From a virus (lineage: Duplodnaviria; Caudoviricetes), in the IMG/VR virus record IMGVR_UViG_3300046813_000129, positions 1 to 40,576 of that record: a stretch of DNA of 40,576 bases; one strand, written 5' to 3'. A program made the position numbers and the translations under genes. Shown here in pieces: positions 1-40,576 of the stretch; positions within the stretch are counted from its first letter, which is position 1, and each line of letters begins with the position of its first letter. The notes under the pieces were generated by a model. The model searched no databases, was not told where the DNA came from, and was given only the letters and a program-made list of their open reading frames with translations.

Positions 1-415
1 CCCCGAGCTGGCCCCCGAGCTGGCCCCAGAGCTGGCCCCGGAGCTGGTCCCAGAGCTGGTCCCAGAGCTGGTCCCCGAGCTGGCCCCCGAGCTGGCCCCC
101 GAGCTGGTCCCAGAGCTGGCCCCGGAGCTGGTCCCCGAGCTGGTCCCAGAGCTGGTCCCCGAGCTGGCCCCCGAGCTGGCCCCGGAGCTGGTCCCAGAGC
201 TGGCCCCCGAGCTGGCCCCAGAGCTGGCCCCGGAGCTGGTCCCAGAGCTGGTCCCAGAGCTGGTCCCCGAGCTGGCCCCCGAGCTGGCCCCCGAGCTGGT
301 CCCAGAGCTGGCCCCGGAGCTGGTCCCAGAGCTGGCCCCAGAGCTGGCCCCGGAGCTGGTCCCCGAGCTGGCCCCCGAGCTGGCCCCAGAGCTGGCCCCA
401 GAGCTGGCCCCGGAG
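1..415 (-). repeat. 12-bp coding tandem repeat (minus-strand unit CTC NGG GRC CAG = L-[R/W/G]-[G/D]-Q), about 35 units
   Basis: Read directly from the sequence; the array continues at 40390-40576. Confidence 0.97.
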
Positions 416-703
416 CGAAGAGTCCAGGTCGACGCCTGTCGGCGCCGACGCTGGCCCCTTCGCTGTGACCATGCCGCGCAGCGCCCAGTGCATGAGCAGC
501 GCCTGCAGCGGCGACTGCGCCCACAGCACGAGGCGCGGCGGATCGACGCCGATCGCGGAATAGGCGTCGAGCACAGCGGCGCGTCCGAGCTCGACGCACT
601 CGGCATCGTGGCCCGTGCGCGTGCCGATCGCGCGCCACTCCTCGCGGAAGGTCGCGAGCCGCGCTTCCTGCTCGGGGGTGAGCTTGGTGAGCTTGGCCGC
701 CAT
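1..703 (-). CDS. N-terminal part of DUF6745-like repeat protein (joins 40449..39662 across the circular junction, about 496 aa in total)
   Basis: ATG at 703 gives MAAKLTKLTPEQEARLATFREEWRAIG...PPRLVLWAQSPLQA, then LRGQLWGQ repeats. It is in frame with 39662..40576 once the 127-bp overlap is removed. Absent from the ORF track. Confidence 0.85.
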   Translation of the reverse strand, partial: MAAKLTKLTPEQEARLATFREEWRAIGTRTGHDAECVELGRAAVLDAYSAIGVDPPRLVLWAQSPLQALLMHWALRGMVTAKGPASAPTGVDLDSSLRGQLWGQLWGQLGGQLGDQLRGQLWGQLWDQLRGQLWDQLGGQLGGQLGDQLWDQLWDQLRGQLWGQLGGQLWDQLRGQLGGQLGDQLWDQLGDQLRGQLWDQLGGQLGGQLGDQLWDQLWDQLRGQLWGQLGGQLG

Positions 704-705
704 GG

Positions 706-1038
706 TCAGTCGGCCACCTGGCGCGGCAGCTCGCCCGGCTGGTACTCGGCGTGGATGGTGACGCGGTAGTTGCCCGGCGGGATCGCGATCGCCGTGTGCT
801 CCTCGTGCTTCAGCGCGACCGGCGCCGGGCCCATCACGCGCACGAACCGCGCGTCGTCCTCGGTGCGGTACAGCGACGCCGAGCGCGACGGGATGCGGTG
901 CGCGTGCCCGGTGACCTCGCCCTCGGCCAGGACGACGCCGCGCTTGCTCCGCGGCACCTCCACGGCGCCCTTGGGGATCGAATCGACGGCGACGATCAGC
1001 ACGTCTCCTTGGCGATACATCTTCTTGGGGGTGCTCAT
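706..1038 (-). CDS. Conserved RQGDV-motif protein (His-rich, probably small beta/cupin-like metal binder), 110 aa
   Basis: MSTPKKMYRQGDVLI...LAEGEVTGHAH...HEEH...IPPGNYRV. SD-like AGGAGAAAGG lies upstream of the ATG at 1038; the stop is 2 nt before the next start. Confidence 0.8.
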   Translation of the reverse strand: MSTPKKMYRQGDVLIVAVDSIPKGAVEVPRSKRGVVLAEGEVTGHAHRIPSRSASLYRTEDDARFVRVMGPAPVALKHEEHTAIAIPPGNYRVTIHAEYQPGELPRQVAD

Positions 1039-1255
1039 TCTGATTACCTTTCTCCTGTTGCGGTGTTCAGTCGTTGATGCGGTGGGCCCGGCGTGAATCG
1101 AACACGCGACGTGTGCCGTCGAGGGAGAAGCCGCGCGAGCACGAGGGCGCGCGACAAGAGCTCGAGGCCTCGCGCCCGCCAACACGGGCCCTGTAGGTTG
1201 GTGGAGCGAAATGCGGCGCGTTGCGGCCGGTGGGCTGCGTGGCTACGCTCGGGCC

Positions 1256-1579
1256 ATGCGGCAGATCGGTTTGGTCGTGGTAGCGGTGTTGTTCGCGGCG
1301 TGCAGCGATGGGATGGAGCGCCCGCCGGCCGACGGCGCCACGGTCGATGCGCCGGTCGAGCCGCCGCCCCAGGGCACGCGCAACCTGCTCGTCCCCGTCG
1401 GCGCCTCGTGCGAGGACGGCGAGGGCTTCGTGTGCGGCGACGGGGTGCTCGGCGCCTGTCTCGCCGGCGCGTGCCGGCAGCAGTGCAGCGCGACCGTGTT
1501 CCCGCGATGTCCGATGGGGTTCGCCGAGGACAGCGAGACGATCGGCGGTCGCGAGACCTGCGTCTGCACGCCGGGCTGA
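1256..1579 (+). CDS. Cys-rich lipoprotein, 107 aa
   Basis: MRQIGLVVVAVLFAA-C lipobox, Pro-rich linker, 8 further Cys; oriented against its neighbours. Confidence 0.75.
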   Translation: MRQIGLVVVAVLFAACSDGMERPPADGATVDAPVEPPPQGTRNLLVPVGASCEDGEGFVCGDGVLGACLAGACRQQCSATVFPRCPMGFAEDSETIGGRETCVCTPG

Positions 1580-1638
1580 ACCCGCGCGCAGCTTTCGCTC
1601 CGGACGCGGCGTGACTAGCGTGCAGGCTCCCTGAAGTC

Positions 1639-1830
1639 TCACGACCAGAGCCTCGACACCTTCACGCCGAGGACCTCGGCGATCCGCGGCATCTGCTTGG
1701 CGCGGGGCGAGCTCGTGCCGCTCTCCCAGTCGCACCAGGTCGACTGCGCGACGCCGGCGCGCGCGGCGGCGTCACGCTGTTTCAGCTTCCGCCGCAGCCG
1801 CAGCGTCTTGATGTTGTTCGCGAGGTTCAC
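1639..1830 (-). CDS. XRE-family HTH regulator, Cro-like, 63 aa
   Basis: IKTLRLRRKLKQRDAAARAGVAQSTWCDWESGTSSP is a typical HTH_3 pattern. GTG at 1830 is preferred because the longer TTG start lies in the operator/promoter region. Confidence 0.88.
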   Translation of the reverse strand: MNLANNIKTLRLRRKLKQRDAAARAGVAQSTWCDWESGTSSPRAKQMPRIAEVLGVKVSRLWS

Positions 1831-1837
1831 TCCGGAA

Positions 1838-1890
1838 CGAATCGGACATTCCGAACCAGCGGTCAAGCCCGGAATCGGAACGATCGAATG
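1838..1890. promoter_or_regulatory. Two operator sites between the divergent HTH genes
   Basis: GAATCGG-ACATT-CCGAACC (1839-1857) and GAATCGG-AACGA-TCGAATG (1872-1890). A minus-strand TTGACC -35-like hexamer (1866-1861) lies between them. Confidence 0.75.
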
Positions 1891-2394
1891 ATCGCCGGCC
1901 TACAACAGGGTGTGGCCAGGAGAGAAGTGCATCGGCGCGGCCCCGCGTATCCTGTTAAAACTCAATGGCAAGAGGACGTGCGTGCCAGGCTGGCGGCGAT
2001 GGGGATGACGAAGAAAGATCTCGCCCGGAAAATCGGCTGCGCGCAGAGCACGATGAACGACACGCTGACGAACCCGCAGTCCCGCCACTCGAGCCTCGTG
2101 CCGGCGATCCACGCCGCGATCGGCTGGGATCCGCCGCCGGACCCACAATCACCGCCATTGCCCTCCTCGGACGCGGCTGGTTGTCGAGAAGCCCCGTTAG
2201 ATCCGTTGCGCCGCGCATCGCTGCGGGGTGATGCTGATCTGATGGATCGGCGGCGTCCGGTGAGGCGCGTCTCAAAGGCGGAGTTCGTGTGGTTGATGAT
2301 CTCGCTGGCCCGGGTCGATCGGGAGCGATATCGAGAGCTTCGCGACTTCGGCTGGCTGAATGCCGGCCCGCTCGAATCGGACATTCCGAATTGA
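1888..2394 (+). CDS. XRE HTH repressor, CI-like position; C-terminal half doubtful
   Basis: VRARLAAMGMTKKDLARKIGCAQSTMNDTL HTH, divergent from the cro-like gene. No S24 peptidase domain is visible. Confidence 0.7.
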   Translation: MIAGLQQGVARREVHRRGPAYPVKTQWQEDVRARLAAMGMTKKDLARKIGCAQSTMNDTLTNPQSRHSSLVPAIHAAIGWDPPPDPQSPPLPSSDAAGCREAPLDPLRRASLRGDADLMDRRRPVRRVSKAEFVWLMISLARVDRERYRELRDFGWLNAGPLESDIPN

Positions 2395-2433
2395 CCCCTT
2401 GACGGTTCGCTCGCGAATCGGTACATCCGATTC
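2373..2433 (+). promoter_or_regulatory. Rightward early promoter with two operators
   Basis: CGAATCGGACATTCCGAA (2373-2390) is identical to 1838-1855. A perfect palindrome GAATCGG-N5-CCGATTC lies at 2415-2433. TTGACG (2399-2404), 17 nt, TACATC (2422-2427), then 6 nt to the ATG at 2434. Confidence 0.75.
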
Positions 2434-2799
2434 ATGGAGAGCATCGAACCCGTCGTCATTCCCGCGGGCCCCACACCCGCATTCACCCACACCATCGCCG
2501 CGCTGCTGACCGTGCTCGCCACGGGCGGCCTGCTCGTCGGCGCGCTGATCGCCCTGCTGCGCGCGCTTGGCCGCACCGAGCTGGTCCACTACGCCGGAGC
2601 CGCGCACCGCGATCCGGTGGCGTGGCACATGTGCGCGGAGTACCTGCTCGACCCCACCGCCAGCGAGCACGTCCTCAAGTCGCGCGCGCTCAAGGCGGCC
2701 TACGGGTGGGACGTCACGCCGGAGCAGTGCGACTGGCACAAACCCCCGGCCGCCCAGCTGCAGTGGATCCCGGTCATCGAGACCGAGGTTGCGCCGTGA
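2434..2799 (+). CDS. Hypothetical membrane protein
   Basis: One hydrophobic segment; first gene after the promoter; GTGA overlap with the next gene. Confidence 0.7.
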   Translation: MESIEPVVIPAGPTPAFTHTIAALLTVLATGGLLVGALIALLRALGRTELVHYAGAAHRDPVAWHMCAEYLLDPTASEHVLKSRALKAAYGWDVTPEQCDWHKPPAAQLQWIPVIETEVAP

Positions 2800-3137
2800 T
2801 CCAGATCGCCACCCGCCGGACCCTGCTCGAGGTCACGATCTACGCGCCGGCGCGCCCGTCGCCGCAGGAGCTCCTCGCGCTGGGCGTCACCGGCGCCTGC
2901 GAGATCCGCGACGAGGACGCCGGGGTCGACGGCCAGCGCCGGTGGATCATCACCGAGCCGCCCCCGACGCGTTGGCAGTCCGCCGTGTGGGAGCGCGTGC
3001 GGTTGACGCAGACCATCACGGACGCGACCACCGAGATGCTGGTGCAGCTCCACCCGTCGGTCTCCGAGGCCGACCACCGGGAGCTGGCGATCACGTTGGC
3101 TGAGGTGATCGCAAACAAACTGGCAGGTGGCTCGTGA
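2796..3137 (+). CDS. Hypothetical protein, 113 aa
   Basis: GTG start overlaps the previous stop, with GAGG upstream; coupled to the next gene. Confidence 0.7.
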   Translation: MIQIATRRTLLEVTIYAPARPSPQELLALGVTGACEIRDEDAGVDGQRRWIITEPPPTRWQSAVWERVRLTQTITDATTEMLVQLHPSVSEADHRELAITLAEVIANKLAGGS

Positions 3138-3505
3138 CGCGCGAGACCCTCGCCGAGGCCTTCGAGGCCGAGCCGCGCCGCGCCGCGCGCGACATGCGCG
3201 GCGGGCTACAGCCCCTGGTCGAGGTCCCGATCGAGATCGGCCCCTCGCCCGACGAGCGCTTGGCCGCCGCGATCGCGCACCTCGGGCTCGAGCACAAGCC
3301 GGCACCGGACTGGGACCAGGGCATCTGGCGCCAGATCGACACCGCGGCGTGGATCCGCGTCCTCGAGTACTGGGTCGCCGAGGAGCTCACCGACGCCGTG
3401 GTGATCGAGGGACACGGCGACGTCGTGTCGGACGAGATGGTCCAGCGGATCGCCAAGCGCACGGCCCGCGGCGTCGTCCGCATGCTCGGGATCGGTGACG
3501 TATGA
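3134..3505 (+). CDS. Hypothetical protein
   Basis: 4-nt start/stop overlaps on both sides; GC3-rich codons. Confidence 0.7.
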   Translation: MTRETLAEAFEAEPRRAARDMRGGLQPLVEVPIEIGPSPDERLAAAIAHLGLEHKPAPDWDQGIWRQIDTAAWIRVLEYWVAEELTDAVVIEGHGDVVSDEMVQRIAKRTARGVVRMLGIGDV

Positions 3506-3795
3506 GCGCCACCGAGCTCGACACCGAGCACCTCGCCGACGTCCTGGCGGCGGGCGACGGCGCCGCTGTGCCAGCCGACCAGCTGGCCGCGCTCGGCCGT
3601 GCCCATGCCCAGCTGCTCGCCCGGGTGCGCAAGGTCGCGGACCAGTCGCAGATCGCCGTCAACGACCTCGCGGCGGCGCAGGGCGAGGTGGCCATGCTGC
3701 GCGCGGTGATCAGCCACCTGCGCTCGCTGATCACCAGCGGCAAGTTCCGCGACCCGCTGCCCGAGGGCACGCTCGTCCGGGGGGCGGCATGCTGA
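3502..3795 (+). CDS. Hypothetical coiled-coil protein
   Basis: ATGA overlap; helical heptad-like sequence. Confidence 0.7.
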   Translation: MSATELDTEHLADVLAAGDGAAVPADQLAALGRAHAQLLARVRKVADQSQIAVNDLAAAQGEVAMLRAVISHLRSLITSGKFRDPLPEGTLVRGAAC

Positions 3796-4049
3796 CGCTG
3801 TTCCTCATCGTCCTGTTCGCCGGCATCGCGATCGGGGCGGCCGGGACGCTCGCGGTATCGGCCCTCTGGCCGGCCGGGCGATCGGCTGAGCGCCCACGGC
3901 TACCGGCGGCGACCGCGCGGCAAGTGCGCCGCGACATGACCCGCCGCCTGGATATCAGCGCCGCGCTCGCGCGCCCGGCTCCACGCACGTACGACGAGCG
4001 GCACTGGTTGCCGCCGAGCGCCGTAGAATTCGACGAGGAGGCCGAGTAG
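3789..4049 (+). CDS. Hypothetical membrane-anchored protein, 86 aa
   Basis: MLTLFLIVLFAGIAIGAAGTLAV N-terminal TM segment; fills the gap in the operon. Confidence 0.65.
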   Translation: MLTLFLIVLFAGIAIGAAGTLAVSALWPAGRSAERPRLPAATARQVRRDMTRRLDISAALARPAPRTYDERHWLPPSAVEFDEEAE

Positions 4050-4051
4050 CC

Positions 4052-4474
4052 ATGGCGAACCACTGGCGCCAGGTCATCCGCCGGCAGAACCCCGACTTCC
4101 TCTACGCCGAGGACCTCGGGCCACCGGGCACGAAGCTCGACGTCGAGGTCACCGCCGCCAAGCCCGCCAAGGTCAAGAACCCCGGGCAATCGAAGGACGT
4201 CATCGCGCTCTCGTTCAAGGGCAAGAGCAAGAAGCTCGGCATCGGCGCGGCCGGCTGCAAGGCCATGCGCAAGCTGACCGGCACCGACGACTGGGAAGGC
4301 TGGCGCGGCTGGATCACGTTGGTTGTGATCCACACGACGTACTTCGACAACTCGACCCAACAGGAAGAGGAGACCGACGCGATCCGAATCGCGCCCACGC
4401 GCCCACGCGCGAAGGTGCCGAGCACGGGCGCGCCCGCCGATGCGCCGCCCGAACAGCCCCCGGAGGGACGATGA
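4052..4474 (+). CDS. Phage recombination-module protein, possibly ssDNA-binding (OB-like)
   Basis: HW...FLYAEDL...F.GK.K.L...GTDDWEGWRG.I.L...DAIRI pattern recalled from phage proteins next to exonucleases; directly upstream of the exonuclease. Confidence 0.55.
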   Translation: MANHWRQVIRRQNPDFLYAEDLGPPGTKLDVEVTAAKPAKVKNPGQSKDVIALSFKGKSKKLGIGAAGCKAMRKLTGTDDWEGWRGWITLVVIHTTYFDNSTQQEEETDAIRIAPTRPRAKVPSTGAPADAPPEQPPEGR

Positions 4475-5418
4475 CCGACCCCTACGCCACCACGCACGAG
4501 GACTGGGATCCGCCCGCTGACGAGCCGACGCCCGAGGACCTCGAGGCCCCGCGCCACAAGCCGATCGACCCGCGCACGCTGCCTGCGCGCTTCCACCACC
4601 TGCGCGCGGCCGGGGTATCGGGCGCGCACTGCCTGCTCGCCTTCCAGCGCGAGTCGAGCGACTCGCTATCGAAGCGACTGGGGTCCGGCGTGCACGCGAT
4701 CGCGTTCGGCAAGCCTTGGGCGCTGTGGGACCAGCCGAGCGAGGCCTCGGTCAAGCGGCGCGACAAGGCCGAGCGCGAGGGCAAGCCGCTGCCGCCGCTG
4801 ACCCCGGCGCCGCGGTCGGGCAAGGACTGGATCGCGTTCGTCGCGAAGAACGCCGGCGCGGTCATCATGACGAAGTCCGAGCTCGCGGCGGCACAGCGGA
4901 TGGCGTCGGCGATCCTGTCGCACAGCCGCGCGGCCGAGCTCCTGTTCGCGGGCGACCCCATCCATGAGCGCTCGATTGTCTGGGCGCAGAACGGGCGGGC
5001 GCGGCAGTCGACGCCCGACGTGCGCGACGACGCCCGGCTCGTCGAGCTCAAGACGACACGGAGCGCGCACCCGGCGTTCTTCCTGCGCGACGCCGTGAAG
5101 ATGGCCTACCACGCGCAGCTCGCCGACCAGCGCGCCGCCGTCCGTCACGAGACCGGGCGCGCGCCGCGCGAGACCTTCATCGTCGCGGTGGAGAACACGC
5201 CGCCGCACGTCGTGCAGGTGTTCGACGTGCGGTTGAGCGCGCTCAAGGAAGGCGCTCGGCTCGCGGCGCATTGGCTAGAGCGCCTCCAGATCTACGAGAT
5301 GACCGACGCCTGGGGCGGCTACTCGGAGGCCGACGAGCCCTGGGAGATCGTCGACCAGCCCGACAGCCCGTTCCCCGATCCGCAGTGGCTCGCGACCGAG
5401 GAGGTGTCGGCCGGCTGA
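4471..5418 (+). CDS. PD-(D/E)XK exonuclease, RecE/exonuclease VIII C-terminal (DUF3799)-like
   Basis: GSGVHAI, TPD...LVELKTT, YHAQLA and FIVAVENTPPH motifs. Confidence 0.85.
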   Translation: MTDPYATTHEDWDPPADEPTPEDLEAPRHKPIDPRTLPARFHHLRAAGVSGAHCLLAFQRESSDSLSKRLGSGVHAIAFGKPWALWDQPSEASVKRRDKAEREGKPLPPLTPAPRSGKDWIAFVAKNAGAVIMTKSELAAAQRMASAILSHSRAAELLFAGDPIHERSIVWAQNGRARQSTPDVRDDARLVELKTTRSAHPAFFLRDAVKMAYHAQLADQRAAVRHETGRAPRETFIVAVENTPPHVVQVFDVRLSALKEGARLAAHWLERLQIYEMTDAWGGYSEADEPWEIVDQPDSPFPDPQWLATEEVSAG

Positions 5419-5425
5419 TTCGATT

Positions 5426-5540
5426 TGCGCGCGATGCTCTCCAGGCAACGCGCACCCGGGTGGCTCCGGGCTCGACGAGAGTCGAGGCACAGGCCAGCGC
5501 CGGCGGCGGCCCCCCATCGCCAACCTCCCCGCCGTCGGTG
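5426..5540 (+). ncRNA. Cluster of four hairpins upstream of the tRNA-like element
   Basis: TGCGCG/CGCGCA (5426-5454), CCCGGG/TCCGGG (5455-5470), CTCGAC-GAGA-GTCGAG (5471-5486, GNRA loop), and a 12-bp stem 5498-5540 with a C-rich loop. Confidence 0.55.
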
Positions 5541-5543
5541 TCT

Positions 5544-5648
5544 GTCGAGACAGTGTGGATTGGTGACACGCCGCGCGCGGTTCGCATTCCCTCCCCAAGC
5601 ACCTCCAGGGCACGCGCGGAAACGCTGGTTCGAACCCAGCTCTCGACA
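5544..5648 (+). ncRNA. tRNA-like RNA with expanded anticodon arm (no assignable anticodon)
   Basis: Acceptor GTCGAGA/TCTCGAC plus discriminator A; D arm GTGT-GGATTGGTG-ACAC; stem CCGCGCG/CGCGCGG; variable loop AAAC; T arm GCTGG-TTCGAAC-CCAGC. 39 nt replace the 7-nt anticodon loop. Confidence 0.8.
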
Positions 5649-5660
5649 CGGAGGCATTCC

Positions 5661-5942
5661 ATGGACGCTTTCAATCCCAATCGCATCCCGCCGTGCGTGC
5701 GCTCGGCGCTCGACAACTACCGGCTGCACGGCCTCTGGCCCGGCGACACGACGCACCGGCTGCTGACCGGCGACGTGTTCGGCGCGTTCGCGCGCGCCGA
5801 CGACGAGACCCGCGCGGCGATGCCCGCGATCCTCGAATACATCGCTCGCAACATGCCCACCGAGGCGTTCGGGACGCCGGTCAGGGTCCGCACCTGGATG
5901 GACTCGCAGGCCGCGGCACGCATGCGCTCGAGGTCGGCATAA
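5661..5942 (+). CDS. Conserved phage hypothetical protein, 93 aa
   Basis: SD GGAGG at 5650-5654, ATG at 5661. The Y..HG..PG.....L..D...A..RAD...P...FG...V..W pattern is recalled from phage proteins. Confidence 0.78.
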   Translation: MDAFNPNRIPPCVRSALDNYRLHGLWPGDTTHRLLTGDVFGAFARADDETRAAMPAILEYIARNMPTEAFGTPVRVRTWMDSQAAARMRSRSA

Positions 5943-6193
5943 TGGATCGGGATGACACGTCGCTGATCGACCGGCTTCGCCGTCGCGTCGCCGAGCTCGA
6001 GGCGCTGGTCGAGGTCCTGCGCTGCGGCGACCTGGCCGCGTTCATGGACAGCGAGCTTGACCCCGAGCGTATGGGGGCGTTCGCCTCGCACCTCGCGCGC
6101 TGCGAGGGATGCCAACGCGACCGCCGCGGTCACCTGCAGGTGGATGCACGGCTCCGCGCGGCGGCGGCCCCTCGAAAGCCGGGGTTGCCGTGA
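5942..6193 (+). CDS. Stand-alone zinc-binding anti-sigma (ZAS / zf-HC2) domain protein, 83 aa
   Basis: C..LAAFMDSELDPERMGAFASHLARCEGC matches the Hx3Cx2C ZAS motif; TAATG overlap with the previous gene. Confidence 0.78.
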   Translation: MDRDDTSLIDRLRRRVAELEALVEVLRCGDLAAFMDSELDPERMGAFASHLARCEGCQRDRRGHLQVDARLRAAAAPRKPGLP

Positions 6194-6384
6194 ACCGCAT
6201 GCCCGTGCTGTTCCGCGAAGAGGCGATCGTGCCGCGAGAGTTCACCGTGGTAGCCGCCGGTCTGCCCCCCATCCATCGCCGGCGACCGCATCGGCATCGG
6301 CGGCTCGACATCTTCACCCAGCTGCTCGGCGGCCCGTTCCTCGCGGCGTTCGACGCGGGCATCTACGACGACGAGGCCCCATGA
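6190..6384 (+). CDS. Small hypothetical protein
   Basis: GTGA and ATGA overlaps with both neighbours. Confidence 0.55.
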   Translation: MNRMPVLFREEAIVPREFTVVAAGLPPIHRRRPHRHRRLDIFTQLLGGPFLAAFDAGIYDDEAP

Positions 6385-6566
6385 CGCCCGGACGACGAGC
6401 GACGGTCGCGGAGAAGGCTCGCAAGGCGGCCCTGCTCCACCTCGACGAGGGTGTCGAGATCGTGGCCTGCTGCGAGCGCTATGGCGTGGCGCGCAGCGCG
6501 GTGTGGCGGGTCATCAAGGAAGTTCGTGCCGAGTGCGCGGCTGCGAAAGCTCAGGCGGCGCCGTGA
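6381..6566 (+). CDS. Small HTH DNA-binding protein, 61 aa
   Basis: EGVEIVACCERYGVARSAVWRVIK is HTH-like; coupled on both sides. Confidence 0.6.
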   Translation: MTPGRRATVAEKARKAALLHLDEGVEIVACCERYGVARSAVWRVIKEVRAECAAAKAQAAP

Positions 6567-6715
6567 GTCTGCGCCTCCGCTTCTGGCTCGCCGCGCTCGA
6601 TCTCGCGCATCGGGTGCGCGCACCGCGGTGGGTCTATCTGTGGTGCGTCGGGCGCGCGAGCGACGCCATCGATTGGGGCGAGGGCGTCGAGTCCAACGAG
6701 CCCGGACCGTTCTGA
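6563..6715 (+). CDS. Small hypothetical protein, 50 aa
   Basis: GTGA overlap with the previous gene. Confidence 0.5.
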   Translation: MSLRLRFWLAALDLAHRVRAPRWVYLWCVGRASDAIDWGEGVESNEPGPF

Positions 6716-6776
6716 TTCAGGCACTACGCCGGCATGCCGCCGGCGATGCGACAAAGCAACTGACAGGGAGACTGAC

Positions 6777-7379
6777 ATGTTGAAGGTGATTGCGATTGCT
6801 GTGGTGATGTTGTCCGCGTGTGCTGTTGAGCCCGCCGGCGCGCCAACGCCCGCGCCAGCCAAGGCGCCGCACTGGCAGACCGACTGCGATCCCGACCCGG
6901 CAACTGGCCAGTGCCCCGCGCCCAACGGTGGCGGTGGCGACACATGGGACGTCGCGTGCGGCGGCGTCGCCGGCGAGAGCTGCAACAGCGACTGGACCTG
7001 CCAGATCACCTGTCACGGTGCCGGGCAGTGCGTCGGCCAGTTCACCGACCCCAACGGCTCGCATCCCGGCTGGTGCGTCTCGACGCTGGGTGTCGCGCCC
7101 ACGGTCGATACCGTCGAGCACCAGTGCGTGCTGTGCGGCGAGGACCCGGGTGGCGGGGACGGTGGCGGTGGTATCGTGTCCACCACCGAGAACTGGCTCG
7201 ACGCCAACTACCCCGGGTGGTCGTGGCTGGGGAGCGGGTGGTCGTGGCTGGGGAGCGGTTCCGTCGACTGCCGGGTCACAGCCGACGGCAACGACTGTAG
7301 CGCGCTGTTCCAGTGGGGCGGCTCATGGATCGACGCCGGGTGCGTGCTGCTCGGTGACGGCACCCACGTCTGCGGGTAG
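6777..7379 (+). CDS. Cys/Gly/Trp-rich lipoprotein
   Basis: MLKVIAIAVVMLSA-C lipobox, AGGGAG SD, many Cys, and a 21-bp tandem duplication (WSWLGSG x2) at about 7217-7258. Confidence 0.8.
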   Translation: MLKVIAIAVVMLSACAVEPAGAPTPAPAKAPHWQTDCDPDPATGQCPAPNGGGGDTWDVACGGVAGESCNSDWTCQITCHGAGQCVGQFTDPNGSHPGWCVSTLGVAPTVDTVEHQCVLCGEDPGGGDGGGGIVSTTENWLDANYPGWSWLGSGWSWLGSGSVDCRVTADGNDCSALFQWGGSWIDAGCVLLGDGTHVCG

Positions 7380-7382
7380 CCC

Positions 7383-7574
7383 ATGCCGAGCTACCTCACT
7401 CCCCGCTGGCTGCTCGTGTACGCGCTCGGCGTCGCGGCGTGGGTGGCGATCTGGCTGCTGTTGGGCCCGATCGTGGCGGGCGCGCTCGTCGCGGCTTCGG
7501 CGTTCGGCGCCGTCGCGCTGCTCAACTGGATCTCGACCGGCTACCCGCTTCCGCCCGAGGACCGCCGGCGGTGA
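7383..7574 (+). CDS. Small two-TM membrane protein
   Basis: Two hydrophobic segments; starts 3 nt after the previous stop. Confidence 0.7.
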   Translation: MPSYLTPRWLLVYALGVAAWVAIWLLLGPIVAGALVAASAFGAVALLNWISTGYPLPPEDRRR

Positions 7575-7870
7575 TCCGGCTCCACCCCGACGACATCCGC
7601 GCGCTCGCCGCCGAGCTGGCTGACCAGCTTGCGGCGCGCCTCCAATCCGGACCACCGTCGAAGGAGGGAATCGCCGCGCCTGGTCGAGAGGACAACGACC
7701 GATGCGACGAGGAGAACGCGTTCATGGACCCTACAAGCACGGAGCACGATGGCGGGTCATCCTGGTTGGAGCGGATGGCTCGAGACGACGTCGCACGTTT
7801 GCGACGCGGTCAGCCGCTGAAACCTACGTCGAGGCCGCGCGCGGCGAAGCGCAGAGCGGGCGCACGGTGA
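7571..7870 (+). CDS. Hypothetical protein in the excisionase position, overlapping the integrase 5' end
   Basis: GTGA-coupled start giving VIRLHPDDIRALAAELADQLAARL; overlaps int by 169 nt. Confidence 0.45.
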   Translation: MIRLHPDDIRALAAELADQLAARLQSGPPSKEGIAAPGREDNDRCDEENAFMDPTSTEHDGGSSWLERMARDDVARLRRGQPLKPTSRPRAAKRRAGAR

Positions 7871-8823
7871 GCGCGGCGGTCGAGGCGTTCCTCGCGGACA
7901 AGCAGGCGCGCGGCCTCGAGCAGCTCACGCTCGACAGCTACCGCGACCGCCTCGAGCTGCTGCTCGGGCCTTTCGCCGAGCGCTCGCTCCGCTGGGTCAG
8001 CGGCCGCGGGGACGAGGTCTATGCGGCCGCGCAGCGCTACCCGGCCGGGCACCGACTTGCCGGGCAGGCGCGAGCCGCAGACACGCACCGCAACGCCCTC
8101 GCGCTGGGCAGGATGTGGGGCCGGTGGTGCGTCAAGCGCCACCTGCTCCGCTCCGACCCGTTCGAGGACGTCGAGCCGGTCGGCCGCAAGGCTATCGGTG
8201 CCGACAAGCCGCGGCTGTCCTTCGACGAGAGCCGACAGCTGCAGGCCTACTGCCACGCGCACGCCAATGACCCGGGCGCGGTGCTGACCCTCGCGTACCT
8301 GCTACTCGGCCCGCGAGCGAGCGAGCTCGTGCGGCGCGTGTGCCGCGACGTCGACGACGCCGGTCGCCTGCTCTGGATCGGCAAGACCAAGACCCGCGCG
8401 GGTCGGCGCCGCCTGGTCGTCCCGGGCGAGCTCGTGCCGCTGCTGCTCGCGCTGACCGTCGGCCGGCCGAGCGAGGCCCCGCTGTTCGCCCACCCCGAGG
8501 TCCGGCGCAGCCGCGGGCGAAGCGAGGGCGGCTCCGCGTGGTCGCGCCGGGTCGCCTACGACCACGTTCGGCGCGTGCTTGGCGCGGCCGGCGTCCCGGT
8601 GCTGCCGCCGCAGGCGCTGCGCCGGACCCAGGCCACGCTCGCGACCGACGCCGGCGAGACCGGGCTCGCCGTGGCTCGCCAGCTGGGCCATGCCGCGGCG
8701 GGGACGCCGGCGGTCACCACCGGTGCGTACATCGGCCGGGACTCCGCGCGCGCGGCCGCCAACCGCCGCGCTTGGGAACGACTTGGGAACCCGTCCCCTC
8801 CCGAGCCGAGCGATGTCAGCTAA
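7702..8823 (+). CDS. int: Tyrosine integrase
   Basis: N-terminal arm-binding-like region (WRV...G.RRRRTFATRSAA), LLGPRASEL (R), KTKT (K), QALRR, QLGH and TTGAY (Y); adjacent to attP. Confidence 0.93.
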   Translation: MRRGERVHGPYKHGARWRVILVGADGSRRRRTFATRSAAETYVEAARGEAQSGRTVSAAVEAFLADKQARGLEQLTLDSYRDRLELLLGPFAERSLRWVSGRGDEVYAAAQRYPAGHRLAGQARAADTHRNALALGRMWGRWCVKRHLLRSDPFEDVEPVGRKAIGADKPRLSFDESRQLQAYCHAHANDPGAVLTLAYLLLGPRASELVRRVCRDVDDAGRLLWIGKTKTRAGRRRLVVPGELVPLLLALTVGRPSEAPLFAHPEVRRSRGRSEGGSAWSRRVAYDHVRRVLGAAGVPVLPPQALRRTQATLATDAGETGLAVARQLGHAAAGTPAVTTGAYIGRDSARAAANRRAWERLGNPSPPEPSDVS

Positions 8824-8966
8824 GTAGCGTGCGAGCGCCCGGAATCGAACCGGGAAGCCTTGCGGCACAGGGACCTAAATCCTGACCAGCCCGACGAGAA
8901 CCGCTGCCGACCTGTTCCCAGGATTCGGCGATTCCCACGGCGGTTCGCTGGGTTGCAACTGGGAAC
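8771..8966. repeat. Putative integrase arm-type sites (TGGGAAC) flanking the attP core
   Basis: CTTGGGAAC at 8771 and 8782; inverted GTTCCCA at 8914 and ATTCCCA at 8931; TGGGAAC at 8960. Confidence 0.65.
8830..8884 (-). other. attP: attP core: 3' half of tRNA-Leu(TAG)
   Basis: Minus strand reads CAGGA-TTTAGGT-CCCTG, variable arm GCC-GCAA-GGC, T arm CCCGG-TTCGATT-CCGGG, acceptor CGCTCGC-A. No 5' half or D arm is present; it begins 6 nt after the int stop. Confidence 0.88.
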
Positions 8967-8969
8967 GCG

Positions 8970-9527
8970 CTAGGGCCTGACCTGCAGCATCACCGTGCGG
9001 TGCTCGGGCTTCGGCCACGTGGCGTCGTGCTGGTTCCACACCGCTCCGTCGCTCGCCACGATGCCGGGCCGCCTGCCGTTCGGCCCGTGGCACTGCACGA
9101 CGTCGAGCAGGCTGTAGTCCGGCCGCTCGTGGTCCCAGGTCGTGCACCGCGACACGCCCACGACGATCGCGATGTGCCCGATCCACGGCGTCGGCTGGCC
9201 GGGCAGCCGGATCGTCGGGTAGGCGACGAGCGCGCCCGGCGCCGGGGTCGTGACGCGCTCGAACAGCTCCTGCGCGTGGTCCGCGTCCTCGATCGCGCTG
9301 TTGCAGTTCAAGTCGTCCGAGACGCTCGCCCATGCGCCGGCGTTGAACCCCGGCCGGTGGCGGCGCAGGCCGAAGCACTCGCAGACCGCGAAGCCGAAAC
9401 AGTCCCGGGCGTCGTCGTTGTTGCTGCCAAGGTCGCCGGCGCCAAGCTCGTAGACGCCGCGCCCGACCATGGCGAGCGCGTGGCGAACCGCGGCGTTGGC
9501 CGGGTGGAGCGGGCGCGGGCCGGTCAC
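8970..9527 (-). CDS. Endolysin, NlpC/P60-CHAP-like Cys-His peptidase, 185 aa
   Basis: Y.LGAG...DCFGF...PAPGALVAY...GHIAIV; GTGA overlap with the upstream gene; last gene of the late operon. Confidence 0.78.
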   Translation of the reverse strand: MTGPRPLHPANAAVRHALAMVGRGVYELGAGDLGSNNDDARDCFGFAVCECFGLRRHRPGFNAGAWASVSDDLNCNSAIEDADHAQELFERVTTPAPGALVAYPTIRLPGQPTPWIGHIAIVVGVSRCTTWDHERPDYSLLDVVQCHGPNGRRPGIVASDGAVWNQHDATWPKPEHRTVMLQVRP

Positions 9528-10156
9528 AGCTCGGTGCCCGCGACGCGCACGACCGGCCACCCGAGCTCGGCGCGCGCCGCGGCGAACGCGCTGCGCAGCC
9601 CGAGCCCGTCCGGCGGTGCGGCGCTGGCCACCCGCGCGCTCAAGCTCGCCGCCGGCGCCGCAGCGGTCACCGCCGCCAGCGCGGCCGCGATCGCGCAGCG
9701 GCCCAGGTCCGAGCTGATCGGCGCCAGATCGGCCCGGATCGCGTCCGAGCTCGGGGCGACACCGCCGGCGATCCAGTGCTGGACCTCGGCAGCTGCGAAC
9801 GCCTTTGCGTCGGCGAGCGCCTGGGCGTCGAGGTGGCCGTCCTCGCAGTCGAGGAAGGTCACGGCGCCGGTGGCGACCGCGGGGCGCGCGGTGGCGCAGG
9901 CCGGCAAGGCCGCGGCGCCCAGGCCGAGCACGACCAGGGCGAGCAGCGCGGCGGTGCCCGAACTGGCGGGCGGCTTGGTGGTGGCGGGCACGACGCCGGC
10001 TTGTCGCCCGCGCCACCAGGCGAGCACCTCGTCGATGTCGTCGCGCATGGTGTCGTCGAGGGTAGTCTTCGTCCGCGGCGCCACGACGTGGAGCACCATG
10101 GAGGCGGCGCCGAGGATGGCGGCCGCGAGGGCGATCAGGAAAGTCGTATCGGGCAT
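9524..10156 (-). CDS. Lysis-cassette membrane protein (holin/spanin candidate)
   Basis: N-terminal TM, then a second hydrophobic segment ending in LPAC; directly upstream of the endolysin. Confidence 0.6.
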   Translation of the reverse strand: MPDTTFLIALAAAILGAASMVLHVVAPRTKTTLDDTMRDDIDEVLAWWRGRQAGVVPATTKPPASSGTAALLALVVLGLGAAALPACATARPAVATGAVTFLDCEDGHLDAQALADAKAFAAAEVQHWIAGGVAPSSDAIRADLAPISSDLGRCAIAAALAAVTAAAPAASLSARVASAAPPDGLGLRSAFAAARAELGWPVVRVAGTEL

Positions 10157-10191
10157 GGTCGGGTCCTTCTGGCGCGCGCGGCGCCGGTTGC

Positions 10192-10566
10192 CTATTCGTG
10201 CGGGTCTCGTTGCGGCAGCGGCGTGCGCCGGCGTCGGTGGGGCGCGGTCTCGCGCTCGCGCTCAACCTCGGATGGCGTGCGATCGCGGTCGAGCCAGCTG
10301 AGCGCGCTGTCGAGCTTGACCTCGACACGCACCACCTTTTCGCTGAGCTCGGCCTGGCTCGCGGTCATCCGGTTGCCGAGCTCGCGGTGGCTGTCGATGT
10401 CGCGGGTGGTGTGCTCGGCGATCGCGCGGGTGTTCGCATCGAGCGACGCGATCCAGCGCTCGGCGATGCCCTTGAGCACGCGCCAGAGGATGAGCAACAG
10501 CACGGCCACCGCGGCGCCGGTGCCGAGCGCCTGGCCGAGCATCGCTGCGAGCTTGGTCTCGTCCAT
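10192..10566 (-). CDS. Holin-like protein (one TM plus coiled coil)
   Basis: TM ALGTGAAVAVLLLILW, coiled coil, basic C-terminus; lysis position. Confidence 0.55.
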   Translation of the reverse strand: MDETKLAAMLGQALGTGAAVAVLLLILWRVLKGIAERWIASLDANTRAIAEHTTRDIDSHRELGNRMTASQAELSEKVVRVEVKLDSALSWLDRDRTPSEVERERETAPHRRRRTPLPQRDPHE

Positions 10567-10567
10567 A

Positions 10568-11455
10568 TCACCAATCCGCCGGCAGCCGCTGGAACGTCAG
10601 ACTTCCGCTGCCGTGCTGCGGAAACGCCACGGCGGGGTCCGAGCTGATCGCGCCGAGCACCTGGTCGAGCGTCGCGGTCGCCGAGAGCACGGCGCCGGCG
10701 TTGCCCTTCTCGAGGCTGACGCGCGGGCCGCACGCGGGCAGCGGCTGCATGATGGACTCGCCGAACCGCACGCCGTGCGCGTTGTTGATCTCGTTGAGGA
10801 CGTTCGCGGGCAGCGACCAGCCCGGACAGCCGATCGTCACCCATGACGTGTCGTAGACGCTGGCGCTCGTGACGAGCAACGGCACCGCGGGCAGGTCCGC
10901 GTGCACGTCGTCGTTGATGGCCCCGCCGGCGGTGGCCTCGAGCACGACCATCTCGGTGGGGATGGTGCGCAGCCTGGCGAGCCGGCCGAAGTACAGCCCG
11001 CGCGGATCGGCGGCGTATCGCGCGTCGAGCGCCCAGACCTCGGCCGGGTCGCAGTACAGCAGGTAGGCCTGGTGGATGCCGACGGCGTTGCGCACGCGGG
11101 TGCCGCCGCCGAGCTCGAGCGGGCGCCGCGCGTCCAGGGGCCGAATGAACCCGGCCCGGCGGGTCAGCGGGAACAGGTCCTGTGCGACGTCGATCGGGTC
11201 GCCGTAGTAGACGGCGAACGCGTTGGTGACCCACCAGCCGTGATTGACCGGCACGGTGACGTCGAGCGCGTCGGTCGCTGGGTCGACGCCGGCCATGGCG
11301 TAACAGCGCGGGTCGAGCAGCGCGGCCCGGACCGCGAGGTCCTCGAGCTCGGGGTCCGTGAACGCGATCGCGCTCGCGACGGTCGCCTCGGGTGGGGCGG
11401 CCGGCAGTCCGGCCGTGCAGCCGAGGAGCAGGGTGAGCAGGAGGGCGAGTCGCAT
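10568..11455 (-). CDS. Lipoprotein of unknown function, 295 aa
   Basis: MRLALLLTLLLG-C lipobox; AAGGA SD. Confidence 0.75.
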   Translation of the reverse strand: MRLALLLTLLLGCTAGLPAAPPEATVASAIAFTDPELEDLAVRAALLDPRCYAMAGVDPATDALDVTVPVNHGWWVTNAFAVYYGDPIDVAQDLFPLTRRAGFIRPLDARRPLELGGGTRVRNAVGIHQAYLLYCDPAEVWALDARYAADPRGLYFGRLARLRTIPTEMVVLEATAGGAINDDVHADLPAVPLLVTSASVYDTSWVTIGCPGWSLPANVLNEINNAHGVRFGESIMQPLPACGPRVSLEKGNAGAVLSATATLDQVLGAISSDPAVAFPQHGSGSLTFQRLPADW

Positions 11456-11473
11456 CGGGGTCCTTTCGGCGGC

Positions 11474-12307
11474 CTACCAGGCCACCATCCAGCCGAGGGT
11501 TTGCAGCAGCGTTCGCACCTGGGCGTCCGAGAGCTCGGCCGCGGCGCCGAAGAACACGGCGCTGTAGAGGAACGTGAACGCGTCGGGGAAGAACGACATA
11601 GTGTTGTCGCCGCCGAGCGCGTAGCCCTTGCCGGTCGGCGTGGCGGTCAGCGTCGGCGCGAGCTTCTCGGCATCGCTGTAGAGCGCCGCCGCGGCGCCGG
11701 TGCGGTTGACCTTCAACACGAACGGGCGCACCACGGCGGAGGCATCGTCCACGCCGTCGACGAAGTTGGGATCGGCGACACCGCGCAGCTTCTTGTTCGT
11801 CGAGTTGCCGATCAGCGCCGCGGCCTGCGAGCCGAAGGTGGGCCCGAACTGGAACAGCGATCGAAACGTCGCGGCCGTCGCCGGGACGAGCGCGTAGACG
11901 AGCGCGAGCATGCTCGTCGTCGAGATGTTGGGCAGGCTCGCCGAGACCGACTGCATGAGCCCGGCGACGCCCGTGCTGGTCCCGATACCCTTGGTCGACC
12001 AGCCCGACGCGGCCTGCTGGTAGGCCAGCGTTCCGCTCGCGGTGAGCGTGATCGAGCCGATCGCGTCGGCCGGGTTGCCTGACGCCTCCTGCAGGAGGTG
12101 GAGCGCGCTCGGGTTGCCGCTCGACAGGCCGGCAGCCGCCATCGTGGTGTTCCACTGGGTCGTGTTCGCGGGCAGGAACTTGCCGCTGGTCGCATCCTGG
12201 GCGACGCCGGCCATCGACGTGTTCGCCGCGCGCAGCGGATCCGCCTGCAGTCCGATGGCCAGGCCGGCGCGCAGCCCGGTGGCGAGCCCTGTGCGGAGGT
12301 TGATCAC
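11474..12307 (-). CDS. Virion protein, possible LamG/ConA-like receptor-binding protein
   Basis: Beta-rich Ala/Thr/Ser/Gly composition with lectin-like patterns (LKVNRTG...LYSD, ELSDAQV); follows the ejection genes. Confidence 0.5.
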   Translation of the reverse strand: MINLRTGLATGLRAGLAIGLQADPLRAANTSMAGVAQDATSGKFLPANTTQWNTTMAAAGLSSGNPSALHLLQEASGNPADAIGSITLTASGTLAYQQAASGWSTKGIGTSTGVAGLMQSVSASLPNISTTSMLALVYALVPATAATFRSLFQFGPTFGSQAAALIGNSTNKKLRGVADPNFVDGVDDASAVVRPFVLKVNRTGAAAALYSDAEKLAPTLTATPTGKGYALGGDNTMSFFPDAFTFLYSAVFFGAAAELSDAQVRTLLQTLGWMVAW

Positions 12308-12310
12308 CGG

Positions 12311-12841
12311 CTAGATGCCCTTCCCCCAGATCGCGCAACGGATCTTGCCGCCGGTGCCGCCGACCACGGCCTTCCAGCGCGCGCGCCGCATCGCGAGGTT
12401 GCCGAGGTTGATCGTCGAGCCGCCCGCGGTGCCGCCGGCGACCACCAGGGTCAGGTTCGTGACGGTGAGGCCGCCGGCGCCGCTGCCCGAGACGTAGGCG
12501 CCGCTCGGATTCTCCTGCATCCAGTTGCCCGCCGTGGTGTCGAAGTCCGACACGTCGACGTCGCCGCGCATGTCGGGCGAGCGCGTCGCGGTGAAGTTGC
12601 AGGTCTCGAGGGTGAGAGTGACGATGATCGCCGCGTCCCACCGGAAGTGCGTCGACGCGTAGCTCGCCTCGGCGGGCACTGCGGAGCGCTGGCTGCCGAT
12701 CGGGAACAGGTAGGTGGTGCCGCTCGCGAGCGTGACGCCCCAGGTCGACGGCGCACCGTCTTTGTTGGCCGCGATCGCCGTCCCGTCGGACTTGATCGCG
12801 TCGATGTTGGCGGAGTTGAGCTGGCGATTCGGGTCGGTCAT
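12311..12841 (-). CDS. Putative virion structural protein (beta-sandwich-like)
   Basis: Coupled gene in the late operon; Thr/Gly-rich beta pattern. Confidence 0.55.
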   Translation of the reverse strand: MTDPNRQLNSANIDAIKSDGTAIAANKDGAPSTWGVTLASGTTYLFPIGSQRSAVPAEASYASTHFRWDAAIIVTLTLETCNFTATRSPDMRGDVDVSDFDTTAGNWMQENPSGAYVSGSGAGGLTVTNLTLVVAGGTAGGSTINLGNLAMRRARWKAVVGGTGGKIRCAIWGKGI

Positions 12842-15120
12842 ACGTGGGCTCCTTGCGCGCGCGTCTGCGCCGGCGTCGGCGCGTCGATGGACTTCTTCAG
12901 CGAGCCGAACTGCGGCTGCGCCTGGGGTGCCTGCGTGCCGCCGGCGGTGCCCGGCTCGGCCGCGAATTGACCCTGCAGGAACGAGAACACCCGCGGGTCG
13001 AGCGCCGGGTCGACGGGGATGCCCGAGAACAGCGACAGCGACAGCCGGCGCTCGTACGGCAGGGTCTTCTGCAGCGTGGGCAGCTCGGTCGAAACCGTGT
13101 TGATGAAGTGCTGCATCATCTCGGGGTAGAGCGCGCGCATCGTGCTGGCGTCCTCGGGCGTCACGTGGCCCGACACGACGCGCTCGAGCGCGCCGTGCGG
13201 ATCGTCGGCCGCGGCGGCCTTGCGCGCCCAGGAGCGCATCTCCATGTCGCTCGGGTGCCAGGTGTCCGGGCCGACCTGGATGCCGGCCATGTCGGGGCGC
13301 CGCGGGATCTGCGACGCAAGCCAGGCGATGCGGAGCGCGCCGGCGGTCTCGAGGCGGTCCGCGCCGACCGGGTCGAGCGCGCCGATGCCCGCGAGCCGGG
13401 CGGCCATCTTCTGCCGCGCCTCGGGGCGCATCTGGAAGGTGCCGTTAGCTGCGATCTGGACCTGTTGCTTCACCTCGTCGGTGCGCGCCTTGTAGAGCTC
13501 GGGCAGCGTCTCGCCCTTGGGCTCGGCCGGCTCGTCGCTGTAGCGCATGGCGGCCAGCACCTTGGTGGCGAGCGGCGCCTTCGCCGCGACGGCCGCCGCC
13601 TTGCCCAGGAATGAACTCGCGGCGCGCCCGCCACGTTCCGCCGCCGCGATGCCGACCTTCTTCAGGCTGCCCAGCGCGCCGGCGCCGTGTTCCGCCAGGG
13701 CGCCAAGGGGCCCTGCGAAGTGAGCGGCGGCGTGGAGCGCCGAGGCGCCGAGCGATTTCGGCTTGGGCACGCCGAGCGCCTCGCGCGCCGCGCCGATCTG
13801 GGTCAGCCGCTCGGAGGCGGGCTCCGCGGCCAGCTCGACGATGCGGCGCTGTAGATCGAGATTCGCCTTGACCGCGCCCGGAAACGTCGCCTCGATCGCA
13901 TCAAGCTTGCGACCGTCATGGAAGCTGGAGGGGAGTGGACGGCCGGAGCGCCGCATCTCCAGCTCGGCCGCATTCTGGATGCCCTCTTCCGTGAGCGCGC
14001 TGGGGACGTAGCCTGGGATCTCGCCATTGCGGATCGCGATCCGCGTGTCCATGACGCCGGAGTTGGCGTGGGCCAGCTTGCCGGCCTCCTCGGTGCCCCA
14101 CTGGAGGATCTCGGACATCGCCTGCTCCTGCCGCTGCAGGAACGGCAGGAGCTTCTGCGGGTTCTCGACGAGCGCTGCCCGGTTGTCGAGCGCGCCACGC
14201 AACGAGAAATCGGCCTTGCGCAGACTGGCTCCGGCCTCGCGCACATTCCGGTCGGCCGCGCCTTGCGTGGTCTCGAACACTCGGCGATCGCGTAGCCTGT
14301 CGCGGAACTCGCTGATGTCGTCGACGAGCTGCTGGCGCTGCGGCGCGCGCTCGGCCTCGATGCGCTCAACCTCGCTCGCCTCGGCCTTGCGGAGGCTCGG
14401 AGCGTCGAGCGTCGAAACGTCCGCGGAGGCGAGCGCCTCCGGGGACTCCGCGGCGGCCTTGCTGAGCGCCCGGCGGTCGAGCCACTCGTCGAGCGCGTCC
14501 TTGGCCTTGCCGAGTCCGACCTCGGCCGCTTTGCCGGCGCCGCCCAGGGCACCACCGAACGCGCCGCCGTAGAGCATGTTCGAGGACAGCGAAGATCCGA
14601 TGTGCTCGAGCGACAGCGGTTCGTCCGTCAGCGCGAGCTCGTGGACGGCCTGGGCGGCGCCGAACGCCGCACCCTCCGCGGCGCCGCCGGCCGCGCCCAT
14701 GCCGACCCGACCCAGGAACCCGGCACCCTCGCCGAGTCCGGACACGGCCTTGCCCAGGCGACCGGCGATCGACCCGGCCCCGCCGGGCACGAATGCGCCC
14801 GCCACCGAGCCGGCCGTGGTCGCGGTCGGATGCCCCTCGGCGAGCTGCTGGAGGTAGATGCGGGCGTCCTCGCCGCCGATCGCGCGCTGGAGGACGTCGG
14901 ACGCGCCGAACGTCGCAGTGCTCGCCGCGGCCTGGCCGAACGCCTCCACCGGGTTGGTCTGCGCGGCGCGGGTGTCGGCGCCGACGCGCGCGACCGACTC
15001 CTCGACGGACTCCGGCCGGTACCCGCGGCGCTGGTAGAGCTCAAGCTCGCCGGCGGGCACCTCGACGGGCTGCCCCTGCGGCGTGACCATGTTGACGGTC
15101 GTGTCGGGCGCGTCAGGCAC
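12838..15120 (-). CDS. Putative DNA ejection (internal virion) protein, 760 aa
   Basis: Ala/Gly-rich hydrophobic stretches and long helices; third of three such genes after the tail hub, as in P22 gp7/gp20/gp16. Confidence 0.6.
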   Translation of the reverse strand: MPDAPDTTVNMVTPQGQPVEVPAGELELYQRRGYRPESVEESVARVGADTRAAQTNPVEAFGQAAASTATFGASDVLQRAIGGEDARIYLQQLAEGHPTATTAGSVAGAFVPGGAGSIAGRLGKAVSGLGEGAGFLGRVGMGAAGGAAEGAAFGAAQAVHELALTDEPLSLEHIGSSLSSNMLYGGAFGGALGGAGKAAEVGLGKAKDALDEWLDRRALSKAAAESPEALASADVSTLDAPSLRKAEASEVERIEAERAPQRQQLVDDISEFRDRLRDRRVFETTQGAADRNVREAGASLRKADFSLRGALDNRAALVENPQKLLPFLQRQEQAMSEILQWGTEEAGKLAHANSGVMDTRIAIRNGEIPGYVPSALTEEGIQNAAELEMRRSGRPLPSSFHDGRKLDAIEATFPGAVKANLDLQRRIVELAAEPASERLTQIGAAREALGVPKPKSLGASALHAAAHFAGPLGALAEHGAGALGSLKKVGIAAAERGGRAASSFLGKAAAVAAKAPLATKVLAAMRYSDEPAEPKGETLPELYKARTDEVKQQVQIAANGTFQMRPEARQKMAARLAGIGALDPVGADRLETAGALRIAWLASQIPRRPDMAGIQVGPDTWHPSDMEMRSWARKAAAADDPHGALERVVSGHVTPEDASTMRALYPEMMQHFINTVSTELPTLQKTLPYERRLSLSLFSGIPVDPALDPRVFSFLQGQFAAEPGTAGGTQAPQAQPQFGSLKKSIDAPTPAQTRAQGAHV

Positions 15121-17387
15121 TACGGCTGCTCCCCGGGCGTCGTGTTGATGCCGTGGGTGATGACGTTCGTGAGGATCTGGCGCGCGTACCCGCGCAGCGC
15201 CTCGTTGGGCCCGTTGTTGGCCTGCTCGACGATCACCGAGAGCGCGTCCTTGCGCTTCTTCAGGTCGGGCCCGAGCGCGTCGGCCGAGAGCTCATCGAAG
15301 ATGCGGAGCTTCGACGGCGGCAAGCCGGTCGCGGCGGTCCGATGGCCCTCGGGCGTGGAGATGTACTCCTGCGCGGAGGGCAGGTTCAAGTTGCGAGCCA
15401 TCGCCCACTCGCGGTCCTCGCCGGGCACCTCGCCGGAGTCGAGCTGCCATGTGTTGGTGTTGAGCTGCTCGGCGGCGCGCTCGATGGGCGTCTTGGGACG
15501 CGTCTCGGGCTGTGAGGTGTCTCGGATCAGGGTCTGCTTGCCGCTGGCGTCGGTCGGGATCTTGACGCCGAACTTGGTGCCGATCTCGCTGACCGTGTCC
15601 TGCGCGGCGTTGTCGATGAGCGCGCGGATTCTGGCTTGCGCCTTGCCGCGGCCCAGGAAGCGCTGAGTGAAGCCGTCGAATCCGCCGCCGAACATGTCGT
15701 CGACCGCCTCGACCTCGCGCGAGGTGTAGTTCGAGCCGACGCTCTTGATGAGGTCCTTCTTCGCGTTCTCGTACTTCGTCTTGATCGCCGCGAACTTCTT
15801 GTAGTCGAGCGACGAAGGATCGGCGTCGAGATCGCGGTTGATGTCCGAGAGCACGTCGACGAAGCGCTGTCCCTGGCTCAGACGCTCGTTGGTCTTGTCG
15901 GCGATCGTTGCGTCGCCCGCGCGCGCCGGCTGGCCCTCCTTGCCCACGAGCGGCTCGAAGGTGTTCGGGTCACGGATCACCGTCGCGTTGTTCTTCGAGC
16001 TGATGTCGAGGTTCTCTTTGTGAGCCTCCTGCCACGCGTGGTAGTCCTTCACCGCCATCGGCGGCGTGCCCGGCGGCGGCACGACGGCCTCGGGCCCGAA
16101 GAGGACCTTGAGCTGCTCGGGCGTGTAGCGCGGCCCCTCCTTGCTCTTCGATTCGCCGATCTTGGCCCACTCGGCCGACTCGGTGGCGCGGTTGTGGCGT
16201 CGCGTCTCGTCGGCGAGCTGCTGCTCGCGCGCGACGCCCTGCAGCTTGATGCTGTCGTCGAACTGCTTCTGCTGGTATGCCTGCATCGCCTGCGCCTGCT
16301 GTGCCTGGACGCCGGCCCGCATCTGCGCGATCTGAAGGCCGCGCGTGCCCTCGGGTGCGTAGTCCTGCTGCTGCGTCGCGAGCAGCTCGTCGGCGTGCTT
16401 GAGCGCGGCGAGCCGCGTCACCTCGGCGGCCTGGTAGAGGTCGCCCGTGCGCGCGTACTCCTCGGCGAGCGCGCCGCGCCGCTGCTGCAACCCCTCCCGC
16501 TGCGAAGCCAGGTCGGCCTTCTGCGTCTCGATGTTGCGATTGATGACGTCGTTGAGCGCGTCGAGGCCCGGATTGCGCGCGCTGCCGGTGCGGCCCTGGT
16601 AGAGCCCGCCGACCACCGCGGCGACGAGCCCGGCCAGCCGCTGCGGGACCGACATGCCGCCAGTCGGGTCGATCTTCGTGTTGGCGATCCGCTGCGCGTC
16701 GGCATCGAGCTGCGCCGACTTGGCCTGCGCGTCGCGAATGGCCTTGTCGCGCATCGCGAGGTTCTGCTGCTGGGTCTGGTAGTCGGCGTCGGCGATCCGG
16801 TGCTGGTCGGCCGCGGCGCGCTTCATCTTGGCGTCGGCCAAGCGCAGGTTGAGCTCGCTGAAGCCCGCCGGGTCACGGCGCGCGAAGTCGTTGAGGTAGC
16901 GCTGCGTTTCGGGGTCGATCGCGCCGTTCGTGATCTTGTCGAGCAGCGCATCGGGATGGGCGGCGTAGTCCTGCGCGACCTGCTGGTAGCGCTGGTCCGG
17001 CGTCAGGCGCTTGTCGGCGGCGTCACCGAAGCCCGGCGCCCCGCCGGCGCCGGTGACCGCGTCGGGCACGGGTAGTTCGCCCGGCTGTTCGGTATGGATC
17101 GTGAAGTCGGGCAGCCCGGCCACGCCCGACGGCGCAGGGGGAGGCGGCGCGAGCGGACCGGGCACGGTCGGAACGGGGCCGGTGTCGAGCTGCGGTGGCG
17201 GTGCGCCGGCAAGGCTCGCGTCGACCGGCGGCGGTCCAGCGACGTCGGGCGTCGCGAGCGGGGCGCCCCACGCGGGCGGCGGCCAGTCGATGCCCGGCTG
17301 CGCGCCGGCTGGCACATCCCAGCTCGGCGGCGGCCACGCCAGCGGCGCGGCGGCAGCGTTCGGATCGATGTCGTCGTCGCCCGCCAC
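15120..17387 (-). CDS. Putative DNA ejection protein, 755 aa
   Basis: Pro-rich N-terminus, Gln/Ala coiled coils and one hydrophobic segment; synteny. Confidence 0.6.
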   Translation of the reverse strand: MAGDDDIDPNAAAAPLAWPPPSWDVPAGAQPGIDWPPPAWGAPLATPDVAGPPPVDASLAGAPPPQLDTGPVPTVPGPLAPPPPAPSGVAGLPDFTIHTEQPGELPVPDAVTGAGGAPGFGDAADKRLTPDQRYQQVAQDYAAHPDALLDKITNGAIDPETQRYLNDFARRDPAGFSELNLRLADAKMKRAAADQHRIADADYQTQQQNLAMRDKAIRDAQAKSAQLDADAQRIANTKIDPTGGMSVPQRLAGLVAAVVGGLYQGRTGSARNPGLDALNDVINRNIETQKADLASQREGLQQRRGALAEEYARTGDLYQAAEVTRLAALKHADELLATQQQDYAPEGTRGLQIAQMRAGVQAQQAQAMQAYQQKQFDDSIKLQGVAREQQLADETRRHNRATESAEWAKIGESKSKEGPRYTPEQLKVLFGPEAVVPPPGTPPMAVKDYHAWQEAHKENLDISSKNNATVIRDPNTFEPLVGKEGQPARAGDATIADKTNERLSQGQRFVDVLSDINRDLDADPSSLDYKKFAAIKTKYENAKKDLIKSVGSNYTSREVEAVDDMFGGGFDGFTQRFLGRGKAQARIRALIDNAAQDTVSEIGTKFGVKIPTDASGKQTLIRDTSQPETRPKTPIERAAEQLNTNTWQLDSGEVPGEDREWAMARNLNLPSAQEYISTPEGHRTAATGLPPSKLRIFDELSADALGPDLKKRKDALSVIVEQANNGPNEALRGYARQILTNVITHGINTTPGEQP

Positions 17388-17390
17388 CGC

Positions 17391-18386
17391 CTACTTCTTC
17401 CCGGCCTTCTCGGCCTCGACCTTGGCGAGCCGCCGACCGAGCGCGGCGATCATGGCGGTGTTGCTCGTCGCGAGCTTCGCGCCGTGCACCATCTTGCCCT
17501 GCGGCGTGTCCATGACCGCGTGGCCCAGGCCGGCGCTCTCGAGGTCCTGCGCCATCACGCCGAGCTGCTTGCCGGCGCCGTACTTGGAGTCCTTGTACGC
17601 GAACGCGAACGGCGAGAGCTTCTTGGTCGCGCGGTTCGCTGCTGCGTCACCGTCGCTGATGTCGGTCTTCAGGCGTCGGTCAGAGGCGACCGCGGCGGCG
17701 CCGGCGGCGATCGCTGGGCCGTACTGCTGGATCCACGAGGGCTGCGGAGCGCCGGTCATGCCAGCGCCGTACCCGCTCATCGCGTTTTGCCGCGAGCTCA
17801 GCGCCGCGTTGAGGTCCTGGCCGCGCATGGTGCCGAGCAGCTGCCCGTACTGGTTCCAGGCCTGGTTGCGCTCCTGCAGGCCTGCAACCGCCTGCTGCCC
17901 GGCGAGGCCGGAGTTGATGTGGCCGCCCTGGATCGCCGCGGTCCGCGCCGCCATGGCGCTGTTCTGCGGCGAGGCGCCCGCGGCGAGCGAGCGCTGCTGC
18001 GCGAGGTTCTGCTGCATCGCCTGCTGCAGCTGCATCCCGCTGACCGAATTTTGGCCGTTCGCGATCGCCTGCAGACCACCGAGCGCTTGCTGGCCTTGCT
18101 GTCCGTACGCGTTGTAGCTCTTCTGATTCTGGTCGGCGAACTGCCCCGCGATGCCGCCCTGCTGCGCGAGCAGAGCTTGGCGCGTGCCATCGTTGACGCC
18201 GACCGGGGCGGGGAGCCCGGTCTGCTGCGCGAGCAGCTGGCCCTGCGTGGACGGGACCAGGCCGCCGGGCGTGCGCTTGTAGGTGTCCGCGGCCCCTGAC
18301 TGGCCGCCGAACGTACTGGAGGCGCCGTTCACGGCGTCCTGGAACTGCTCGACCGGGTTCCAGATGTCTCCGAGGTCAAATCCCAT
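17391..18386 (-). CDS. Gln/Gly-rich pilot/ejection protein with C-terminal peptidase S74 (intramolecular chaperone) domain
   Basis: SDRRLKTDI...FAYK...GVMAQDLE followed by a terminal coiled coil. Confidence 0.78.
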   Translation of the reverse strand: MGFDLGDIWNPVEQFQDAVNGASSTFGGQSGAADTYKRTPGGLVPSTQGQLLAQQTGLPAPVGVNDGTRQALLAQQGGIAGQFADQNQKSYNAYGQQGQQALGGLQAIANGQNSVSGMQLQQAMQQNLAQQRSLAAGASPQNSAMAARTAAIQGGHINSGLAGQQAVAGLQERNQAWNQYGQLLGTMRGQDLNAALSSRQNAMSGYGAGMTGAPQPSWIQQYGPAIAAGAAAVASDRRLKTDISDGDAAANRATKKLSPFAFAYKDSKYGAGKQLGVMAQDLESAGLGHAVMDTPQGKMVHGAKLATSNTAMIAALGRRLAKVEAEKAGKK

Positions 18387-18395
18387 GGTGAGCCC

Positions 18396-21300
18396 TCACT
18401 GCTTCTGCCCCGCGGGGAGGTGTCGGTTGAGTCCCGGCTGGATGCCGACCTCGAGGCCGAGCCCCGTCAGTCGGAACGCTTCGCCGGTGGGCGTGCCGTA
18501 CGCGCCCCCGGAAAACGATGCGGTCGCCACGAGCCCGGACATGGCGGCGGCGTTGACGGTCTTCACCGGGGACACATCGGCGCTTGTCAGCGTGATGAGC
18601 GATGTCGCCGTCGAGATCGCCGCCTCGAGCACGAACACGAACAGCGAGCTGGTCTGGCAGGTGACGCGCACCCCGACCCGGTTCAGGCTCTCCACCCACC
18701 GACCGACCGACGCGTTCCACGTGAAGTGGTCGCGCACGTCGATCGCGTTCGCGCCGAGCTCGAAGCTGATCGCCAGCGAAACCGCGTTGCCCATCTCGCC
18801 GGGCTTGCTCGCGACCGCCGCCCACGTCGCGTTCCAAACGGTCCCCGACGTTGCTACCTGGGGTGAGAGCGCCGTGGTGACGAGCGACGCACGCACGGCC
18901 TCGGTGACCGCGGTCAGCCGCACCTTGATCGCCTCGCAGTTGCCGTTCGACGCACTGGGCGTGTGCCGCAGCTGCAGCGCGCTGCCGACGACGGTCGGGG
19001 TCGGTGACCACGCCTTGTCGTCGTAGTAGACGGCGTTGCCGGCGCCGTCGTACTGGTAGTCGCGCGCCAGCCGGACGCGCACGAGACATACGCTCCGGAA
19101 CTCGCCGAGCGGCATCACCGCGCCGACCTTGCCGGCGCCCTGCAAGTCGGCGAGCTTGATCCAGTCGAGCTCGACGTCGGCCCCGTAGGTCAGGCCGGTC
19201 ATCGCGGCCTGCTCGAGCTTGGGGCCGGTCGTGGTCAGGTAGACGTACTGGCCCTGCCACATCGTGGCGTGCAGCCCGTCGGCGATCGTCCACTCCGCCC
19301 ATTGCCCGAATCCGTCGGCGTCGGTCGCATCGACGGCGCCGCGGTAGTCCCACAGCAACAGCCGGCTGTTCGTCAGAATGCGGACCTGGTGCCGCGAGGT
19401 CTGCACGTGCATCGCGAGCACCGTGTCGGTGTCGAACGACGCCACAGCGCCGCCGACGTAGCGGACCTGGCCGCCGCGGTCGAGCCACTGCCAGCCTTTC
19501 CGGCTCTTGAACAGCGTGCCGATCGGCGTCAGCGCCTGCGCCTCCTGCGAGACCGGCCCAACGTCCGACGAGACGATGCGTGGCGGACCGAACTGCTGCC
19601 CCTGGCTCAGGTTGTCGAGCCCGACACCGGGCAATGCGTGGATCGACGTCTCGCGGCCGACGTAGAGGACCTCGTCCTGAAACCAGATCGCGGTGATCGC
19701 GCCGCCGATGCGCGGCACCTCGACCGGGAGCTCGTCATGGAACGACGCCACAGCGCCGTCCTCGCGCTCGCGCGACGGCCAGACGCGATTCGGATCGCCA
19801 GCGACACCCGCAAGGAACAGGCGCGTGTCGGTCGCAATCACGATCTGCGCGGCCGGCGGCGCGAGGCGCTCGAGGAAGCCGCCGTTCTCGGGGTTCGCCT
19901 CCTTGGTGGTCAAGGTCGCGTCGGAAAAGAAGTCGTTGAACGCTGGCAGCGTGGTCAGCGTCGGATCGTTGGGCATGTAGCGGTTCGGGTTCGTGAGCGC
20001 GGTCGGATCGTTCGAGGTCACCAGGTAGAGCGGCGCGTCCTGCGTGGGCGACACGGCGCTGCGCCAGATCTCGGCGGCAGGCGGCACAGCCGTCTTGTGC
20101 GTGACCGTCAAGGGCGCAAAGGGCGAGACGAACGACGTGCTGTTGCCGCTCACCGTGACGGTCGCGATGGTCGCCGTCGTCGAGCGGTCGACCTCGCCCT
20201 GGGCATTCTGGTAGCGCCACGTGCTCTCGTACGCGTAGATGCCGGCGCCCACCGAGCCGCCGCCCGACGCGTCGATGACGCTCAGCACCCAGGGGTAGAC
20301 GTGAAATCCGACCTCGACGAGCCGGGTCCCGTCGTACTGGAGGATCTCGCCGCCGGCGACGTAGAGCGTGCGACCGAGTTGCGCGGCGCGGCGGCACGCG
20401 TTCGTGTCGAACGTGAAGGTGACGTCGATCGGCTCGCGGGCCGCGAATCCGGCGCTCCCGTCGGCCAGCTCGAGGCGGCGGCGCTTCGCCGCGCACCATG
20501 CAAAGCCGGTCGAGCCCGACACGAGCGCCACCCCCGGGAGGTTGCCGCTCGTCGGCGCGAAGCCGCCGCCTTCCCCGAACACCGACTTGGCCACAAGGAA
20601 CGCATCATCGCGGTACAGGAAGTAGGTGTTCTGCAGCGAGACCGGCGCGATCCGGAACGGGCCGGTGACGTTGGTCGTGCTGGCGCCGGCGAACGTGAGC
20701 CACACATAGACCGAGCCGGCGTAGTCGAAGGCGCGCGAGGCCACGCCGAGGTGGCGCACGAACGTCACCTGCGTGCCGAGGCTGTTCGCCGTGTCGACCC
20801 AGTTGGACTTGCTCTGCCAGGTGGAGTCGGAGTCATTCTCCTGCGACGACCAGAATGCGTAGCAGCGAAACGCACCGCCGTTCTGCACGCTGCGGTGCGC
20901 CGCCGCGATCTGGTTGACCGGCGTGGACAGCACCGTCCCGACCGCCTGTGCCGTGAACACATCGACCAGGGTGCTCGTGGTCAGGAGGTCGCCCTGGATG
21001 TTGGTGCCGTTCGCGCGCACAACCTGCACCTGGGTCCCGTCCGGAATCGCCGAGACCGCGATCGGCCCGTCGCACGTGCGCGCCTTCGTCGTCGTCAGCG
21101 ACCCGAGCGCCGGCGTGACCGTGAACACCGAGTAGCTGGTCGACACGGTGCGCGTGAACGCTCCGACGCACAGGTCCTGCGTCCCGGCGCGCACGACGTC
21201 GTAGGGGCCCTGGACGTTGCCCACGTTGAGCGCGACACCCGCCGACGCGATGCCGGTCGCCGGGTTCGCCGGATCGATCGTCCGGACCCGCAACGTCGTC

Positions 21301-21845
21301 GGCTCGGTGACGAACAGCAGTATCTTCGTGGCCAGCGCAACCAGCCGCGGCCTGGCCGTGCTGGCGCCGAGCGATGTCGGCGAGGCGAGCACCGAGCCGG
21401 TCACCTTGTCTAGCGCCGCGGCGAACGTGTTCGACCCCTCATCCCAGGCGTAGAGGATGGTGCCCGTGAGCTCGGCGCGATCGCCGCGAACCTGATCGCC
21501 GGTGGTCGCGAAGCGCGGGGTCTCGGCGACCGCGCACGCCAGGTGCGTCCCGCGCAGCACCCACGCCGCGAGCTGGGCGTTCCAGCTGTAGAGCGCGGTG
21601 TCGGTGAACACGAGCAGCTCGTCACCGTTGGCCACGATCTGCCGGCAGTTCGCGAGCGTGCCGCCACCGAAGATGGCGTTGGACATCGCCGCGAACGGCG
21701 GTCGCGGCTGCAACCCGCCCAGGAGCTCGAAGTGGACGTCGCGCGCGATCGACAGGTTCGGCGGCGAGGCCGCGCGCGGATCCTTCTTCTGGTCGAGCCC
21801 GCGCCCGAACGGGATCTGGATCGTGGTCCAGGTGAGGCGCGCCAT
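18396..21845 (-). CDS. Tail hub/nozzle protein (P22 gp10 / T7 gp12-like position), 1149 aa
   Basis: Start MARLTWTTIQIPFGRGLDQK overlaps the previous stop; beta-propeller-like segments (RLFLAG...NRVWPS, SSDVGPVS, GTLFKSRKG). Confidence 0.7.
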   Translation of the reverse strand: MARLTWTTIQIPFGRGLDQKKDPRAASPPNLSIARDVHFELLGGLQPRPPFAAMSNAIFGGGTLANCRQIVANGDELLVFTDTALYSWNAQLAAWVLRGTHLACAVAETPRFATTGDQVRGDRAELTGTILYAWDEGSNTFAAALDKVTGSVLASPTSLGASTARPRLVALATKILLFVTEPTTLRVRTIDPANPATGIASAGVALNVGNVQGPYDVVRAGTQDLCVGAFTRTVSTSYSVFTVTPALGSLTTTKARTCDGPIAVSAIPDGTQVQVVRANGTNIQGDLLTTSTLVDVFTAQAVGTVLSTPVNQIAAAHRSVQNGGAFRCYAFWSSQENDSDSTWQSKSNWVDTANSLGTQVTFVRHLGVASRAFDYAGSVYVWLTFAGASTTNVTGPFRIAPVSLQNTYFLYRDDAFLVAKSVFGEGGGFAPTSGNLPGVALVSGSTGFAWCAAKRRRLELADGSAGFAAREPIDVTFTFDTNACRRAAQLGRTLYVAGGEILQYDGTRLVEVGFHVYPWVLSVIDASGGGSVGAGIYAYESTWRYQNAQGEVDRSTTATIATVTVSGNSTSFVSPFAPLTVTHKTAVPPAAEIWRSAVSPTQDAPLYLVTSNDPTALTNPNRYMPNDPTLTTLPAFNDFFSDATLTTKEANPENGGFLERLAPPAAQIVIATDTRLFLAGVAGDPNRVWPSREREDGAVASFHDELPVEVPRIGGAITAIWFQDEVLYVGRETSIHALPGVGLDNLSQGQQFGPPRIVSSDVGPVSQEAQALTPIGTLFKSRKGWQWLDRGGQVRYVGGAVASFDTDTVLAMHVQTSRHQVRILTNSRLLLWDYRGAVDATDADGFGQWAEWTIADGLHATMWQGQYVYLTTTGPKLEQAAMTGLTYGADVELDWIKLADLQGAGKVGAVMPLGEFRSVCLVRVRLARDYQYDGAGNAVYYDDKAWSPTPTVVGSALQLRHTPSASNGNCEAIKVRLTAVTEAVRASLVTTALSPQVATSGTVWNATWAAVASKPGEMGNAVSLAISFELGANAIDVRDHFTWNASVGRWVESLNRVGVRVTCQTSSLFVFVLEAAISTATSLITLTSADVSPVKTVNAAAMSGLVATASFSGGAYGTPTGEAFRLTGLGLEVGIQPGLNRHLPAGQKQ

Positions 21846-22204
21846 CAGAACACCACCACGTCGATGGTCACGGTCGTGCCGAATGCGCCGGTGACGAGCG
21901 CGATCACCTTCGTGCTGTCGACCGGCTTGCCGCCGACCGTGCCGCGGACCTCCTCGACCAGGCCGACCAGGACGCCAGTGCCATCCGGCGCGCGCGGCAC
22001 CGACAAGATCACGGCGCGCGGCGCGCGGCCCAGGCCGTGCGGCACGAACACGACGCTCGGGTTCGGCAGTTCGACGTCGCGGATCACCCGGATGTCGGCG
22101 CACACGAGCGCCTGCAGCTCGCGGATGCGCTGGTCGATGTTGCGGCGCACCGCCTCGAACAGCGGGTCCTTGAGCACCTGCGCGAGCGCGGCCGTGAACT
22201 TCAT
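21845..22204 (-). CDS. Small tail-associated protein, 119 aa
   Basis: ATGA-coupled start MKFTAALAQ; HGLGRAP motif typical of tail needle/fibre knob-like domains. Confidence 0.6.
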   Translation of the reverse strand: MKFTAALAQVLKDPLFEAVRRNIDQRIRELQALVCADIRVIRDVELPNPSVVFVPHGLGRAPRAVILSVPRAPDGTGVLVGLVEEVRGTVGGKPVDSTKVIALVTGAFGTTVTIDVVVF

Positions 22205-22926
22205 TGGCCCCACCGCCAGTGCCACGCGCCGGGATCCCAGTACTCCCAGTCGTAGCCGCCCCCGCCGCATGGGCCGGCCCCGCCGGACCCCCTCGGGATG
22301 CGGCGGCGCGGGTTCACCAGCGCGCGCCGCTGGACGTCGACCGCGAACCGCTTGCCGGCGGCGTCGCGCTCGGTGATGGCCAGGGTCGGGTCGCGGTCGC
22401 GCTTGGGCAGGGCCTTGACCGCGACGCCCCAGATCAAGAACGCCTCGCCGTCGGACGTGATGAGGTCGAACATCGACAGGTCGGCCAGCGAGGACAGGTC
22501 CGGCGATTGGGGCACGTAGATGTGCCGGTACGTACCGCTCGGCGGCCTGGGCGAGAGCACGAGCGTCTGGCCCACGACGGCGTAGGCCGTCGCGTCGGCG
22601 ACCTGGCCGGTCATCACGTCGCGCTCCTGGATCATGAGCTCGCCGAGCGGCTCCCAGCGTCCGCTCACCGCGTCGATCAGGCGGTCGACGCCGATCGTCG
22701 CGTCGTGATCGGCCGGCAGCGGGTACGTCGCAGCGCCGGTCGCAGTGACCGTGTCGGTCGACTCGAAGTAGCGCATTCCCGCCGACACCACGGTCGAATA
22801 CAGCTGCCCGTACTGCTCGCTGATGAGCGCCTTCCACTCGGTCGGCGCGAGGATGCTATCGCCCTCCATGTCAGCGCGGCGCTGACAGCGGAGGACGGCA
22901 TCGCTCATCAGGATCAGCCGGGGCAT
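22201..22926 (-). CDS. Head-tail adaptor (P22 gp4 / T7 gp11-like)
   Basis: RCQRRADM...YPLPADH...L.LSPRP...Y.P pattern; located between head and tail hub genes. Confidence 0.7.
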   Translation of the reverse strand: MPRLILMSDAVLRCQRRADMEGDSILAPTEWKALISEQYGQLYSTVVSAGMRYFESTDTVTATGAATYPLPADHDATIGVDRLIDAVSGRWEPLGELMIQERDVMTGQVADATAYAVVGQTLVLSPRPPSGTYRHIYVPQSPDLSSLADLSMFDLITSDGEAFLIWGVAVKALPKRDRDPTLAITERDAAGKRFAVDVQRRALVNPRRRIPRGSGGAGPCGGGGYDWEYWDPGAWHWRWGQ

Positions 22927-22930
22927 CGCC

Positions 22931-23308
22931 TCACATCGTCAGGTTCTGCATCGCGAACGCGATGCGGACGGTCAACCGCTGCGTCGCGGTCAGGTCCGCG
23001 AGCGCGTTCGACCCGTTGTTGATGTTCAGGCGCAGCGTGCGTGTCGTGGTGTTGTAGGCACCGGCGCAGACGGTGAAGCCCGCAACGCCCGACGGCGTGT
23101 CGGCCTCGAAGCCGTAACCGATGATGCCGAGGTACGTGCCGGGGTACTCCTGCCAGACCAGGTCGACGACGCCGGTCGAGATGTAGTTGACGGTGAAGCC
23201 GACCGAGACGAGGTCGACAACGGCCGCGGCGCCGCCGGCGAACCGGGCGAGCCGGCTGTACTCGCCGCCGACGACGTCGCTGATGACGGGTGCTGCTCCG
23301 TAGGACAT
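22931..23308 (-). CDS. Virion structural protein
   Basis: Late operon, beta-rich, tight spacing. Confidence 0.6.
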   Translation of the reverse strand: MSYGAAPVISDVVGGEYSRLARFAGGAAAVVDLVSVGFTVNYISTGVVDLVWQEYPGTYLGIIGYGFEADTPSGVAGFTVCAGAYNTTTRTLRLNINNGSNALADLTATQRLTVRIAFAMQNLTM

Positions 23309-23311
23309 GGC

Positions 23312-24058
23312 TCAGCGCTCCCTCAGGCCCAGCGAGATCTCGTACGTCGCGGCGACCGACTGCGACGGGGCGATCTCGTGGAGCAAGAAGCTCTGGTTGG
23401 GGCCAAGGATGACCGGCGGGCAGTGGACCGGGATGAGCTGGACGTTGGTGCCGCCGATGTCCGCGCCGCTCGGCGACACGGTGGGCTGGCCGAACGTGAA
23501 CAGGTAGACGTCGCCGATCACCTTGATGGCCGGCCGGATCTGCCCGTGCTTGACCCGGCGGACCGCCGCGCTCGCCGCGCTCGCAGTCAGCGCGCCGAAG
23601 TTGATCGTCGAGATCGACGCGAACCCGCTGTCCATGTTCGGGTTGACCGCCGGCAGCGGCGTGCCGCCGCTGCCGAAGCGGTTGCCGCTGTCGATCGACA
23701 TCGCGAACTGGAAGCTCGTGCCGTTCGTGCCGGCCGCGCGGACCTCGAGTGCGATCCACTCGAGGTAGACGCGCTTGGCCGGCGCCGACGTCGCGGTCAG
23801 CGAGTTGTAGAGCGAGAGCAGCGCGACCGTCGCGCTGAACGCGGTCGGCGCCGCGGTGCCGGTGATCGCGCTTCCGAGCGTCGGGTTTGTCGCGACGAAG
23901 TAGCTCCCCTCGTCGGCGCTCTGCCGCGGATCGGTGAGCTGCATGAGCTGCTCGCCGTAGCGCGACATGCGCTGCTGGGTGGGCAGGCCGTTGACCTGCG
24001 GGACGGTGAGCTCCCGGTTCGGGAGCCCCATGATGTTGACCAGATCGCCATTCGCCAT
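23312..24058 (-). CDS. Virion structural/decoration protein
   Basis: Directly after the capsid gene; GAGGAG SD. Confidence 0.6.
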   Translation of the reverse strand: MANGDLVNIMGLPNRELTVPQVNGLPTQQRMSRYGEQLMQLTDPRQSADEGSYFVATNPTLGSAITGTAAPTAFSATVALLSLYNSLTATSAPAKRVYLEWIALEVRAAGTNGTSFQFAMSIDSGNRFGSGGTPLPAVNPNMDSGFASISTINFGALTASAASAAVRRVKHGQIRPAIKVIGDVYLFTFGQPTVSPSGADIGGTNVQLIPVHCPPVILGPNQSFLLHEIAPSQSVAATYEISLGLRER

Positions 24059-24068
24059 GTGGAACTCC

Positions 24069-25292
24069 TCAGATCTGGAACACGAAGTGGTCGCGGGTGT
24101 TGTTCTGGATGTAGTTGCCGTGGAACCGCACCCGCGTCTCGATGCTGTCGGCGTTGGCCGAGCGCAGGTTCGGGTTCTCGTCGTCCATGATGATGTGGAC
24201 GAGCTCGCCCGAGCGCCGGATGTAGTGCGATTCCGGCTTGTAGCCGCGCACGCGGTCGATCGGGCAGTCCGGATCCGACCAGAGCCGCATGCGACCGGCC
24301 GGGGTGGTGACGTACGCGGTCTCGAAGCCGTACTCGAGCTGGCCGCCGGCCTCCTGGTAGATGACCTTCGCGTTGCCGCGCCGGACCACGCCCCAGAAGT
24401 TGAGCGGGTTGATGACGACGTCGGTCACCATGCCGCCGACCGAGCGGACCTGGATCCCGGCGAGACCGGCGCTCTCCTCGAGCGTCTGATTGAGCGACAC
24501 GGTCGTGGTGAGCCGGGTGCCCGAGAGCCGCTCGGGGTAGACGAAGCGATCGACGTTGCGGAACAGCACGCCCGAAGTCGGCGTCGCGATCGGCGTGTTG
24601 TCCTCCATCCCGTTCATCGAGGTCCCGGCGTCGCCGGCGTTGAACAGGAAGTCGTTGTCGGCGAAGCCCGAGATTGCGGCCGCGCTGGCGAGCGTGATCT
24701 GGCCGAGCGACAGGTTGACCGCGGTCACCGTGGTGGTGCCGGTGCGCGGGCTCGTGCCATCAGCGTTCTGCGCTGCGCTCACCGTCTGGTCGATCTCGAA
24801 GTTGCGCGCGTCGTCGACCGTCGCGAGCTGCACCGTGTTGCTCGAGATGCTGGCGCGCTTGCCGCGCGTCGCCGCCGAGGTGCGGAACAGGTCGAACGCG
24901 AGGTGGCCGACCGTCGCGTTGATGGTGTCGTCGGTGGTCAGCGTCACCAGGTCGGTGAACGCGCCGTCGTCCTCGCACTTGAGGATGTCCGGGCCACCGA
25001 CGAGCACGTTGCCGTACTTGAGGCTCGCCGTCGCGACGAACTGCACGCCCTTGGTGGCGCTCGCCTGCGACTGCGAGAATGAGAACGTGTTCGAGACGCC
25101 CTGGGGGTTGCCGAACTTCATCGGGTAGCGGAAGTCGCTGCCGACGAACTGGCCCTCGTGACCGGGCGCCTTCGACTCCTTGAGGATCTGCTCGAGGGTC
25201 GGGTGCATGCGCAGCGCGACGTCGGCGATCCCGGTCGCGTACTGCGTCTTGAAGATGTACGCCGCGGTTGATGCGGTATTGGTAACTGCCAT
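24069..25292 (-). CDS. Major capsid protein, 407 aa
   Basis: Size, position after the scaffold, strong codon bias, HK97-fold-like segments (GME...FRNVDR, G.MRLWSDPDCP). Confidence 0.8.
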   Translation of the reverse strand: MAVTNTASTAAYIFKTQYATGIADVALRMHPTLEQILKESKAPGHEGQFVGSDFRYPMKFGNPQGVSNTFSFSQSQASATKGVQFVATASLKYGNVLVGGPDILKCEDDGAFTDLVTLTTDDTINATVGHLAFDLFRTSAATRGKRASISSNTVQLATVDDARNFEIDQTVSAAQNADGTSPRTGTTTVTAVNLSLGQITLASAAAISGFADNDFLFNAGDAGTSMNGMEDNTPIATPTSGVLFRNVDRFVYPERLSGTRLTTTVSLNQTLEESAGLAGIQVRSVGGMVTDVVINPLNFWGVVRRGNAKVIYQEAGGQLEYGFETAYVTTPAGRMRLWSDPDCPIDRVRGYKPESHYIRRSGELVHIIMDDENPNLRSANADSIETRVRFHGNYIQNNTRDHFVFQI

Positions 25293-25417
25293 GACAAGAC
25301 TCCCCTCGCGGTGCGAGGTGGTTCGGGCGGATCAGGTCGCCGTCGGTCTTGTCGGCTGGTGGATCGGGCTTCGGTGCGCCCTTCGGTCTTGCGGGCGCGG
25401 TGCGGTTCGGGCTTCGG
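25293..25417 (-). promoter_or_regulatory. Structured capsid-gene leader (duplicated hairpins with CAAGACCGA loops, SD-occluding hairpin)
   Basis: Pairings are visible in the sequence; details are in the findings. Confidence 0.55.
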
Positions 25418-26521
25418 TCAGGTGGCGGTGATGGCCGCGCGACGCCGCCTGTTCTCCTCGATTTTGGCGAGGAGCTCGGCGCGCGAGAGCCGTTGAGACT
25501 TCGGGGGTGCCGGCGCGGCGGGAGCGGCTGGCGCGGCGGCTGGCGCGGCGGCTGGCGCGGCGGCTGGCGCGGCGGCTGGCGCTGCTGCGGGGGCGGCAGC
25601 CCGGCCGAGCGCCTTGGGGTCGACGCCGTAGAGCTCGAGCTCGGCGGCGCGGTCGGCCTCGTACGCCTCGAGGACCTTGGCGTGGGACGGCTCCTCGCGC
25701 GCGTCGTCCGAGGGGCCGCTCTCCTGGTAGAGGCGCGCCGCGGTTGCGGCGATCTGCTGTCGGGCAAGCCGCGGGTTCTTGGCGAGCGCTGCCTTGGCGA
25801 TCGGCGTCGCGTCGCTCACGCCCTTGGCGACGGTGTCGACGAACTGGTCGATGTACGCCGACGCGGTCGACTGCTGCTCGCGCTGCGCCAGCTGCTGCTT
25901 GAGCTCGGTGAGCTCGCGCTCGAGCTTTGAGACGCTGTCGGTGTGGCCGCGGTCGCGAAGGGCGCGCTGGGCCACCTCCTTGTACTTGGGATCCTTCTGT
26001 CCCTCGGGGCTGGCGGCATAGAACAGCTGCGACAGCGGAACCAGGTCGGCATCGGCGTAGCCGGCGCTCCGGACCAGGTCGACCAGCGCGAACGGGTCCT
26101 TGCCGAGGTTGGCGTGGCGCCGCTCGATCTCCTCGGCGCGCTGCAGCCGCGGCATCCACGTCTGCCGCTGCTGCTCGAACTGCGCTTTCATCTCCTCGCG
26201 CTCGGCCGCGAGCTGGCGGCGGAGGTGCTGCTCCTGCTTGCGGAACGCGGCCTGCGCATCCGGCGGTTCGCCGGCGGCCGGCGGCTCTGCTGGCGCAGCG
26301 GGAGCCGGTGGCGGCGTTCCCGCGGCCGGCGCGGGCAGCGCCGCGGCGGGGGCGGGGGCAGCTGCAGGGGCCGGCGTCGTCGTCGTCGGGGCAGGGGCCG
26401 CCGGACGGTGCGCGCCCGCTGCGATCGCGGCCCGGGTCGCCGCCCGCCGCGCAGCCGCGGGATCAACCGCAGCCGGCGCGGGCGGCGGAGTGGGCGCGGT
26501 CACGGGCGCCGGATCGGGCAT
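25418..26521 (-). CDS. Scaffolding protein, 367 aa
   Basis: Pro/Ala-rich ends, central coiled coils, basic C-terminal helix; directly upstream of the capsid gene. AAAP 12-bp repeats lie at about 25527-25580. Confidence 0.72.
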   Translation of the reverse strand: MPDPAPVTAPTPPPAPAAVDPAAARRAATRAAIAAGAHRPAAPAPTTTTPAPAAAPAPAAALPAPAAGTPPPAPAAPAEPPAAGEPPDAQAAFRKQEQHLRRQLAAEREEMKAQFEQQRQTWMPRLQRAEEIERRHANLGKDPFALVDLVRSAGYADADLVPLSQLFYAASPEGQKDPKYKEVAQRALRDRGHTDSVSKLERELTELKQQLAQREQQSTASAYIDQFVDTVAKGVSDATPIAKAALAKNPRLARQQIAATAARLYQESGPSDDAREEPSHAKVLEAYEADRAAELELYGVDPKALGRAAAPAAAPAAAPAAAPAAAPAAAPAAPAAPAPPKSQRLSRAELLAKIEENRRRRAAITAT

Positions 26522-26605
26522 CAGTGTTGACTCGTGACATGAGCGCGTGTCACATGTCAAGAAGATGCAGTTGCAGGAGCATTGCAATAAGCTCAGGGCC
26601 GCCGG
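26522..26605. promoter_or_regulatory. Divergent late control region with a 34-bp imperfect palindrome
   Basis: TTGAC-TC-GTGACA-N8-TGTCAC-AT-GTCAA at 26527-26560; lower GC; lies between divergent operons. Confidence 0.6.
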
Positions 26606-26839
26606 ATGACCCCGGAGCAGTGGGCCGAGCTCCTGGTCAAGCACGCCCCAGCGCTGCGGGCGGCCGGCGTGCTCGAGCTGTCCATGGAGGGGGTTACCGT
26701 CCGGTTCGCGCCGCCGCCGCCGCCGCCGCCCATGACGACTCCGCCCCCGCCGCCCGCCAGCGGCCGGGCCAGCACGGAGCTCGATGACCCGCTGTCCTCG
26801 ATCCCGGGCTACACGCTCTCGCCCGAGGACGCGCAGTGA
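26606..26839 (+). CDS. Small hypothetical protein with poly-Pro tract
   Basis: LRAAGVLELSMEGVTVRF then poly-Pro; GTGA-coupled to the portal gene. Confidence 0.7.
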   Translation: MTPEQWAELLVKHAPALRAAGVLELSMEGVTVRFAPPPPPPPMTTPPPPPASGRASTELDDPLSSIPGYTLSPEDAQ

Positions 26840-28734
26840 CCGCCAGCTGGTGGCAGGCCGACAAGGGCAAGGTCGCCGGCGCCCTGTTCACCTACGTTCG
26901 GACCGTAGACCGTGGCCTCTTCGACCGTTTCAACAAGTTCCTTCGCCTCGCGCGGCTCTACGACAGCACCGCGCTTCCGGGCGACCCGGTCAGGGGGCGC
27001 GAGTACGGGCGGGTGCACGAGAACGCGCTCGCCTCGGCGATCGACACGATCAGCGCGACGATCGCCACCACCGAGATCCGCGCCGTCTTTGACACCGACG
27101 ACGCCGAGTGGTCCGTGCAGCGCCGCGCCCGACTGCTCGAGCTCTACGTCGAGCAGCTCGGCAAGCTGTTCAAAGTGCCGCAGAAGTGCCGCCACGCGTT
27201 CAAGGCGGGCGGCGCGGTCAAGGGCACGGCGCTCTGCAAGGTCTGGGCGGACTCATTCAAGCGGCTCCGCGTCGAGCCGGCGATGGTCGACGACATCGTG
27301 GTCGACGAGCTCGAAACCCGCAACGGTGACCCCCAGCAGCTCCACTACCGCACCACCATCGATCGCGACGAGCTGAAGGCGAGCTACCCGAAGTTCAAGC
27401 AGCAGATCGAGCAGGCCCAGGGCGGCGTCGGCAAGTGGGTCAAGTGGGCCGGCTGGCGCCCGATGCGCCGCAACGACGTCGTCGTGATCGAGAGCTGGCG
27501 CCTACCGATCGGCGTCAAGGGCATGACCGGCTACGTCGCTGGGCGGCACGTCATCGCGATCGACGGCTGCGACCTTCTGGACGAGGTCTACGAGGACGAC
27601 TTTTTCCCCTTCGCGGTGATGCGCTGGTCGCGGCCGACCGAGGGTTGGTACGGCATCGGCGTCGCCGAGCGCGTCGCGACCATCCAACTCGGCCTGAACC
27701 GGCGCAACCTGCAGAACGATCGCAAGCTCGACCAGGGCGCGTTCCCGACCACGTGGGTGCAGCAGCAGGATGCCGCGCTCGCGATGGCCACGACGTCCGC
27801 GATGCAGAACACGCTGGGGACCGTGGCGGTCTACAACGGCAGCCAGCACCCGATCACGGTGCAGCCGCCGACCGTGGCCCCCGAGGAGCTCCGCGACGCA
27901 GAGCGGCTCTCCGGCAAGGTGTTCGAGGTCTCCGGCGTCAGCCGAATGACGGCGCAGGCCATCAAGCCGGCCGGTCTCGAGACCGGCGCCGCGATCCGCG
28001 AGTACCACGACAAGGTGACCATGCGTTTCGCCGAGCAGGAGGCCGACTTCGAGAGCTTCGCGCTCGACGTGGTCTGGCTGATGCTCCACGTCTGCAAGAA
28101 GCTTGGCGCCGACGCCCCGAAGGTGACGCGCAAGACGCGCTTCGGCTCGCGCACGATCGCCTGGTCCGACGTCGACATGACCGAGGTCCGCTACTGGATC
28201 GGCGCGGCGTCGACGCTCAACCGATCCCGCGCCGGCCGCGAGCAGCTCGTCGCGGAGTGGGCCCAGGCCGGCATCATTTCGACCGACAGTGCGCGCCGAC
28301 TCATCAAGCACCCCGACCTCGAGCGCGAGATGTCGCTGTTCACCGCGGCGATCGAGAACGTCGAGAACTGCCTCGAGGAGATCGCAGACGGCGGCACGGT
28401 CGTGCCCGAGCCGTTCATGAACCTGAAGCTGCTGGTCTGGCGGGCGCAGCAGCAGTACCTCGACTGGACGACAGGCCGGCGCGGCCGGGCGCCCGAGGCC
28501 GTGCTCGAGAACCTGCGGACGCTCATCGTCCAGGCCGCGTGGATGGCCCAGGGCACGGCCGCCAACGGCAACGCGGTCGGCCCTGACCAGTCCATGCCCG
28601 CGGGCGGGCCCGGAACGCCCGGCGCGCCGCCGGCGAACGGCAACGGGATGCCACCCCTGCCCGGCGGGCCACCGATGAGCACGCCGCAGGCCGCGTTCTC
28701 GCCGCAAGCGATGCAGCTGGCCCCCGGGGTCTAG
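26836..28734 (+). CDS. Portal protein (podovirus-type), 632 aa
   Basis: G.ALCKVW, V.VIESW, FPFAVMRW...WYGIG.AE...IQ..LN, VSGVS and ETGAAIR segments; Pro-rich tail. Confidence 0.85.
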   Translation: MTASWWQADKGKVAGALFTYVRTVDRGLFDRFNKFLRLARLYDSTALPGDPVRGREYGRVHENALASAIDTISATIATTEIRAVFDTDDAEWSVQRRARLLELYVEQLGKLFKVPQKCRHAFKAGGAVKGTALCKVWADSFKRLRVEPAMVDDIVVDELETRNGDPQQLHYRTTIDRDELKASYPKFKQQIEQAQGGVGKWVKWAGWRPMRRNDVVVIESWRLPIGVKGMTGYVAGRHVIAIDGCDLLDEVYEDDFFPFAVMRWSRPTEGWYGIGVAERVATIQLGLNRRNLQNDRKLDQGAFPTTWVQQQDAALAMATTSAMQNTLGTVAVYNGSQHPITVQPPTVAPEELRDAERLSGKVFEVSGVSRMTAQAIKPAGLETGAAIREYHDKVTMRFAEQEADFESFALDVVWLMLHVCKKLGADAPKVTRKTRFGSRTIAWSDVDMTEVRYWIGAASTLNRSRAGREQLVAEWAQAGIISTDSARRLIKHPDLEREMSLFTAAIENVENCLEEIADGGTVVPEPFMNLKLLVWRAQQQYLDWTTGRRGRAPEAVLENLRTLIVQAAWMAQGTAANGNAVGPDQSMPAGGPGTPGAPPANGNGMPPLPGGPPMSTPQAAFSPQAMQLAPGV

Positions 28735-28740
28735 CGCTCC

Positions 28741-30345
28741 GTGCTGCGCCGACTCGACGTCGGCCTCGAAGAGACCGAGCGCCAGCTCACGGCCGCCGAC
28801 ACGTCGCACTGGCTCGGCCTCGTCGACATGGCCGTCGCCGAGTGCCACCCGGCGCAGCGCGATTTCGTCCTCGATCCGGGCGACCTCATCGCCGCGCTGG
28901 TCGGCCGCGGCGGCGGCAAGACGATGGGCGGCGCGGTTCGGTTCCTGCGTCGCATGCTCACGACGCCGGGCGCGAACTGCTTCTACCTGGCGAAGTTCCG
29001 CGACCACGCCAAGCGCCTGCTGTGGGAGCCGCTGAAGAAGATCTTCCGGAACCTCGGCTTCGTCACCGGCAAGGACGTCATCTACAACGAGTCGACGCTC
29101 CGGGTGTTCCTACCCAAGAATGGCGCGCGCCTGCAGCTGTTCGGCGCCGACAAGCCGGGCTACATCGAGAGCCTTCGCGGCGAGAGCTACCACGAGGTCG
29201 GTATCGACGAGGCCGCAAGCCACGGCGACGAACTGATCAAGCTCTTGATCGATTCGGTCATCGGCCCGCGGCTCCTGGGCGCGCTCTGGCTGATCGGCAC
29301 TCCGGGCCGCCGGCTCAAGGGCCTTTTCTACGACGTCACCCGCCGCGGCAGCGAGCTCGGCCAGCTCCACAAGGAGCGCACCGCCGAATCGACCAGGCCG
29401 TGGACCGTCCACAAGTGGAGCCTGGCGAGCGCGATCGAGGCCACCAGGGATCGGCCGATCGCGGCGCTGCTCGAGCTCTACGAGGTCCAGCAGAAGCGCA
29501 TCCGCGAGGCCGGCTACGCCGAAGATCATCCGATCAAGCGCCGCGAGTACGACGGCGAGTGGGCCTCCGACGACACGATCAACGTGTACAGCTACCGGCC
29601 CCACAACCTCGAGACCGGCGAGGTGTGGAACCAGTGGGACCCCGAGCGCGTCGGCCCCCTGGGCGTCGCCAAGCTGCCCGCGGGCTTCGCGAAGTGGATC
29701 CACGTCCTCGCCATGGACCCCGGCTACAGCGACCCGACGGCGATCAACCTGTTTGCGTTCTCGCCCGAGGACCCGACGCGCACCATCTATCACCGCTGGT
29801 GCTTCGAGCTGCGGGGTCTCACCGCGCAGCTGACCGCGAATGCGATCATGGGGCCGCGGCCCGAGTTCACGCCCGCGGCCCCGGGCGCCCTGATCGGCGC
29901 GATCGGCGGCTGGCCCGCCGGCATGATCGCCGACACCGCCCACCAGATGTCCGAGGCCGTGCTCGCCGAGCTCTCGAGTGTGTACGGCATCCACTTCGAC
30001 CCGGCAAAGAAGGGCCTCAACTACAAGATCGGTGCGATCGACGTCGTCAACGGCGACCTGGTGGCCGGCCGGATCAAGGTCCTCAAGGACAGCGAGCTCG
30101 AGGAGCAGCTGCTCGACCTGCAGTGGGACGAGAGCAAGTCGGGCAAGCAGATCGAGCGGCCAGGCCAGCCGAACCACTCGACCGACTGCCTGGTCTACGG
30201 CCGCGTGAAGCTCGCCGAGTTCATGACCTCAGCGCCCCCGCCCGTCGCGGACTCGCGGGCGCCCGGCTACGTCCCGAGGCCGCCTCCGGCCACCGGCGAC
30301 TACTCGCACATGTTCCAGGACAACTACGCCGCGCTGCTCGACTGA
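28741..30345 (+). CDS. terL: Terminase large subunit
   Basis: HPAQ Q-motif, Walker A GRGGGKT, Walker B VGIDEA, LIGTP, REYDGEW, and nuclease motifs AMDPGYSDPTA and NHSTDCLVY. Confidence 0.93.
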   Translation: MLRRLDVGLEETERQLTAADTSHWLGLVDMAVAECHPAQRDFVLDPGDLIAALVGRGGGKTMGGAVRFLRRMLTTPGANCFYLAKFRDHAKRLLWEPLKKIFRNLGFVTGKDVIYNESTLRVFLPKNGARLQLFGADKPGYIESLRGESYHEVGIDEAASHGDELIKLLIDSVIGPRLLGALWLIGTPGRRLKGLFYDVTRRGSELGQLHKERTAESTRPWTVHKWSLASAIEATRDRPIAALLELYEVQQKRIREAGYAEDHPIKRREYDGEWASDDTINVYSYRPHNLETGEVWNQWDPERVGPLGVAKLPAGFAKWIHVLAMDPGYSDPTAINLFAFSPEDPTRTIYHRWCFELRGLTAQLTANAIMGPRPEFTPAAPGALIGAIGGWPAGMIADTAHQMSEAVLAELSSVYGIHFDPAKKGLNYKIGAIDVVNGDLVAGRIKVLKDSELEEQLLDLQWDESKSGKQIERPGQPNHSTDCLVYGRVKLAEFMTSAPPPVADSRAPGYVPRPPPATGDYSHMFQDNYAALLD

Positions 30346-30650
30346 CCGGCGGGCGCGCCGGCGGGCGCATCCCATTCCTCCCACGTGCGGACCTGCGAGA
30401 TGTGCATCCACTTCGTGGTCTGCCACTTGCCGTCGGCGTAGTAATCGAAGCGGAGCGCCTGGCGCTTCTCGACGAGGAAGATGTCGTAGCCGTTGAGCTG
30501 CGGCGCCTCGCGCGCGTACTTGTGATCATCGCCCTCGCGCGGCGAGCCGATGATGAGACCCTGGCCCGGGGCGGTAGCGAACCGCACGTGCCTGATCCTG
30601 ATCGCGTCCTTGGGCGCCTGTGGTCCGGGAAGTGGTGCTGCGGTGCTCAT
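30324..30650 (-). CDS. Hypothetical protein
   Basis: ATGA-coupled; converges on terL with a 22-nt overlap. Confidence 0.68.
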   Translation of the reverse strand: MSTAAPLPGPQAPKDAIRIRHVRFATAPGQGLIIGSPREGDDHKYAREAPQLNGYDIFLVEKRQALRFDYYADGKWQTTKWMHISQVRTWEEWDAPAGAPAGQSSSAA

Positions 30651-31126
30651 CGTGGCCTTTCGAAGCGGGCTGGGAGTTGATCGTAGGTCGCGAACGGAAG
30701 ATGGCGGACCAGCCGCCGACCCAGCGGCGTCTCGGCCCCGTAGCGGAACGGACGGCGGGCGTCGATGCCGGCGGCGCGCAGCAGCGAGGTGGCATGGCCG
30801 ACCTCGAGACCGAGCCGGCGCCGCGCGCGCCGGTACGCGCCTTTGACGAACACGTAGTAGATGTACGGCTCGGGCAGGTCGGTGCGCGTCGCGATGAAAC
30901 CGTAGGCGAACTCGCGCGGGCCGTTCTCGGTCTCGACGAACTCGCCCGGCTCGTGCGCGATCGTCACCGCAGTGCTGGGCCGGGCGAGGATCGTCGCGAG
31001 CTCGGCGTGCATCACGTCGGCGTAGGTCTCCATCGCGAACAGGCCGGCGTACAGCCGGTACGAGCTAGACCAGCCCGAGATCACGAACTCGAGATCGGCC
31101 TCGACCATCGGGCGGTAGGCGGTCAT
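30647..31126 (-). CDS. GNAT-fold acetyltransferase-like protein, 159 aa
   Basis: YRPMVEADLEFV start, YGFI, and motif A-like YVFVKGAYRR...G.ATSLL. Confidence 0.68.
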   Translation of the reverse strand: MTAYRPMVEADLEFVISGWSSSYRLYAGLFAMETYADVMHAELATILARPSTAVTIAHEPGEFVETENGPREFAYGFIATRTDLPEPYIYYVFVKGAYRRARRRLGLEVGHATSLLRAAGIDARRPFRYGAETPLGRRLVRHLPFATYDQLPARFERPR

Positions 31127-31545
31127 GCGTCCCGCGGCGGGCGCTGAACGCAGCTGCAGCCCCTCAACGTCCCGTCGACGACACTGTCGAGCAGAGCAAC
31201 CTCGTCCGCCGCGGATGAGCAGCGCAGGATCGAGAGCTCGTTCACCTCGTAGCGCTGGAGATGCCCGCAGTTGAGAATGACGCCAAGCTGCAGGCTGTCC
31301 CGATCGATCATCTTCCGCAGCTCGGCATCGATCCAGCCGTAGCGATGCGCGATCAGCCGCGTGTGGCGACTCTCGAACAGCGACGCACGGCGCGCCGGCG
31401 CCGGCCGCGGTACGTAGTGCGTCTTGAACATGTACGCGTAGTCGCCGGTGCGCGCTTTCTCGACCGCGCCCTCGCCGATCGCGCGCAGCGTCTCGAACAC
31501 CGCCGTCGGCAGCTCGACGAACAGCTCGCGGAACGGCGCGCTCAC
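31123..31545 (-). CDS. Hypothetical protein (CGH...CSC possible Zn ligands), 140 aa
   Basis: GTGA and ATGA overlaps with neighbours. Confidence 0.6.
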   Translation of the reverse strand: MSAPFRELFVELPTAVFETLRAIGEGAVEKARTGDYAYMFKTHYVPRPAPARRASLFESRHTRLIAHRYGWIDAELRKMIDRDSLQLGVILNCGHLQRYEVNELSILRCSSAADEVALLDSVVDGTLRGCSCVQRPPRDA

Positions 31546-32000
31546 CGGCTGAACACCTTGCCGCCGCGGCCGGTGCGCTGGCGGCGCTGCGCGATCGCCG
31601 CATCGCGGGTGATCGCGAGCTGCTTGGCGCGCCATTCGTGCATCGGCATCCCGTCGGCGAGCGGTCGCGTGTCGAGCACTGCGCGATCGGGCATCGAATA
31701 GTCGAACACCTTGCCCTGGTCGAGCTCACCGAGCTTCGAGCGCGTGAGGGGCGCTGAGGGGCGCCACGGCGACGCTGCGCCGCACTTGATGACACCGACC
31801 CAGTCACCGCAGCCCGCGCACGCCTCGTCGTCGCAGTTCAAGCAGATCCGAAGCTTGCTGGCAGAGCACTCCGCGGTCTCCGGCGGGTCGCCGCTCTCGT
31901 CCCGCGGCAGCGTCGCCTCGAAGTAGCCGTGCACCGGGCACTCGTAGTCGCTGCGGATCGGCGCGCCAGGGTTCGAGCGCTCGGTGAGCTTCCAGGTCAT
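31542..32000 (-). CDS. FmdB-like zinc-ribbon protein, 152 aa
   Basis: PIRSDYECPVHGYFE...C...CG...SAP with additional CxxC pairs. Confidence 0.6.
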   Translation of the reverse strand: MTWKLTERSNPGAPIRSDYECPVHGYFEATLPRDESGDPPETAECSASKLRICLNCDDEACAGCGDWVGVIKCGAASPWRPSAPLTRSKLGELDQGKVFDYSMPDRAVLDTRPLADGMPMHEWRAKQLAITRDAAIAQRRQRTGRGGKVFSR

Positions 32001-32470
32001 GGCGCCCCGCGCGGAACGCCGTACGGCTGGAAGATCTGTGTCCAGCGCTCGAACTTCTCGTCGTGCACCTCGACGAAATACGCCCGGCCGGGCCAGCGCG
32101 CCGCGAACATCGGCTCCGCGATCCGCGCGGCATCCATCGGCCCGGCCAGCGGCGCCACGCCGACCACTGCGTTCGCGATGAGCTCGAGCTCGAACACCAG
32201 GGGATCGAAGCAGTCGCCCTCGCGCCACTCGATGCCCGGCTCGACGATCCAGCCGTTGCCCTTCACCGAGCAGCGGGCGTAGCGCTCGATCGGCGGTCGC
32301 CCGGCCGCCGGCGGGGCCGCCAGCGCGGCTTCCACGGCCTCCCGGCGCCGGCGGCGTCGCTCCGTGGCCTGGGCCTTCGTGGCGGAGCACAGCGAGGCTT
32401 CTTCCGCGGCGAGTTCGTCCTCTGCCGACTCGGCGTAGGCGTCGACGAGCTGCATGATCGCCGCGGTCAC
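31997..32470 (-). CDS. Hypothetical protein, 157 aa
   Basis: 4-nt overlaps on both sides. Confidence 0.6.
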   Translation of the reverse strand: MTAAIMQLVDAYAESAEDELAAEEASLCSATKAQATERRRRRREAVEAALAAPPAAGRPPIERYARCSVKGNGWIVEPGIEWREGDCFDPLVFELELIANAVVGVAPLAGPMDAARIAEPMFAARWPGRAYFVEVHDEKFERWTQIFQPYGVPRGAP

Positions 32471-32829
32471 GACAGGATGCTCCGCTTCTGGTCGAGCTGG
32501 TCGAGCTTGGCGCGGACATCGGCACGCCGGATGGGGTCGAGCTGCTGCAGGTAGGCCAGGACCAGCTCGTGGCGCTGCTCGGGGGTCCGGGCCATGTGCC
32601 GATCGTGCTTCTCGAGCTGCCGCAGCGCGTTGGTGACCCCTGCCATGTGGCTGGTGACCCATGCGAGGTGGCTGCCGAGCTTGGCGTCGTACCCCTGCTC
32701 GGTCGCGAGCTGCTTGCGGACGCGCTCGAGGCAGATTTCGAGGGTCTCCATGCTCTTGGCGAGCGAAATCCGCGCCTTTTCGAGCAGATCGGCGTCGGTC
32801 GGGGGCTGGATCTCGTCGGCGTCGGCCAT
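32467..32829 (-). CDS. Helical protein, candidate terminase small subunit, 120 aa
   Basis: All-alpha pattern; follows the HNH gene and a G/C-run palindrome. The function call is positional only. Confidence 0.4.
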   Translation of the reverse strand: MADADEIQPPTDADLLEKARISLAKSMETLEICLERVRKQLATEQGYDAKLGSHLAWVTSHMAGVTNALRQLEKHDRHMARTPEQRHELVLAYLQQLDPIRRADVRAKLDQLDQKRSILS

Positions 32830-32879
32830 TTTTTGTGATTTCGGCCCTCGAACCCTGGCTGGCCTGCGCTCGCCCGCGG

Positions 32880-32916
32880 CACCCCCGGGGTAGGGGGGAA
32901 CATATACCCGGGGGTG
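32880..32916. repeat. G/C-run inverted repeat, candidate packaging site
   Basis: CACCCCCGGGGTA-N12-TACCCGGGGGTG, intergenic. Confidence 0.5.
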
Positions 32917-32961
32917 GTCAAGCGCTGTCGCAACCACGTTGCACCTGCGACCGCTGGGCAG

Positions 32962-33318
32962 TCAAGCGATCGCTCCGGCGTCGCGGTTGCACATGCGGCA
33001 CACTACGCCGCGCTCGGGCGTCACCTGGTGGTGGAGGCCCATGTCGTGACCGCGTGGGCAGCGCGTTCTCTTCACGCGGTACGTCCAGTCCTTGCGGCGC
33101 TCGTTCTCGCGTCGGTCGACCGGCTCGAGGTGGTGGACCGCGACGCAGTGGCGGCGCCGGCACAGGTGGTCGAGCTCCTTGCCGGGCGGCACCGGGCCGT
33201 TGGCGCGCTCCCATGCCGCGATGTGGGCTCGGGTCCGGCCATGGAACGCGTAGCCGTCGCGGTCAAGCCGACCGGTGGCGAGCTCGCAGCCGAACACCGG
33301 ATCCCGTTCAGTGCTCAC
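32962..33318 (-). CDS. HNH endonuclease (HNH_3-type with C-terminal Zn finger)
   Basis: AHIAAWERANGPVP...LDHLCRRRHCV..HLEPV...EN, CPRGH, CRMC. Confidence 0.88.
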   Translation of the reverse strand: MSTERDPVFGCELATGRLDRDGYAFHGRTRAHIAAWERANGPVPPGKELDHLCRRRHCVAVHHLEPVDRRENERRKDWTYRVKRTRCPRGHDMGLHHQVTPERGVVCRMCNRDAGAIA

Positions 33319-33418
33319 GGGCGGCCTCCCGCTGCGAGCACCAGATTGCAGGCCTGATGCCTGAACTCGTCAAGCCGGCAGCTTACGATCAGATCCCGAT
33401 TTGCTCGGGCCGGTCCGC

Positions 33419-33685
33419 TTACGCGTAGGCCGCTTCGACCTCGGCCTGCGAGGCGAGCTCGACCTGCTCGATCGGGTACTCGTCGCGCCGCGTCTCGCCG
33501 GCGAGCTGAATCTCGACCCAGCCGTCGTCCGTGACCGAGATCAGGTTGCCAACCTTGGCGCCCACCTTCACCGCGACCGCCTTCGAGCCGGGGGCGACGC
33601 GCTCGTGCCCATCGCGGGTGATGACGACGGGCCAGGCGGCGTTGAGGGCGTTCTTGAGGGCGACCATGTTGTCCGTGCTGTTCAT
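33419..33685 (-). CDS. Hypothetical protein, moron-like
   Basis: Has intergenic gaps on both sides and its own promoter-like sequence. Confidence 0.68.
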   Translation of the reverse strand: MNSTDNMVALKNALNAAWPVVITRDGHERVAPGSKAVAVKVGAKVGNLISVTDDGWVEIQLAGETRRDEYPIEQVELASQAEVEAAYA

Positions 33686-33720
33686 GAACTAGATATACTG
33701 CCGACTGGCCATCTCCGCAA
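33686..33720 (-). promoter_or_regulatory. Putative leaderless sigma70-like promoter
   Basis: TTGCGG, 17 nt, TATATC, 6 nt, ATG; no SD. Confidence 0.5.
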
Positions 33721-33784
33721 TAGCGATCTTCGAGACTGCCAGTGAGATGTGCATTCACGCGGCAAGAGTCTGATTCTCCAGCGC

Positions 33785-34333
33785 TCACGCTCGCGTCCTC
33801 CGCGCCAAGTGCACCGCGATCGCATCGGGCACGAGCTCGGCCGGCAGGCTGTTGTCGCGCCAGTTCTCGACCGTGAACGCCTCGACGCGCAGGGTCCAGC
33901 GCTTGGCCTTGCCGCGCGCGCCCTGCTTCGCCCAGCTCCACAGCTCGAGGCGCGCTCCGGTCTCCAGCCAGTCGCGCATGCGCGGCTCGGCCAGGATCTT
34001 CGCGCGGCGGTGCGCGTGGTGCGCGGCCGACGCCGTGGCCTGGATTCCGATCAGCACCGCCGGCGTGCCAATCTCCCCCGGTCCGAAGGCGGGCCGGCTC
34101 GGCTCGATCGCCACGATGTCGATGACCCCGAACAAGTCGCGCTTGGTGCCGAACGGCTTGGGGAACGGCAGGTGCTGCTCGACCACCTGGGCAATCCATC
34201 CGCGCTTGCGGCACTCGGCCAGCGTCCGCGCCGTCGGACTGGTCGACGCCTTGCGCTTCTTGCGCGGCTCAACAGGGACCGCGGCGAGTTCCTCCATGCG
34301 AGCGTCCTCGAGAGGGTCGGCCTCGTCGCTCAT
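33785..34333 (-). CDS. PD-(D/E)XK nuclease, Holliday junction resolvase-like
   Basis: SPTARTL...GW...VE...DLFGVIDIVA...IGIQAT. Confidence 0.68.
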   Translation of the reverse strand: MSDEADPLEDARMEELAAVPVEPRKKRKASTSPTARTLAECRKRGWIAQVVEQHLPFPKPFGTKRDLFGVIDIVAIEPSRPAFGPGEIGTPAVLIGIQATASAAHHAHRRAKILAEPRMRDWLETGARLELWSWAKQGARGKAKRWTLRVEAFTVENWRDNSLPAELVPDAIAVHLARRTRA

Positions 34334-34515
34334 CGCGGCACCCCGAGCATGTCGTCGAACATCGCGCGATCGTCGTCACCGAGCGCGGACCGATCGACGC
34401 TGCGCAGGCGACGCACGGTAGCTCCGCCGGCCTTGGCCGCTTGCTCGTTGCTCCACGCCTCGGCGAGCGCCATCACGAACGCTTCCGCCCAGACCATGCG
34501 CTCGCCCGAGGTCAC
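34330..34515 (-). CDS. Small hypothetical protein
   Basis: 4-nt overlaps on both sides. Confidence 0.55.
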   Translation of the reverse strand: MTSGERMVWAEAFVMALAEAWSNEQAAKAGGATVRRLRSVDRSALGDDDRAMFDDMLGVPR

Positions 34516-34721
34516 CAGCGCACCGCCCCGCCGTCATGGTGGGTCCTGAGCGCATCGTGGATGCCCTCGTGGAACCCGTCGATGACCCCGCGCGCGCACT
34601 GGTACCCGAAGCCGTCGAGCTTGACGGTCGCGTGGCATGTCCGCTCTCCCTCGCCCGCTGGCCGCACATGCTGCCCGGGGAACAGGTCGCCGCGCGAGAG
34701 GATGCGCCGACCGTCGATCAC
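34512..34721 (-). CDS. Small Cys/His protein, 69 aa
   Basis: GTGA-coupled; C...C...H..IH...W pattern. Confidence 0.5.
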   Translation of the reverse strand: MIDGRRILSRGDLFPGQHVRPAGEGERTCHATVKLDGFGYQCARGVIDGFHEGIHDALRTHHDGGAVRW

Positions 34722-35014
34722 TCGTCGTCCCCGCTGTCCTCGGTCTTGACCTTGCGCGTGCGAATGCCCTCGTTGAGGAACACCTCGCGCTCCACGCCTT
34801 TCGCGTCCTCGTAGCGGTAGGAGGTGATTCCGCGATTGCGCAGCTCGGCCTGGATCTTCGTCTTGGTGTCGACGACGTTCTGCCCGGCCTTGATCGCGGC
34901 GCCCTTGCGCTTGTCGAGTTCGCCGCACAGATCGTCGAGCGCCTTGATCGGCTCTTGCTCGGGCGGCTCGTCGTCGCGCCGCGTGCCCGGTAGTTCAGCT
35001 TGCTTCTTTGCCAT
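34718..35014 (-). CDS. Hypothetical protein, 98 aa
   Basis: GAAAGGAA SD, MAKKQAELPG start, strong codon bias. Confidence 0.72.
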   Translation of the reverse strand: MAKKQAELPGTRRDDEPPEQEPIKALDDLCGELDKRKGAAIKAGQNVVDTKTKIQAELRNRGITSYRYEDAKGVEREVFLNEGIRTRKVKTEDSGDDE

Positions 35015-35037
35015 GGTGTCGGTGTTCCTTTCGCGGG

Positions 35038-35997
35038 TCAGGTGTTCTGATCGACGCGCAGCACGATGCACAACTCGCGGACAGCAGCCGTGAGGTCGCG
35101 CGCGTCGGTGTAGTAGAGGGCGTGGGGGAACGGCGCACCGTCGGCCTCGATGCCGTCGGGCGCCTCGAAGGCGATCCGCTCGCGCGGGATCGCGAGTACG
35201 CGCACGTGCGGCCACAGGGCGGCGAACCACCCCGTGTCGGGCGCGAAGCGGAGCAGCGCGCAGAACCTGGTGTGCGCGTAGTGGGCGATCGCCGCTTCGA
35301 CGAACGAATAGTCCGGCTGGATCCAGACGCGTGCGGTCGGCCCGGCCACGCGCCGGCCGCGGCTCGCGGCGGCAACGATCGCGTCGTCGCTCTCGAGGTC
35401 GAACGGCTCGGCGCGCCGCTCGGCGCCGGCGATCAGGTAGCTCCCCGGCTCCTTCGGGTCGAGCAGGCCGTTGTCGCCGCGCTCGAGCTGGCAGCTCTCG
35501 CGGCTGACGATGTGGCTCTGCGGGTTCGAGAACGGGTCCAGGTCCCACGCGCCCACCGCGTCCGCCCACTTCTTGGGCGTGCAGTACGCACCCCGGACGC
35601 GCTCGCCGCTGCCTCCGTGCACGTTCGCGGGCGCGGCATCACGCGGACTTGCGCCCGAGCCGGGCGAAAGTTTTCCCGCAGGCTGCGGGAAATCTCCCCG
35701 CGCCTCGCCCATGTACCGGAGGGCGGTGTCCTCGCCGATGTTGACCTTGCGCAGGAACTCGCCCCAGCCCTTGGCATTGGGGCCGCGCGCGGGCCAGGCG
35801 GCGCGCGCCTTGGCGAGCAGCGCGCCGATGCGCTTGCGCCGGGCCTCCGCGGACTCGCGCGCGGCGGCGGCGAGGCCCTCGTGGCGCTCGGCGTTGCGCA
35901 CGTCGTCGCGCTCGCCGGCGATCTCCACGATGAGCTGCCGCTCGATCAGCTCGACGTCGACCTGGGCCTTCTCGACGATCGCGGGGATGGGCTTCAT
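35038..35997 (-). CDS. DUF3102-like N-terminal domain fused to a phage Dam-type N6-adenine methyltransferase domain with a variant catalytic motif, 319 aa
   Basis: IG.LL..A.....GWGEFL......TA.RYM, then YCTP, DLDP, VWIQPDYS, DTGWF, RIAF and APFP. Confidence 0.75.
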   Translation of the reverse strand: MKPIPAIVEKAQVDVELIERQLIVEIAGERDDVRNAERHEGLAAAARESAEARRKRIGALLAKARAAWPARGPNAKGWGEFLRKVNIGEDTALRYMGEARGDFPQPAGKLSPGSGASPRDAAPANVHGGSGERVRGAYCTPKKWADAVGAWDLDPFSNPQSHIVSRESCQLERGDNGLLDPKEPGSYLIAGAERRAEPFDLESDDAIVAAASRGRRVAGPTARVWIQPDYSFVEAAIAHYAHTRFCALLRFAPDTGWFAALWPHVRVLAIPRERIAFEAPDGIEADGAPFPHALYYTDARDLTAAVRELCIVLRVDQNT

Positions 35998-36230
35998 CGG
36001 CCAGCCGCCTGCAGCGCGCGCTCGAGCGCGTTGAACTGGTCGCCCGCGATGTCGCCTTGCGCGAGCATGCCCTGCTGATCGATGAACGCCGCCGCAGCCT
36101 TCGCGATGGCCTCGAGCTTCGCGTTCTCGGCACGCAGCTGGATCTCGACCTGGTCGAGCTCGCGCTTGCGCTCCCACACGGCTGCGAGATCCGCCTGCAG
36201 CTGCGCGATCTGGTCAGTCTCTATGCTCAC
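35994..36230 (-). CDS. Coiled-coil hypothetical protein
   Basis: GGAGG SD; 4-nt overlaps. Confidence 0.68.
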   Translation of the reverse strand: MSIETDQIAQLQADLAAVWERKRELDQVEIQLRAENAKLEAIAKAAAAFIDQQGMLAQGDIAGDQFNALERALQAAGR

Positions 36231-36586
36231 ATGGTCCTCCGTTTCGTTTGCGGTTCACCCACGCCCGCCATCCGCTGCTGCTCGTGCGGACGTCGCCGTT
36301 CGCGCTCTCGCTCCTCGTCAAGCGCCTTGCACGCCGCGCACGGGATCCGCTTGGGCAGCGGCCTCTCGCCCCGCCGCTCGAGCACGGCGTTGAAGCTCTT
36401 GTGTACGTCGAGCGCCTCGCGGGTCATGTCGACGAGCTCGTTGCAGCTCGAGCACGGCCAGCGCTCGACGGTCGGCGAGACGCGCATCGCCGGGCCGCCC
36501 TCGAGGTCTTCGCGACCGGCGTGGCGATCGCGGTACCGGCGCTCGGCGAGGACCTCGGGGTCATCGCGCTCGAACGGGCCGCGCAT
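36227..36586 (-). CDS. Zn-finger (CxxC...CxxC) protein, 119 aa
   Basis: CSSC and CAAC; downstream of the replication initiator. Confidence 0.58.
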   Translation of the reverse strand: MRGPFERDDPEVLAERRYRDRHAGREDLEGGPAMRVSPTVERWPCSSCNELVDMTREALDVHKSFNAVLERRGERPLPKRIPCAACKALDEERERERRRPHEQQRMAGVGEPQTKRRTM

Positions 36587-36588
36587 GG

Positions 36589-36678
36589 TCAGGACCGGGC
36601 CCGCTCGTCCTCGGTGACGAGCGCGATGTACGCGTTCGTCAGAGCGGGCGTGGTGGGCTTGTTGTCGTCGGTGTTCAT
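36589..36678 (-). CDS. 29-aa mini-ORF
   Basis: MNTDDNKPTTPALTNAYIALVTEDERARS; AGGA SD; ATGA overlap with the initiator stop; fills the gap exactly. Confidence 0.4.
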   Translation of the reverse strand: MNTDDNKPTTPALTNAYIALVTEDERARS

Positions 36679-37865
36679 GCTGTCCTGTTCTTTCGTTTGG
36701 GTTTCTCGTCGGGTGGATCGGTCGGATCGGCGTCGCTCGGTCCCGCGCGCGCGTCGCCGCACAGCCGCAGCGGCTCGGGGGTGTCGAGCTCCGCTGCCGA
36801 CGGCGGGCGGTCGTGACCGAGGGCGATCCGCGCGGCGGCGGCCATCGCAACCAGGTCCTCGACCGGCGCACCCTTGGGCGGCGGTGGCTCGGGCTTCACG
36901 CGGCGCTGCGGCGCGGGCGTTGGCGGATTGCCGCGACGGTCAGTGGCCGGGGTTACCGCCGCGCGGACCTGTTCCGGGCTCAACGCCGCGGCGTGCTCGA
37001 ACGAGATCGGCGACCACATCGCCATCGGTGTCAGGTACCGCCGCGTCGGGGGCGACTTCGCTTTCGCCTCGGCCTTCGCGACGGCCACCCGGTTCCGGAT
37101 CGCGGCGAGCGCAGCCTCGGCGTCGGGCAGGTCGCCAATGAGCAGGCGGTCCGCGATCGCGCCGAGCCGCTTCATCGCCTCGCTGTCGGCGGACGGCAGG
37201 CCGGCCCACGAGTCGGGCGCGGTCGGGTCGATGCCCTCGCGGCCGAGCTCGCGGAACGCTTGTCCGGCGAGCTGCCAGGCCGTCGTGATCACGCGGCGGC
37301 GGGCGTTGGCGCGGGCGATCGAGCCAGGCAGGAGCGGCGCCGGGGGCGGGCTGGCGCGCAGCGTAGCGTCCACGGTGCGTGGTGGGGCCACGAGCGTAGG
37401 GCTGGGCTCCGGTGGGATCGCGCGCGGGAGAGAGCTCTGATCTTCCGGAACCGGATCCGGAACAAGATCCGGAACCGGATCCGGAGGGTTCACGGTTGCT
37501 TCGCGGATCTCGCGTTTTTGCTTCGCCGAATTCCGACGCGATTCCCCGCTCTTGAGTCCGCCTTGTCGCCCAGCTTCACGCTTCGGAGCGAGGTACTCGA
37601 TCCGCTTCTTCACGCCACGGATCCGCAACCCGCGGCGTGTCGTGACTGCCAGATCCACCGCGAACAGGGCATCCGCGAGCCCTGGGCGCTCGCCCGCTAG
37701 GTCGACCTGCGCCGGCGTGATGATGTCGCGCTCGAGGTCGTAGCAGACGGCGAACACCGCAAGCAGCCGGCCCATCGCCTCCCACCGCGACACCCCGAGG
37801 TCGAGCGCGAGCTGCGTGACGCGGGGGTCGCGCAAAAACTTGTCGTCGATCGACATGCGGGCCAT
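36675..37865 (-). CDS. Putative replication initiator (replisome organiser), 396 aa
   Basis: IDDKFLRDPRV...EAMGRLL, KREAGRQGGLKSGESRR and a PDPVPDLVPDPVP linker, all typical of phage O-like initiators. Confidence 0.72.
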   Translation of the reverse strand: MARMSIDDKFLRDPRVTQLALDLGVSRWEAMGRLLAVFAVCYDLERDIITPAQVDLAGERPGLADALFAVDLAVTTRRGLRIRGVKKRIEYLAPKREAGRQGGLKSGESRRNSAKQKREIREATVNPPDPVPDLVPDPVPEDQSSLPRAIPPEPSPTLVAPPRTVDATLRASPPPAPLLPGSIARANARRRVITTAWQLAGQAFRELGREGIDPTAPDSWAGLPSADSEAMKRLGAIADRLLIGDLPDAEAALAAIRNRVAVAKAEAKAKSPPTRRYLTPMAMWSPISFEHAAALSPEQVRAAVTPATDRRGNPPTPAPQRRVKPEPPPPKGAPVEDLVAMAAAARIALGHDRPPSAAELDTPEPLRLCGDARAGPSDADPTDPPDEKPKRKNRTA

Positions 37866-39337
37866 CAGCGCGACGCCTTGTCCTGCTCCACCACCGAACG
37901 CGCCACCGCATGGGCGAGCGCCGGCGGCATCGCTTGGCCGATCTGCGACCACCGCGCCTTCTTCGTCTCGCCGCAGAATTTCCACGAGCCGTCGTCGGGG
38001 AAGCCTTGGAGGATGGAGGCCGCGCGCTCGCTGAGGATGACCGCGTCGGGCAGCGACATGATCGCGAAGTCCTCGTCGTGGTGGCCGGGCGGCGCGAGTC
38101 CGGCGCGGCATGCGACCGCGGTCGCCGGTCGCGGCCATGGCCACTCGAGAACCGGCGAGCCGCTGCCCATGCGGTCCTCGCGCGCTTGGACCGTGGTGCT
38201 CGGCGCGTCGGCGGACATGATGCGAGTCGACTGCGGCCCCTGCGTCGACGGTGGGCGCTTGCACCGCCCCTCGAATTGGACCGCACGCGTGGCGCCGGCG
38301 CCGCATCCCGCGCGGACCACCATCGCAGGCTCGTCTCCATAGCTCGGGGGGTGCTGCGGGTCGTAGGTCAGGACCTGCGCACCCTGACCGCGGTACTTGG
38401 CGCCAAGCGTCGGCGCCGGTGCGTCGAGTTCGGCGGGCGCATGGCGGCCGTTCAACACCAGCGTCGTCGCGTGACCCGCCACCCGGCACTGCGTGGTGAT
38501 CGCGCGCGCCGGCGCGTCTGGGTCGGACGTGTGCACCGGCTGCTCGTGGCGTGTCGCAATCGCCAGCGTGTTGCCGTCGGAGAGATTGCTGGTGCCGACG
38601 ACGCGCGCGGGCCGGTCGGCGACGCCACCCAGCTGGTGGCCGTTCCGCGCGCGTCGTCGCATCTTCACCGCCCGTCCGAGGTCCTCGCCCTCGAGGTGGC
38701 CGAGCGCCTGCCTGCAGGTCACCCACGGCAGCAGCGGCGGGGCGCCGATGCCGGCGAGCGGCGCGGTCGCGGCGCGGGCAGCAACCTCGGCAGGGTCCGC
38801 GTGCGTCGGCGCCTGCCAGCGGATGCACGGGCCATCGAGGTGACCGAACCAGAACGGTCGGTGGCGGTGCTGCGGCACGCCGTAGTCGGCTGCGTCGAGC
38901 CGCGCGAAGTCTGCCGTGCAGTACCCGACCGCCGAGAGCCCGCCAATGACCCGCTGGACGATCGGCAGGTTCACGCGATCGTCCAGCCCAGGCACGTTGC
39001 CGATCAGGTACCGGCGTGGCCGCAGCAGCCGGATCAGCTCGCAGGTCGCCTCGAGCATGTCGCGATCGTCCTCGGTGCCGAGGCGCTTGCCCGCGCGCGA
39101 CCACGGGGTGCACGGGGGGTCCGCGACGAGCAGGTCGACCGCAGGCGCGAACGCACCGATCTTGGCCAGCCGCACGAGATCGTGGACGTCCATCTGCACC
39201 GGCCGGTGCCCGAGATTGGCCTCGTAGCTGTCGCAGTGGTCGGCCTCGAAGTCCACCGCGACGTCGAGCCGGACGCCGGCTCGACGGAATCCGGCCGCCA
39301 TCCCGCCGGCACAGCAGAACAGCTCGAGGTTGATCAC
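37865..39337 (-). CDS. C5-cytosine DNA methyltransferase homologue with long repetitive TRD
   Basis: LFCCAGG (I), DPPCTPWS (IV), GNV (VI variant), YGVPQHRHR (VIII), LQGFPD (IX), QIGQAMPP (X). Confidence 0.88.
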   Translation of the reverse strand: MINLELFCCAGGMAAGFRRAGVRLDVAVDFEADHCDSYEANLGHRPVQMDVHDLVRLAKIGAFAPAVDLLVADPPCTPWSRAGKRLGTEDDRDMLEATCELIRLLRPRRYLIGNVPGLDDRVNLPIVQRVIGGLSAVGYCTADFARLDAADYGVPQHRHRPFWFGHLDGPCIRWQAPTHADPAEVAARAATAPLAGIGAPPLLPWVTCRQALGHLEGEDLGRAVKMRRRARNGHQLGGVADRPARVVGTSNLSDGNTLAIATRHEQPVHTSDPDAPARAITTQCRVAGHATTLVLNGRHAPAELDAPAPTLGAKYRGQGAQVLTYDPQHPPSYGDEPAMVVRAGCGAGATRAVQFEGRCKRPPSTQGPQSTRIMSADAPSTTVQAREDRMGSGSPVLEWPWPRPATAVACRAGLAPPGHHDEDFAIMSLPDAVILSERAASILQGFPDDGSWKFCGETKKARWSQIGQAMPPALAHAVARSVVEQDKASR

Positions 39338-39609
39338 CCCTCACCGCCGAGCTCTGCGACCGCGTCATCCTGCGCCCGGGCATGCGCCTGGTCCTCGAGC
39401 GCGAGCTCCTCGGCGACGTCGTACACGAGCGCGTCGAGGCGTTCCTCGAATCGCTCGGCGCGCCAGTTGCGGGGCTTCGACACGTCGAGCAGCCCGTAGC
39501 GCTCGCGACCGACTTCGAGCCGGCGCAAGACGCTGTCGATCACGCGTTTCTCGTCGCGACCTGCTAGCGCAAGTCGACGCACGAGATCTTGATAGAGGAG
39601 ATCTCCCAT
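39334..39609 (-). CDS. Small helical protein, possibly all-alpha NTP-pyrophosphatase-like
   Basis: G..RYG...W.....EE.LDA.VY pattern. Confidence 0.5.
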   Translation of the reverse strand: MGDLLYQDLVRRLALAGRDEKRVIDSVLRRLEVGRERYGLLDVSKPRNWRAERFEERLDALVYDVAEELALEDQAHARAQDDAVAELGGEG

Positions 39610-39661
39610 CCGTGCGCATTGGCCGACTCGAACGGCCCCGGGCTGCCCTGTGCGCGATCGA

Positions 39662-40576
39662 TCAGGTCTCGATCGAGAGCTGGTACTCGGGTCCGGTCAT
39701 GCCGTACGTCGAGGCGATCGCGTTTTGGCAGGTCATCGCCTGGGGATCGCCGAGCTGCTTGCGAATTCCGGGCACCTGCAGCGGGCGCAGCTCGGGGTGG
39801 CAGCGGAACGTGTAGAGCTTCCGGGTGCCGTCGGGCTCCGGCGTCGAGTTTGTCACCTCGATCGCGATGAATGGCTCGTCGCCTTCCTGCTCGATCCGCA
39901 GCAAGCGTCGCGGCCACCCGAGCGCGTCCTTGTCCTCATGGATCACTGCGGCGCCGACATCGCGCAGGTAGCGCCCGGTGTCGCCAGCGTTGTACGCGGT
40001 CACCAGCACGCGCCTGACCTCGGCGTTCGGCTCGTCGCGGATCTGCGCCGCGGTGATCGCGCCCGAGGCCATTGCGGCGCCGCGCTCTGGCGTGAGGCGA
40101 ATGCCGTGAACGGCGTAGACCCCGTAGCCGTCGGCCCACGCTAGCGCGGGACCGTCGACGCGATGCAGGCGATGGCGATCATCGAAGGCGGCGACCTCCG
40201 GGTGCTGCACAAGGATCGTGCAGCCGGCCCACGAGAACACCATGAAGGCCGCGCGCGCCAGGCGTTCCCAGATCTGCAGTCGCTTCTCCTGCTCGTCGGT
40301 GACGCGCACGCCGATCGAGATCGCGAATCGCGAGTGGGCAGTCCAGTACGCCTCGCACTGCCCCCACGACCAGTACGCATTCCATGCTTCCCCGAGCTGG
40401 CCCCCGAGCTGGTCCCGGAGCTGGCCCCGGAGCTGGTCCCGGAGCTGGTCCCCGAGCTGGCCCCCGAGCTGGCCCCAGAGCTGGCCCCGGAGCTGGTCCC
40501 AGAGCTGGTCCCAGAGCTGGTCCCCGAGCTGGCCCCCGAGCTGGCCCCCGAGCTGGTCCCAGAGCTGGCCCCGGAG
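39662..40576 (-). CDS. C-terminal part of DUF6745-like repeat protein
   Basis: Open frame from 40576: repeats, then [52 protein letters not shown] and NAIASTYG. Confidence 0.85.
40390..40576 (-). repeat. 12-bp tandem repeat; 40450-40576 duplicates 1-127 (circular overlap)
   Basis: Base-by-base identity over 127 nt. Confidence 0.95.

Follow-up and report, generated by a model that had tools for sequence, protein, structure and literature searches.

A tRNA-shaped RNA without a usable anticodon between recombination and accessory genes of uncultured phages, with a possible role as an mRNA processing signal

The stretch of DNA analysed here, called the window throughout, comprises an entire viral record (40,576 bp, G+C 70.7%, linear, rated 100% complete). 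At the locus of interest, a gene for a RecE/exonuclease VIII-like nuclease (GC3 0.94) is followed by a 242-nt spacer that shows no coding periodicity and then by a series of small genes leading to a tyrosine integrase gene (Table 1). The first of these, a 93-aa ORF, matches no family in Pfam or PHROG and is replaced by other small genes in related phages, and the zf-HC2 protein encoded next to it has a homologue in one of them (L003). Embedded in the spacer is a 105-nt element with the shape of a tRNA, preceded by a series of hairpins and followed directly by the Shine–Dalgarno sequence of the 93-aa ORF. Every gene flanking the element lies on the + strand and positions 5200–6000 hold no match to a sigma-70-type promoter or an intrinsic terminator, a combination consistent with co-transcription of the region.

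The window phage belongs to a small group of uncultured soil phages. A search of 50,697 phage records gave no match for its terminase, its nuclease matches at 30% identity or less, mainly in Gordonia phages, and judged from these comparisons it has no cultured relatives. Approximately 150 homologues of the nuclease are present among Logan and JGI contigs. In four of four soil, root and rhizosphere metagenome DNA runs, contig pieces were identical to the window (0 other letters). Taken together, these identical pieces contain the entire element in X2 and X3, the greater part in X4 and the 3′ end in X5; the interval 5300–5800 is nowhere bridged by one piece, and no indel or variant rows are listed for it. 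Among the runs listed as holding window sequence, none is an RNA run.

Table 1. Genes and RNA features at the locus, in window coordinates
Feature	Position	Strand	Basis or remarks
RecE / exonuclease VIII-like PD-(D/E)XK nuclease, 315 aa	4471..5418	+	Pfam DUF3799 E 8.9e-10; PHROG 412 exonuclease VIII E 2.5e-28
Three short hairpins	5429-5453, 5455-5470, 5472-5485	+	Fold of 5419-5690; first with GUUCUCC-type loop
GC-rich hairpin, 13-bp stem, 19-nt loop CCCCCCAUCGCCAACCUCC	5497..5541	+	Ends 2 nt 5′ of element
tRNA-like element, 105 nt	5544..5648	+	Reading, fold, ARAGORN with introns, covariation
Acceptor stem GTCGAGA/TCTCGAC	5544-5550 / 5641-5647	+	7/7 pairs
D arm, stem GTGT/ACAC (4 bp), loop GGATTGGTG with GG	5553-5569	+	
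Expanded arm, closing stem CCGCG/CGCGG	5571-5619	+	Stem extendable to 7 bp
UUCGCAU motif in expanded arm	5581..5587	+	
Two CCUCC (anti-SD-like) words	5590-5594, 5602-5606	+	Unpaired in centroid fold
Variable region AAAC	5620-5623	+	
T arm GCTGG-TTCGAAC-CCAGC	5624-5640	+	
Discriminator A	5648	+	CCA not encoded
Shine–Dalgarno GGAGG	5650-5654	+	Starts 2 nt after discriminator; next-gene ATG 5661-5663
93-aa ORF, function unknown	5661..5942	+	GC3 0.91; ATG at 5661
zf-HC2 (anti-sigma-like) small protein	5939..6193	+	Pfam zf-HC2 E 5.9e-6
Lipoprotein-like ORF	6777-7379	+	
Tyrosine integrase	7702..8823	+	PHROG 1 integrase E 9e-26; 2 kb 3′ of element

A sequence-only reading of the window had proposed a cloverleaf at 5544–5648 with paired acceptor, D, anticodon and T stems, and both manual reading and ARAGORN with introns allowed confirm this structure. 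Between the 5-bp strands of the anticodon stem lie 39 nt, compared with the 7-nt loop of a tRNA. When the stem is extended to 7 bp it closes approximately 35 nt of mostly unpaired, C-rich RNA; these inner nucleotides are all unpaired in the centroid fold and form one weak 4-bp helix in the minimum-energy fold. The absence of U33, of a usable anticodon and of an encoded CCA was likewise borne out, as was the placement of GGAGG 2 nt behind the discriminator. A CCCT/AGGG helix that had been drawn as closing a loop around ACCTCC can form but is absent from both the minimum-energy and the centroid folds. The folding energy of the element is unremarkable (z −0.55; 53 of 200 shuffles fold equally well), as is that of the whole spacer (z −0.06).

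We compared the element with known RNA classes. ARAGORN at default settings reports no tRNA gene at the element, and with introns allowed recovers the same cloverleaf at 5544–5649 by invoking an arbitrary 32-nt ‘intron’ at 33/34 that leaves G33. With the setting -i0,60, ARAGORN returned 2 hits for the window, whereas only 2 of 30 dinucleotide shuffles gave a hit (1 each; mean 0.067 per shuffle). No Rfam family matches the element at the gathering score, and between 5300 and 5900 the only matches at E≤10 are two chance-level ones, both on the other strand. The lack of any known family is what the sequence-only reading had expected from these programs. The element has the 7-bp acceptor stem, 5-bp T stem, TTCRANN T loop and D stem with a GG-bearing loop of a canonical tRNA, and it falls below the gathering score of the Rfam tRNA family (RF00005), escapes default tRNA detection and has no 7-nt anticodon loop with U33 and purine 37.

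Several specific identities were considered and rejected. An intron-containing tRNA, of the bacterial group I or the archaeal bulge-helix-bulge kind, does not fit, since no contiguous removal yields a loop with U33 (ARAGORN leaves G33, and no 18-nt removal succeeds in L003); canonical tRNA introns sit at 37/38 and group I introns are hundreds of nucleotides long, and the ‘anticodon’ that ARAGORN assigns with introns allowed differs from homologue to homologue (Cys, Gly, Val). A tmRNA, in which the 5′ and 3′ ends build a tRNA-like domain alongside a tag reading frame, was rejected because ARAGORN -m finds nothing and Rfam gives no match. Bacterial Y RNA (YrlA) also has no Rfam match here, and the ends of the element sit in an acceptor stem, while those of YrlA RNA reportedly sit in the Ro-binding stem and not in an acceptor-like stem. 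C4 RNA and every other Rfam family were set aside for lack of a match. A search for a second copy within the genome returned only a 20-nt match (E 0.045). On the strength of these searches the element is a candidate new RNA family, absent from Rfam and skipped by standard tRNA finders and annotation pipelines.

Nuclease-anchored and neighbour-anchored scans identified five further distinct IMG/VR records in which a homologue of the element occupies this slot: L003 (genome G001), L089 (G002), L010 (G003), L011 (G004) and L012 (G005). L013 is an identical copy of L010 and was counted as a duplicate, and the family therefore comprises six distinct records. The slot lies directly 3′ of the nuclease gene in five of the six genomes, the exception being G002, which has no nuclease gene, and a homologous integrase gene is found on the same strand 0.9–2.4 kb 3′ of the element in four (G000–G003). 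Wider searches added no members. The nuclease-anchored scan of genome contigs gave no relatives and that of metagenome contigs two short ones, of which L006 ends just before the element and L007 inside the nuclease gene. A hairpin-pattern search returned 119 loci with a single real one, the L003 contig again; a search with the 5′-block pattern returned known records only; and a covariance model (R1) run against 97 sources recovered the known members (the six and the duplicate L013) and true tRNAs only. One further hit of the model, L022/L023, was set aside as it looks like coding sequence.

The family spans a true tRNA and elements that cannot decode. In L012 the slot is occupied by a canonical tRNA-Arg(UCU), recognized both by ARAGORN and by Rfam, where it scores 62.8 bits with RF00005 (gathering score 29), while the other relatives have no Rfam match at E≤0.1. 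In all five non-tRNA members a long, non-decoding arm replaces the anticodon stem-loop. The D arm is retained in the window, L089 and L003, and no D stem is present in L010 or L011. The T loop reads TTCRANN in six of six members, and U at −1 and G at +1 are each found in five of six, as is the discriminator A. An N-C-GGAGG junction directly behind the discriminator, with the Shine–Dalgarno sequence 2 nt on, is present in five of six; L089 is the exception, with an encoded ACCA and GGAGG 26 nt past the discriminator. The exo genes of these phages share ~59–70% DNA identity, which we take as background, and the conserved stretches of the element therefore exceed background. The surroundings are conserved as well. 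A GC hairpin lies 2–5 nt 5′ of the element in every member, with a different sequence in L010, L011 and L012, and RNAalifold retains 9 conserved pairs, two of them G-U, in all three sequences that reach the hairpin. Pairing in the short spacer hairpins is partly conserved across relatives that differ in sequence, and spacer helix 1 is kept by RNAalifold in the window, L003, L089 and L006, with double changes in some pairs.

Covariation demonstrates that the shape itself has been maintained. Across the 12 pairs of the acceptor and T stems in six sequences, 70 of 72 cells are paired (97.2%), compared with 31–42% in a slid control in which the 3′ partners were shifted by 1–3 columns. Double changes occur in 8 of the 12 pairs (six of seven in the acceptor stem, two of five in the T stem), and none of 500 shuffles reached the observed covariation score, a comparison that related sequences can win without structure and for which the slid control is the stronger test. 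The window and L089 are the most informative pair: their D arms are nearly letter-identical and their expanded arms are shared along the length, including the UUCGCAU motif, and the stem pairs in which the two differ (1-72, 2-71, 5-68, 7-66 and one in the T stem) are all compensated. Five compensated stem pairs between two members with the same derived arm indicate selection on the shape after decoding had been lost. L089 does not adopt a cloverleaf in its minimum-energy fold. The RNA is assigned to the + strand because several G-U pairs (acceptor stems of L003 and L010; upstream hairpin) would turn into mismatches on the opposite strand; for the same reason, and for its varying length (11, 13, 32, 62 and >100 aa) and poor GC3, a small minus-strand ORF starting from the ATG opposite the CAU of the motif was rejected.

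These data bear on whether the element is a phage tRNA gene in decay, a pseudo-tRNA without present function in a slot that once held a tRNA such as tRNA-Arg(UCU). The canonical tRNA that L012 has in this position, between the same flanks and with the same T stem, would be expected under this explanation, as would the loss of U8 and A14 from the non-tRNA members. Decoding also appears dispensable in these phages, as AGA is very rare in all six genomes (0.3–0.9 per 1,000 codons); a codon-supply function was rejected on the same numbers, since AGA is equally rare throughout and L012 is not set apart. Neutral decay would nevertheless break the stems, and what we observe is near-complete pairing with compensated double changes in most pairs, five compensated changes between two members that already shared the derived arm, and a canonical T loop throughout. 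We consider decay without function very unlikely, and more generally the sequence comparisons make a decaying pseudogene or a chance fold an unlikely explanation for the element. The sequence-only reading had named ordinary tRNA homologues with a recent random insertion as the outcome that would speak against it. One of the five relatives is indeed an ordinary tRNA, but the insert is neither recent nor random, because the window and L089 share it and later fixed compensatory stem changes. Together, these results confirm that the element is a genuine tRNA-shaped RNA without a usable anticodon, neither an ordinary tRNA nor a chance fold.

The proximity of an integrase gene raises the question of a DNA-level function, in which the element would be the attP or another recombination site of the downstream integrase and resemble a host tRNA gene. 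tRNA genes are common integrase targets, and a tyrosine integrase gene lies 0.9–2.4 kb downstream on the same strand in four of six genomes, including the nuclease-less G002. Several observations argue against such a site. An exact 29-nt pattern from the 3′ half, made up of variable loop, T arm and acceptor strand, has 0 matches in the genome contigs of 185,579 prokaryote species (one genome each) and 0 in metagenome contigs, a search that would miss a shorter identity or a host outside the sampled genomes. Compensation by the 5′ strand, like the G-U pairs, is meaningful only for RNA, other genes intervene between the element and the integrase gene, and the slot is intact in the genomes closed by direct terminal repeats (G001 and G005). 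We therefore regard a recombination site as highly improbable.

The sequence-only reading had assigned the RNA an antisense function, in which a tRNA scaffold displays unpaired CCUCC or CACCUCC loops that sequester GGAGG-type ribosome-binding sites in cis, at the gene starting at 5661, or in trans. The window alone lends this proposal some appeal. CCTCC occurs 37 times on the + strand of the 40,576 nt and 3 times in the 242-nt spacer, an approximately 14-fold enrichment, and two of the six + strand ACCTCC words of the window lie in the spacer. All three spacer CCTCC words are predicted to be unpaired in a fold of 5419–5690, the third (5524–5528) being part of the ACCTCC that had been placed, correctly, in the loop of the upstream hairpin (5523–5528). 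The usual 3′ end of 16S rRNA carries CACCUCC, which the arm matches, and the P1 C4 and P4 CI RNAs provide a precedent. The relatives do not share these words. None of the homologous spacers of L003, L089, L010 and L011 contains CCTCC; that of L012 has it once, where it pairs with an upstream GGAGG. The position in L089 homologous to the window ACCUCC reads CCCUAC. Target predictions are equally unfavourable. In none of the five non-tRNA members does the arm form a better duplex with its own downstream start region than shuffled arms form (z +0.58, +1.14, +0.88, −0.02 and −0.28), only five contiguous pairs with mismatches on both sides are possible between arm and adjacent Shine–Dalgarno sequence, and no credible gene start of the phage has an extended GGAGGTG, GGGGAGGG or GGGGAGG site. 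As the anti-Shine–Dalgarno words are neither conserved nor supported by targets, silencing is not the conserved function of the family; the antisense model now appears improbable, and an anti-Shine–Dalgarno function would be at most a trait of this single phage. The broader idea of a tRNA scaffold fared better, in that a selected tRNA-shaped RNA without an anticodon exists and its acceptor and T stems covary across homologues; the part that did not hold is a fixed ACCTCC and its display as a family trait.

What the arms do share is a different motif. UUCGCAU is identical in four of the five non-tRNA arms (window, L003, L089 and L010) and reads UUCAUUCC in L011, despite stems around it that have diverged, and a C/U-rich stretch follows 1–7 nt 3′ of the motif in every arm. 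L010 and L011 additionally share a 22-nt 5′ block at 21 of 22 positions despite exo genes that are only ~60% identical. Conservation of this kind would be accounted for if the product were an excised tRNA-like RNA whose tRNA frame serves maturation and stability and whose arm acts in trans, on a host or phage protein or as a decoy. We consider this reading possible and, on balance, unlikely. RNAduplex found no conserved complementary target within ~700–900 nt of the element in any of the five members, ATGCGAA occurs in the window twice (one occurrence being the motif itself) against 3.5 expected by chance, and an 18-mer complement search returned nothing beyond the element. With only five sequences, shared ancestry could account for part of the motif conservation. 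UUCGCAU is also the sequence expected in the anticodon loop of a tRNA-Ala(CGC). Since the motif never lies in a stem-closed 7-nt loop and no acceptor stem carries G3-U70, a faithful mimic of tRNA-Ala is unlikely.

We favour a model, to which we assign a probability of about 0.45, in which the element is a tRNA-derived punctuation signal cut by host RNase P and RNase Z within a polycistronic transcript. RNase P would cut at 5543/5544, the 5′ end of the element, and the other end, after A5648, would be made by RNase Z or by 3′ trimming, with release of a tRNA-like RNA of ~105 nt. The nuclease mRNA would then end at the GC hairpin, which could serve as its 3′ protector, and the downstream message would start at, or 1 nt before, its own Shine–Dalgarno sequence, so that the recombination genes would no longer share one fate with the accessory and integrase genes. 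What RNase P, RNase Z and the CCA-adding enzyme recognize in a tRNA is the acceptor/T-arm minihelix together with the elbow, and the anticodon arm is dispensable for them. From the selection on the acceptor stem, T arm and canonical T loop we infer recognition by these maturation enzymes: the minihelix would have been selected as their recognition part, and the GG-bearing segment, also under selection, could meet the T loop. The loss of the D stem in L010 and L011, with acceptor stem and T arm kept, fits the minihelix requirement. The U at −1, the G at +1, the discriminator A and the T loop are likewise typical of a substrate of these enzymes, and the adjoining hairpin, the adjoining Shine–Dalgarno sequence and the lack of promoter or terminator matches agree with the model as well. 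A pure cutting signal leaves the conservation of UUCGCAU in four of five arms unexplained, and the released ~105-nt product that carries this motif may serve an additional purpose.

Some features of the family count against this processing model. The Shine–Dalgarno junction is not universal, G002 has no nuclease gene, the folding z-scores are weak with a non-cloverleaf minimum-energy fold in L089, and the family is small, consisting of six distinct records from uncultured phages. A cut immediately before the Shine–Dalgarno sequence could also destabilize the downstream mRNA instead of helping it.

A second and less probable model, which we hold as a minority view, is that a tRNA gene has been turned into a self-maturing small RNA whose arm, composed of UUCGCAU and the C/U tract, is a swappable payload that acts in trans and differs from phage to phage. 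Here the acceptor/T frame would recruit RNase P, RNase Z and the CCA-adding enzyme to excise the RNA from the mRNA and stabilize it. The two exposed CCUCC and CACCUCC words, an elaboration of the arm in this phage, would copy the 16S anti-Shine–Dalgarno sequence, and the targets would be host or phage translation starts or a tRNA-binding host factor. UUCGCAU and the window-specific anti-Shine–Dalgarno words are leads for such a trans-acting product.

If the processing model is true, the element would represent a bacterial-virus counterpart of the organellar principle of tRNA punctuation and t-elements, in which a decoding-dead tRNA is kept only to recruit maturation enzymes and thereby sets the ends of neighbouring mRNAs, here at the border between recombination genes and accessory and integrase genes. 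The family offers a series from a true tRNA through an expanded-arm cloverleaf to a minihelix without a D arm, and shows which parts are needed for a non-decoding role.

Comparison with known systems places the element among tRNA-like processing elements and non-decoding tRNA derivatives, as a variant. The canonical tRNA-Arg(UCU) of L012 also follows a nuclease gene and shares with the window the upstream flank CGTCGGTGTCTG, the downstream flank ACGGAGG and the T stem GCTGG/CCAGC; the window element differs in having 39 nt where that tRNA has its 7-nt loop, in lacking U33, U8 and A14, and in scoring below the Rfam tRNA threshold. The C4 RNA of phages P1 and P7 and the CI RNA of P4 reportedly work by means of loops that can pair with conserved target sites. 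Like the window element they are phage-encoded and lie upstream of the genes affected, and their mimicry of the tRNA acceptor and T arms leads to excision from a longer transcript, as proposed for the window element, whereas the window element has no Rfam match and no conserved target, carries a full canonical T arm and belongs to a family in which three of five non-tRNA members have a D arm. Phage T4 encodes the stable RNAs ‘species 1 and 2’, which have tRNA-like ends, are matured together with tRNAs and are not known to decode; they lie within a tRNA gene cluster and not between protein genes, and have no known sequence relation to the window element.

Further parallels come from cellular RNAs. 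The pseudo-tRNA tRNA-Other of Bacillus cereus has, according to the abstract of its description, a regulatory effect and no translational role (PMC3399842); it is chromosomal, near-canonical and without an expanded arm, and its mechanism as summarized there is unrelated. In PMC4919922, RNase P is described as processing polycistronic mRNAs, the phage C4 RNA precursor and mascRNA, and for mascRNA and menRNA, RNase P and RNase Z cut a tRNA-like structure to yield a small RNA and the end of a long RNA. A tRNA-like structure at a processing site is what we propose here too; mascRNA and menRNA are eukaryotic and nuclear, with no adjacent Shine–Dalgarno sequence and no sequence relation to the window element.

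The t-elements of plant mitochondria are, by analogy of form and setting, the nearest documented parallel to the window element. Forner et al. 2007 (PMC1920247) describe them as cloverleaves of non-canonical form that carry a conserved GGTTCRANYCC arm and coincide at their ends with the termini of mRNAs. They have been proposed or shown to guide cleavage by RNase P and RNase Z that generates mRNA 5′ and 3′ ends, and once excised they can be stable and gain non-encoded C/A. The window element has a T arm of this pattern (GGTTCGAACCC at 5627–5637), is flanked by + strand genes in a region without promoter or terminator matches, and shares with t-elements a non-decoding cloverleaf, here within a predicted mRNA. 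By contrast, t-elements are organellar, scattered copies of mitochondrial tRNA sequences, whereas the window element, known here from sequence alone, occupies one syntenic slot in double-stranded DNA phages and adds to the shared form an expanded arm with a conserved motif.

In the first hairpin of the spacer between the RecE-like nuclease gene and the next gene, which lies upstream of the tRNA-like element lacking a usable anticodon, the loop word GUUCUCC is kept in all four members of the sub-group formed by the window, the viral records L003 and L089, and the metagenome contig L006, whereas the stem is variable among the same four. In L010 and L011, two viral records with a homologous non-decoding element in the same slot, the element opens with a 22-nt block that stands in place of the D arm and is identical at 21 of 22 positions, compared with ~60% identity between the nuclease genes of the two loci.

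The window also holds a second tRNA-like candidate, which ARAGORN (-i) reports as 'Lys ctt' with a 30-nt intron and which has a fold z-score of −2.5. The ATG of the PHROG 27831 gene, at 1036, lies ~45 nt downstream. A homologue of this candidate was sought in the retrieved loci and none was found; the sole relative with the same PHROG 27831 gene, G003 (the genome of L010), has coding sequence at the corresponding place.

Features in the window and in other viral records
Feature	Location	Strand	Sequence or structure	Remark
Second tRNA-like candidate	window 1084-1191	minus
Its acceptor stem		minus	GGGCCCG/CGGGCCC	7/7 paired
Its T arm		minus	GCGTG-TTCGATT-CACGC	discriminator A
Its middle		minus	long GC arm + small hairpin
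First spacer hairpin	window 5429-5453
5' block of element	L010 4582-4603; L011 4492-4513		GTCAGCGATGGAAGGNACGACG
12-nt tandem repeats	window ~40402-40576		CCCGGAGCTGGT-like	up to record end
Slot-side small ORFs	L003 3920-4076; L012 4845-5030
tRNA-Met(CAT)-like gene	L004 ~1500-1577	minus
Neighbouring tRNA pair	L094 3770-3845 and 3850-3923	minus

Two other viral records carry tRNA genes of their own. The phage tRNA-Met(CAT)-like gene of L004 (IMGVR_UViG_3300049589_000060) has an initiator-like C1-A72 mismatch, and across the T arm and the 3' strand of the acceptor stem it resembles the window's element, by eye at ~22 of 25 positions; it was rejected as a same-slot member because its flanks differ. 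In L094 (IMGVR_UViG_3300025536_000012, 136,875 bp), a tRNA pair adjoining tRNA-Lys and tRNA-Cys was returned by ARAGORN as type undetermined with a four-base anticodon (aatg), and these may be quadruplet-decoding or odd-loop tRNAs of a large phage.

Low-threshold ARAGORN output also drew attention to the tandem repeats at the end of the window, which lie within a minus-strand ORF extending past the record end.

Small ORFs adjoin the slot in L003 and in L012, the viral record with a canonical tRNA-Arg(UCU) there. Both encode a basic K/R-rich start followed by LxLKxExxRxL and a Cys-rich end, and the products look like candidate precursor peptides for ribosomally synthesised natural products.
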